DNA of 64,000 nucleotides from the NCBI GenBank assembly GCA_964106645.2, contig OZ067043.1, one strand, 5' to 3'. Made by a program: the position numbers and the translations under genes. This stretch comes from Podarcis pityusensis (lineage: Eukaryota). The first letter of the stretch is position 1. Each line of letters opens with the position of its first letter. This document shows positions 1-64,000 of this stretch, one piece after another. The notes beneath the pieces were generated by a model. The model did no database searches, was not told where the DNA came from, and saw nothing but the letters and a program-made list of their open reading frames with translations.

Positions 1-1519
1 GCATCTCTTTATTAGCTGTGGCCGGCAAAATTCTTACAAGGATCTTAGCAAACCATCTCCTAATAATATCTGAGGCTACCCTTCCTGAATCCCAAAATGG
101 TTTTCAACCTTCTAGAGGGACAGTGGACATTATTTTAACCGCTCGACAGCTTCAAGAAAAATGCAGAGAGCAAAACCAACCCCTGTATATGGTGTTTATT
201 GACCTGACTAAGGCCTTTGAAACTGTAAATCATAATGCCCTGTGGACTGTCCTTCTGAAAATCGGCTGCCCAGATAAATTTGTGAACATCCTTCGGCTCC
301 TCCATGATAAAATGACAGCAAGAATCACCGATAACAATGGCTCTCAAAGTGAACCATTCACAGTGGGATCAGGTGTTAAACAGGGTTGTGTTATGACCCC
401 AACTTTATTTATTATTTTCATCACCATGATCCTACACTTTGTCGAAGGGAAACTCCCCACCTAAGTAGAAATCATATATCATACAGATGGAAAGCTCTTT
501 AATCTGAGTAGGCTGAAAGCAAAGGTTACCATAACTTCCATCATAGAACTTGTATGCTGCTGACAACATAGTGTGTGCACACTCAGAGAACGACCTCCAA
601 ACCATCCTAAATATCTTTGCAGAAGCTTACGAAAAGCTTGGCCTATCGCTCGACATCCAAAAAACCAAAGTGCTGCACCAGCAAGCACAAAACAACCCTT
701 CTGTAGCACCACAAATCCAACTCAGCGGTGTAATGTTGGAAAGTATTGATCACTTCTACCTGGTCTTTCCACAAGGGCTGACATTGATGCCGAAATCAAG
801 CATCACCTGAGCTCTGCGAGGGCAGCTTTATCCTGATTGAAGTGCAGAGAGTTTGAGGACCGGGGAAACCAAAATGCTTGTTTGCAAAGCTATTATATTA
901 CAAATCTTACTGTATGCTTGTGAAATGTGGACCACTTATAAACTCCATCTCCAACTCCTCGAAAGATTCCATCAAAGGTATCTCCAAAAATTTTTACCTA
1001 TCACTTGGGAAGACAGGCGAACTAGTGCCAGTGTACTAGAAGAAGGAAAGATAACCAGTGTCGAAGCAATAATTCTTCAACATAGACTTCGATGGACTGG
1101 TCATGTTGTTTGGATGTCTGATTATCGTCTTTCAAAGCAACTACTCCATTCCGAACTTAAAAATGGAAAGTGTAATGCTGGTGGTCAACAAAAGAGGTTT
1201 AAAAGGCTCTCTCAAGACAAATCTAAAAACATGTAGTATAAACACTGACAACTGGGAAACACTGGCCTGCGCGTGCTCCAGTTGGAGAACAGCCTTTATC
1301 AAAGGTGTCATGGACTTTGAAGACACTTGAACTCAGGACAAAAGGGAGAAACGTGCTAAGAGGAAGGCACATTTGGCAAACCCTCATCCAGAAACCTATG
1401 TACCCGCTGTGGAAGGACGTGTGGATCCAGAATTGGCCTCCGCAGTCACTTATGGACTCACTGTTAAGACCGTGTTCATGGAAGACAATCTTACTCAGCT
1501 ATGAGTGATCGCCAAAGAA
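1..1519 (+). mobile_element. RTE-clade LINE, 3' part (RT domain to 3' end), decayed; runs off the left edge of the window
   Basis: ORF pieces 18-464 (PESQNGF..RGTVD..ARQLQEKCREQNQPLYMVFIDLTKAF..GVKQGC), 550-810 (YAAD for YADD) and 853-1236 (LLYACEMW..RLRWTGHV). C-terminal C2H2-like CTRCGRTCGSRIGLRSHLWTH at ~1400-1460. Ends GCCAAAGAA. Multiple stops and frameshifts. Confidence 0.93.
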
Positions 1520-3349
1520 TCTGACATCTAGACTGATCTAGAAACTATTGCTAGAGTGAAATAAATGTATTTTTGAGTAGCACATCTTCCAGAATTCAAG
1601 CATTCTATGCTCTGAATTACACTGGCACAAGAGTATCAGTGTCAAACTAGATGCGATGCAGGAGATTTGTGAAAGGATTTCCTGAAAATATATATTCTGA
1701 TCAGGGCCCTAACAGGTTTGTTTTTGTTTTTCAAAAAATCCAAGTGAGCCATTTGTCTTATATAAATCACCTTGTAAAGCTGCTATTTGCCTTGTAGTGG
1801 AAGCATTATAGGTATATTAAAAATATCAACCCCCCAGGAGATTCTGTTCACGAATCTACCACATCAAGCTGAGTTTAACCCTCATTTTCACTTTTTCTGA
1901 AGATACCAAATAGCAAAGCCAGTTGCATCCAAGAGATAAGCTAGAGTATGTTGCAATCTTGCTTCTCCCCCAAATTCAATAAATCTCTAATTCCTTTTCA
2001 CTTCTTTCCCCTATCTGTCAAAACCATTTTGAAAGGTACTTACTTTCACAGGGACCTAACCACTAATTGCTTAGGGAACCCTTGATTTTATCTGCTGTGA
2101 GTGGAATTCTATAAAAAGAGCCCTGACCTTTCCTGTGTTCAGCCTTCTGCACTACCCTGAACTGAGGAAGTCCACAATTTCACAATGCTGATTACTCTGC
2201 ACTTAACTAATGAAGAATGTGACATATAAAGAAAAGGCAAGAAAATGCCAGCAAAGTGGAAACTGTAGGGCTATCGTTGTCCCAAAGGTTTCGTCTCCAG
2301 AGCTTAAAATGCAGTTTGACTTTCCTTCTTTTTCTTACATGGGTTCCACTTGGACTGCTTTGCCCTGACTGTTACTTGCTGTTGTACCCAAAAACAAACC
2401 CTTAGAAAATAGAAAACAGATTGGAAGTTTGCCTGTTCAAATCTCCGCTGTCCTTCTATTGAAACGGCAGAAATCTAACAGCCTATGTTTATTTCCCTTT
2501 GGAAAGGTTTTCAAAGACCCAACTCTCCAGGGAGACTCCCAATGTGTATCTGATTATGTTATTAGGCTATATATGTGGAGATTTTCCTTCTGGCTAGGAA
2601 GTTTGGGAGGAATTTGTGGGAGGTGGGTGGGCTTTTGCACCTGTGAGAAGGTTCTCTCAATTGATCTGAAAATGATTGCATAAATACATGCAGGTTAAAC
2701 AAACCTATCTGCATACAAATCACTCTAAATCTCTTTTTCAGGTCATGCAAATTTTCAAAGGCGTTTTAGTTTGAGGCAAAGCCACAGATGCCACATTAGA
2801 AGTTCATTCGGCTGAGGAATTTCTGCTCAAATAGATTCTACCGCCTCCAGAAAGAACAACTTTGAAACATAGGCTTGGGCTTTGAATTTTAAACATCTGC
2901 TTGTAAACACCAACTGGAGCACTGGAGGAGCATAATCTATAGCAAATATTCAATCCATGCTGGCTTCAAAGGACATTTTAATGGAAGCATTTTTGAAATA
3001 CTGCATTTGGAGCCACAACACCATCAGAACTGCAAAGAATTTCAAAGGTGTGTATATTCTTTTTCTTCCCCAATGGAGCATTCAAATGCTGAGGTGTGAA
3101 ACCCTCCCATTGAAACAGAAAGGCTATCAAGTACAGAACATTTGACTCCCAAAGGTGCCTTGTTGCTTGCACAGAAGACCTATGGAAATTGATAGGACTC
3201 TGGTCTGTTCTGCACTTTGCATATATGTGATACAATATTGTCAAGCTTCATAGTGAGCGCTCATTAAATAGCTATCAAGTCTGTGGATCCTTGTTTTGGA
3301 CCTACCAATGAAAACAATGGTGGGAAACATGAGCAGCTATAGTTGGTGA

Positions 3350-3445
3350 TAGAGAATGTCTTTGGCTACCAGCCAATGTAGACAGTACTGTGCTATAGGA
3401 ACCAATGGTCTAACTTCGTACACGGCAACTTCCTGTGTTCCTATG
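3350..3445 (+). mobile_element. 3' part of a tRNA-headed squamate SINE with CR1-like tail, decayed
   Basis: CCAGCCAATGTAGACAGTACTG..CCAATGGTCT..CAACTTCCTGTGTTCCTATG; shares sequence with the 3' part of the SINE at 21655-21810. Confidence 0.5.
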
Positions 3446-4959
3446 GCTGGTGCATATACTTATTTAAGAGAGTTTTTAATAGACTTTTGCTTGACTCTTG
3501 GTTTTAGAAGTACAGTCATAAAGAGGAAAGGTCATATTTGTTTATTTCTGTTGGTGTCTTCCTGATACAAGTGTGCAGGGCTTATTCTCAAATGGAGGAT
3601 TTGCTCTGGCTGCTTTTTCCGGGAGTTATGCAACAATCCAGGCAACAGTGCTTATTTGCATTTCTATGCCACCTTCCTCAGAAATCAACAAAGCTTTTTG
3701 CAAGCATTAATGAATTGCTCTTCACAACTCAGTTTACAGCTGGGTCTGCTTTTGTTTTGTTTAAGCTGTTCAGTTATTAACACAAGCTCAGATGTGGTTA
3801 TGATGGACAGATGGCTACTACCTGATAGAAACAATTTTTATACCTGTGAAGAGAAACTTTTCATATGTCAAATTGACTTTGCTTTTCTAAATATAAACTT
3901 TACTAGCAGGCTTCTGTTTTTCCCTGTTGCTACCAAGTCATTTTTAAAGGCACTTTTAAAAGTCATTTTAAAATGCTCTAATAGTCTTTGTTTACGTTTT
4001 ATAAACTTTTTTGAGTTGCCTTCAATAACTTTTGTGAAAGCAGCTGTGGGATACAGTTATGCATATAACCCGAACAGTGTAACGATAACTCTGCCCACCC
4101 TCCATGACCATTAAGGGGTGTTCCCCAAATGAGGTTTCCTTAATTTATTATTTCTTAATAATGCTGTTCAACAGGGAAAATTCAACTGGCTTGGACTTAT
4201 TTACAGAAGAGCCTTGTAGAGATTTGCAGACCCAGTTGGTTTTGTTCCAGAAATAAATTTGGTATCCCAAAAACACATGTATTTCTTGCTCATCCCAGCC
4301 TGAGCTTTGGATTAACAAAATGAATGGCTGCTACAGTAGTGGTGTGCTAAGCCCAAGTGTCTAACTTTACAGAATCCTACTGCATAGAGGGCAATATGAA
4401 GGGTAGAATGCTGGAAGGGCACTTTCACTTTCACACCAGTCATTTACTGTCTATTTGCATGCACTCATTTTTTTTGGGGGGGGGGGTGGATGTGTGCATA
4501 CTCACATGGCATCATGCTTGAGTTGTAAACATCCCAGTGCTCCCTTTGTTGATGCAGATTTTCCCATATCAGAAAAAGAACAAAATTAGTACTTCTTCTT
4601 AGTACCAGAATACTTTCTGGACTTTTTCCAGACCAAATGCCAACCCTCCAAATCTATAGCAGTGGACTACCAAAACTCATGGTTGAAATTTGTCTCTCTC
4701 AACCCCCCGCCCGAACCTTTGATGACATTTCTGGGTTTTTAAATTTGTGCTAAACAACAAACACAAAGTGATAAACGTGCAGTGGCATATTACCTTGGAT
4801 GTTGGCTCCTTTATTATTGAGGAATTGCATTATCTTTCCAATTTAGCAGCTACCATACCACAGGAAAACAAGACATGGTAGGGGATTGTGAACATATTCC
4901 CTATATGTTGTCACTGGTGTAGTAGATGTGCCCACAAATGAATGGAGGGATAGATAGAC

Positions 4960-5063
4960 CAGAGATGTGGCCCTCCAGATGTTGTTGGACTCCAACTCCC
5001 ATCAGCCCTAACCTGCATAGTCAATGGTCAGAGAGGATGGGAGCTGTAGTCCAGCAACATCTG
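4960..5063. mobile_element. Palindromic non-autonomous DNA transposon (hAT-like MITE family, several copies in window)
   Basis: CAGATGTTGTTGGACTCCAACTCCCATC ... GATGGGAGCTGTAGTCCAGCAACATCTG inverted arms. Confidence 0.75.
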
Positions 5064-8000
5064 TTTTAGGCAAACAAAAAGCAAAGTACCCTAACAAGCT
5101 TTCAAATCACACAGAGGGAAAGGCAAGGGAGACCAGTGACACAGGGAGAGAATTCATGAGGTTAAGTGTCTTAAAAGTTAACAAAGACATGCCAGACTTT
5201 CCCTGCTCAGATGTTTTTGACAGGGTTGGTTGCTATGGTATTTGGGCTATAACCAAGGTCATGGGTTTAGTTGCCAGGTTGCAATGAGCATCCTGTTTGG
5301 TATCTCTTTTTCGTTTGTTTACTGTGAAGTGATCTATAATTGTGACAGTTTTATAGCACTGATTATCTTTTCTGTCACTTGTGCCTGATTGCAACCACTA
5401 ACTGCGACCAGTCTTCACATTGGGATCATCAGTGCTGCCTTCCTTTCCCCCTTTGCCCCATTCAGTTGTTCATTTATTCATTCATATGAAGTGTGTATTG
5501 TTCACAGCTGCCTTTGTCTTATTCTACTGCAATTTCCATGTCCTAAGGTTGAATCTGTGAACTGATTCCTATCTATTACGAAATGGCTGCTCCTTTACAA
5601 CAACACTTTATGTCTGGAAAGTATCAAGTGCTTCTGAGACAGAACTCTAAACTTTCCCAATCGTTACTTTCAACCTGTCCAGCACAAAGTTGGGAAACAT
5701 GGTAAAAAGGAGTGCAGTGAATTTGATTGAGGCTACCTAGAAATGGTACCTTGAGATTGCTGGATGTACTTTAACAGGTTTAACTTATTTTAAACAGGGG
5801 GTGGTGGGGCATTCGTTTTATAAATGTGTGAATAAAAGACAGACCACTCATATTGAAAAAAACAACAAAAAATCCTTATAAAGCAGACATCTTTACTGTG
5901 TCCTTCCTCCTGACATTTCTTTCTGATAACGCATCTCCACGAAACTCCAGCTGTGGTTCCCAAGGGAAGCCACTCTTTTTCATTTAATTTGAATTGATTT
6001 CTCTCTCTTTACAATTGCAAACATGAAAAGAGCTTGTGAAAACCATTCCACCTCTTCTGTGTTTCAGCTCAGCCTGAAAAGCAGGTCTTTACTTGGTTTT
6101 CTGTCTTAAAAAGGAAGGGAAGGAGGAAGGATAGTAACATATTTTAGGGTTCCTAATTAATTCTTGTATTTACAGTGCCTGTCAAGTTGCAGCTCACAAA
6201 TTCTTGATCATACACTTTTAGTGAATGGTGTTAAGAGTCAAGAAGTTGAGATTAACAACTGCACATGGTGCAAGAACAGGTCTATTCAAAGGTGGTTTCC
6301 TATTCAGCCACTATGTTTCCTATAAACATAGAAAACCTATACGTGTCACAGCTCCCCTCAACTGTACAATTGCCCTCTGGCTTAATGGACAAGAAGATCT
6401 TTTGCATGTTCTCCTGATGCCCTTTCTGCGGCCTCTCATGCCTTCTGTTGCCAGAAACTTTGGATGCATGTCAGCCTGATCAGTGGAGAGTATAGCTACC
6501 ACAAATCAATACGCTTCTCTCGTCTCTCATGCTCAACGGCAGCAGATGTTCGTCTCCACTATTGCAGCTGAAGATCTGACCACTTCAAAAGATAAGAGTT
6601 TCTGTCACAAAATTTTCTCTCTCTGTGGCATAACTCATGAAATCTATGATATTGGTTGTGGTTTCCAACACAGAGAAATAAACGTTTGTGTGACACAGTG
6701 CACAGAGTGTGTGTTGACTTATGGGATTATTGCATTAACCTTTGCAAGGCCAGCCATGGCTACAAACTCACCTCAAGTACATCTGTTCAAAATGAAGGAT
6801 GTTCCAAACACTACAGAGTGGCAAACTCAGGTTCCCATTGAGGGTAGGGAACTCCACCCAATTATGGCTCCACAATGAATGCTTCTCTACGTTTCATGTG
6901 TTCTTTTTCAAATATGAATAGGTTTGCCACATTACTTTAAAATATATTATGTGAAGTGACCTTGACCTGAGTACCAATTCATTCATCAATGCCCAAGGGA
7001 AAATGGGCTTCTGCCAGCGTACTGAGGTAATGAGAAGCAAGAGACCCAATTAGTGAAGTTGTCCCTGACAACCTTAGCACCTACAGTTGATGGCTGAATT
7101 GGACAATATGCCCAGAGATATCTGGTCAGTCTCATAACAGTCCCTCTCTTCACCAGGTTATTTTCTATCCATGAAATAAAACATACAGGGCCCCCATATC
7201 TTTCCCCCCTGTATGCCTTCCAGTCTAATTAATTTTACCAATAAGTAATTGGTAAATTGATAACTGAAAAAGAAATTGGTAATTGAAATTGGTAATTGAA
7301 AAAGAACAATGATTTCTTGTGTTTTATACAATCAGAAATATGGCCCAAGTAGAAAGGCATTAGTATCGCCTTCTGACCAGGTTTGCAGCTCTTGCACATG
7401 CTAATTTTCAAATGTTTTTCTTTAAAGGTGTCTCATTTGCCTTGGCCCTGAACTTTTCAGTCTGTGGGCCATTCTTCAGCTCTTCTCAAGCTAAGCAGCA
7501 CTGCGGGAGAAGCTGTTGAGAATTCAGGATGTGGACATTTAACTATGCCATTTCCTATACTGGAATATAACACTCCATAAGATCTAGCATTGCTTTTCTG
7601 AGTAAACAAAACCTTGGTTTATGACCCACAAACTCTATAATTAATGTTGCTTGTGGAGGTGGGAGTGCTTAGATCTTGCTTTACTTTCTTAGAGTTGTCT
7701 CCCATTTGCAAAGATAAATTGTTTGCCTTCTCTGTCAAAGATAATTAATTAGAGCAATGTTCAGTCAGAAAATTCAGTTCCATAATAATCAGAAAACTCT
7801 GCATTATGTTCCTTGTGACACCAATAACTCAACTCACTAGTATGCTTTTAATTGCTCCAAATGCAGGTTGCCAGGCAAAGTATACATGCAAGTCAGTAAA
7901 TATTTGTTCTATGAATATGGTTTAATGATGTGGAGGAACAATCAGTGATATGCATTATCCATCCTGCTAATATACGAGCATAATAGTTCCAGTCAGACTT

Positions 8001-8879
8001 GATACATTGTTGTTAATATAACCAGAATTCCTATCCGAGCGGATAATGATCTCTCACTAATCATGGAGAATGTTAGCCTGTGGATTCTTAAGATAATTGT
8101 CTCTTTAATTAATGGTAGATCAGATAGTGGCATTACTCTGCTTGTCTGATCGATTAGAGGAAGAATGTAACTTTAAGGCAAATAGCGCCAAAGGCCCTTT
8201 ATCCATATTATACGGGGGGGGGGGGGAGCAATGATGGAAAAACCTGTAGAGAAACCAGTCCCTTAGGGAAAGGGGATTTATCTTTTCCGGTGATTCTGGC
8301 AGAGTAGCAAGCTAGCCAATGATTAGCTGTGTTGGCAAATGAGTGAGAAATTCATTGGCTGCCTCCGTCCCACCAATGAAGAGGAAAGATGCATATAAAA
8401 AGCAGGAATTTGCTGTAATGGAAATAAAATTGTCCCACGTTTTCACCCAGACTTGCAGGGAGGTAATCCAAAAGAAGAGCTGTCTAGCCTCAGCAAAGAT
8501 GATCTATGTGCATGCCAATAATTAGAAAGGGAGATACAGACACATCCATAATACACAACTGTTATATGGCCCAAGTCACCAGGATGTTTTCCTGTGGAAG
8601 TGCCATTAAATGAATGGAAGCTGCACACAAACTTTGTATTTGGTCTCAATGGCGCTTCAGCATATTAGAGCTTGAACATACTTTTCACCAGTGGCAGTAT
8701 ATGAGTCACAGCCCGTGCCTCCATAGGGTGCTCTCAACCAGTCACCAAATGCATACCTCCCTGCTGCTGACCTCACTACCCCTGCCTCCAACCAGTCCAA
8801 TGGAGACATCCAAAGCACTACCTGTTCCATCTGCACTGGATCGGTTTCACCTTTTGTGGCCTCAGGATGTTGATGTGTT

Positions 8880-9290
8880 TGAAGAAGTGTAGCCAACCTA
8901 CCCCTTTTACCCATGTTCATCTTGGCTTCTTAGAGCTGGCTGTAGTGGGTTGACTGGGTGGGTCCAAGGAGTGATCAGGGCTTCACTGCAGGAAGGGGAA
9001 GAACCACACGCCTTGAAGTAAGAAGTGGTGTGCTCCCCCCTTAAGAAGATCTCCCTGGATCCAGAAGTGTTAAACAACAATGGCCCAGTGAAGAATACCA
9101 CTTTTCAGGGCATGGCATGGTTTTTAGTGAATGCTGATGATGACACAACTCTTTACCCTGGCCTTTGGCACCTGATATTTATATTTTCACTCTGGGTTGT
9201 GTGTGTGTTTGTTTTGTAAATGTAAGTTTTTAAAACTGTGTTTAATGTTGAATTTTAAATTGCTGTATCCTGCTGGGACCTTGGGGGGTT
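8880..9290 (+). mobile_element. L2 LINE fragment, old and internally deleted
   Basis: Translates as VVCSPLKKISLDPEVLNNNGPV (decayed L2 PLLKK.SLDP..L.NYRPV motif), then jumps to an L2-type 3' end. Confidence 0.6.
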
Positions 9291-9292
9291 AT

Positions 9293-9314
9293 CACCACCA
9301 CCACCACCACCACC
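9293..9314 (+). repeat. (CAC)n microsatellite
   Basis: Direct reading; explains the poly-His in ORF 9197-9448. Confidence 0.9.
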
Positions 9315-9589
9315 ATTATTATTTCTGTGCTCAGAAGCAGCACAGCCAATGTGGATTGTTCAGAACCCCTTTACGAATTCACAGGCCTGAAACTCCTCCT
9401 AGTGCCATCAACAGATCAGTACCCCTTGGCCCACATGAAAGTGATTAATTGGTATAGCCCTGGGAAGCAAATCCCGAGGAAAATTCCTCGTTCCCTCCCC
9501 TCCAGCCAAAGTAATTATAGCCTTATGAGATCAATGACAAAAGAGTTTCCAGAGGAGTACCTGTGTTGCAGCAGAACCCGGAAAGACAC

Positions 9590-9760
9590 CTATGACACCT
9601 TAAAGACTAATAGATTTATTTTGGTGCTTGAGTCTACTTCAGCAGATGAATGACGTGAAATCCTAAATTGACAGATGTAGCTGTAAGGAGGGGGAGGTTT
9701 GTAAACAGTGGGGTCAGAGAGAAATGAAAAGCAAGACTGATAAATGCTTCAGTTCACAGA
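9590..9760. mobile_element. Penelope-like element terminal remnant
   Basis: CACCTTAAAGACTAATAGATTTATT..GAGTCTACTTCAGCAGATG resembles reptile Penelope pseudo-LTR sequence (recalled pattern). Confidence 0.55.
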
Positions 9761-9887
9761 GAAGCATAGAATCAGATCCAAAGAGTACGGAACACATTTT
9801 GTGGGCACTTTCACCTCTATGAATATGTAACTCCTTTTCAAAATGGCCCACATAATCCATCCCTTAGCATCTAATGCAGTTGTAGTC

Positions 9888-10016
9888 ACTGTGGTACCCT
9901 CCAAAAGTTGTTGGAAACAACTCTCATCATCCCTTGGTATTGTCCATATTACTGTCTTGGGGCTGATGGGAGTAGGGAACTAACAGCATCTGGAGGGCAT
10001 CACATTGGCTACTGCA
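9888..10016. mobile_element. Palindromic hAT-like MITE (same family as 4960-5063)
   Basis: CCCTCCAAAAGTTGTTGG..CAACTCTCATCA ... TGATGGGAGTAG..AACAGCATCTGGAGGG. Confidence 0.7.
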
Positions 10017-10332
10017 GACCTAATGCACGAAATATCTGAGCTGGCTATAGATCCAAGGGACATAGAAATTCTCTCATTTTCTCAGCAGGAATGAATGCTA
10101 GCATTTCTCAGGATTTCTCATACAAACCAACATGTGAACTGTGAATCACAAAGTTAAAGATCAGCAACGAGTCTGCTCAAAATCATGATACTGAGATAGA
10201 AAATAGTTGTGGAGCAGCTATGAGAGGGTAGGGTGGTATAGCAACCACCTGAATGGGGGATAACTTGACACCAGTTAGGAGAGAGCCTATTAATTGTTAA
10301 CTTACCTGTTAATAATAAGAAGAATCTTACCT

Positions 10333-10335
<3 letters not shown>

Positions 10336-10380
<45 letters not shown>

Positions 10381-10505
10381 TTATTTATACCCCGCCCATC
10401 TGGCTGGGTTTTCCCAGCCACTCTGGGCGGCTTCCAATAAAATACTAAAATACAATAACCTATTAAACATTAAAAGCTTCCCTAAACAGTGCTGCCTTCA
10501 GATGT
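10336..10505 (-). mobile_element. L2 3' end with (TTA)n tail
   Basis: (TAA)n followed by TTTATTTATACCCCGCCCATCTGGCTGGG..CCACTCTGGGCGGCTTCC..GCTGCCTTCAGATG; matches the 3' ends at 18790 and 38000-38150. Confidence 0.85.
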
Positions 10506-10671
10506 TAAATTTATAGGCCACCTTTTCAACAAATGGTACTCAAGGTTTCTAACAGCAAAAGGTAAAATATAAAATAAGAATTCGAAACTAATCAGGCAAA
10601 GCATATAAATGAAATTGAACAAGGCTATAACCAGTTGGAACAAGTTCAACAAACTTACAGTGGCTGTCACT

Positions 10672-10802
10672 CAGGTGTGGGGGATGTTCGGCCCTCCAGA
10701 TGTTGCTGAACTACAACTCACACAATTCCTGCCCATTGACCACGCTTGGTGAAGCTGATGAGAGTTATAGTTCAACAACATTTGGAAAGCTCCCTACATC
10801 TG
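10672..10802. mobile_element. Palindromic hAT-like MITE
   Basis: Termini CAGGTGTGGGG...CCCTACATCTG; internal arms GATGTTGCTGAACTACAACTC / GAGTTATAGTTCAACAACAT. Confidence 0.75.
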
Positions 10803-10880
10803 CTATAGCCTGTCAGCTTATGAGGCCAAAGCTGTGTCTGAATAAGAATAATGTTGCACACTAGCCCAATCTCTGAGCGG

Positions 10881-11461
10881 TGTGAGATTCCAGGGGTTCC
10901 ATGCGCTTACCCATGGTTTGGTTATCTTGGAATGAGGAACAGCAGAGACTATGGTGTCTTTATGGTTTATTTACACATATATACAACTTGAGCCTAAGAT
11001 GGAGGGGCTCACAGCATTAACACCCCAAGAGTGTCTTGGTTCTCCCATAGCCACAGCCTTGGGTTCCAACAGAAATCAGGCATCGCTCTGCCTCTCCCAG
11101 CTGCCTAGTCTGCAGCTTCCACCTCAACTTCCCACTCTGGCCTTTGCCTTTCTAACTACCAGTAAGTTTGAGGGAGAGGGCCCCACCCATCTGCTATCTG
11201 GCACAAAGCGGAGGCAGTTTTAAGATAGTGCGACCAGTTTGGCTGCACTGGGGGCACCACAACAATGCTGTAGAATGGTGCATCTGCAGGAGCACAACCA
11301 GATGCCTTCATCAGCCCCAGCTGCAGTAAAACATGTCTTTCCCGTATTTGTCTTTACAGCCTCAGCAAGCTCTGTAACCTTCCAACTGTTTGACTTTACC
11401 CCTAATGGTACACTCTTCCACTGATTCTCAAGACAGTAGATGCCAACAACAGTGGGTTACA
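10881..11461 (-). mobile_element. Possible solo LTR (TG..CA) containing an RTE 3' fragment
   Basis: Begins TGTGAG and ends GGGTTACA; AATAAA on the minus strand near 10970; no matching TSD found. Confidence 0.35.
11240..11450 (+). mobile_element. RTE 3' end fragment
   Basis: TTTGACTTTACCCC..CTCAAGACAGTAGATGCCAACAAC is the reverse-complement homologue of 31112-31180; (AAC) tail. Confidence 0.6.
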
Positions 11462-14389
11462 TTGGTGTAACGCTAGTGCAGCTGTGACAAACATGATTGC
11501 CATGCAAATTCTGGGACAGCTCTAAATTGATATTTTCACTGTGCCTTTGGGGTCCAAGCAGGAGGGAAAGGAGAGAAGTGCCAGTTATTATTAACATTAT
11601 CCATCCTCCCAAATGAGAAAACAATCAAAGACTTGCTGCTCTGGGCTGATAGATTGACTTCAGATTAAACAGATTTGATGGGAATCAATCAGTTGTGATG
11701 GAGCAACACCGAGAAGTATTTTAGTTCCTAATTTTGTTCTATTGAAGGGAAGGAAATGCCGGCAGTCGTAGCTCTTTCCTGACACAGAGCAATTAGTGAG
11801 GAAACGTTAAGTGTGCCACTTGGGCTTCAGGCTATTTCATATCCTTCTTTGACTAGTGCAAGGTCCCCCTGTTACCGGATTATAATGGAGGAGATTTACC
11901 AAGCAATTGATTATAAAATATTAATAGTGGAGCTGACAGGAGTGAGAATTGTTTTGCAGCATTAATTATAATGCAAATGGTGCTCTGAATATTTCTGAGG
12001 AAATGTTCAAGCCAGCATATTAGAGCCTTAATAGTCACAAATAATACATCTGAAATGGCAAAGACCCCAAGTTTAATGGAGGAAATGGGGTGCATAAACC
12101 AAGGGAAATTCATGTTACTCATTCCCTGCAATGACACTTATTCTTTCAGTTGGGAAGAAAAAAGATATGGCAACAAAGAGGTGGTGTTGATGCGAAGATT
12201 AGGTCTTTTTCATTCTGGAAATGGAAACTTTGTTTGGAACTGGTTAAAATTTCATGTGTTGACCAGTCTCAGGCACATGCAACTTGCTCCTGAGGACCAG
12301 TCTAGATGAGACACAATCCATACAATTAGCAAATGCATGAATTGCATTAAATTGCATGAATTGTGCAAACACCATCTTGTCAACTGCAGCCTTAATTTGC
12401 TATGTCTAAACTGACAAGCACAGGTGATGTTACTTCCCTGACCATTGCATTTGTTTGAAGAAGATCAGGCGTATCTACTCCAGTTTACCATGGTTTAAAA
12501 AGGTGTGAGGATGGAAACCCCATAATAGGTAAGGTGCTATGACTGCTACAGGCCTTTGGAGAGTGTCATCTCTTTCACATTTCTCATCACTGGTCTTTTT
12601 AGCTGGAGATACCAATGAATGAACCTGAGGCTGTCTGTCTGCAAAGCATACCCTCTGCAGTGGTCCCTTCCCCAAAGGATGATGAGCAGAGCAGCTGGGA
12701 TCTCCTCTCCAGGAGTCTGCATGCTCTCATGCTCATGCTAAGCCATAGTTTCCCTTAGATTTACAGGCAAACTGAGCCAAACTATATAAGCACACTTAAC
12801 AGTGAGTGGGAATTGCTTCTACACCAGTATGTTTGGTGTATATTTTTACAGCTTGATTCATAATAGATGAGCTTAGTCCTGAAAAGTTATCATCTGCAGT
12901 TTGGATCATTAGCAGAGACTACTGAGGAAGCTTTGTCTGCTGGTGTTCTTTAAAAGAAGACATTCCATGTGCATGTCTCTTTGAAAAGCAACAAAAAGTT
13001 TTCCTTTTGCAAACAGCCTCAATTTGCACAGCTCCAGTTCTCTGATGTTCACATGCAATCTTTACTTTCATGGAATTAAAAAGGGCCCTTCAAACACAAA
13101 AGAAGCATTGCATCAAGGTAGGCCTGGCATTAAAAGGGATAATTTTGCATAAGCACGTAATTGTTTTGCATACTGGGCTCAGATTAGGCATAGCTACATG
13201 CAAAAGGATGCTTGCTTGTTGCTGCTGCTGCTGCTACTACCACATGTGACAGTTAGATGGTCATAAACATTTACATCCGTATCCAAGGGCAGATCATTAT
13301 TTGCAGCTCCTTGGTTCTGACCTCTGTTTGATAAAGCTGCCTTCTACTAAGTCAGAAGTTACCAACATCCTAAGGTGGATCCAAAGGTGATAGCATAATT
13401 GCCTAGCAAGCTCACCCTACCTGCATTTATAACTAGATTCAAAAGTCCAGAACATGCCGTCCCCCCCCCAACCTTTTCTGACAGCAATTCCCTTATGAAA
13501 ACACCTAGGGCAACAGAGTAGAGTATGGCAGGTAGAACCAACCAATCCCAGTGGGGAATTACATTTTAATACTTCACAAGAGCCAGAGATATTTGTGTTC
13601 CTGAGAAATGCTAGATATTCACTCTGAAATGGAGGGTGGAGGGCATCTGCCGCTCCCACTGTCCTTAAATGGTGTCCTTGCTTGACTGTGATGAAAACCC
13701 ACTCCTGCCCTCTTACATGTTTAATCTAATAGTTCAGTCTCATCCAGAACAAATGTAATGTAATTACACTTTGAGTAAATATAGCTAATGTTCTGCTTAG
13801 GTCTCCTGAAAGAGATACCTGCCCTTAAAGACTACAGGCAGACATCTTGCAAGTTGCATGCGCATGAATATTACAAATGAAGACGGTGACATTTTGGTAT
13901 ACGCTGCAGTGAAAAATTGGAGCTCCGTCTCCCACTTCATTGCACTGCTGGCCCCATCTATCATAGTCCTTTTAAAATGGCAACTCTCCTGGCCTGATTG
14001 ACATGGGATAGATTTCCTGCCATGAAGTTTTGAGGTCAATCAATCACTTATGTGTTATTGACCTCCAAAACTGAAAACGTGCACCTGGGGCATTCTTCAG
14101 TTAGCCCCTGATCCCGATTCCATTCCATTTTAGAGGCAATGCATACAGAACATAGGGTGCAGATCTACAAAATGCCACCAGTTATAACACAAATATGTTC
14201 ATGCGGAATGTAATTTTATTGGGAATTAGACATATTGCACTTGGTATTCCAAATGATTGGGAATCACTTTGAACAACCAGATATGAGGTTTTGCCAATTC
14301 AGATTGAATACATATAGGACATTGAGCCATGTCTGGGTTCTACCTTTGGCCCGGGTGATGATTTTGTTCATTAATGCATTTATTTTTGT

Positions 14390-15175
14390 TTGCGTGTTGA
14401 GTCCCACAATGCCACCCCCCAAAAAATTCACACTTCACACATCAATTTTTGTTTAAGGTTTTTGGCATAATTTTGGCCACAACTTTATTCAAAATACAAA
14501 AAATGTGAGTGGTTGCTTAGGCATTGGTTATGACTATCTGTCCTTGCCCTCAAGGACAGAGCTGGCCCTTCCGGACACCAAAGGAAGCCAGCGTGGGAAA
14601 CAAGTATTGGGTGAGAAAATGAAGCTGGGCAACAGTCCCTCACTTCTCACCCTCATGTTCCTGTGGGGCTTGCACAGCCCAAGTCCGATGCCAGGGACAA
14701 GGACGAAAAGAATGGCAAGCCCCTGGATTCCTTTAACGGAATTCCCTTTCCGCATCATTTGGAGGGGTAGGCACTTACCCCTCCAAGCACCAATTTAACC
14801 AATGCCTAACCGCCAACCTTACAAGTTGTGACGATTTGCTACGCAGTAGGCAAAAACCAAATGGCACCAGCCAATCAGCCAGATGGCAAAATTCCTACCA
14901 GGCCCCCGCTCCAAGGCGGACGACCCCATGACAGGCATAGCAAGGTCAAGCGATCAAGAAAAAACCACCCTATTAAAGGGAGGGAGGGCGGGTGATCCGA
15001 TGCAAAACGGCCAAGAGGACGTCCAACGTCTGGCCCCTGTATTTAAAGACTCTGACCCCTCCTCCAAATTGGCAACAATCAAAACTCCCCAGCAACCCAA
15101 TTTTAACCACTTAAAGGCTTGGGTTCCTCCAAATCTGCCCAGTAAAGTGAGGGTGGCTTGTTCCCCCAACCGCAA
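14390..15175 (-). mobile_element. DIRS/Ngaro-like (tyrosine-recombinase retrotransposon) non-coding terminal remnant, solo-repeat-like
   Basis: Termini TTGCG..CGCAA with no TSD. On the minus strand: TATA-like TTTAAATA, CCCGCCCTCCCTCCCTTT, then a structured block and AATAAAGTTGTGGCC, which I recall from vertebrate Ngaro-type ends. CpG-rich; no RT or YR coding seen. Confidence 0.5.
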
Positions 15176-15231
15176 CACGTGCTCTCTGTTAGGGAGAAAA
15201 CGCTTTACAGTGACATGCTTAATATTCAAAA

Positions 15232-15275
15232 TAAAAAAAATCCTTCCAGTAGCACCTTTAAGACCAACTAAGTTA
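15232..15275. mobile_element. Short Penelope-like fragment
   Basis: TCCTTCCAGTAGCACCTTTAAGACCAACTAAGTT, related to the 9595 motif. Confidence 0.45.
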
Positions 15276-15828
15276 ATATTATGCTTAATATTGTCATAAT
15301 CCTGGGACCAGGCTATCACACTGCTGAAGAGGCAGAGAAGAGATCAAATCTACACACAACACAGAACCCAGACAGCTTTACTTTCCCTAGGGTTCTAGAG
15401 CTCAACTGGCCACCATCTCCCAGGTTGAGTAGGATGTGTTGGGGCTTGTGTTTAGCATTTCAACCTCAGTTGCCAATCAAATTGAACCAAGATCTTGAAT
15501 ATTGTGAATCACAACTGGTAATGGAATCCAGAAATGCAGGACAGCAACCAGGGATGCTGTATCAACAATCAAGAGCAATGTAGACTCTGAAGAAGGAAAC
15601 AACAGCAGCAAAAATTCTTCACTTTCTGCTGTTGATTAGGGACGGAGAGGTATATATGGAAGTAGCCACTCCATCAGGTATACTGGATCCAGACCAGTAG
15701 TAGTCAACATGGTGTCCTCCCAATGTTGTGGATTACAACTCACATCAGCCTGAGCTAGCACGGCCAAAATTTTGCAGTCCTAAGCAAATGGCCTAGGGAG
15801 TAAACCCTACTGTACACATGGACGTACT

Positions 15829-15973
15829 CAGTGCTTTTTTCTGGGGGGCATGGAGGTATGCACACCCCTAAACATTTTGTGAATCTAAGTTTGGCCTCAT
15901 TGAGGGGCTGTATTTCAATATGTATAGGAAAATGAGAGTAACCCTAAACATTTTTTTAGAAAAAAAAGCACTG
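15829..15973. mobile_element. hAT MITE (same family as 38773-38949)
   Basis: TIR CAGTGCTTTTTT/AAAAAAGCACTG; degenerate 8-bp TSD GACGTACT/GACTGACT; shared core CCCCTAAACATTTTGTGAATCT. Confidence 0.85.
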
Positions 15974-16144
15974 GACTGACTTTCAGATAAATATGCATAG
16001 AACTGAGCTGTAAAGTTTTCCTTTTATTTAAGTATTCAAATTCTGTGATGAAGTTCAATATGGTTAGCATTATTCTCTGTGCTGTTAAAGATAATGCTGC
16101 TGATTTGTTTTGCATTTTTCTTTGCATGTGTTAGAATATCAGGT

Positions 16145-16388
16145 TTAGCATAGTGACTAAGAGACTGAGCTCCAAAGGAAAAAAAAATCCCTGCTTTGAA
16201 TCCCACACCTCCATAAACTTACTTAATATCCTTAGAGGAGGAGATGCTCAGCCTCAGTCTCCCCATCTGCAGTAAGGGAGATGACGATACGGAAGTACCT
16301 TATAAGGGTTGTTATAAGGATTACAACCAGATAATACATGTGTAGTGCTTTGAATGCTCAAAAGCACTGTAGAAATGTTAAGTATTTA
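16145..16388 (+). mobile_element. MIR/CORE-type SINE
   Basis: tRNA-like head (TAGCATAGTGACTAAGAG..TTTGAATCCC), CORE CTCAGCCTCAGTCTCCCCATCTGCA, tail AAAGCACTGTAGAAATGTTAAGTATT. Confidence 0.8.
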
Positions 16389-17441
16389 ATATTGCTTGTC
16401 TTACTCCTGCTCCTCTTTAAACTACTAAAAATACAATGCATTTTCATCTTTAATATTTCACCCCACTTTGAAAGTGCATTTGATTGACAAGCAGAAGATA
16501 AATCCACAAACAAACAAACCTTGGAGGATTTGTCCATTAGCTATCCTTCTGTTCGTCTGTAGTTAAAAGTGTGAGATGTCCTGCACAGTCTCAAGAGTTC
16601 AGAATGGGACAATTGGTGCAGGTGGGGAGAATTTCTGGGATTAGGACCTTGAGCGAACTTTCGTATTTGTAACACTGATGTTCTACTGCAGTTAATGCAT
16701 CACTTCAACTCTGCGATACGTTTTATGGTGGCGAAAGTCTTGGTATGAGGCACGTTCATGTGTTTCCGGGAGAGGCAGACATTGTAATGGAGTAAAGCAG
16801 AGTGTTTTAGGCAATCATCGTACACTTCATATACCTGATTCCCAATACAGCCACTAAGACGTGCCCTTCTATGCACGGGCTCAGGGTTTTCAATTGGATT
16901 GTGTGTCTGGCTTTTCAGCAGACAATGAGGCAGGCAGCGGGTCCCTGAGTGGCAGCTACATTGCTTTTCTGTCATACATGTCTGATAGCCATTGATCAGC
17001 ACGGCAAGTCGCCAGGGAGAAATCAAGCCTCAAGAATATCTTCGGAATATTATACAACCTACTTTACAAGTGTTGGGTTAAAGTAGATATTGAGCCCGAA
17101 GAAGCAGCCAGCCTACAATCCCTTCTGCCTCATTAGCGGGATGCCTCGCATGAATGTACAAGTGGAATTGGATGGCTTGCCAGAGTGAACACTTAAAATT
17201 TCTTGGGCTATTTCAGGAACTGCATGATAACTGAGCTGGGGGAAAGATGGCTGGAGAGTGCTAGTGAGAAGGGAAGGCTGCATTAATGGAAATTGCATGC
17301 TGCTAGTGGATAAGAAGTGGAATGTGATAGAGCAAAGAGAGGCAGGTACTTTCTTTATAAAAAAATTATTGCAGGCTTTCATGGCAACCCCAAAAGAGGA
17401 GCAGAGGAACAGAGGAATACATTTATGTATGCTAACACTAT

Positions 17442-17444
<3 letters not shown>

Positions 17445-17488
<44 letters not shown>
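17445..17488 (+). repeat. (GA)n microsatellite
   Basis: Direct reading; a second (GA)n run lies at ~17615-17637. Confidence 0.95.
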
Positions 17489-17491
<3 letters not shown>

Positions 17492-17552
17492 TGTTTTATT
17501 AATAGAAATCACAAAACTAAGCCCACAATCCTCACCTCAGTTACCTGGGAGT

Positions 17553-17710
17553 AGGGATGGAGGAAGATGATTCAATTCAGTTTGTATTTAAAGGTGAATT
17601 TATCAAATTTGCACGAGAGAGAGAGAGAGAGAGAGAGAACTCAAACATAGCCATCCTACAAAACCTGCGCCTACTCAAATTTTGCAGTGCAGTTCTCCAA
17701 CCAAACAATG
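17553..17710 (+). mobile_element. TAGGGATG-ended AT-rich DNA-transposon-like repeat; family members at ~28000-28240, 32230-32700, 50402-50620, 52190-52480
   Basis: TAGGGATGGAGG..ATTCAATTCA..TTTAAAGG..AATTTGCAC..AAATTTTGCAGTGCAGTTCTCCA shared with 50402-50495. Confidence 0.6.
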
Positions 17711-18789
17711 ACAGAAAAACTAACTAGCCATGTTTGGAAAGAGATTAGTTTTATGAAACTTGGTCTGCTTTCATTGATTTTAGTAGCAAACAGGATGAAA
17801 GGAAGGATCTACCAAAGATTCATGAAGAATTGTGGAAATATATGTTTTCATATGGTATTAACAATTTTAATGTATTAATATTCACTAATACAAATGTTTT
17901 CAAACTATTTATTAATGTAGTCTGCTGATAAGTTTTATTGGTATTATTGCCTGTGGGTCCCCTCTGATTTTTTTAAATGAAAAAGTTATAGTATATGAAC
18001 AAATATAACTGAACACCAAGTGTTAAGATCTTTAACTGAAGAGTCATAGCAAAAATTGGGTTTCCTAAGCAGTGGGAGTTAGTACAGAATTCAGAATAAG
18101 AGAATATGTAGCTCATTATAAAAATAGACAGATTGGGTATATATTCAGATTGGACTGGGAACTATGTTATTAAGAGAACACTTCAAACCTCTGATCTGCT
18201 GCACTGGAAGGGGTTTGAATGAGGTCGAGGGGTTCCCTGAGCACCCCCACTGGAATGACAGGCAATTATTGCCAATGCATAACTATTGCCAATGCATAAC
18301 TTCTAACACAACACAGCACAAATTCGGGACACCACCTTCTGGGTCCGCACTCCTGCGCAAATCACGTGACCTGCTTGAGATCACAACCCCTTTGGGTGGC
18401 ATAAGTGGCATGGCTCTGAATGTGGCAGTGCTGCTCTACGAAGTCCTGCTGCTGGCTACCAGGGACTTATATCATTCTGTAGGTGTGGAGGAGCTCCGAG
18501 AGAGGTAGAGCAGAGTGCAAGTGATTAAGGAAGACTGGGGAGGGGAAACTGATGGGAGGGTAATAGATGCCAGATACACATGTGGAGGGCACAACAGGGA
18601 GTCAAAATGGGAATAGCACTTCACCTGAAGACGCATGTGTCGCTTGCTTGGAGAGGTAGGAAGGAAACAAAACAAAACCAGAGAGGAAAAGCAAACTCAA
18701 ACCCTGATGTTACCTGTTCCAAAGTAAAGGGGGAAGAGGTGTTCTCTCCCTCTGGAGTCTGCTGAGGATTTGGAGGTTGCCCTTTGTCC

Positions 18790-19249
18790 TAATAATAATA
18801 ATAATTTATTACTTATACCCCACCCATCTGGTCGGGCCTCCCCAGCCACTCTGGGCGGCTTCTAACAGGACATTAAAAACACAATAAAACATCAAACATT
18901 AAGAACGTCCCTAAACAGGGCTGCCTTCAGATGTCTTCTAAAAGTCAGATAGTTGTTTATTTCCTTGACATCTGATGGGAGGACGTTTCACAGGGCTGGC
19001 GCCACTACCAAGAAAGCCTTCTGCCTGGTTCCCTGTAACCTCACTTCTCGCAGTGAGCGAACTGCCAGAAGGCCCTCGGCGCAGAACGATGGGGGTGGAG
19101 ACACTCCTTCAGGTATACTGGGCCGAGGCTGTTGAGGGCTTTAAAGGTCAGCACCAAGACTTTGAATTGTGTTCGGAAACATACCAGGAGCCAATGTAGG
19201 TCTTTCAGGACTGGTGTTATATGGTTTTGGTGGCCACTCCCAGTCACCA
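18790..19249 (-). mobile_element. L2 LINE 3' fragment
   Basis: Minus strand HITPVLKDLHWLLVCFRTQFKVLVLTFKALNSLGPVYLKE; (TTA)n tail; close homologue of 37695-38152. Confidence 0.92.
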
Positions 19250-20853
19250 ATGCACTGGGGTTGTGTGAGCTATTCTATACACATTGTAGAATAGCTAGGT
19301 ACTCTGTCTGTGTGATAATGAGATGCAGTTTGTTGTCGAGATGGAAAATGGAAGGCAGGCTGAGCTGAGCTCTTGTGCAGCCTTCATTTGAACACTCCAG
19401 GAAGGAGCAGGATTTGTGCTGCATTTGTAACTATCACAAAGGTGTTCAAACATCCAGAGAAGAAATGTGCTGAGATGGTGCCAGAAAGCACTTTGCACAC
19501 TTAACACAATTCAGACTTAATACAATTCATTCCCTCCCTCCCTCCCTCTCACACACACCTCAGCTAAATAAGTGAAGCCAAAACAATAGATCATAGATTC
19601 AAGAATTTTACTCTCTAAGCGATGTTAAAAAAATTGGGTCAGACCCTCTTTATCAGTTAGACCTTGCTTTCCCTCCACTGATACCAAGCTTACAAAATGA
19701 ATTTATAAATGGAGAATTATATCAGACAATCAACATTCCAATATGGAGAAATATCTTGCAAGTGGGAATGTGGGTTGAAGAGGGACATAACATCTTACCA
19801 TATTACCAAGCATTGGTAGCATCAGGACAAATCACTCTCCTTTTATTTTAGATTTTCCAACTCAGATATGTGGCAGAACAGCTAATAAGCAAATATGGAA
19901 ATCCACATAGGTGGAATCTACACACATATAAAAACTGTTCTGAAAATGTTTTTTTAAAGCGTTTTTAAAAAATGCATTGAATTTTCCATAAGGCTCACCA
20001 TTACCATCTAGTGTCACATTGTATATTGCACTTAAAATATGTGTTTTATTTGCTGAGTCCATAGACTGACGTCGTTTGAAGTTCCTTTTTCTTTTTCAGC
20101 CAGAGCGCTCATAGCTGACCATATTCTTCCTAAACCTCCAAATACTTGTTCTCCATTGTTGAAGCCTACTGTTTCAAAGCATAAACACCAATCTTTCTGT
20201 AACACAGTACAGCTAAATGGAATTGCCTGGTGCTATTAAGCATTACTGTTGGCAGCTGGAAAACAACAACAACAAAATCTGCAAATAAGGAACACACTGG
20301 AGCTGCAGTGCGGGACTGATGCACATCACCATTCCTATCACTCAGCTTCCCATCCCTTGATTATTATTCAACATTCTGGAGCTTCCGTGTGAACTGCTCC
20401 CACTGAAAAGCTTCATCCTTGTCTCAGCGCCACATCTGTCCTGATAGCGTCTTTATCCCCTCCACTCACAGTCTTGACCTGGAATGGATTAGGCTTGCCT
20501 GCTTTAACGCTGGCATTTCAGATTAAAGGATTAATGCAGCCTCCATCCCAATGGGTGCTTAGCTTTTGGGTGCTCCTTTCTTAGGGCTTGTCCACACTTC
20601 CACTTGTGCTGTGCCTAGAAAGCATGCATCTGAGTGGTTTCCCCATTGCACCGCTCCTTCCCAAGGGAAAACCAGCTCTTTAGCAACAGATTGGAACTCA
20701 TCTTTAGTGGCCTGGCTATTCCAGCAATGGAATCTCTGCTGGATCCAGGAATTAGAAGGGCCTCGCATACAGTCTACTTTCCCCCTGGCCCCCACCAATT
20801 GGTTTGGCACACACAAACTCATAACATAAACTACAGAACTTGCTCCTGCAGAA

Positions 20854-20940
20854 GGTAGTGATGGTCACCAACTTGGATGGCTTTAAAACAGGACTGGGGA
20901 AATTAATGGAGGATAAAGCTATCAATGGCTACTAGCTGTG

Positions 20941-20988
<48 letters not shown>

Positions 20989-21655
20989 TAATAAAAATAA
21001 AATTTTATTTATATCCCGCCCTCCCCAGCCAAAGAATGGCTCAGAATAGCTAACAACCATAAAAATAGCACAATTTACATAAAATCACAGTCAATGAATT
21101 GAAATACATTCTAAAATCAATTCAGATTCAAATTAATGGCCACCATTGGGCTAGAGTTCTATGAGGATTACAGAAGGAGAGAAGGGGTCAGACTGTGCCT
21201 TTGCCAAAGGCCTGGTGGAACAGCTCTCTATTGCAGGCCCTGCGGAAAGATGTCAAGTCCCTCAGGGCCCTAGTCTCTTCTCACAGAGCGTTCCACCAGA
21301 TCGGGGCCACGGTCAAAAAAGCCCTGGCTCTGGTTGAGGCCAGCCTAACGTCCCTGTGGCCTGGGATCTCCAAGATGTTTTTATTTGAAGACCGCAAGGT
21401 CCTCCGTGGGACATACCAGGAGAGGCGGTCCTGTAGGTACGAGGGTCCTAGGCCGTATAGGGCTTTAAAGGATGCCTATGCTCTGCCTACACAGTTGCTT
21501 CTGAATAGTAGTTTCTGGAAGCTGCAGGAAAGGAAAGCGTTCTTATGCTCAGATCCTGCTTGCAGGTTTCCCACAGGTATCTGGTTGGCCACTGTGAGAA
21601 TGGGATGATGGACCAAATGGGTCACTGGCTTGATCCAGCAGGCTCTTCTTATGTC
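20854..21655 (+). mobile_element. Old CR1 3' end split by an L2 insertion (CR1 parts 20854-20942 and 21471-21655)
   Basis: ACCAACTTGGATGGCTTTAAAA..ATCAATGGCTACTAG resumes after the insert as GATGCCTATGCTCTGCC..TGATCCAGCAGGCTCTTCTTATG. Confidence 0.75.
20943..21470 (-). mobile_element. L2 3' fragment (second subfamily) with (TTA)n tail
   Basis: TTTATTTATATCCCGCCCTCCCCAGCC; GTTCCACCAGATCGGGGCCAC..AAAAGCCCTG; ends TAGGGCTTTAAAG (FKAL.GLGP.YL on minus). Confidence 0.85.
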
Positions 21656-21810
21656 CATCTGGCTTGGTATTGTCTATAATGACTTGAAGCAGCTCTCCAA
21701 AGTTTTAGACAGAGGTCTTTGCCCTGCCCTGCCTGGAGATGCTAGGCATTCAACCTGTTGCCTTTTACATACAAAGCATGTGCCCTGACTGTGAGCCAGC
21801 ACCCTTCCCC
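21656..21810 (-). mobile_element. tRNA-derived SINE, decayed
   Basis: Minus strand GGGAAGGGTGCTGGCTCACAGTCAGGGCACATGCTTTGTATG..AGGTTGAATGCCTAGCATCTCCAGG (decayed A/B boxes). Confidence 0.65.
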
Positions 21811-23267
21811 TTATTACTGTTTGATTGTAGCAAATGAGCAACCTGGACTTTGGGCCACTCATTATATGATATCCCCCTTGCAATGGCTTTATACTTCTTA
21901 TATCTTGAAGGGGCACCCAACCAAGTGTTCTGTTGATTAAGCATCATTATAAATCAAAACAGGCAAATTTGCTGGAATCAGAACTGATCCAGCGAAGCCG
22001 TTCATCCTTGATTAGAAGCTGATCTGAGCTCATTTTTAGTTCTCTGTGAATTTAGTGGGCTTCGTCTCCTTTTCAGACTTTGACAACGCAGCTACAAAAA
22101 TGCCACCAGTGGAATGTGAAGAAAGCCACATTTCCAATATTCAGGGCTAACACCAATCAGAGGAATCAAAGAGAGACAAAGGAAATAGCTGGGAAGACAC
22201 TTGTGATATGGTTAAACAGCAAGAAAAATGCTTACTGGGATTTTAATCTCCCACTTTAGGAATTGAAGTGAATCAATCAGATAATGGGGAAAGATTATAT
22301 TGGGTTCAGCCTGCTAACAAGCACAGGTAAAGAGGCTGGCTGGCTGTGCAGATTCTTTGCAGTGCCAGCTCCACTAATTACGTCTTTTGCAAATGCTGAA
22401 CAGTGTGTTTATTATTTTATTTTTCTGAAAAGGAAAGAAGTCATTTGGGGGTGGGATTTTAAACTGCTTTATTTTCTCCCAAATGAAAAATGAATGCTCT
22501 TTGTTCCCCCCCTTGCTTCTGTGGCAGCAGGAAGACATCGTAATCTATGCCTTGGAAATGAGCACAGTGTAATTAACACCTCTCCTTAGTCTCAGACACA
22601 AAAGAGGTCGCTAAGATGAACAGCATTCAGAACGGAGCTAAGCGCATCGCTCTGGCAATTAGTGCTTTATTAGAGCTCTGTGCTCACGACTCATACCCAT
22701 GTGGCCTCTTAAACTAACGCATAGCCCCGTCACACACACACTAATAACTCTTCCTAAAGAGGGTGTTCTTTCCATGCATCTGCCACCAACACAGGAGGGT
22801 TTTGTGATGCTGGGAAGCTTCTATATTGCATTTTCGAACCTTTCTGACTGCACCAATACCAAGAAAACTCCTGCTACTCTACACAGTTGACGGTAATAGA
22901 TTGGCACAAGTACAGGCTGACTGAGTTCCCCAAGGAGGGTTGGAGAGAGATTTGCATAATATTTGCATATGCTAATTTCTAGGTATAGGCGCAACATTAG
23001 AAACAAAGGCTGCAATTTAATTAGAAATACATCTCACCATAGTGGGGAATACCCTCTCCCAGGATGCACAATTAAGACTTCCATTTTGTGTAATCCATTT
23101 TGCAGTGACAGAGGTTTGTGCTTTTATCCTCTGGTTGTTGTCTTTTTGCAAGTGCCTTAATGATTGCTTTTTAATTTTTAAAAGTTTTGATTGCTGATGC
23201 AGTTGCTGTCTTTAAAGGCCTACATTTCCTCCAACTACTAGGTAATGCTACCAATTTGGTTAACACA

Positions 23268-23440
23268 GGAACATGAGATGACTCTGCTGAATCAGCCCAT
23301 GGCCCATCTAGTACAGAATCCTGTTCTTACAGTGGTCAAGCAGCTTCATGGGATGCTCATGAATTCTAGCGTTATGAGAGAAACTTCTCTCTGTTCACTT
23401 TCTCAATGTCATGCATCATTTTATAAACTATCTAGTAGAG
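23268..23440 (-). mobile_element. Old CR1 3' end fragment
   Basis: CTGCTGAATCAGCCCATGGCCCATCTAGT..TCCTGTTCTTACAGTGG, homologous to 21590-21650 inverted. Confidence 0.6.
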
Positions 23441-24633
23441 GCATCTCATTTTATTTATCCGTTTGCAGCTTTTGCACCCTACCTTTCCGCCTGATAACAG
23501 GCCTCGAAGACAATAAGTGAGAACTGATAGATAACAGAATAGTGAGATCTTTGAAAAGGCTGCAATGACTTATGAAGGCTCACGTGCAGAGCAGATAGAT
23601 GGTGATAGAAAACCTCTCAGCAAGCACTAAATATTGTTGTTGCAGCTGTGAGTAAGGTTTTCAGAGAACAACCCCTCCCCTCCTGACACCCTCATACTTT
23701 CACTTGGGCCTGCCTTCTCTTTTACTAATGGTTGGAAACACAAAGCCCCAAAGTGGTCCCTCCTGAAAAGGCGCGGGAGCCAGTTTAGGAATAAAAGCAA
23801 GCGCCCACTTTGTCGCAGCACACTGTGCTGTAGCGCTGCCTCTCTTGAAAGCCAATTGCAATGTTATGTTATTTGGCTATGATAACAGATCACAGAAATG
23901 ATGTGGATGGAAGGAGACCCTTGTTTAACTCATAGAAGGGCAAATGATGGATTTCACAGCCCGATTATCAGAAATTGGCCAATATCCCAGCAAGTGATGT
24001 ATACGGCAGTCAGATGAGAACTGCTGGAGAAGGATGTGTGGGCTTGTGAATAAAGTGCTTGATTAGGGCTTGCTGATAAACCCCATGTGAACCCAGGCAC
24101 TTCACTCCCCATGCATAGCGAAGATTGCTTAAATACAACTTGTTAAAACACTCTAACAGCTTTTAGGCACTCAAATCTGAATTGTTAAAAAATAGTGAAT
24201 GGATTATTTCTCCCAGTCTGGGGTGCAGTGATGACTTCTGTGTTTGTGTGTGTTCCAACAGCCAGTACGGATCATATCGCCAGATGCCTGAATCTCAGTA
24301 CTTCTCAATGGAAACAACTCACACGTTCACATGTGAGTACTGGAGCGATGGGAAGGGACGGATGAATGCCTGAGACCCAGTCAGGTGTATTGCTTTCACA
24401 TATTACTTTCCTCAGCTATTCCCACAGCCAATCAGCTGGACAGCATAGAAGGGGGAAGCAAATGGGATCTCAAGTGCTCTGCCTCCATCTGCTCCGTAGC
24501 TGATTGGTGCTAGCAACTGCGCTCCCTCAGCTGTTTGGCAGGCTGCAGGGATTGAAGGTGCATGAGGATGACTGTCTCCATGGACCTTCCCCGCAGTTGC
24601 ATTCACACTTCCTCCAGTGGTTGGGCAGCCTGC

Positions 24634-25235
24634 TGTCAGGAGTCAGGAGTAGGTCAGCAATAAAAAAACAACGACACTGGTATCAGTGAAGTTAACACTT
24701 GATGCAAAGAAACCAAAGCAGTGCAGGCCTACCTAGTGATCACAGCAGCTCTTCCCAGTAGCTCTTGCCTCAACGAGGCAGTTGCGAGGACTGAAGGTCT
24801 CTGCCTTCCCTTCTCTAAGAACCCTCCCTGGTTCCTTCCCCAGCAGCCTAAGAGTCCATCACCTTGTCTCCCATTGCTCCACCCTCTTCATTTATCTGAC
24901 TGTTCTGGCAGACAAGGTAGGAGGGGAGATGGTTGCAGCAGGAGGTGGAGACTCCCTGGAGCCTGCCACATCTCTGTCTCCTGGTCCCCCCTCCTTTCCT
25001 GCCTCTGAGTTTGGACCGCTCTCTGCCACAGCCTCTTCCTGCTCACTAAATCCTGTTGACTCTTCAGCTTCTGACACCTCCCCCCCCCCAGTCTGCTCCC
25101 TCTTCTCCCTCTGACCACACATCGTCATCCCACCACCAATCCCCTGGCTCTGAGCCTCCTTCCCCTGGGGGTTCTCGTAGGGGTTCCCCAGCTGATGCCT
25201 CCCACCACTCCTCTTCATCCAGTCAGTCTACGACA
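24634..25235 (-). mobile_element. Solo LTR (Gypsy/ERV-like), ~600 bp
   Basis: Termini TGTC..GACA (short inverted ends); purine-rich minus strand; TSD only partial (CCTGC/GCTGG). Confidence 0.6.
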
Positions 25236-27167
25236 GCTGGGGCAAGTGCACAGAGTTCTGTCTCCCAAGCAAGGTTGAATTAGTTGGTGGAGAGGTGTCA
25301 GGGGAAATCCATGACAGGTCACAGGAAAGCACATTCAGAGTTTTCCTCAAATAATTGTGGGCACCGTAGTTTACCTGTCAAACAGTTAAAATTCCAAGTA
25401 ACTTTTTGAGCGAAGGAATGTGCTTCAAATGTGCTCTAAAGGTATAGTGTGAGGGGGACTCACATTTGGTTGGCTTATTGTCTAGGGGAGCCCTATACAC
25501 ATTCATCAGCGCATGTGTAAAGTTTCTTCACAAACTCGGCAAATGCAGATGAGGTGAGGGGCATGGCAGCAGTGTACATTGATAGCAGAAGTGGGGATAG
25601 TCTGCCTGACCCCGTGACACTTCCTTGTGTGTTGTCTCTTCTGATCTTTCTAATAACAATGATTACTCAGATCTGAAGATAAATGATAGATAGATAGATT
25701 GAGGGTTTATCCCATCCTTCAACTGTATCGCACTTAGGGCAGCTACATCTGTTTTAAAACAAGCAAATTCCAACCAAAAATAATAAAACAATCAAGCCTT
25801 CATGGAATGCTAAAACAAAGACAGGTGCTGCATATAAAACCAATCGAAAAACACTTGAGTTGGCAACATTTTGCAAATATCCCCCCATTCATAGTCCACA
25901 CACTTTCTCATCTTCTAGGGCACAATAAGCACTGGGGTACTTTAAAGAGTTTGATGCGAGTGTGATAATATATCCCAGATATTTAGCTTCTGATCTTTTT
26001 GCAAACAAAATGCTGCAGCTCTGTACTTGAGCACACACTGCATCTCTCTCTCTCTGTGAAATTTACAGGGCCATGCTTGGCAGATAACAACAGAACCTGC
26101 CTCTTTTGTTGAAGCTTGAGAGTGTCTGGTGCTTTTATCCTAAATGTCTCCAGAGTTTAAATTCCCAGAAGTGGCTGAGTTACTGGGCATCAGAATGCAC
26201 TGAAGAATGATAGGTGATCAAACATACTGCTGACCAAGAGAAAGAGATCCAGCTCATTTTTACTGCCTTGTAAGCAATGTTGAAATAAGGTCATGTCAGA
26301 ATGATGCCTTTCATACCCACAAGAAAAAAAGCACATGCTCACAGCCTGCTGAAGGCGAACAATGTTTGACAGCTAACAGACTTCATGTGTGTGTAGACTA
26401 AGCAGGGTCTGCAGAATTTTTGTGGAATTCCTTTTACAGAACATATTGGGTAGGCTATATCCTCCTTTGCTCCTGGATGCCAAGGGCACTGTTATAAACA
26501 GCTCCTTATATTGTTAAAAAATGTGTGTTTCATTTAAGGCTTTTAAAAAAATAATTCTTATTTATTTTAAAACTAATTGCATCCTCACAATCTTTTTTTT
26601 TTACAACACAACCAGAAAAAGGGGATTAGGATAAAATAAAATTACAGACTGCATAACAGAGCAAAAGCTTTGTGTGATACATTACAGTAGGCGACATTGT
26701 GGACAAGGTAAATACATTACTATGACTCAAATACTAAAAATAACATAATCCTCTTTTTTTTTTTTTGTTCTTCCGGGTGTGTGTGTGGCTTAATCCAATA
26801 ACTGTTTACTCAGGAAGCAACATTACTACATCTAGAGATGCACAAAGGCTTGGCGTGGGAAATGACTGTGTTCTCTTTTGATAGTGAAATCAATAAAGTT
26901 AAACCATTTCACCTTAAATGTATCCTAGCACACCATGTATGCGGGACCATGGGGGCCCGAGCCCCCGCCCTATTTTCACTGATGGGGCAGGGCACCCTCC
27001 ATATTCCACAGCTGGGCAGGCCCTTTCGGGCACCCCTGTGGCTGTGGTGTGCTCTGTTGGGCCCTCCCACGGCTGCGACTAAGACCTCCTCCCACTTTGT
27101 GACATCACAGGCCATGCATGCGATGGGCTCCCACAATGTTGGGCGGAACCCGGCATGCCTGAACATA

Positions 27168-27557
27168 CCATACTTTTCCGTGTATAAGACTAGGTGGTTG
27201 TTGTTGTTGTTGTTTGTTTTAAAAAGCTAAAAAGTGGGGGTCATCTTATATATGGGTGGACGTTTGATTGGTTGCTGCTGTGGCTGTCAATGGCTGTTGT
27301 TGTTTGGTTGACGCTGCGGCAATTGGGCGGGTGATTGGCAGCTTCTGCCAGCAAGGGGACAGATGAGAAGCATATTTTTTGATGCCTGTGGGCGAATGAT
27401 TTTCGGCAAATTCCCTGACAGAAAGCTCAACAACCCTGCACAGTCCTCCCCCTCAAAAAGCTCAACAACTCTGGTCAATTCTTCCCTAAAAAAGCTTAGC
27501 AACTCTGTGCCATCTTCTCTCCATTTTCTAAAATTTGAGTCCCCCAAAATGGGGGGC
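27168..27557 (+). mobile_element. pogo/Tigger-like MITE, truncated
   Basis: TA-CCATACTTTTCCGTGTATAAGAC terminus related to 58097; internal GGGGGTCATCTTATA. Confidence 0.55.
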
Positions 27558-28146
27558 TAACAGTCTTGTTTTGTAATGTTCAGTGCCAGGGCCTCATAAT
27601 ATAGGGGGTCTTGGGGTCTTGCCAACTGGGCAGATCTAGGCCCAGTTGCTTAATAACATTAAATATGTGACCTATGGGTCTATGACTGTATAACAGTTAC
27701 AAAAGCATGGACTTACTGTTTAGTAAAGTTAGGGGGAATTTCCAAAAGGCGGTGCTTTGTCCTGGATATTAGGCAAGTCAATTGAAAACCTCAACAACTT
27801 TTGGGGGTTTGTCTAAAAAAAACTCAGTAACTTTTGGGTGACCTGACTTTTATTTATTGAAATATGGCAACCCAACCCTAAATAAAGTTCCATCCGTATA
27901 TAATATGCAAAATTTCTCACCCACTTAATCTTTAACTTATTTATCTTGCATTTGACTTTTCAACAGTTTATACTTTTTCACAATAACATGTTCATCATCT
28001 GTACAAAACATGGAAATATAATGAAAATGCTTTATATTAGGGGAATTTGCATGCAAAAACATGTGCATTTGGCAAAATTACCGATACATGGATATGATAT
28101 GTGGAGAAATATGCATTAAAATGTTGAAGAATTTTCATGAGGCCTT

Positions 28147-28147
<1 letters not shown>

Positions 28148-28190
<43 letters not shown>
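28148..28190 (+). repeat. (TAA)n microsatellite
   Basis: Direct reading. Confidence 0.95.
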
Positions 28191-30024
28191 TGCATGCTGT
28201 TGAGATATGCAGTGAATTTAAGTTTAGAAAAATAAGAAAGTGAAAGTGAAAAGCTTTCTCCTGGTATAATGTTCCCCTGCTACTTTTTGTCTAAAGTAGC
28301 ATCTGCATAGATACTGATGTTTGGTTGAAGCTCTTCTCAGGTCATACTGCTCTTTATTTAATATCTATCTTCCTGCCATCCAATGCTCCCTATCCTATAT
28401 TTCCATACTGAATTCAGATTTAAACATGAAAATTGAGCAAAGCAAACTGCACAAGTTTTATTCATCTGCACATTGCAAACTAAAAACATAATTGGCACAG
28501 AACCGTATATAAATCACCCCAGTTGTGGGACGGGGGTGGAGGGAGTGGTCCCTCTCTGGACCAGGTAAGCAAATTTGTAACAAATGCCAAAATCTGTTTG
28601 CAAAAGCTATCTGAAGACAGCTATTGTTGAACAGACTAGGCAAGATATTACCACTGAGGATGACGTTTTATCTGCTCATTCCACTCTATCAAGCCTTTTC
28701 AAGTCAAAGAAAATTGTTTGTTGGCTTTGGTGTACGTCTTGTATGGGGTTGCTACTAGCACTATCACCATTCCTCTAATGTGACTTTCCATAGAATCTCT
28801 TTGTTCTACCCCATGTTTCTTTGGTAGTGCTGATAGCCGTACAGTTTGTTTTTGCCTTATTGATGAATAAATCCTTTGCCTTGCTGTGTCTGCAGGATCC
28901 TTTCTTCCAATGAGCAATGTGTTAGCTAAGCAGGGCAATATCATCAGTGGAATTGAGGTCATCCAATTGTGTTTTATCATTTTGTCCCAGGGAACAAAAT
29001 CATCTATTTGAGATGCTCAGCTACCTTTTCTCCTTCGCAAATTCCCCCCAGCCTGCAAACACTTTTCTTAGATTATGCTCACAATTTTCACTGCTTGGCT
29101 CTATATATCCTTGTTCACACTTATAAAGAGAGTGTTGCAAATATTTTTATACAGTATTCCATCTGTGTCAGTTATTTCTGAGTGCAGTATGGCACCAAAA
29201 TAGTGCTTTTGTGATCTGAACAGATAGCATAAGTCTTAAATATTCATTCTTATATTTTCCCGTTTTTCTGGCCAGAAATACTCATAGGTTTTAAAGTGTC
29301 ACCGTGTGCCACATTGCTTGAGGCTCTTCAGTGGTTTTGCAGTTGATCCAGCCAGAACTAAATATGATGACAGTGGAAACAGCGTGATGTCACCAGAAAT
29401 GATGCACAGACTTTTCAGTGCACTTTATAATCTCCCCCAAGGTTAAGCACAAAGGGAGGGCAATTGAAACAGGAGGGAAGGAGACAATGGCAGTAGGAGA
29501 GGGCTTCTTCTGCTTAGGGGGTGCAGTTTCTCCCTCACAGAGCTACAGTTCCCAGCACCCTAAAATCTACAGTTCCAGGATTCTTCTAGGGACACCCTGT
29601 GCATTGAATGTACTTTAAAATCATGGTGTGGATCTGCCCAACATTCATGACAAAATGTACACAAGCCTCACTCATCTCATGGTCACCATTTATTAACTTA
29701 TTTTATCAATGCAGTAGTTATTGCTTGAGCCATTTGCCTTTTAATGCTTAATTTTTGCCTACCACAACTGGGAAACTGGGGAGTATGATACCCATTGTGT
29801 TGTCATGCTATGGAGGGTGGGCACTTCAACCAGACTAAGTTTCTGTTGGGATACACCAAACAGCTAGCTAGGAGGTGAAAGGGTATGCAATAGAAATCAT
29901 ACTATGAGAAGGGGGGAGGCAGCTGAAAGAACTGAAAGAGGATGAGGGGAATAAATCAAAGTTGCAAGTGTTGTGATCGCTCTCCTTGGTGATCCCAGGA
30001 AGGATACCTAATGGTGCTAGAACG

Positions 30025-30363
30025 GGCCAGTCATGACCGACTCTAGGGTTGCGCGCTCATCTCGCTCAAGAGGCCGGGAGCCGGTGCCGTCCGAAGACAC
30101 TTCCGGGTCACGTGGCCAGTGTGACGAAGCTGCAGCTGGCGAGCCAGCACCAGCGCCGCACACGGAAACACCGTTTACCTTCCCGCTATAAAGCGGTACC
30201 TATTTATCTACTTGCACTTAGGGGTGCTTTCGAACTGCTAGGTGGGCAGGACCTGGGACCGAACGATGGGAGCTCACCCCGCCACGGGGATTCGAACCGC
30301 CGACCTTACGATCAGCAAGTCCTAGGCACTGAGGTTTTTACCCACAGCACCACCCGCGTCCCC
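30025..30363 (-). mobile_element. Sauria SINE (Squam1/POM-type), CpG-rich, tail missing
   Basis: Minus strand GGGACGCGGGTGGTGCTGTGGGTAAAA..GGTCGGCGGTTCGAATCCCCG (A/B box)..GCAGTTCGAAAGCAC..AAATAGGTACCGCT. Confidence 0.93.
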
Positions 30364-31111
30364 AGAGTTAATAAATAGACTGTCTTTAAATGCATCCTAA
30401 TTGGATATTTCCCTTGTGTTCACAAAGATACTGGATGGAAGTGCATTTTGGATCTCTGATTTGTAAATCAAAGCTACATTCCTTATTGGAGCAGTGAAAC
30501 ATCCACTTGCTTTCTCAGTGCAATATAATGGGCACACTGGATGCAAAATAGTGTGTGTGATTTCTCCATGTTTTGGCGGATAGTTAGGATGCCTTCAGAT
30601 GAGGGGATTATTCTGCTAAGGTTCTCTTATTTTAATGCTAGCACTTCTATCCCAGATTCTAAAGTTCTTTGCACAATGGATAACCTGCTGCATTACAGAC
30701 CTGTGGCTTTTTGACCAATATACCACCTTGCCATGCTAAATTTTAAATGGCAGGAAATAACTGTATGCCTGACTACAGCCCCAAATCTTATCACATGAGA
30801 TCACAAGGCAGAACACAGTCTACTTTCTGGGTTAACAGGGTTGCAAAAAGATTTTTTTTAATATATTTTGGGGGGAAGAAAATAACATGGAAATGATTGC
30901 TAAACTTTTGCTACTTTCTGTTAGCTTTCCAGAAGTGGCTTTTACATGATGTGAGAGATCACATAAAACATGGAAATGGTTAGATAATGAAACATGGGGG
31001 AAATGAAATAAAGTGACCTCTGAATACAGCCCTAGTGGGACTGAGCCCAGAATTCTAGAGTAATATGTCTAACCGGTATGTAATGGACAGCACCTAGATC
31101 ACTGCTATTGC

Positions 31112-31523
31112 ACTTGTTGGCATCTGTATGTCTCGAGAGACAATGGAGTGCACCTCTGGGGGTGAAGTCAAACCGCTGGAGAATCACAGCTCCTACTGTG
31201 GCTGCAGAGACCAGTAATTTGTAACTGCTGCCTCCCATGTTGTTTTTTGTTGCATTGGCAGAAGTGATGTCTTCAGGGTACAATCCTGGGCAGTTTGTAT
31301 GGAGGTCCTGGGCTGCCCAGACCACAAGACACACACACACACCTAGCCTTGCTGCTGTGGTCCGAAGGAAAGCAGAGCCACACATTTGGCAGAAGCTTGG
31401 CTGCAGGAGTTGCGAAAGGAGGTGTGCAAGATGCCATCCAACCATCTTAGGAACTCCACTCCAGATCTCTGTGGGGTTAACTCCTTACCGGTTCTTTTCC
31501 CAAAGATGTCCCACAAGGCAGCC
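31112..31523 (-). mobile_element. Bipartite non-autonomous RTE derivative (5' UTR joined to 3' end)
   Basis: Minus-strand 5' part CTGCCTTGTGGGAC..GGAGTTAACCC..TCTGGAGTGGAGTTCCTAAG; 3' part codes TGLCSHSRSC..* and ends GAGACATACAGATGCCAACAA. Confidence 0.6.
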
Positions 31524-33269
31524 GGTAATGCTTTTGCACTAAATAAATATTAACTGGTAGTGGCAGTAATAGACTTCTGACACATCTTTCATTCCAGCCT
31601 CTTTTCTTCCAATACTGAAATAGCATGGAGCCCAAGCTGGCATGAATCATATTTTGTGCAAGCAAATGTTTGCAGAGAAACAACAGATAGGAAGCTATCA
31701 ACTTCCTGTCAAGTCCCTTATGTTCAGCTATCTGTGCTCCTAGATAGTGGCAGAGATAGGGATGGAATAAAGAAGACACAGAGCTACACATAACGATTTC
31801 TTTAAAAGGGTATAATTTGGAAAAGCTTTCCTATTTTCACTTTATTGGTTATTTTTAGTTGAACAGCTGTTCATTCTCTGTGCTGATATAAAATTTGTCC
31901 TCATCATTTCTGAAAGGGGGAGGGAGAAAAAATATTTCTCTGTTCCTGTAGCTGTAGAATTCAACTTTAGAGGTCACTTATTGTTTCCAAGTTCAATGTA
32001 CTCTGGAAGGAATCTATATTCTTCTCATATGGTTGCTGGGCATGAAAGCAATCTCTAAATACTCAGAGGATAAAATGAGGTCAAACCTGCAATTCCGCCA
32101 GGCTGTCGTCTGTTGAAACCAACCCTCAGACCCTTTGCTTTGTTTCTCTCAATGCAGTTTAGAAAACATAGCACTGGGAAATTATTTCATGATAAACAGA
32201 AACTGAAAAGCACTCAGGAATCGGCAGCCTTGAGCTATTCCCCGAAGAAGAGTTGGGGGAATTTCAATTGGTCTGGTAATTTTTTTTTTTTGCTGTTGAA
32301 TGAAAAGCTATTCCAAAACAAAACAAGAAATAACAATATTTTAGTGGCACCATTCGTAACATCTCATAACAGCATTTTCTTTTTAAAATATATATATATA
32401 TTTAAAAAAATCCAAATAGAGATGCTTGATAAATTTGATTCATGGATTTTTGCACTTTTCCTACAATACAGTGCTTGGTTCCCAAAAAAGGGATGGGCAC
32501 CCAAATGCGTTAAATATGTATATTTTGGGATAAAATACATTTATAACTGCATACATTAAAATAGGTATTTAAATGCAATTTGGGGGATAAAATAGTGTGC
32601 AAATTTTGTGCAGGCTGTTCTTTTTTTAAAAAAATGCAGAGTAATGTGAAAATGAGACAGAATGGGAATTATGAATTAACAGAACACATGCAAAACCAGC
32701 ACAGAAGGATCCACCACCTACCCCTAATTGCAAACTCGCATCAACACAATGCCCACACGCCCAAATGTAACCTTTGTATGATTCTTGTTCCTGTGATGAC
32801 ACTTCTCTTTCTCAAGGTGGAAGTTGCTTAGTATATAATGGACTTGCGGCTATCCATTCTATGGAGTATTCTCACATGCCAAAACACCTATTATCGTCTG
32901 ACCAAGCACAATAGATTATTGAGACAAATCCACAGAATAACACAAATACAGGGTTATTGAAGGAAGCGTGGAGGTCAGATTCAAACTGCTGTTCTAAATA
33001 GAAATCCTATTGTTCATTAAGCCATCAAGAAATGAATTCAAGCCATTCTGCTTTTGGGGTTTTTCAGGGAGAAGAACCAGCCATGGACCACAGTAGAAGT
33101 TATCTGAATTATGTAAGTTGTCTCTGTCAATTTCAGGTGGGAAGAGAGATTTTAAACTGTAACATTATAAACCTACAAACAGACAATAGTTGATGATATT
33201 TACATAATATGGGGATTAACTTTCTTTTTGATAGACACTATTTAAATCCCCTGGTCAAATGAACATTAA

Positions 33270-33360
33270 GGCTGTAGTCAGTCCTAACCTTACCTGAAAG
33301 TAAGACACATTGAATTCAGAATGACTTAATTCTGGGTAGGTATGGATAGGATTCTGCTGC
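33270..33360. mobile_element. Short palindromic repeat (AATCCTA..TAGGATT family; other copies ~47765, 50280, 51470)
   Basis: GTCCTAACCTTACCTGAAAGTAAG..ATTGAATTCA..GACTTA..GGTAGGTATGGATAGGATT. Confidence 0.5.
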
Positions 33361-34883
33361 AAGTCATCTTGATAATGGTCTGAAGGCACATGTGGTGTTT
33401 CTTTCTATGTCTGATGGTAAGCATGATTGTTCCTATATACTGCATGGATTAGATACATGGATAAGACATGGTGAGCTCTTTGGAGAAAGAGTGGAGCATA
33501 ATGGTAATGAATGACTATACAAATAAAAACCAGATTTTTAAATACAACAAAAGGGGGGCATTGTGAGGCCCTTTTCAAAATGTGTAAACTTTAGATGAAT
33601 ACCAAAATAATGCCAGCCCAAATAAAAGCCGTTCCTCCTTTCCTTGTTGATACCGACATCCAACAGATATGTTCACAATGTCACCCCAAAGTGAAACTTC
33701 AGTCCTGCTATTCATTCCCATCTCTATGAAACAAGGGATACTTTGCCATTAAAAAAAGTCAAGGAATGGATTCAGAAACAACCAGATACAAGAGTTTTAA
33801 CTGACATTTGCTGATCAGTTTAGTTTTCTCTATTTTTGCTCACTTTTGCACATTTCCCCACTAATGCTCACAAACTCTCAGAGCTGGATTTTCTTGGGTC
33901 ATGACATTGGTTAAATGTTTCTGCTTCAGGTGACTTTATTAAGCAGTGTATAACTCAATGCCTGTCTGCCTGTTTTACCTATGCCTAGTCATTATTTCTT
34001 TAATGGGCACACACTGAGAGACTTTCAATTCACAATACATTTCATTGACATTAATACAAATGCAGGGGAAGTTGCCTGTAACACAGTATTAATGTGCCAT
34101 GAAAAATCAAATGAAAAGCCTTAGCTTATTAAACATAATTGACAAACCTGCACAGATTTCAGAAGTTCAATAGTTGGCTCTGCTGCAAGCAGGACAAAAG
34201 TCCTGTTGATGTACACAATACCAGAATTGCATGAGAACAAGAAGGCTGTGTCATATAGCCTCCAGTCATATGCCCTCTGTATAGAATTAAATGCTTTAGG
34301 GAAAATGTGCAAGAAGCCACAAAGCAATTATGGATGCTTCATTCAAACTGTATCCTTTACTCCCAAATAATGACTGCCCCAAAGGTTTGACTGTAGGAGA
34401 TTTGGAGCATCATGTTTGCACACTTCCATCAATTATGAGTACACTAAACCTCTTTCTGAAACAATTATAGCATCATTCTTTATAACGCATGTGCAGCTAC
34501 CACCGATAAGGAATATTCCATCCAACCAGGTCAAGCACCACATAGATTCACTGTGCCAAATTTCAAACACTTGGAACAAATTATCAGAACATTCATGTTT
34601 TACAGTGGTGTAAGAAACCATCTTTTTCTATCAAAGGACCTGTAGCTAATGATGATTATCCTCAAAAAGCCATCATTCAGATTTTGGTATTGAAGTTCAA
34701 CACCATGATTTGAAATTAAATTTGTCTGGCTAAATTAATTGATAGTCTTGATTTACAATGTATTCGCTTCTAAGTCAACTTTCAGGATGCATGGGATGCC
34801 ATCAACAGATATGGAGAGCATCTGGGTTTTTTAGCTCATTCCATAAAGTACTTGTGGTTCCACCCAGTATTGGTTCATTCACA

Positions 34884-36006
34884 AGTGTATCTTGATTTCA
34901 GTAAGGCTTTTGACAAAGTCCCCTATGATATTCTCGTAAGGAAGCTGGTAAAATGTGAATTGAACGAGGTAACTGTCAGGTGGATTTATAGCTGGTTGAC
35001 CTAACCCTAAGAGTACTTATTAATGGTTCCTCATCATCCTGTAAAAAGGTGACAAGTGGGGTGCCGCAGGGTTCTGCCCTCGGCCCATTGTTGTTCAACG
35101 TCTTTATAAATGACTTTAATGAAGGAATTGAGGGGATGCCCATCAAATTTGCAGATTACACGAAACTGGGAGGGGTAGCTAATTCCACAGAAGACAGAAT
35201 CTAAATTCAAAATGACCTTAACAGATTGGAGAACTGGGTGCAAGCTAACAAAATGAAATTCAATAGGGACAAATGTAAGGTTCTGCATTTAAGACAAGAA
35301 GAATCAGATGCACAAATATAGGATGAAGGGCACCTGGCTTACTAGCAGTTCATGCGAAACGGACCTAGGAGTCTTCGTGGACCACAAGCTTAGCATGAGT
35401 CAACAGTGTGAAGCAGCAGCAAAAAAAGCTAATGCTATTCTAGGCTGCATCACTAGATGTCTAGCGTCCAGATCACGTGAAGTAATAGTACCACTCTATT
35501 CTGTCTTGGGCAGACCACACCTGGAATATTGTGTCCAGTTCTGGACACCACAATTTAAGAAGGATATTGACAAGCTGGAACGTGTGCAGAGGAGGGCAAC
35601 TAGGATGATCAAAGATCTAGAAGCCAAGCCTTATGAGGAATGGTTGAAGGAGGTTTAGCCTGGAAAAGAGGAGATATGATAGCCATCTTCAAATATCTGA
35701 AGGGCTGTCACATGGAGGATGGAGCAAGCTTGTTTTCTCCTGCTCTGGATGGTAGAACTTGAACCAATGGCTTCAAGTTGCAGGAAAGGAGATTCTAACT
35801 AAACATTTGGAAAAACTGACATTAAGAGCTGTTCGATAGTGGAACAGTCTCCCTTGGGAGGTTATGGACTCTCCTTCCTCAGAGGTTTTTAAGCAAAGAT
35901 TGGATGGCCATCTGTCATGGATGCTTTAGCTGAGATTCCTGCATTGCAGAGGCTTGGACTAGATGACCCTTAGGTCCCTTCCAACTCTAAGATTGTATGT
36001 TTCTAC
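34884..36006 (+). mobile_element. CR1 LINE, 5'-truncated (RT C-terminal half plus 3' UTR), pseudogenised
   Basis: VYLDFSKAFDKV; SGVPQGSALGPLLFNVFIND; KFADYTKLGG; ORF 35308-35658 with HLEYCVQFW..DKLERVQRRAT; decayed (ATTCTATG) tail. Confidence 0.95.
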
Positions 36007-37694
36007 GTTTGATGAGTATGCTGCCCACTTTCTTTTAGGTTTTATGGATCTGTACAAAAGAGCAATGAATTTTCCTTCAGAAGACTAGCTTGATATTGCG
36101 ATGCACTGGATATTGTAATGCACTTTGTATTCATTATTACTTCCAGCTTAATAAATAACTAAATTAGCAATTGTTTAAAATTGATAATTGGGAATACATC
36201 AAGGGGTTGCATGGCCACTTCTGCAGTCACAGAGCTTCCTCTGCCCCTACTGCTAACAAATTGGTTACTATTCTTACTACTGACACCAGTGTTTATTAGA
36301 GGAGCAGGAACTGTCTTGGACTGAATTCATTACTCAATCTTCTGTCACTCCACTTAACAAGTGGCTGGTACTATTAGACTTGATTCATCCAAAAGTCTAG
36401 CATTACATTCAGAAGAAGTGAGTATTTACTGCATGTGCACCTAGATGCTGGATATTTGGATTCCCCCTCCTGCAGGCTGAAGATGGAGATGGCTGAATCA
36501 AGGTATGAGTAACATTACAGAAAGATTTGTACTGCAAAATTGATATCTGCAAGGTATTTTGGGGGTGAATCTCTGCCTCTGTCATGTGGGTTATACAGAT
36601 TTTTAAAAATCATTTCTGTGAGAAGCAAAAGTACCTACATATGATTCTGAATTTGTCTTGGTTACTATGACTGGGTAACTAAGCGGTGGGAAACTAATGG
36701 GTGATTAGAGGCTTAACAAAAGAATATTGGCATACCTTGCTGGTTGAAAATCTCTTCTTTATAAAGCGCTCCCTCTTTTGGCCTTTTTGGGCGGCGGGGG
36801 GGGGGGCCTTCCTGTAGAAGGGACAGAGAAGCAGTTTGCAGCAAGTGTGGGCATGCAAAGGTTCAAATAGAACTGGTCGTTTTTTTAGTTGGAATTTGTT
36901 AAATGTGAGCCACCCTTTAAATACACTTGGTTTCTTTGAATACCGGATGCATGACTGGTGGTTAAGCTATCTGCCGCAGGAGTGTGATCCCAATGTGCTC
37001 TATTTGTAGAACTGTAATTTCTTTTAAAAAATCATTACAAACACATCTTAAGACTTCAGTGTTCCTCTGCCATCCAAAGGAAACAAAATCCTGCAACGCC
37101 AGCCCTTGGGGAACATGTAACTATATTTTATACTAACTAATCGTTTTAGCTTTTCCTGCCCTTAATTTCTTTGAGCTGAACTGTACAGGGATTCTACTTT
37201 GTTTGTGTACACCTGTACCATTTCCTCAGAGGCCCTTTTGTGTTTGCTTTAATCAAGCACTGTTTATTAGATAACTGTCTTCCCGTGCTTGATCAACACA
37301 AAAGAGCACAATTCCCTTGACAGCGCATTAAATTGGTCTGAGGGGAAATGGGAAGAGCTGCGTGCCATTGGAATGCCAAGCCTTGCTGTGCAGGAGAAGA
37401 GGAGATTATTGACACAACCTGTTGGGTTGCTCTGGAAGGAATGCCAAGTGGAGGGACGGGAGGTATCAGTGAAATTAGAATCCATATAAATGAAAAATTC
37501 TAGTATCAAAACTCATTTGATTAAAGAGAAGAGTTAAAGCATTAACAAATTGCTTCATGTAGTACCACAAAGCTTCAAAACTGTCAATTGTGGAAACACC
37601 CTTAATCTCCATGCCATGAAGGCAATAAGTATGTTCTACCAACAGATATATTGTGCTTGCTTACAATTTAGTTTCACCGTACCCACATTTTCTC

Positions 37695-38152
37695 GGCCGC
37701 CGAGACCATATATCTTGAAAGACCTACACTGGCTCCCAGTACATTTCCGAGCACAATTCAAAGTGTTGGTGCTGACCTTTAAAGCCCTAAACGGCCTCGG
37801 CCCAGTATACCTGAAGGAGCGTCTCCACCCCCATCGTTCTGCCCGGACACTGAGGTCCAGTGCTGAGGGCCTTCTGGCAATTCCCTCGCTGCGAGAAGCC
37901 AAGTTACAGGGAACCAGGCAGAGGGCCTTCTCGATAGTGGCACCCACCCTGAGGAATGCCCTCCCACCAGATGTCAAAGAGAAAAACAACTACCAGACCT
38001 TTAGAAGACATCTGAAGGCAGCCTGGTTTAGGGAAGCTTTTAATGTTTAATAGGTTATTGTATTTTAATATTCTGTTGTAAGCTTCCCAGAGTAGCAGGG
38101 GATACCCAGCCAGATGGGTGGGGTATAAATAATAAGTTGTTGTTGTTGTTGT
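37695..38152 (+). mobile_element. L2 LINE 3' fragment
   Basis: LKDLHWLPVHFRAQFKVLVLTFKALNGLGPVYLKERL..RAFSIVAPTLRNALP..FRRHLKA; 3' UTR ending in (GTT)n. Confidence 0.93.
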
Positions 38153-38772
38153 TTTCTCTTGGTCTTTCAATTCCAGTCCTCCTGTCCACAGATTAGGGAA
38201 CACCCATGCCAGGGTCACTGCTATATTAACATTTAATAAGATATATGCTTTTAAATTCACAACGCCCACATCTGATAACCAACTTTTCACAGCTTTTCTT
38301 AAGCTGCAAATCACAGCCCCATGGATGTTTAACAACTTGGTTTGCTGTGGCTATACATTTATAAACCATCTAATTCTGACAACTGTTGTGCCAGAAGCTT
38401 CTCTATGTTTTCAGCTGCAAACTTGTACATGTTTAACCAAAAACACGAAGAGCAAAGTAACTATTCCAGAGTATCAGACCATCAAATTTCTGATGTTTAA
38501 ACCCACTCTGCTTGAAAATTCTAAAGGTGTAATCAATTCATTCAAGAGTCAACCTCTTGCAAAAGCCAATTCTTTGCACGTTTAGACACAAAACTTGCCT
38601 CCTTTTTTTTGTCACCCCATCTTTACCCCGTGATACCATCTTTACCCCCAATGTCCATCCAACTTTTTTGTTTGTGTCACAAGAATGGTCAGGCTCCATA
38701 AGGATTAGGAATGGAGGTTGTCTTACTTTTCCACCTTAAGTATACTTCTTGTGAGCTTAAATATAGTATGAG

Positions 38773-38949
38773 CAGTGTTTTTTTTTCCTTGGGGGATGCA
38801 GGAGTACGCATACCCCTAAACATTTTGTGAATCTTTGTACTTTTGTCCATTTACTGTATTTATTTTCCCCGATTTGAACTATAAAATGGTGATTTTCTTG
38901 AGTCAAAATGAGAGTATGCCTAAACATTTTTTTTTAGAAAAAAGCACTG
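38773..38949. mobile_element. hAT MITE with perfect 8-bp TSD
   Basis: TSD AGTATGAG at 38765-38772 and 38950-38957; TIR CAGTGTTTTTT/AAAAAGCACTG. Confidence 0.92.
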
Positions 38950-40348
38950 AGTATGAGATTAGTAAAGCAGCTTTCTACCTTCCTACTGGAAAATGCTAGT
39001 TTTTTTGTCCTTGAAGAAGCTATGCAAACTGTATCATAGCTCATCACTATGCACTTTGTCATTTCTGATATTTAGAAAACGATGCATGTTATTGTACTTT
39101 ACAGCATTTCAAAAAGCTATCACATGCGAATTGCCTTGGTTGTGAAAGCATTCTGACAGCTCAACACAAGTCAAAGCATTTGGTTTTAAACTAGTTGGCA
39201 CCTTGGCCCTGTACCTCTCATTATACTATTTATTGATATCTGATATGCCATGGAAAGGTGGTTCATATCTGGCTTTGGCTTATGTCTTTTTAAGAAGTGA
39301 TGGTTTGTATCCAACATTATTCATACTCCAGATAGACTCACTGAAACGAATGCATGTGAGTGGAATAGGACCACCCCCTCCCCAATTCCCGAAACTGTAA
39401 TATGCTTGAATGGTTTTTAATTCTGAATTTTAAATTAGGGTAACCCACACTGGGGCATGCTGTAATGAATTTAACAGCAACCATCCTCAATTTTTACAGG
39501 TCTACTTTAAGTAAATCTTTGTTGGAGAAAACCCGATCAATCATATCAATCGATGCTGTGTTTTGATTGATACTGGGCATTTCACAACAAATTCAACATG
39601 TTGTAATGTTTGTAAAATTCATTTGAACTGTTTGGAGTGCTAAAATGTTTTGAAATGAATTTGGCCAAGATGGTTTGTTGTACTAGTGCTTTGATATTGT
39701 ACTGATGCATTGCTACTTTTCTAGCTGTTTGAGGCTTATTTATGTGGAAAAGCATAACAACAATAAATAATACATGGCAAAGAGCAGCTTGTGATAATAC
39801 AGCAACCCAGCACTGGCAGCACCATCCTGGGCAAGCCAAATGGATCAATATCCACCCAGCTGTGCCAGCTATCAACTGCAATCCTCATATAACATGTTGA
39901 AACCATATATTATGGCAGAACCAATATATCTGGCTGCGTGGTAGTATAGAAAGGAGATGACATTCTTTGTTTTATTTTTCTAGTCTTAATGTGTCTGTTC
40001 TCTAGTGAACAACTCTGTTTTTTCTTTCTTTCTTTGCAAATTATAAGTAACAAGGGTTGTTATTGCTTGTTTCCAAGACCCAAAGTGTAGCATTTCACTG
40101 TAGCTGATGTTAGAATTGATTTGTGGAAGCAGCTGTTTGATTTTTATTTATTTAATTTATTAAATTTATATACCACCCTACATCCAAGGATCATAGAACA
40201 GTTTGCAATGTAGAAACACAAACAAACCACTTAAACCCCAGCTTAAAATGCTACAGATTGTTTAATTAGCCAAAGACCCAGGAGAAGAGGAATGTTTTTG
40301 CCTGGCTCCTAAAGATATGCGTCAAAGGTGCCAGGGGACCCTCCCTTT

Positions 40349-40594
40349 GAAGAAGAAGAAGAAGAGTTTGGATTTTAAATCCCGCTTTATCACTACCCTA
40401 AGGAGTCTCAAGGCGGCTAACAATCTCCTTTTCCCTTCCTCCCCCACAACAAACACTCTGTGAGGTGAGTGAGGCTGAGAGGCTTCAGAGAAGTGTGACT
40501 AGCCCAAGGTCACCCAGCAGCTGCATGTGGAGTAGCAGGGAATGAAACCCGGTTCACCAGATTACGAGTCCACTGCTCTTAACCACTACACCAC
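40349..40594 (-). mobile_element. CORE-type SINE (Squam3-like) with (CTT)n tail
   Basis: Minus head TGGTGTAGTGGTTAAGAGC..CCGGGTTTCATTCCC..GGGTGACCTTGGGCTAGTCAC; L2 sequence resumes on both sides. Confidence 0.9.
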
Positions 40595-41627
40595 AGAGCA
40601 TTCCACAAGTGGGAAGACACTGCAGAAAAGGCCCATTCTCCTGTTGCTACACTCTGGACCTCTTGTAGAGGGGCCTCAGATGATGAGCCCAGAGACCAGG
40701 TAGGTTCATCTGGGGAGAAGTGGTCCTTGAGGTCCTGAGCTGTTTAAGACACTATAGGTCAAAACCAGCACTTTGAATTGGGCTCAGAAACTGACTGGCT
40801 GTCAGCGCACTCAGGCCAGGATTGGTGTTATATGTCCAAACTTTCTTGCCCTGGCGAGCAACCTGGCCACTGAATTCTGCACCAGCTGAAGTTTCCAAAC
40901 TATATCCAGAGGCAGCCCCAAGTATAATGCATTGCAGTATTCCAACCTAGAGGTTACCAGAGGATAGATGGCAGACGTTAGCCTACCCCTGTCCAGATAG
41001 GGGCACAGCTGAGGCACTCAACGCCACCGAGGCACCTGAGCCTCAGGCAACAGCAAAGGATCCAGAAGTACCCCAAGCTGTGTACCTGCTCCTTCAGAAG
41101 GAGTGTAACCCCATCAAGAGCAGCTCACCGCCCATCCATCCAGTTTAGGGAACCAGCCACTAGCAGTGCCTCAGCCTTATCTGGATTAAGCTTTCATTTA
41201 TTGGCTCTCATCCAGTCCATTACCAAGGCAAGAGAATGGTCCAGCACATCCCCTGCCATGTCTGCAGATGTAAAGGAGAAGTAGAGCTGTATGTCACCAG
41301 CATGCTGCTGACAACATACTCCAAAGTTTTGGATGACCCCCCTCAGAGGTTTCCTGTAGATGTTAAACATCACGAGAGATAAAATCAAACCCTGAGGAAA
41401 TGCACACTGAAGTATCCATGGGGGTGAAGAGCACTCCCTAAGCATCACCCTCTGGAAACAACCATCCAAGTAGGACTGGAAACACCACAAAGTGATACCA
41501 CCACTCCTAGGACAGTTGCTCCAGAAGGATACTATGGTTGATGATATCGAAAGCTGCTGAGAGGCTGAGGAGAATTAACAAGGGCACATTTATCCTGTCT
41601 CTCTCCCAACAGAGGTCACCAAACAGG

Positions 41628-41885
41628 CACTGGTGGAGGAAGAGGAGTGGGGGGGGAGCGCACCGCCCCCTGCAGCGTGATCCTGGTGGGGTGCCATTGC
41701 GGCTGCCCCCCCCACTGGGCACCACGCCCCTTCAGGCGGTGTGCCCCACCCCCAGGATGCACACCACGCCCCTGCGGACGGCATGTCACGCCCCCCCGGA
41801 CACGCGTCACGCCCCTGGGATGTGCTCCAGCCCCGCCCCGCCTGCTCTCCGCCCCCCGGTGCTGGAGCATGAAGCTCGGCCACTG
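41628..41885. mobile_element. GC-rich hAT MITE with 8-bp TSD
   Basis: TSD CAAACAGG at 41620-41627 and 41886-41893; ends CACTGG../..GGCCACTG; internal CACGCCCC repeats. Confidence 0.85.
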
Positions 41886-43023
41886 CAAACAGGGTGACTA
41901 AAATAGTTTCTGTGCCAAATCCCAGACTGAAATAGATCTAGAAAACCTTTTTCCTCCAAGAGCCCCTCAATCTGATTCTAAGGAACTTGGGATGTATCCA
42001 ATGAAGTTGTCCTGTCCACACAAGGACTTCTGCTTACAGAACAGAATTTCCTCTCTCCATGCCCCACAATTTCTCTCTCTCTCTCTCTATGTCTCTCTCT
42101 CTCTCTTTCTCTCCCTGTTCATATCTCGACTGTTACTGCAGAGAAGGTTTCACCTCTGGCAGCCATCCAGCTGAACACCAAAGATCCAGGGATTCAGATA
42201 AGTTCCCAAAATTTGGGTAGGTCTGTATAGGAGCAGGTGGTCCTTGAGCAAATGCTTTACACTGCCTGAATAACATGTCTTAGTTTAGAGATGGGTGTCT
42301 CCAACAGAGACCCTTGGTCTCAACTTGTTGAATGCTCTTTATGGATAACCACTACAAGTCTGGAATACCAAAAGTCTCGAACTAGCTGTTGAAATCTCTA
42401 AAATGACTGGCTGCTCAAATACTGCAGGAAGATCAACTGGTAAATACTCATCTCCCTGTCCCTCTTCGGACAGTTACTCATGGCTGGTCTGCACAACAGC
42501 TCTCTCTCCTGATCACTTGAAATGGCATTAGTCCTGGTGCAGTCCTTTTGATCTGAATCACTGAATGCTCAAGGGCTCTTATCCACTTATGGCAGAGCTA
42601 TACCACTGTATTAAATTCCAAAGATGTTTCTTTTTCTAGACTGAGCCTGAATTGGTTTCTAAGCTTTTAGCCTAAATGATAGGATGGCAGAGAGAGCAAT
42701 CGGAGGAAAACACCATCTCTCCAGAGAATCACAAATTACAAATAGGATTACAGTTCCCAAGTGATGCTCCCTCTCTAATACACATTAAACAGTGTGAAAT
42801 GCAGCTATTTGACTTCTCTTCAGTCCCAAAATAAAGTGAATAAAATACACTTATATACTGTGAACTTTTCACACTCCATTTTCCCATATAAATAAATACT
42901 ATTCCTCTTGGAAGTGGTCAGAGCAACCATGCTGAAGATGTGCAACACCTAGCCCATAATGCAATTTGTGAGGACTCTTTAAAAACCACCTGTCATTAAA
43001 ACATCATATTTCTAGTGCACTTA

Positions 43024-43380
43024 AAGGTAAATAAAGGACCCCTGACAGTTAAGTCCAGTCGCGAATGACTTTGGGGTTGCGGCTCTCATCTCACTTTACT
43101 GGCCAAGGGAGCCGACTTTTGTCTGCAGACATGTGGCCAGCATGTCTAAGCCGCTTCTAGTGAAACCAGAGTAGCACATGGAAACGTCGTTTACCTTCCT
43201 GCCGGAGTGGTACCTATTTACTGTATCTACTTGCACTTTGACGTGCTTTCGAACTGCTAGGTTGGCAGGAGCAGGGACCGAGCAATGGGAGCTCACCCCC
43301 TTGCAGGGATTTGAACAGCCGACCTTCCGATCAGCAAGCCCTAGGCTCAGTGGTTTAGACCACGGCGCCACTCTCGTCAC
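43024..43380 (-). mobile_element. Sauria SINE, full length with 13-bp TSD
   Basis: TSD TCTAGTGCACTTA at 43011-43023 and 43381-43393; tRNA head, GCAGTTCGAAAGCAC core, (ACCTTT)-like tail. Confidence 0.95.
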
Positions 43381-44224
43381 TCTAGTGCACTTATTACAAG
43401 GTAAAACCTAAAAGTACATCACAGTGTATGAATGGTATCCAACTAACTTGCTCCTTCAGTGAAACCATTTCTCCTATGTGCACTCTGTGCCCTCCTCAAA
43501 TCTGCTCCAGAGAGTAGGGGGGGAACCCAGAACAGATTAAGTTGGCATGTGAGGATAAGAGAGGAGGGAAAATTCCCCTGCACATGCTGAAACCCCTTGC
43601 AATGATTGAATGAGTTAGTTAGATACTGCCCCATGCCATTTGTAAGGGCCCAGTGCTTTCCAGTAGCATCAGAGCTTTTGGTGGTCAAGCAGCATGGCTA
43701 GGTTTTTCCAAAGGAGGAAATCAGGCAGAGCAACCATCTTCTTGAGGAATGCAGACAGCTATAGTCTGTTCCAAAAATTAGTTCAACCAGACACAATGGC
43801 AGAGAGAGGATTGGGTAACAAGGCTACTGGACCAAGAAACAGAGATGAGGGCAGCAGAGTTGCAGTGAAGTATTGAGTCTTAGCTACACACAGCAAATGT
43901 TCTGTACCCCCAGGCAAAGTCTGCCAGCAGAATGAGGATACAGAAGCAGAGAAAGGCACTGATAGGCAGAAAATTGATGAAGCCCCTTGGGGTCCAGAAG
44001 TTCTCTTGTTTTCAAGGAGGAGAACAATGCTCTAGATCAGTTTCCATGGTTGAGCTTTGACACTGATGTAAAGCCCCAGAAACCAAGAAGCACATAAAAA
44101 GACAAATGGGAAACCCCTGTAAATAACAGCATTAGGTTTATAAGAGCTGTCAACTCACATGTCAATCTGTCCAAGAGTTTAAATTTTCATAAGTGGGACT
44201 TCTCTAAGTGACTCCCCTGCCCCC

Positions 44225-44530
44225 ATCAAAGTTGAGGTGGGCCTTTTCAGTGATGGCACCTCTGCATATGAAATGCCTTCCCCAAAGAGTTCTGCCTGGT
44301 GCCTTTATAGTTAAGCATAAGGCACCAGGTTAAATCCTATTTATTTGTCCAAGCTGTTAATGAATATTGACTCTGATTTTACCAAAAAGGGGGCACACAT
44401 TGTTAGACTGGTTTTCCCCTGCTGTTTTAACTGTTGCTCACTTGTGTCTTATTGTGTCTTGTGTTTATTTGTTGTTTACTTGCTTAAAGCTTTTGTATAC
44501 TGCCTACTGTCACAAGTGATTTCAAAGTAG
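44225..44530 (+). mobile_element. Decayed L2 3' fragment
   Basis: GGGCCTTTTCAGTGATGGCACC..GAAATGCCTTCCC (RAFSV.AP..WN.LP). Confidence 0.55.
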
Positions 44531-45920
44531 TTTACACATATCAATAATAAAACCCCACAAATCATGAAGCATAATTAAAACATCAACTTTAAAATAATTA
44601 TAACCCACACAAATACACCAAGGGAGACAGAGGCTGAAAATAATATAGACAGTTTCTAAATGCTTGGGGAAAGAGGAATAATCTTACTCTGCAGTTAAAT
44701 TCCATCAAAGTCATGGCCATTGTTGTTTCAGCAGCTGTTGCCTTCACTTATTACGTCCTTTATTATTACTGTTTTTACTGCATAATGCTACTTTGAACTT
44801 GTGGTTTGCTTTTTAAATCTAATTTTATTTTCTATTCTGCCTTTATTTTTGTTGACCCCCCCACTGTATGTCATTTTGGATACTTAAAGCTTATCAATTT
44901 TTGAAACAAACAAGCAAATAAACCAATAATAAAATCTTACCCCCCCCCCAGACAATCTCATGATTGTCTCCCATAAATTTGAAACCCGTGTATATTAAAG
45001 TTCACAAACAAACCAGTTGTCAAAAGTTAGGGACACAATTGGACATGGACGCATGTTTAAGGCTCCTATGTGTTTCTCAATATGTTTTGCGGAATGCCAT
45101 TTGAAATCCAAATTGTATCTGTGTCTATGATCAGCGTAAACTGTTTATCCCTTTTGGTGGTAGCAGCAGACAGGTTTTCTGCACAGGCATAAGGACCCAC
45201 ACAAGCACAGGAACAATCAGTCCCCATGTGTTGCACATGGGAATTGAGTACATGAGCTGAAGATTAGCTCCAAAATCTCCCTGCAAGAACTGCCATCATG
45301 GCTGAATTTATTTCTATGCTTTCCCAAATTATGCTCAAAACAGCTCACAAGAACAGTAAACAAATCCTCAATATGTAGGTATGGCAGAAACATTGACATA
45401 TTTATGACTAACACTTCATAAGATAGTATTTATAACCCCATCGGCAAGCTAACAAACATTACAGTTGAAATTTCCCTGAATGCAATGAAGAGCAATTCTT
45501 TCTCTCTCTATAGTACTTGCACTTGTCTGTCATCATGCTGTAGTTTGTGCGGCTGTCGACAGTTGGCAGTAGCCCTGTGAACTACCACATGATGACAGTT
45601 TGGGAGAGGAGGCTGTAGTGAGGAAGTGCCACTAAAGGAGGTTGCCACAGCTCAGCTGAGAGGATGGGCAGGAGAACCTTTGTGGGGCTGCCCCATGGAG
45701 GCCACATTTTGAGGAGGCAGGATGGATCAAAGCTGACCAGAGATGGCCAGCAAACAGGGTGCTGGTTAGAAGGGCTTGCAGGGCAGCATAAAAACAAGTT
45801 TTGAAATTTATCAAATGAACAAGCATCTAAATTTGAGGCCCCTTTGAGCTTAGGCCCTGAGACAAATGCTCCCTCCCGCATTAACCTTGCCTCCACTTCT
45901 TCCTATAAGATTCACCAAAT

Positions 45921-46233
45921 GATAGACTTGTAGAGTTGGAAGGGACTCTGAGGGTCATCTAGTCCAACTCCCTGCAATGCAGGAATCTCAACTAAAGCAT
46001 CCATGACAGGTGGCCATGCAACCTCTGCTTAAAAACCTCCAATGCCAGAGTGTCCACAACCTCCCGAGGAAGTCCATTCCACTGTTGGACAGTTCTTACT
46101 GTCAGAAACGTCTTCCTGATGTTTAGTTGAAACTTGAATCCATTGGTTTGGGACCTAGCCTCCAGAGCAGGAGGAAATAATCTTTCTCCATCTTCCATGT
46201 GACAGCCCTTTAGATATTTGTAAATGGCTATCA
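45921..46233 (-). mobile_element. CR1 3' end (same subfamily as 34884-36006)
   Basis: IAIYKYLKGCHMEDGERLF..FLTVRTVQQWNGLPREVV..FKQRL; 3' UTR GAGATTCCTGCATTGCAG..GACTAGATGACCC. Confidence 0.92.
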
Positions 46234-46252
46234 ATGGGGTGCTTTTTATATA

Positions 46253-46492
46253 CAGTGATACCTCTAGTTACAAACTTAATTCATTCTGGAGGTCCGTTCT
46301 TAACCTGAAACTGTTCTTAACTAGAGGCGTGCTTTCACTAATGAGGCCTCTTGCTGCTGCTGCACCGCCGGCACACGATTTCCATTCTCATCTTGGGGCA
46401 AAGTACTCAACTCGAGGTAACTCTTCCAGTTAGCAGAGTTTGTAACCTGAAGTGTATGTAACCTGAGGCGGTTGTAAGTAGAGGTTCTACCA
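46253..46492. mobile_element. Tc1/mariner (Tigger-like) MITE
   Basis: TA-CAGTGATACCTC.. left TIR; degenerate right end; same family as 49061 and 51537. Confidence 0.85.
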
Positions 46493-46571
46493 TATATGCC
46501 ATGTTAAATGGTAAAAAAAATGGGCCATTGAGATTTCACAAAAAGGTCATTAGTAACTTAAAAAAAAAACA

Positions 46572-46900
46572 ACTTACCAGACTGTCTCCAGGAAAGGCAA
46601 ATCCAGATTTGATTCCAATGACCATCCTCAGAAGCTTGGGAAGGAGCTGGTGGCCCAGGAAAGGGCATTCTCCATGGTAGCCCCTAAGTGGTGGAACTCC
46701 CTCCACACAGAGGTGGTTCTGGCACCTTCATTATACAGTTTTTGGCAAATGCTGGAGATCCACCTCTTTACTCTGACTTCTGACACTTGAGAAATGTATT
46801 TTTAGGACCCATCTTATTTTTTTGTAATTTTAAATTGCTCCTGTTTTAAATATTGTGTGGTGTTGTATTTCAACATTTATGTGTTTTAATTGTAACCTGT
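46572..46900 (+). mobile_element. Decayed L2 3' fragment
   Basis: AGGGCATTCTCCATGGTAGCCCCTAAGTGGTGGAACTCCCTCC (RAFSMVAPKWWNSL)..CACCTCTTT. Confidence 0.7.
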
Positions 46901-47814
46901 CCAGCAACCTTCCACATTAGACACCCACCTGGAAAGATCCCCAGTCATATGGCATTCAAAGAAAGGAAAAACTCTAGTAAGGTCACTGAAAGATGTTCCC
47001 TTATGTGTCCAACCTAACTCTATCCACTGAGATATTTGTTTTGCTGCAAATTTATTGCATCAGGCCATGTGAACTTAGAAAACTGGATTTCACAGATTTA
47101 ATTTTCACTGCACTTAGAATCCTGGTCAGAGGTTTTCTTTGCTCTCTGGTACTCCTATCCCCCCCCCCCCCATTTCATATTCATTTGTTTTCAGAGTGTT
47201 GGGGAGGGCACCAAGACCTCACTGCAGAAGGCTACACTGTTATTACTCAGGTAAAGCAAAACATTTTCTGGGACATTATTAGCTCTTATTTGCTAATGGA
47301 TTAAAGGGCTTTAATGAGCTACTGGGGGCCTGGTGAAACAGCTCTTGCTAATGGGCCTCCTACTCTTAGCTGGGGGTTGTTTATTCTCATTCTGTACTTT
47401 GGGCAAGGAGAGGGGAGGTCAGTGGGTGTCATGCTGATTGATGCATTTAAGCTACTCCTCCTATGCCTAATGATAAGGACAGCAGTTTTCCTTTTACTTC
47501 TGTTTCCTGCCTTACAAAAGGTACCCATGTATTCTGCTCAGTGCTCAAGATGCAGCTGGATAAGTGCTGACTTTTCTTTCTTTCTTTAAAAACACATCTC
47601 CATGTGATTGGGCAAAAGCTTGAAATTATAGCCTTTTATTTTTTTAAACTTTAAATATCTGTATGGCACCTTCCATACCAACCCAAAGCAGATTACAGTC
47701 TTAAATGGATCACCAGTAAACAAAATGTGAAAGATAATTTCCACTCGTCTCAACGTAAATTACAGCACAATCCTAACCATGCCTACTCTGAAGTAAGTCC
47801 TACTAAAGGTGAAT

Positions 47815-48430
47815 GTTTAAAATCTTAGGAGGAATCTGTATAGAATTTGAAAAACACCTTTATGGCTATCTCCCATTGAAACAATTACAATAGAGAGAGT
47901 TAATATGGACGGACAATGGTCGACTTACAGGGAACTGCTGAATTTTACAGGTGGGGTGGGGAGCCAAAACTGAAACCAATGGAAAACTTAAGGAGCCAGG
48001 TTGGTTGCAATATCACCAGTTCCACGACATGTTTAAATTGGATAGAAAGAATGGATTTCTGGACCAAAGCTCACAATTTGAAAAAAGAACTCTTACAAAA
48101 TAAGGATAAAGTTTTGTTTAAAATGTATAATTTTTTACTAGAATGGGAAACAAAAGACAAGCTTGTTAAAACTTCATTGACACACTGAGCAATAGATATA
48201 GGAAACAATATAGACCTCAACCTCAACAGAGTAAATAATTCTTGATGGCTGTAAAAGTGGAAAACTGATTTGAATGGTTATAGTAACATATGCAGGGATG
48301 TATGATATGCAAAATGAACCATGGAAAGAGAAGAAGGGAAGTCATTGGATATTTTAAAGTTTGTAAAATGTTTATTTGGAAATGTAAAATTGAAAATTTA
48401 ATAAAAAATATTAAGAGAGGATTAAAAAAA
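47815..48430 (+). mobile_element. L1 LINE fragment (late ORF2 plus 3' UTR, internally deleted)
   Basis: WLQYHQ and KMYNFLLEWETKD.LVK..W(stop)AIDIG lizard-type L1 ORF2 motifs; AATAAA and A-rich tail at ~48400-48430. Confidence 0.75.
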
Positions 48431-49060
48431 TATTGATGAAATTGTTTCATTGAGTATTTTAATTTTGTGTGTTTTGTAACTGGTTTCATACTTGTAAGGC
48501 ACCTAGAAGTCAATTTTGGCCATTAAGTAGTTCATACGTTGTTGTTGTTGGCCTACTCCTGGGCCAGTGAGGTTAAGGGCTGCAGCTTTAATATGCACAG
48601 ATCAATTGCTTGAATTGTGGATGCAAAAATATGGGAAGCCTTATTGGAGTCTACAAGTCCCACCACACTCACCCCAATCTAGCTAAATCATTGTCTTCAT
48701 GTCCTTTAGAACATGGGCCAATAAACAAAGTAAGAAGCAGCAGTGGGGATGTCCATTAGTTTGTGGGGATGAACCACTCACCTGACCCAGCTGAGTCAGT
48801 GTGGGATACCTGGAGACAGAGAGAGGTGATGAGTTCAACACAGTGCCAAAACGCAAAAAAGATCCACTCCACTGTTCCTGCTGGTGTCTTTGTATTGCAG
48901 TGGCCTCCCCACCACCATAATTCCTCTCCATTTCCCTCCTGGTATGCTGCAATGACTCAGCTGGACAGAAGTCAGATAAGCAGAGCATCTCCATCTTGCC
49001 ATTCACAGATGCTCTGCAATGTAAGCATAGCAAAGAACTTCTTGAAACTCTATGTCTCTA

Positions 49061-49290
49061 CAGTGGTACCTCTGGTTACGAACTTAATTTGTTCCGGAGG
49101 TCCGTTCTTAACCTGAAACTGTTCTTAACCTGAGCTAATGGGGCCTCCTGCTGCCACCATGCCACTGCTGTGCGATTTATATTCTCATCCTGGGCCAAAG
49201 TTCTTAACCCAATGTACTACTTCTGGGTTAGCGGAGTCTGTAACCCGAAGTGTTTGTAACCAAAGGTGTTTGTAACCAGAGGTACCACTG
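49061..49290. mobile_element. Tc1/mariner (Tigger-like) MITE
   Basis: TIR CAGTGGTACCTCTGGTTAC / GTAACCAGAGGTACCACTG flanked by TA. Confidence 0.93.
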
Positions 49291-49481
49291 TACTACTCCA
49301 GGATGTCTGTACCAGCACCATCTTTTTCTCTCACCCTCATTGCATAAGTATTTAAAACATTCATCAACCACTTTTTAAGGAGAAACAGCAACAAAATCTC
49401 TTCACAATAACCACCTGTACTTGCATCCATAATTCATTGTACCTCCAAAATATTTTTTCTACGGCCAAAACAAAAACAGAA

Positions 49482-49493
49482 ATAATAATAATA

Positions 49494-49528
<35 letters not shown>

Positions 49529-49620
49529 TTATTATTTGTTCCCCAGCCACTCTGGGCGGCTTCCACAAAAACCAAAAATACACTAAAATATCACACATTA
49601 AAAACTTCCCTGAACAGGGC
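49482..49620 (-). mobile_element. L2 3' end with (TTA)n tail
   Basis: (TAA)n plus CCCCAGCCACTCTGGGCGGCTTCC..ACTTCCCTGAACAGGGC. Confidence 0.8.
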
Positions 49621-50797
49621 TCAGCTTAAAATTAAACCATGGTAGCAAGCATATGGCAGCACCTTTTCGCACCTCTTATGAATGGGGAATTTTCAGTGAA
49701 TGTCTGGTAGTCTCTAGCTGCTAATAAGAACAAGTGTTTTGCATGGATGCTCAGAGCTGGAGGGGCTCTGGAAAACATCAGGCCCTGTTACCGCCTAGCT
49801 TGTAACTTGTGCACCGTTGTCTGTATAATGGATTGTGCGAATGAACCTCCATCCTCTGTACAGGACACAATTCTGAGGCCATAATAGCTCATTAGCAGGG
49901 CCCCTCTTTGCCCCTGCTCTCTGATTGGCCACAGCTGCTCCTCCAATCCCAGCTGCTCCAGCTGCACGTCAATGTCAATTTTCTTTCCCATCCAATTAAT
50001 CATGTCTGACATTCCCTGTGCAACCTCAAAGAAGAGAAACTTTCTTGCTGTGTCCTCGGATGCGCCTTCACACAGTGGGAGAAAAGGAAAGCAGGACTTG
50101 AATGGGTAAATGAGCAGACTAATGAGAAGAAGATGCATCTCGGCTTCAATTTTTAATGGCTGCTCTGCTATGCAGCACCACAACTACCTGCTGTGAAAAC
50201 AAGCAATCCCCTTCGACCTGGCAAGCCCGGCTTTCTATCTGGAGGCTTGTCCCAGAACTTCCTTTGGCCTCAGGTGGCCTAATCATATCTATAGGTCCTA
50301 CTGAGTTCAGTGGAACTTTCTCCCAAGGAAGTATGCATTGGTGTGTGGCTCCAGGGTGTCCCACAAACGTCCTCCAGGGGTTAGCAAACTTAGCTTGCTC
50401 TTAGGGATGGAGGGGAAATTCAATTCATTTGATGACATTTAAAGGCAAAACCACACAATTTGCACTTTTCTAAATTTTGCAGTGCAGTTCTCCAGCTGAG
50501 GAATGCAGAAAAATGCATGCATTAGTGAAACTGACTCTCAAATTGGTATGGAAATATGGAGAACTGAGCGTACAATAGGAAAATGAGAAGCTAAGAGGAA
50601 CCAAACCTGACATGGTTGTCTAACTGTACCTGGAATTGAGAATATTTTTGCCATTCCACCTTCTCCTTCATAGAACAGATCCCGTTTCCCAATGTGCATC
50701 CTCTACATCAGACTTCTCCAGCTTGGTGCTGTCTTGGTATTTTGGACTATAATGTCCACCAGCCCCAGCCAACACAGTGAGGGAAAGGTGCTATGCT

Positions 50798-51449
50798 TCA
50801 TAGAATCATAGAATCATAGAGTTGGAAGAGACCACAAGGGCCATCGAGTCCAACCCCCTGCCAAGCAGGAAACACCATCAGAGCACTCCTGACATATGGT
50901 TGTCAAGCCTCTGCTTAAAGACCTCCAAAGAAGGAGACTCCACCACACTCCTTGGCAGCAGATTCCACTGTCAAACAGCTCTTACTGTCAGGAAGTTCTT
51001 CCTAATGTTTAGGTGGAATCTTCTTTCTTGTAGTTTGGATCCATTGCTCCATGTCCACTTCTCTGGAGCAGCAGAAATCAACCTTTCTCCCTCCTCTATG
51101 TGACATCCTTTTATATATTTGAACATGGCTATGATATCACCCCTTAACCACCTCTTCTCCAGGCTAAACATGCCCAGCTCCCTTAGCCGTTCCTCATAAG
51201 GCATCGTTTCCAGGCCTTTGACCATTTTGGTTGCCCTCCTCTGGACACGTTCCAGTTTGTCAGTGTCCTTCTTGAACTGTGGTGCCCAGAACTGGACACA
51301 GTACTCCAGGTGAGGTCTGACCAGAGCAGAATACAGTGGCACTATTACTTCCCTTGATCTAGATGCTATACTCCTATTGATGCAGCCCAGAATTGCATTG
51401 GCTTTTTTAGCTGCCGCGTCACACTCTTGGCTCATGTCAAGTTTGTGGT
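50798..51449 (-). mobile_element. CR1 LINE 3' 650 bp, relatively young
   Basis: Open ORF 50971-51435 (AAAKKANAILGCINRSI..RPHLEYCVQFWAP..NFLTVRAV); intact (ATTCTATG)n tail. Confidence 0.96.
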
Positions 51450-51536
51450 ATTCCTTTCCTTGGAATAAGCCACATTGAATTCGTAGGACTTACTTCTGAG
51501 TAAATATGCATAGAATCTGGTTACCAGCTTCCTATA

Positions 51537-51762
51537 CAGTGGTACCTCGGGTTAAGTACTTAATTCGTTCCGGAGGTCCATTCTTAACCTGAAACTGTTC
51601 TTAAGCTGAAGCACCACTTTAGCTAGTGGGGCCTCCTGCTGCTGCCGCGCCGCCAGAGCACAATTTCTGTTCTCTTCCTGAAGCAAAGTTCTTAACCCGA
51701 GGTACTATTTCTGGGTTAGTGGAGTCTGTAACCTGAAGCGTATGTAACCCGAGGTACCACTG
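51537..51762. mobile_element. Tc1/mariner (Tigger-like) MITE
   Basis: TIR CAGTGGTACCTCGGGTTA / TAACCCGAGGTACCACTG; TA TSD. Confidence 0.94.
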
Positions 51763-52029
51763 TATTTAATAGGCAAAATAATTTGATTTGATGTTCTCTG
51801 CATGGAGCTACCTCTGAACAGTTTTCGGAAGCTGCAGTTGATCCAGAATGCAGCAGAAGGATGCTGATGTGTTCTTGCGTATGGATCATATTGCACCTGT
51901 CCCATAAGTGTGTGGTGTTGGCTGAAAAGAAATCAGATTCTATGTTAGGAAAGGGACTGAAACTTGGAATATTGCATACAGTTCTGGTCCTCACAGATCA
52001 AAAGGGTTATTGTAAAACAAAAACAAAAA

Positions 52030-52160
52030 AAGGGCAGCCAAAATGATCAAGGACTTGGAGCAACTTCCCCATGAGGAAATGTTGTAACACTTGTGACTTC
52101 TTAGTTTAGAAAAAAGATAAGAGGTGGGGGACATGGTAGAGGTATTATATTATGCATGTT
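52030..52160 (+). mobile_element. Decayed CR1 fragment
   Basis: AGGGCAGCCAAAATGATCAAGGACTTGGAG..CATGAGGAA..AGTTTAGAAAAA (RA.KMIK.LE). Confidence 0.6.
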
Positions 52161-54871
52161 TCTTTTGTCTTTCACTCACAGTTTGAGATGGAATGATTTC
52201 TCAGTTTAAGTTATTTCGGTTTTTTATTTCTCTGATCTTAAATTTGGTTCTCCACATTTCTGCATAAATTTGTGAGTTTTCTTTTAAAATACCCCCAAGA
52301 AAAATTATTCAGCATGTTAGTGTGAATTTCTCTTAATAAACACATTTTTATATGTAGTTTTAACTAATGGACACATTTTTGCAGTAATTTCAACCCTTAC
52401 GTTTACCTAATATATGCATTTTTGTAAACACTGGTTGGTTGGAAAACTGCATTGCAAAATTTGGATCAGCATGAATACCCTCTTCCATGCAGAAGCAGAT
52501 CACTCTTCAGCAACTAAAGTCTAGGGTAGCCAGTTATGCATTGCTAAAAGGGAGGATTTGCAACATCATAAAAAGAGAGTTGGGTCTGCCTGCCTGCATG
52601 TCTACCTATCTATCCATGTATAATATAAATAAATATGCAACATATCTCTACATAGTGGATTAGACATTAGATGACGTCTGTGCCTGCTCAGTCTGTTGAC
52701 TAGGAGCTGCTAAATGTTAATGAGCAAATTCAAGGATCCTGTTCTCCCTTTTTATGGTTCCTAATCTTTGAGTTGGACTTTGACCAAAGAAAGAATACTT
52801 TCAAAACAGAGGACTGTAGAGACATGGCCTCCTTACAAGAGCCTCATATCATTTCCAGACAGGCAATAATGAATAATATACGGTACCTGATCATCCTCAG
52901 GAGGCACAGCCAAGACCACCACCCCTCCCATAGTGCAATGCCTGATCCTGTAGCAAGCCAAAATCAGGGCAATAATTCAAGGGAAAGAGTGAGGTGGAAA
53001 AACAAAAAAGCACAATGCAGAACTGCTGGGATGTAGAATAGGAAGGAGCAGGGTTGCAATTACACGGCATTTCATACTTTCTAAAGGGCTTATTGGAATT
53101 ACAGCACAGTAGCTTTTAATCGTTTCCACCCTAAAAATAAACATGTATTTCTGCTATTTCTGGTTTCACAGAAACCTTGATCTATATTCTTTTGACGGTG
53201 TGGTCTGTTGTGATGTTTCCTTTTGAGGAAAGTAGTCTGCATCATCCTGAGATTTTGTTGCCCTCGCTGGGCTAGAAGTAATCTTCCTTGCCAGCTATGC
53301 TGACTTGTAGTAATATAGCAATGAGCTGAGGAAGTGTTTCAAAAGCTAGGCCATTTATCTTGCCCCACTATTTGAACAGCTGTTTCTAGGAAGGCTGCAT
53401 GGCTGCATGGAATCAGCAGGTTGGCCCATAATGGCATCACACCATAATAAAAAACTAACAGCCAGTCTGCGAGGTGCAAGATACCACACATGACAGGCAC
53501 ACAAGGCAAGCTCCAATGTCTAGGGGTGAGTTGCATATGTCTGGAAGAGGTTGGAGCATGGATGCATATTAATCTTTGGTAATCCATGCTTTGGATCACC
53601 TCCAAACTGCCATGAGTTAAGAAGCCATGAATTCTAGTTCATTTAAAAAAATAAAATAAAAATCTTCAAAAATAAATGCCAAGTTCAGGTTTTTAAATAG
53701 GTAGACAAATGTTCATTTTATTCAAAGGGGAGATCTGGGCACTTATTCTCATTTCCAGAGAAGTGGAATTCCTAGATTATAGTGCAGGACAGACACCAGC
53801 CCATTAGAATTCCAGAGGCATAAGAAGGCAGGTTTGTTGCTTCTGAAATCACCGGGTTAATGTTTTCTCAGTCTATACACAGAGATTTACCATAAGCATC
53901 CTTCCCAGATCTTAAAGCCTCCAGCTTCCTTTTGAAATGGAGTCCTCCTGTTTAACCTTTATGAAGCACATCAAATTGCAAATCTCCAAATGACACTTGC
54001 ATCCAAACCTCACACAGCAGTGAGGCCATGGACTCAATTGACTTAAATGAGGAATCAAAGTGCTGTCCAAATATAACCAAGAGCTGCGTGGCAACTTATC
54101 CCTTTCCAAACCCGTGTGTGAGGAGGGTGTCACAAAGCTAATTGTTCTCAAAATGTCTCCCAGTGACTCTCCCCCTGCCCTAGACACAGGGAGAGGCTTT
54201 ACTTTGTGTGGCTGTTGTTTTACAGGAACATGGATTAGTATTCTAATGCAGAGCTAATACATCAAAAGCGGCAGTGTGCCATTTGCTCTGCCTTTTTTTC
54301 CTAATTATTACAATGGTTAAATGATTAATACAGTGTAGAATGTCTTTCAGGAGACCTTCATGCAGGCAATAATTAAAAAGGACCTTTTCAGTCCCGAACT
54401 GGTTTCTTCATCTACTGATTGTAGGAGAAACTTGCAGGCTGCTATTTATGATGCTGCCAAATCAGTGTTCAGGTGCCAGGCTGCATCTACAGACCAATAA
54501 AATAAACAGGAGATTAAGAATAATCTCAAAAGGACAGAGTTTAATATAAAGGCTATTTCAAGCCACTTAGAGGTTATTGGTGTGGAGATTAGGGCTGAAT
54601 GATCTGGTCTGGTCTGATCTGTTCAGTGAAAATCAGAAGAGGGTAGAAATGTTTGTGTGTGTGTGTGTGCGCACGCGCGCTTTCTAAACCACCATTTCAA
54701 GGTGATTTATTCATAAGATAATTAAAAACAAAAATTACACATACATTTTAAACAAGACTAAAACAAATATATATATAGCTGGTAGAGCATAAAAAGGAAC
54801 TCAGTTTGACTGTTTATTTCAAGTATATGTAGGTGTTCATTGTTACTGCAATCAATTTGTTCTGATGTTTT

Positions 54872-55020
54872 CATCAGCATCTGGAGAGCCACAGTTTCTT
54901 TGTCCCTGTAAGCCATTCTTCTCAAACCCGGGACTCCACCAGTTCAGGGCAACATGGCCAATGGTTTATGGGAATTGTACCCCAGCAACATTGGGAAAAT
55001 CCCAGGCTGGTGAAGACTGC
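54872..55020. mobile_element. Palindromic hAT-like MITE fragments
   Basis: CAGCATCTGGAGAGCCACAG; GGGAATTGTACCCCAGCAACAT. Confidence 0.5.
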
Positions 55021-55117
55021 TGCTAGCAGTTAATCCAAAGCCTTTCCCCTTTAAGATGCCAAAATTACTGGGATTTCCTGAAATTTGCAGCTATTATGTG
55101 CTATTTGAGACATTAGT

Positions 55118-55272
55118 TGCAGAATCTACACTGTACCACAGATGCCTTCAAAACAGATCTTATCAAATGGGAATGGTGCTAATTGCATATTGTTTTGATG
55201 ATGGATAGAATTGGAAAGCATTGCCCATAAGATCTGTTTTGAAGGCATCTGTGGTACAGTGTAGATTCTGCA
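55118..55272. repeat. Perfect 46-bp inverted repeat with 63-bp spacer
   Basis: 55118-55163 TGCAGAATCTACACTGTACCACAGATGCCTTCAAAACAGATCTTAT is the exact reverse complement of 55227-55272. Confidence 0.95.
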
Positions 55273-55512
55273 GCATGTGTGCTCAGGATATTTCTCTTCA
55301 GGTCATGGCTTGGTTTTGTTTCCCTCTAGTGCAACTTGTCAGAAAGGAAGCTGCAAGGTTTGTGTCTGGAACTAGCATCCTAAAGCAGAACTCTGACCTT
55401 GGATTGCAGCTTAGAATATAATGATGAGATGTTTCATTCTTTATCTGACTGCCTTTCCCGTATAAAGTTGGTAAAGTGCTTTGGCTGCCTGAGGCCCTGT
55501 GACAGCAAGAGA

Positions 55513-55650
55513 ATCTTCTTCTTTGGTGATCACTCATAGCTGAGTAAGATTGTCTTAGATAAACATGGTTTTAACAATGAGTCCTTAAGTGACTGTGGAG
55601 GCCAATTCTGGAACCACACGACCTTCCACAGTGGGGACATTGGTTTCTGC
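55513..55650 (-). mobile_element. RTE 3' end (same family as 1-1519) with (GAA) tail
   Basis: Reverse complement matches ~1389-1519 (CCAGAATTGGCCTCC..ACAATCTTACTCAGCTATGAGTGATC..AAAGAAGAAGA). Confidence 0.88.
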
Positions 55651-57829
55651 CTTGCACACTGTTATGCACAGGCTAAGACCCAGCACATCCCCGCCATCCC
55701 TACTGTTTCAGGAAAAGAAGATTCAGATGACAATTACAGGTGCAGGGCAGTGTCAAGGGATATCATCGTCTTATGAGAATTACCAGTGTGCAAACTGAAA
55801 AGCAATTGCTTGGATACTAAGATAAATTAAGGGTGATGACAGAAGGAAAGTTCCCCATTCCTCCCACCCCAGTACAGCCTCCTGGAAACACCTCTTTGGA
55901 AGGGGGGGGGGGATTCTAAATGATGTGAGCTGGGTTATGTAAGACTGCTGTGAAGGGAAGAATCACTCCAACTTATATGGATAGTTACATAATTTGGGGT
56001 GATTATCTCCTCTAGCAACCCCCACTGTTTCTTCCTATGCTCTTCAGGAGACCTCCCTTTCCCAAAACTCTGGTAATTTTTTTTGAGGGGTGTGTGTGTG
56101 TGAGATGGCTGCAGAGGGAGGTGGGTATGGGAAACTTTCATTCAATGAACCTCTGTAATTCATCAATCAAGTGGGAGATGAAGTAGCTGCAGTACCTTGT
56201 ACTTCCTGCCCTTTTTACCAGGGCTCATGCTTCCCCCTTGGAGGGGAAATCAGGAGGTGCACAACTGAGTTTCAGGCAGAAAAACATTTGGAGAAGAAAA
56301 GATTAAATAGCCCATTCCCCCCCCTCCTTCAAGGCCCTGGTTCTCCCAAGTCTCAATTTATCTAACATATATAGTAGATGCATCTGAACTTAGTTCCCAT
56401 GGCTTGGAACCAGGCTACTTGAAGAAATACCCACCTCACCATCAACCTGTTGGTCCATCAAGATCACCTGATGCAGTGGCACAGGGTGGAGGGTGGGAGT
56501 GGGAAGGAAATGGACGGAGTATGCATGCACATTCAACTGCCTAATGGTATCAGCATCACCCAGGAGATCGCAGTCACAGAGATAAGTAAAGAAGAGTTGT
56601 GCCGTTGTCTAGGGAGGTCACTTCCTGATTCACACAGAGAAGTCATTTTCAGTGCAGCCTAGTGACGGAAGCACACAGCTGTATGGAGGCATCACTGGGT
56701 GTTGAAATTTTGCACCTGGGGCAACCGCTCCTGTGCCCCCCCCAATGTTACCCCACTGACCTGATTCCCTTGCTATCAAAACTGAGCTGACTCTCTTGCT
56801 GGTGACTCAAGGCAGGGCCTTCTTAGTGGTGGTGCCCCATGTACACAAAGTGTGTATGTCCAATGGCTAACTCTTCTGGAATTTATTCAGGTTTTCTCCT
56901 CATCTGTTTGCATTGGTACCCAATAATTAATCTGCACTGTTAATAGGAGTTCTCATTGTTAAAAGGACAGGCTTTGATAACTAATTCTGAATATACTCAG
57001 CTAGAATTATTTATATATAAGTGTAAATATGTAAGTACAAGGGGGGAAAACTTTTGCTTGTTACATTTTCAAAATGGTCTGAGTTGATCAGCCTCAATTT
57101 TGATTTCGTGGCAGCAGATTCATTGTGGTTGTTCATCTGCCCCAATCACATACAAAAGCAGGGGTGGGAGTCCATTTTCAAAGTGCATGGGTGAAGGGCA
57201 ATGAACCCCTCTCATGCCTGTTTCTATTCTTTCTGGAGGCTCTCCTCACTTCTGGTATTGAAGTCTGGCTGAGTGAAAAGTGCTTTGGGAAAACAACTGG
57301 CCAGGCAAAAGTAATGATAGAAGAGAAATTTGTGTGCAACTGAAGTTTTCTCACAAATATGTCCCTTTGCTTCTCTTCAGAAACCACATGCTTCACACTA
57401 TTTAGCAGTACAACTGCCCCAGAGGCAATCTGGAAGCACAACCCTTAAGAGGAATGGCTCACATTGGTGTAACAGCACAATCAAAGGGTTAATCGGGATG
57501 GCTGCAAGCTTTTTGGTGCTGCCCGGGGATTTTTTTGTGTGGAAGCAATGTTTGTTCCAAAACATCTGGGGCTTGTTAATGGCATTCTGCTCCATTTAAC
57601 TGAATACTTTTCCAAAACATTTACCTGGGAAACTCAAGGCATGTAGCAATTGCTTGCAATCTACTAAATTATGCACTTTAACTGCTATCTACTTTCCTTA
57701 ACGAGGAAGAGTGCTTGCAATTTTATTAGGTCATCAGCTAGTAAAATGGAATATATATATATATTTTCATATATATATATATTAATTCACACATCCCAGA
57801 CTTTGGAGGAAATTTTTGTGTTTGTGGAG

Positions 57830-58075
57830 GGCAAGAACACATGCTAGGGGACTGCTAGGTGAAGCAGAATGGGGGAGGAGGTATCCTGGGAATCCCTCTT
57901 TTCTTTTCCACAGTCTTAATCTGGGGTGGGGGTTTATTGGTTTGGGGTTCTTTTGTTCTTGTTTTTATTATGTATTCTGTGTTTTTTTATTATATTTTCA
58001 TGTTGTGAACCACCCCAAGATCTACAGATGAAGGGCAGCATACAAATGTACTTAATAAATAAAATAAATAAAAGG
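57830..58075 (+). mobile_element. L2-type 3' UTR remnant
   Basis: TGTGAACCACCCCAAGATCTACAGATGAAGGGCAGCATACAAAT..AATAAATAAAATAAATAA. Confidence 0.55.
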
Positions 58076-58096
58076 AACTGGAGAAGGAGACAGTTA

Positions 58097-58355
58097 CCGT
58101 ATTTTTTGCTCTGTAAGACGTACCAGACCACAAGATGCACCTAGCTTTTGGAGAAGGAAAACAAGAAAAAAATATTCTGAATCTCAGAAGCCAGAACAGC
58201 AAGAGGGATTGCTGCACAGTGAAAGCAGCAATCCCTCTTGCTGTCCTGGCTTCTGGGATAGGTGCGCAGCCTGCATTCGCTCCATAAGACACACAAACAT
58301 TTCCCCTTACTTTTTAGGAGGGAAAAAGTGAGTCTTATAGAGCAAGAAAATACGG
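58097..58355. mobile_element. pogo/Tigger-like MITE
   Basis: TIR CCGTATTTT..GCTCTGTAAGAC / GTCTTATAGAGC..AAAATACGG; TA TSD; internal hairpin 58191-58249. Confidence 0.9.
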
Positions 58356-60091
58356 TACTTGCACCATTTTATGGAGTTCTACTCACATCTAATCCAGGCT
58401 AGAACAACTTGTGTTTAGGGATGGGTTATATTCTTTATTCTATGATGCTTCCACGTATGCTCAGTAACAGGTCCAGGAAAAACCATAAACCCCCATGTTC
58501 ATAGCTTTATGGCATTTCAAAGAACTCATTTCAGGAAAGAAGATGGGCACAATCTTCTCTCTCAGTCATGCCAGTTAGCTAGACTCTAATACTGAGAGGA
58601 AACTCAGCATAATGACTAATGCAGGTTACGCTGAGCAACTTCCAATCCTAATCACAGCTAACAGGTAAAGTTTATGACTCAAAGGCCAGGTAGATGTTTC
58701 CATTCTCATCCAGGCTAAAACACTGTCTCTATTTTCAAAACCAGATAGTGAATTTGGCTGTATGAAGAACATCTAGGCATTTCAAACACTGTCTTGAGTC
58801 GGACCTTCTGAGATGCTATTTGAAAGTGCCAGAAGCACACAGAACAGCAACAGTTCCCTCAGGGCCAATTTATATTTGACTTGGGGTAAGTCCTGATGGC
58901 TGAGTCCTAGGCACATGTTGATTTTTCAGTGTGCAACCAAGTCCTCATCTGACTGCTTTACCCTCAGCTACATTCCCACTTGAGCCCATATTGAGCTGTG
59001 TACATTTGGACAGTGCACATCATATCCTTGTAGGATTGCCAGATCCCAGCCCACAGACTCTCTCGCTACAAGGCAGCCAAAAAAACTTAACGTAGCTGTA
59101 TCTTCCACCCCAGTGTCACACATTCTTCTCCCCACCAATGATCTTTTTACAATTTTGCATTTCCTGGCCTAGAAATATGCACCTCAGCAGCTTGTAATGT
59201 GCACTTCAAATAAGAGACTATTATCACTCTGATATGACATTTCAATCTGAGATGGAGAAATCCTCCTCCCTCCTGACATCTGTCAGTAGCATTTGGGAAA
59301 TTGTATTTGCCATTGTTCATGATACCTTGCTTGCCTTTCCCTCCCATTGTCACCAGAAGAAGTCAAGTAAGCAGAGTGTGCATATGTGTGTGTGTGTGGA
59401 GGAGATGGCAGGAATGATTTAACAGCCCATGTTGTGCTCCCCAAAACAAGTGAGTCTGACTGGGCTTTGAATAAATCACATGGTGAAGACAAGAGTGGAC
59501 AGGTAAGAGCATAAAAAGAGCCCTGCTAGATCTGACCAGGTGGCTGCCTAGTCTAGTTTCCTGTTTCCTTCAGTGGCCAACCAGATGCTTATGGGAATCC
59601 CACAAGCAGGAGATCAAGGCAATAGTGTGTCCCATCACTGTTCCCCAGCATCTAGAAATTCAACAGCAGGCTGAATCGTATGTGATATTGTTTTTTTTAA
59701 AAAAATAATATTTATTAATTTTCAACCGTTTAAACACAACAAAATAGACAAAACAAAACAAAAAGCATAACAAAATAAGACACAAACCATTTTACACACA
59801 AAACAATTTCAATATCTTATCTTTCATTCCCTTATTTCCACGACCTCCTCACACCTTCCTTTTTATATTCCTCTTCTATTAATTGTTTCAGCAATTCCTT
59901 TCCATCTTCCTCTGTTTCTATCCTATAATTATCTTAACATATTCTGACCTTATTTTTCCCTTTAATACTCTATTAATCCATTTATACTTAATTCCTTATA
60001 ACATTTCTACTAAAGCCATATAACTTCATTCCAACATTTTTCTTACATTCATTATTTTTACAGTATTTCTATAAATAGTCCTAAACTTTTT

Positions 60092-60769
60092 TCAGTCTTC
60101 TTCCACTGACTCTTCTCCCTGGTCTCCCGTCGTTTCCGCCAATTCCATATAGTCCATCAACTTCACCTGCCATTCTTCCCGAATAGATAAATCTTGTGTC
60201 TTCCAGTACTTCACAATGATTATTCTTGCTGCTGTTGTTGCATATGTGAAAAAAATTCTATCCTTCTTTAACACCAATTGGCCGACCATGCCCAGGAGAA
60301 AGGCCTCTGGCTTCTTCAAAAGGGTATATTTAAATGCCTTTTTCATTTCGTTATAAATCATCTCCCAAAGTATCTTAATCCTTGGGCATGTCCACCAAAA
60401 GTGAACTCTAATCCTCAAATTCGTCTGTTTTTCTTTAAGTTCAGTCATAGCGAGCGTCAACTTATGTTCATCAAATTGCCTCTGTAGGGCTGGGGCTCTC
60501 TTTCTCTTTCTCTCCAGTTGTGTTACTTTACATTCAGCAGCAACCGCTTTTTCCCTGGCTTCCTCCACAGTTTGCCGTATCAAAGTAGGTTCCTGTGTCA
60601 CTTTCTGGGTGGTTTCTGTATTGGTATTATTTATACTCTCTGTATTTAGGTTGATTTTAGTAATTGAAACATCCATTTTCGCATTTATCGTGTCCATTTT
60701 CCTGTTAAGCCGCTCCAATGAGTCATTTATCTTATAAAATGCAGCCACTAAAGCCTCTTCTGTCGACAT
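60092..60769 (-). CDS. L1 ORF1 coiled-coil / ORF2 C-terminus chimeric ORF (225 aa from ATG at 60769; frame is open from 60847)
   Basis: Heptad-like N-terminal half ending in the ORF1 motif NLRIR, fused at ~60404 to HFWWTC..KPEAFLLG..TAARIIIVKYWK..EEWQVKLMDYMELA of ORF2; no internal stop. Expression unknown. Confidence 0.6.
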   Translation of the reverse strand: MSTEEALVAAFYKINDSLERLNRKMDTINAKMDVSITKINLNTESINNTNTETTQKVTQEPTLIRQTVEEAREKAVAAECKVTQLERKRKRAPALQRQFDEHKLTLAMTELKEKQTNLRIRVHFWWTCPRIKILWEMIYNEMKKAFKYTLLKKPEAFLLGMVGQLVLKKDRIFFTYATTAARIIIVKYWKTQDLSIREEWQVKLMDYMELAETTGDQGEESVEED

Positions 60770-61439
60770 TCTTCTTGGTTTTAAATGTGCTGGTACAAAG
60801 GCCACAGCAGAAGGAGCAGGGGGGCACCTCTTCTGGATTGTTGCCAAGTCCTCCCAGACCTTAATGTTTTGTCCGCAGTTGACTAGTCTGTTTTTCCTCT
60901 TCCATTTACCATAACACTTAAAAGATTCAAGGTCAGTCCCAGAGCCTCACGGTTTTTAACTTGCAGCTGGAAATTCCCCTAGCCCAACTCTTGTAAAACA
61001 ACCGGTTTCAAAGGCTTCCACTAGGGGGAAACAGTTTCTATTTGTAATAGTCAATAGTATCCTCTTTTCAACAATCCAAAATTAGTTTCAAATTAGTTTC
61101 AATTTTCAGTTACTTTTACTCCTTTTTAAAGCAGCAGGAGACAGTAGAAACAATGTATTTCTCTTGTTTAACTAGCTGTCAATGAACGTTCTAAATGCTG
61201 TCAATGAACATTCCAAAATACGTCAGTCCTGCTAGCAGCCCGTTTCCAGGGTCAGAGCGGCGGTGTTTTAAATCTCTTCACTCTCTCCCACAGGCATACT
61301 CAATCCGCAACTTCCCCCTCTCTTCTCCTGCCTCCAAGAGGGGGTTTATTGTTCTTTATTGATGGAAGTTTAATCTTTTACAAAAGACTTTCCAGGACTC
61401 CAGCTTGCAACTTCATTGCCTCAGTCTATTTACGAAAGG

Positions 61440-61856
61440 GGAAGGCGGACTTCCTGTTTTGAACCTCCCCGTTGCGATACCAAATTAAACCTTTAGAAAT
61501 CCAATTCTTCCGTTTCAGATCTACTCACGGGTAATTACTTTAAAGTCAAATTGTCCACAGGAAAAGGTCAGCGCTCTCCGGCAACAGCTATGCAGCTTCG
61601 CTCCGTGGAAGAAGCAGATGATTCGATGCACCGCGCCACTCACCCCACGTCGCTCCGGAGCCCCAAAAACCGGGGTTCCCCACGAGTGGGGGAGGAGCAA
61701 AAGGTGCCCGCTGAATCCCACGTTCACAGGCTTCTCCCGCCTGTGATTTTAACGGGTCTCTGCCTTCGCCGTGGCAGCCAGACCCAGATTCTCACGGAGC
61801 AGATTCCTCCCGGTCAGAGGAATTCCGCCATTACCGGAGGCGCCTCCCTGGAAGTC
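61440..61856 (-). promoter_or_regulatory. Putative L1 internal Pol II promoter (CpG-rich 5' UTR, YY1-like site)
   Basis: Dense CpG; ATGGCGG core at 61825-61831 on minus, about 25-30 nt from the 5' end. Confidence 0.55.
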
Positions 61857-62070
61857 CTGAATCGTATGTGATATTGGAGGTATCACATAGAGCTATCATG
61901 ACTAGTATCCATTGATATTGTTATCCTCCATTAACTTGTATAATCCCCTTTTAAAGGCATCTTAGTTGCTGGCCAACCTAGACAGATTAACACTTTAGTA
62001 GCTCTGGGATAATAGGACAGGTACTCTTCTGTTAAAGAACACAAAGTATTAAATGGACAGCTCTCACAAT

Positions 62071-62377
62071 CAGGGACGGATTTAAGTTTGATGAGGCCTT
62101 AAGCTACTGAAGGTAATGGGGCCCTTTATATGTCCAGCTGTCCTTTGTCAACAACAAATTGTCGCTGTTTTTTGTGTTGAATATATGCTATATGGTAATT
62201 TATGGACCTAAAGCCATTTGCCACTGTTGTTGTAGGTAAGTTTTATTTTATTTGTTTTTTATCTTATATTTTGGAAATGTACATCCAGTTTTTTTTCTCT
62301 TTAATTTTTTTTTGGGCCCCCAAAAGAGTGGGCCCCTAAGCTATAGCTTGTTTAGATTATATGTAAATTTGGCACTG
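62071..62377. mobile_element. hAT MITE with perfect 8-bp TSD
   Basis: TSD CTCACAAT at 62063-62070 and 62378-62385; TIR CAGGGACGGATTTA / TAAATTTGGCACTG. Confidence 0.88.
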
Positions 62378-62645
62378 CTCACAATGAATGGATGTAAGAA
62401 CTGTGGTTCCCCATAGATCTGTATTGGGAGTGGTACCTTGTATCTTGCTCATAAATGATCTTGAGTTCAGGGTGAACAGTGAAATGACAAAATTTACTGA
62501 TAATGCACAATTAGTCAAGGTTGCGGGGGGAACAAAATGGACTGCAAGGAGTTCTAAAAGATTCTCAACAAGCTGTGTGAATGGGCATTACACTGGCAAA
62601 TGAGGTTTAGTGTAAACAAGTGATGCGTATCAGGGTAAAAAATTC
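62378..62645 (+). mobile_element. Old CR1 RT fragment (begins ~62000, split by the MITE)
   Basis: VVPHRSVLGVVPCILLINDLE..KFTDNAQL, a decayed GVPQGSVLGP.LF.IFINDL..KFADD. Confidence 0.7.
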
Positions 62646-63794
62646 ATTACACCAGATCCAACATACAGCATCACTGACAGGCCAGAAAGCATTAACAAAA
62701 AAGGCCACCAGGGCAGGACAATATGGAGCAGGCTTCAGATTTAGAGCCAAATATTCAGTCTGCTGCTTAGAAATGGATCGTGCATACTAGTCAGAATCTG
62801 CTGTTTCTTCCTCAAAAGCTTCTGTATAGGCTGAGAATCTAGTAATGCAATATTCTCCCAGCCAACTGCAACCTGGATATGGGCCACGGAATGTTGATGT
62901 TTGCCAGCAGCTGAGGCTCATGGCAAGCAAAAGTTTTTACTGTGCCAAAGGCAGCGCTGGCCCAAAGCAGTGAAATTGCTAACCCACATTTAGTATTCCT
63001 TCCCCAAGTGTTCCTGGCTGTCACCCTTCCTTTTAGGAGTTTTGAATCTGCTTCAATTTTTGAATTGGTAGAGTGTGAAAAAACAACAACAACCCCTAGT
63101 AGACTCGCACTGCAGTACTGTAAGTGTTGAGCCAAAATTTCCAAAACGTTGAACATTTGTCATGCCTGTATTTGACAGGAACTGAAACTATGGAGTGAAT
63201 GAAAATAAATGCCAAGTCGAATTGCAGAACCACAATGCACAGATCTAAACCTGCTTTGATTTTTCTCTGCGTGCGTTTCTCCCTTCTTTTTGCCAGTGTG
63301 ATTTGGCAAACTCTGCATGAGGAGCCAGGGATCTTGGAATTGTTCTGCTAATTTAACACTTGATGAGATGCTCCTCAAGCATCCTGTGACTGCCATATGT
63401 GACCCCTTTTAAATGGCATTAATGCTAATTCTGCTCCCAATTAAGCCATAGCTGTTATCATTAGGCTGTGTCAGCTCCCTGGAAGATGCCCCGGTCAATT
63501 AGATAACCCAATTAAGCTGCCAGCTCCCATAGAAGAGGCTAAACTGGATGGTGTCGGTATAGTATTGTCCATAGTGCCAGCCTGCCATCGTGGGATAGCA
63601 AACCAAAGCCTGGCCACAACGCTGTCTGTTTTACAGGTTGTGAAAATGCTGATCACAACATAAATTTCTTCCTGATTGACTGTTTGCATGTTGTGCTGCC
63701 AACCTGAAGGCCACAGCCAGCTGGTTCTGCCTTCAGGGAACAGATGTCATGTTTTGGAGCATCCGATTCGTACAGTCCAGATGTGCAGAGCTTA

Positions 63795-63935
63795 GTGGTT
63801 GCTGGGAATCACAAGTGGGGAGAGGGCTGTTGCGCCCAGGTTCTGCCTGCAGGCTCCCCATAGGTATTCTACTGGCCACTGTGAGGACAAGAAGCTGGAT
63901 GCAAGTAGACTGTGCCAGCAGTGATCTTCTTACAC
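63795..63935 (+). mobile_element. Old CR1 3' end
   Basis: GTTGCTGGGAATCAC..GGCTCCCCATAGGTAT..TGGCCACTGTGAGGACAAGAAGCTGGA..TCTTCTTA, homologous to 21500-21655. Confidence 0.7.
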
Positions 63936-64000
63936 TTTTATGTTCTCCAGGATATAGCTGTCCCTCCACTAATCCCTTTCTCCCATTCTTCTTTCTTACC

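Follow-up and report, generated by a model that had tools for sequence, protein, structure and literature searches.

The 64,000-nt stretch of Podarcis pityusensis DNA analysed here (the window) contains an L1-derived element, the mini-L1, in which a part of ORF1 and the end of ORF2 are joined in one reading frame. The locus raises the question of how such a shortened L1 came to be inserted, and whether its joined frame is a gene of a parasite family or a by-product of the shortening.

Ends and insertion site of the element

The first-pass annotation had described an intact mini-L1 of 2166 bp with a perfect 20-bp TSD, a CpG-rich 5' end, AATAAA and poly(A). As far as the ends are concerned this description was confirmed (Table 1). 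The two copies of the TSD, ctgaatcgtatgtgatattg, are identical at 20 of 20 positions and enclose an element of exactly the claimed length. The first 400 nt of its 5' end have a GC content of 0.61/0.48 and a CpG o/e of 0.69/1.17, and at the 3' end AATAAA is spaced 12 nt from the tail of eight A. The first base, 61856, is shared by a contig of another species (X15, record 15), in which the flank upstream of it is a different one. The inferred nick lies at 61876/61877 (plus strand ...ATATTG/GAGG); the sequence upstream is rich in T but departs from the consensus TTTT/AA, which the lizard L1 endonuclease may or may not prefer. Homology to both L1 ORF1 and L1 ORF2 was found in the element by profile, protein and fold comparisons.

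A full-length L1 at the orthologous loci had been named in the first-pass annotation as an observation that would speak against its proposal. The contigs of two related lizards (X1 and X3) show an empty site: position 59670 is joined directly to 61857, the TSD is present once, and the flanks are 0-1.2% diverged. In X1 the depth at the empty site is 19.6 compared with 22.7 in the flank, and the sequence extends over 81 nt to the left and 250 nt to the right. Consequently, the element entered this site recently and as one unit of 2166 bp, in agreement with the proposed non-autonomous, L1-derived insert of about 2.2 kb lacking endonuclease (EN) and reverse transcriptase (RT). By its TSD, the empty site, the poly(A) and the ORF1/ORF2 homology the mini-L1 is a product of L1 retrotransposition (TPRT).

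Table 1. Positions of the mini-L1 and its parts within the window.
Feature	Position	Strand	Basis
TSD, 5' side of the element, 20 bp	61857-61876	-	identical to 59671-59690; present once in the X1 and X3 empty-site contigs
TSD, 3' side of the element, 20 bp	59671-59690	-	identity to the other copy; empty-site contigs
Whole mini-L1, 2166 bp	59691-61856	-	TSDs, CpG-rich 5' end, 3' end, empty site
5' leader/UTR, first ~400 nt CpG-rich, family-canonical 5' end at 61856	60913-61856	-	CpG o/e 0.69-1.17; X15 record 15
Disabled first ~50 ancestral ORF1 codons	60770-60912	-	tblastn with P0001, translation, X17 contig
ORF1-derived part, residues 1-121: N-terminal region and coiled coil to NLRIR (first RRM strand)	60407-60769	-	71% identity to P0001
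Junction codon (Val), ORF1/ORF2 border	60404-60406	-	alignments to relatives of both sides
ORF2-tail part, residues 123-225, corresponding to human ORF2p ~1142-1245	60095-60403	-	76% identity to P0002
Stop closing the 225-aa frame, hardly seen in related copies	60092-60094	-	related contigs read a sense codon
Last ~17 ORF2 codons (remnant, out of frame, further stop) and 3' UTR	59699-60091	-	AATAAA at 59711-59716; tblastn
Poly(A), 8 A	59691-59698	-	read from the sequence

The chimeric reading frame

The open reading frame (60092-60847, minus strand) comprises 251 aa when read from a TTG; if the ATG at 60767-60769 is taken as the start, it has 225 aa. At the junction the ORF1 side, ...EKQTNLRIR, ends at 60407, and after the single Val codon the ORF2 side begins at 60403 with HFWWTCP. 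In an exhaustive HMMER search with the 251-aa query, each of the 150 matches listed of 166 fell either on residues 10-148 or on residues 146-251 and none on both, which places a sharp border at residue 147/148 of this frame. The matches to P0009, P0083, P0096 and P0036 all stop at NLRIR, and the profile of these lizard ORF1 proteins matches human ORF1p (2yko). Full-length lizard ORF1p (P0083, P0096) continues for about 190 residues beyond NLRIR, where the ORF1 homology of the mini-L1 ends.

On the other side of the junction a profile search matched human ORF2p (E 5.6e-17). This part retains the His and the last Cys of the CX3CX7HX4C motif. Modelled by itself, without the ORF1-derived half, the ORF2 tail reached a pLDDT of 84.5, and the best fold matches were human ORF2p (Foldseek prob 0.98, TMq 0.65). 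Its predicted helical fold is the same as that of the C-terminal segment of human ORF2p (8sxt, 8uw3, 9k6g; PMC10830416, PMC10830420), of which the mini-L1 has the distal half only; it has neither the first two Cys of the knuckle nor the insertion helix, and most of the residues in contact with RNA are absent. No similarity to RT, EN, RRM or CTD was found inside the mini-L1 with Pfam or tblastn; RT-bearing relatives match it only over the last ~100 codons (tblastn), and Pfam returned for the fusion protein just coiled-coil-like noise below threshold.

Thus both the uninterrupted 225-aa frame and the loss of the ORF1 RRM/CTD, the endonuclease and the RT were found as annotated. Judged by these alignments, the frame is a clean ORF1 coiled-coil/ORF2-tail chimera, and the mini-L1, having neither endonuclease nor RT and an incomplete ORF1, is not autonomous.

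The label "intact" does not extend to the coding frame. From the ancestral ORF1 start codon (ATG at 60910-60912) the frame runs into a stop at 60883-60885 and then into a 10-nt frameshifting gap near 60825, and residues 1-30 and 35-176 of P0001 land in two different frames (tblastn); a contig from X17 has 10 extra letters at this gap. At the other end the terminal stop is shared by hardly any related copy, since position 60092 carries another letter, giving a sense codon, in 56341/56417 of the depth in X1 and in 6868/6868 in X3. As read from these comparisons, the fusion frame of the present copy is truncated at both ends. Relative to the family majority, the displayed differences (n=8) in the ORF are five nonsynonymous changes and one stop against two synonymous changes, so that the differences from related copies appear neutral and, small as their number is, point away from constraint.

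The lesions at the start of ORF1 are older than the insertion. The only contig(s) of another species, organism B, at the gap near 60825 also lack the 10 letters, with a summed depth of 150 compared with about 7 for single-copy flank. Organism B has the empty site, yet its copies share the gap. The source of the mini-L1 was therefore already defective, and it is consequently unlikely that an autonomous parent gave rise to it in cis.

Copy number and origin of the shortened element

All parts of the mini-L1 are highly repeated at an identity of at least 90% in two species. For the ORF1 part the summed depth, which is not a copy number, amounts to 8.9k-28k compared with 23 for the flank in X1. 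The junction itself occurs once in the window. Among the related-lizard contigs listed none bridges the junction, and among the matches listed from two very large protein libraries no protein has the same junction; the 225- and 251-aa proteins are absent from a collection of 15 billion proteins by exact look-up. An exact scan of the JGI metagenome contigs with the 27-nt junction gave 0 matches, a result that was expected and is not informative. In X15 and X17, which we guess to be RNA runs, short parts only and no junction piece were found, which says nothing for or against expression.

We consider it somewhat better than an even bet that the L1 machinery recently inserted here, by target-primed reverse transcription (TPRT), the RNA of a non-autonomous L1 that had been shortened beforehand and belonged to a deletion lineage, with the ORF probably a by-product. 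The element has retained the L1 leader and promoter, the N-terminal third of ORF1 with its trimerising coiled coil, ~100 codons from the end of ORF2, and the 3' UTR with the polyadenylation signal; it has lost the RNA-binding domains of ORF1, the endonuclease and the reverse transcriptase. Because these functions are missing, copying in trans is needed: the element's own leader would drive transcription, and ORF2p of complete L1s, probably together with their ORF1p, would copy the RNA. The underlying deletion may have arisen either by a template jump of the RT or by a DNA deletion in the source copy, and the in-frame ORF1::ORF2 chimera would most likely be its by-product and not a selected gene. 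We infer that the mini-L1 was mobilised in trans, that it belongs to a multicopy lineage with the same junction, and that its protein has no function; a parasite family is probable.

The first-pass annotation had gone further and proposed a fusion protein that could co-trimerise with ORF1p. According to this explanation, the chimeric protein would be functional in a mini-L1 family: it would (co-)trimerise through its coil, and by doing so would either attract the L1 machinery to the RNA that encodes it or poison helper L1 particles. Its 225 codons are still open, and its ORF2-tail half folds confidently alone. Moreover, a model of a three-stranded coil (two copies of P0001, residues 53-176, and one of the fusion, residues 1-122) scored 0.67, whereas the best of three controls scored 0.00, although such a pass between close relatives of a known trimer indicates likeness and not binding. 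The mark applied to these models is reached by 51/78 solved complexes and by 2/108 mismatched pairs; the runs agreed in at least 94% of the contacts and the pLDDT of the partner was at least 77. To this extent the proposal is supported: the retained coil is predicted to be capable of joining the N-terminus of a related ORF1 in a coil of three strands. A selected protein is not supported, given the frame lesions, the nature of the few displayed changes and the half knuckle: the first ~50 ancestral codons are gone through the stop and the frameshift, a near-private stop closes the frame, and the changes from the family majority are mostly nonsynonymous. Missing from the tail are two of the four zinc ligands and the counterparts of K1107, H1113, I1121/1122 and W1131, which in human ORF2p read the poly(A)/stem; nearly all residues with RNA contacts in human ORF2p are absent from it (PMC10830416). 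We therefore regard a functional chimera as improbable. Hardly different is our estimate, again a low one, for an amplifying lacertid mini-L1 family with a conserved coil/ORF2p-tail chimera that co-assembles with helper ORF1p, as a hijacker or as a dominant-negative brake, and of which the present copy has decayed.

The other explanations concern how the middle of the element was lost. A one-off deletion, either during a single retrotransposition by a jump of the RT from the ORF2 tail to ORF1 or in a source that gave one insertion, would make the open frame a 1-in-3 accident and require no family. This would agree with the single occurrence of the junction in the window and with the absence of a same-junction protein and of a bridging contig among those listed. 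The Podarcis gene models P0001 and P0018 join ORF1 to ORF2 at other breakpoints, so that such deletions may recur. However, the lesions at the ORF1 start already existed before the insertion and occur also in copies of another species, the source thus being no working L1, and we consider a one-off event rather unlikely. Splicing would remove the missing part of about 4 kb as an intron before retrotransposition, and a recurrent splice would account for repeated identical junctions; human SpIREs, which carry all L1 hallmarks, are a precedent (PMC5860796). Relatives of the mini-L1, however, have Ala/Ser/Phe after NLRIR and Phe/Tyr before His-x-Trp-Trp, and inferred from the protein level no placement of the breakpoints gives a GT donor together with an AG acceptor, which makes a spliced transcript a very doubtful source. 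Least credible of all is that a full-length L1 inserted and lost its middle later. A single filled allele would be compatible with such a loss, but the perfect TSD and the empty allele in near-identical flanks mark a very young insertion, so that two rare events would be needed in a short time, and the ORF1 lesions common to other copies point to a defective source.

Relation to known L1 derivatives and significance

L1 insertions that were internally deleted or rearranged by template switching during reverse transcription are usually one-offs. Like the mini-L1, template-switched L1s consist of 5' and 3' parts joined at an arbitrary internal point between normal ends; the mini-L1 differs in that its source was already defective. 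To our knowledge, protein-coding non-autonomous L1 derivatives have been documented mainly as HAL1 of mammals.

HAL1 is the mammalian half-L1 (Smit 1999; Bao & Jurka 2010, both cited in PMC5753468). It resembles the mini-L1 in being L1-derived, in having L1 ends and one ORF1-derived frame without EN/RT, and in depending on complete L1s. HAL1 encodes a complete ORF1p (coiled coil, RRM and CTD) and nothing of ORF2, whereas the ORF1 share of the mini-L1 stops after the coiled coil, without RRM/CTD, and is fused in frame to 103 codons of ORF2. HAL1 is a multicopy family amplified in trans, a status that is probable for the mini-L1. The SpIREs share with the mini-L1 the internal shortening, the TSD, the poly(A), the canonical 5' end and the insertion as a unit; those variants in which ORF1 is damaged depend on ORF1p supplied in trans, and most of them leave no further copies (PMC5860796). 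In human SpIREs the deletions lie in the 5'UTR or extend from the 5'UTR into ORF1 and have GT/AG borders (PMC5860796), whereas in the mini-L1 the missing part reaches from ORF1 into the ORF2 tail, and the protein level gives no support for splice borders.

As a single copy the mini-L1 is of modest value: it would document a recent mobilisation in trans of a defective L1 RNA, and it corrects the label "intact". If a reptile lineage of 2.2-kb L1 derivatives is indeed still jumping, as the empty site in close relatives suggests, it would illustrate how easily parasites that code for protein arise from L1 and would constitute a natural test of cis-preference. The chimera, if conserved, would be a natural decoy for the ORF1p coil.

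Structure of the element and of its reading frame

The mini-L1 is bounded by two identical copies of a 20-bp target-site duplication (TSD), and the further components described in the first-pass annotation, a CpG-rich 5' end, AATAAA and a polyA tail within 2166 bp, are all present in the sequence. The leader comprises 944 nt, of which the first 400 nt are rich in GC and CpG (GC 0.61/0.48, observed/expected CpG 0.69/1.17). In a contig of a third organism (run X15, record 15) the leader starts at the same base behind another upstream flank, so position 61856 is the normal 5' end of the family. In the 64-kb window the junction string occurs once, and there is no second copy of any other part of the element.

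Coordinates of the mini-L1, its parts and older L1 fragments in the window
Feature	Position	Strand	Remark
Mini-L1, 2166 bp	59691-61856	minus	between identical TSDs
TSD ctgaatcgtatgtgatattg, 20 bp, both copies identical	59671-59690 and 61857-61876		sequence comparison
AATAAA	59711-59716	minus	within AT-rich 3' region of ~390 nt
8-A tail	59691-59698	minus	12 bases past AATAAA, directly adjoining TSD
Single long ORF	60092-60847	minus	251 aa from TTG; 225 aa from ATG 60767-60769
Ancestral ORF1 start ATG	60910-60912	minus	upstream frame
In-frame stop, codon 10 of ancestral ORF1	60883-60885	minus	translation
Old diverged ORF2 wrist/C-terminal piece	47851-48212	plus	34-47% identity to P0002/P0014 (ORF2 relatives), tblastn
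Old diverged L1 RT piece	3-413	plus	30% identity to P0050 (RT-bearing relative), tblastn

The leader also contains a 13-nt direct repeat, gttcattgacagc, in two copies 22 nt apart (61175-61209, minus strand), and about 90 nt downstream of it a second short tandem, gaaactaattt. Both may be duplications of promoter or transcription-factor sites. The insertion flanks 59492-59675 and 62068-62150 are high-copy (summed depth 3.9k-6.8k and 586k in run X1, versus 23 for unique flank) and several joints, 59597 to 61921 among them, suggest that the mini-L1 landed within or next to an older repeat.

In BLASTP searches with the 251-aa version of the ORF, residues 10-147 matched P0001 (Podarcis raffonei LOC128406054, 71% identity) and residues 148-251 matched P0002, a C-terminal ORF2 fragment of Podarcis lilfordi (76%). 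HMMER, run exhaustively against 1.84 billion representatives, returned 166 matches; all those listed span 10-148 or 146-251, but never the two together. The ORF1/ORF2 fusion proposed earlier is thus borne out, the ORF1 partners ending at residue 147/148 where the ORF2 partners begin. Matches to the N-terminal half include the full-length lizard ORF1 proteins P0083 (362 aa) and P0096 (344 aa), which run on past the common ...NLRIR into a typical ORF1p RRM and CTD. A lizard ORF1p profile reaches human L1 ORF1p (2yko, E 0.007) across the coil end, RRM and CTD.

The C-terminal half is matched, among others, by the RT-bearing proteins P0014 and P0050 (RVT_1). A profile of such partners matches human ORF2p with E ~1e-90, and a profile of the tail alone places this half at about residues 1142-1245 of the human protein. 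When the tail was modelled by itself, a confident helical fold resulted (pLDDT 84.5), and chains of human ORF2p rank first among its structural matches (probability 0.98, TMq 0.65). The ORF2 part starts at the His of the CX3CX7HX4C knuckle; therefore two of the four zinc ligands are kept. The upstream half of the ORF2p C-terminal segment is missing, including the equivalents of K1107, H1113, I1121/I1122 and W1131, which the cryo-EM structure of human ORF2p shows in contact with the poly(A) tract and with the RNA stem (PMC10830416); the W1208 equivalent is retained. No similarity to RT, EN, RRM or CTD was found inside the element by tblastn, in agreement with the earlier statement that these domains are missing.

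The designation of the element as intact holds for its ends but not for its coding frame, which is damaged on both sides. The sequence that precedes the 225-aa ORF still resembles the ORF1 N terminus (P0001 residues 1-30 align with 60912-60823 at 77% identity, tblastn), and there an early stop interrupts the ancestral frame. P0001 residues 1-30 and 35-176 match in different frames, and the change of frame coincides with the point near 60825 where a contig of another species (run X17) carries 10 extra letters. At the other end, nearly all of the related sequence has a sense codon where the window copy has its stop, 60092-60094 (56341 of the 56417 depth units in X1, 6868 of 6868 in X3); the relatives' ORF2 proteins run about 17 residues further, and past its stop the window copy no longer shares their frame. 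It follows from these lesions that the ancestral fusion frame was longer and that its middle remains open as the present ORF. Compared with the majority of related contigs, the ORF differs at eight displayed sites (five amino-acid-changing, one stop-creating, two silent), which is what drift would give, eight sites being too few for a test.

Age, abundance and related deletions

Region 59400-62150 was compared with Logan contigs of the DNA runs X1 and X3, which come from two organisms. In both, the site is empty: a contig runs from 59670 straight to 61857 and has a single copy of the 20-letter TSD. The X1 contig extends 81 nt to the left and 250 nt to the right at a depth of 19.6, versus 22.7 for single-copy flank. 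Compared with the window, the flanks show 0-1 differing letters in X1 and about 1% divergence in X3. Therefore, the insertion is young, being missing from very close relatives or other individuals, and what landed was the 2166-bp element as a unit. A full-length L1 at the orthologous loci had been named as evidence against the parasite-family reading; the contigs show the empty site instead.

Every part of the element is strongly repeated at at least 90% identity in related lizard contigs. Against a flank of about 23, summed depth in X1 amounts to 8.9k-28k for the ORF1 part, 115k-695k for the ORF2 tail and 3' UTR and 94k-207k for the first ~350 nt of the leader, although these sums are not copy numbers. 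The leader portion 61516-61856 is 5-10x commoner in related genomes than the ORF1 part, as if it were common to further element families. Among the 32 contig pieces listed of about 12,000, none bridges 60403/60404, and the protein libraries searched contained no protein with the same junction.

Fusions with other breakpoints were found. P0001 (XP_053229072.1) joins ORF1 1-~185 to a post-RT part of ORF2; in P0018 (Podarcis lilfordi CAI5795896.1), ORF1 1-58 is fused to the last ~66 residues of ORF2. As gene models, both may be spliced predictions. In X1 we also observed a joint, 60628 to 61005, at which the leader end meets ORF1 codon ~47 and 376 nt (60629-61004) are skipped. Its contig has a depth of 366 versus 23 for single-copy flank, with 35 nt on the shorter side; it may come from another deletion variant of this L1 lineage, one present in many copies in a related lizard.

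Origin of the element and possible role of the fusion protein

As the most likely course, we propose that a lacertid L1 deletion derivative which retains the leader promoter and the polyadenylation signal would be transcribed by Pol II, and that its poly(A) RNA would be taken up by ORF2p from complete L1s and inserted via target-primed reverse transcription, giving the 20-bp TSD. Such a deletion could also be produced by canonical splicing. Judged at the protein level, this is disfavoured: relatives have Ala, Ser or Phe after NLRIR and Phe or Tyr before the His, and therefore no placement of the breakpoint would yield both GT and AG. A fresh deletion from an active parent is another alternative. 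Organism B, a relative with the empty site, is represented at the 10-nt gap (near 60825) only by contig(s) that also lack the 10 letters (summed word depth 150 versus ~7 for single-copy flank). Since the gap is common to this organism despite the empty site, the frameshift predates the insertion and is carried by other copies. It is unlikely that a source with a disabled ORF1 start moved itself in cis; a lineage that was defective beforehand and was mobilised in trans is therefore favoured over a fresh deletion.

The kept ORF1 segment looks like a trimeric coil. A lizard ORF1p profile (alignment A2: P0083, P0096, P0009, P0036) matches trimeric autotransporter coiled coils (2wpq, E 6.5e-7). These adhesin stalk fragments match the lizard coil better than human ORF1p does, and the match is due to repeats of N-T-x-S-I-N type, possibly polar Asn layers of the kind typical of trimers. 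Two chains of P0001 (53-176) and one of fusion residues 1-122 were modelled as an in-register three-chain coil, with a score of 0.67 versus 0.00 for the best of three controls, although likeness to a known trimer can be enough for its close relatives to pass this test and P0001 is only a putative helper. Of 78 solved complexes 51 reached this mark, as did 2 of 108 mismatched pairs; contacts agree between runs to at least 94%, and partner pLDDT is at least 77. The model supports the view that the fusion protein, if made, could enter ORF1p-type trimers. Of the co-trimerising protein suggested in the first-pass annotation, the coil with P0001 has support as a prediction, and a protein function is unsupported. 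Both ends of the frame are damaged, its substitutions resemble drift, and the RNA-contacting half of the ORF2 segment is lost; all three points argue that in the window copy the chimera is probably a by-product.

The mini-L1 behaves like an L1 parasite of the HAL1 (half-L1 of mammals) or SpIRE (spliced integrated retrotransposed L1 element) type, yet it fits neither definition. Unlike HAL1 it lacks a complete ORF1 and carries fused ORF2 codons, and unlike in SpIREs splice borders are disfavoured at its deletion by the protein-level comparison. The element is real and recently mobile, and its membership in a multicopy family is probable but unproven. Wall lizards repeatedly show deletion derivatives that link ORF1 with ORF2, or else gene models that splice pieces of L1 together.
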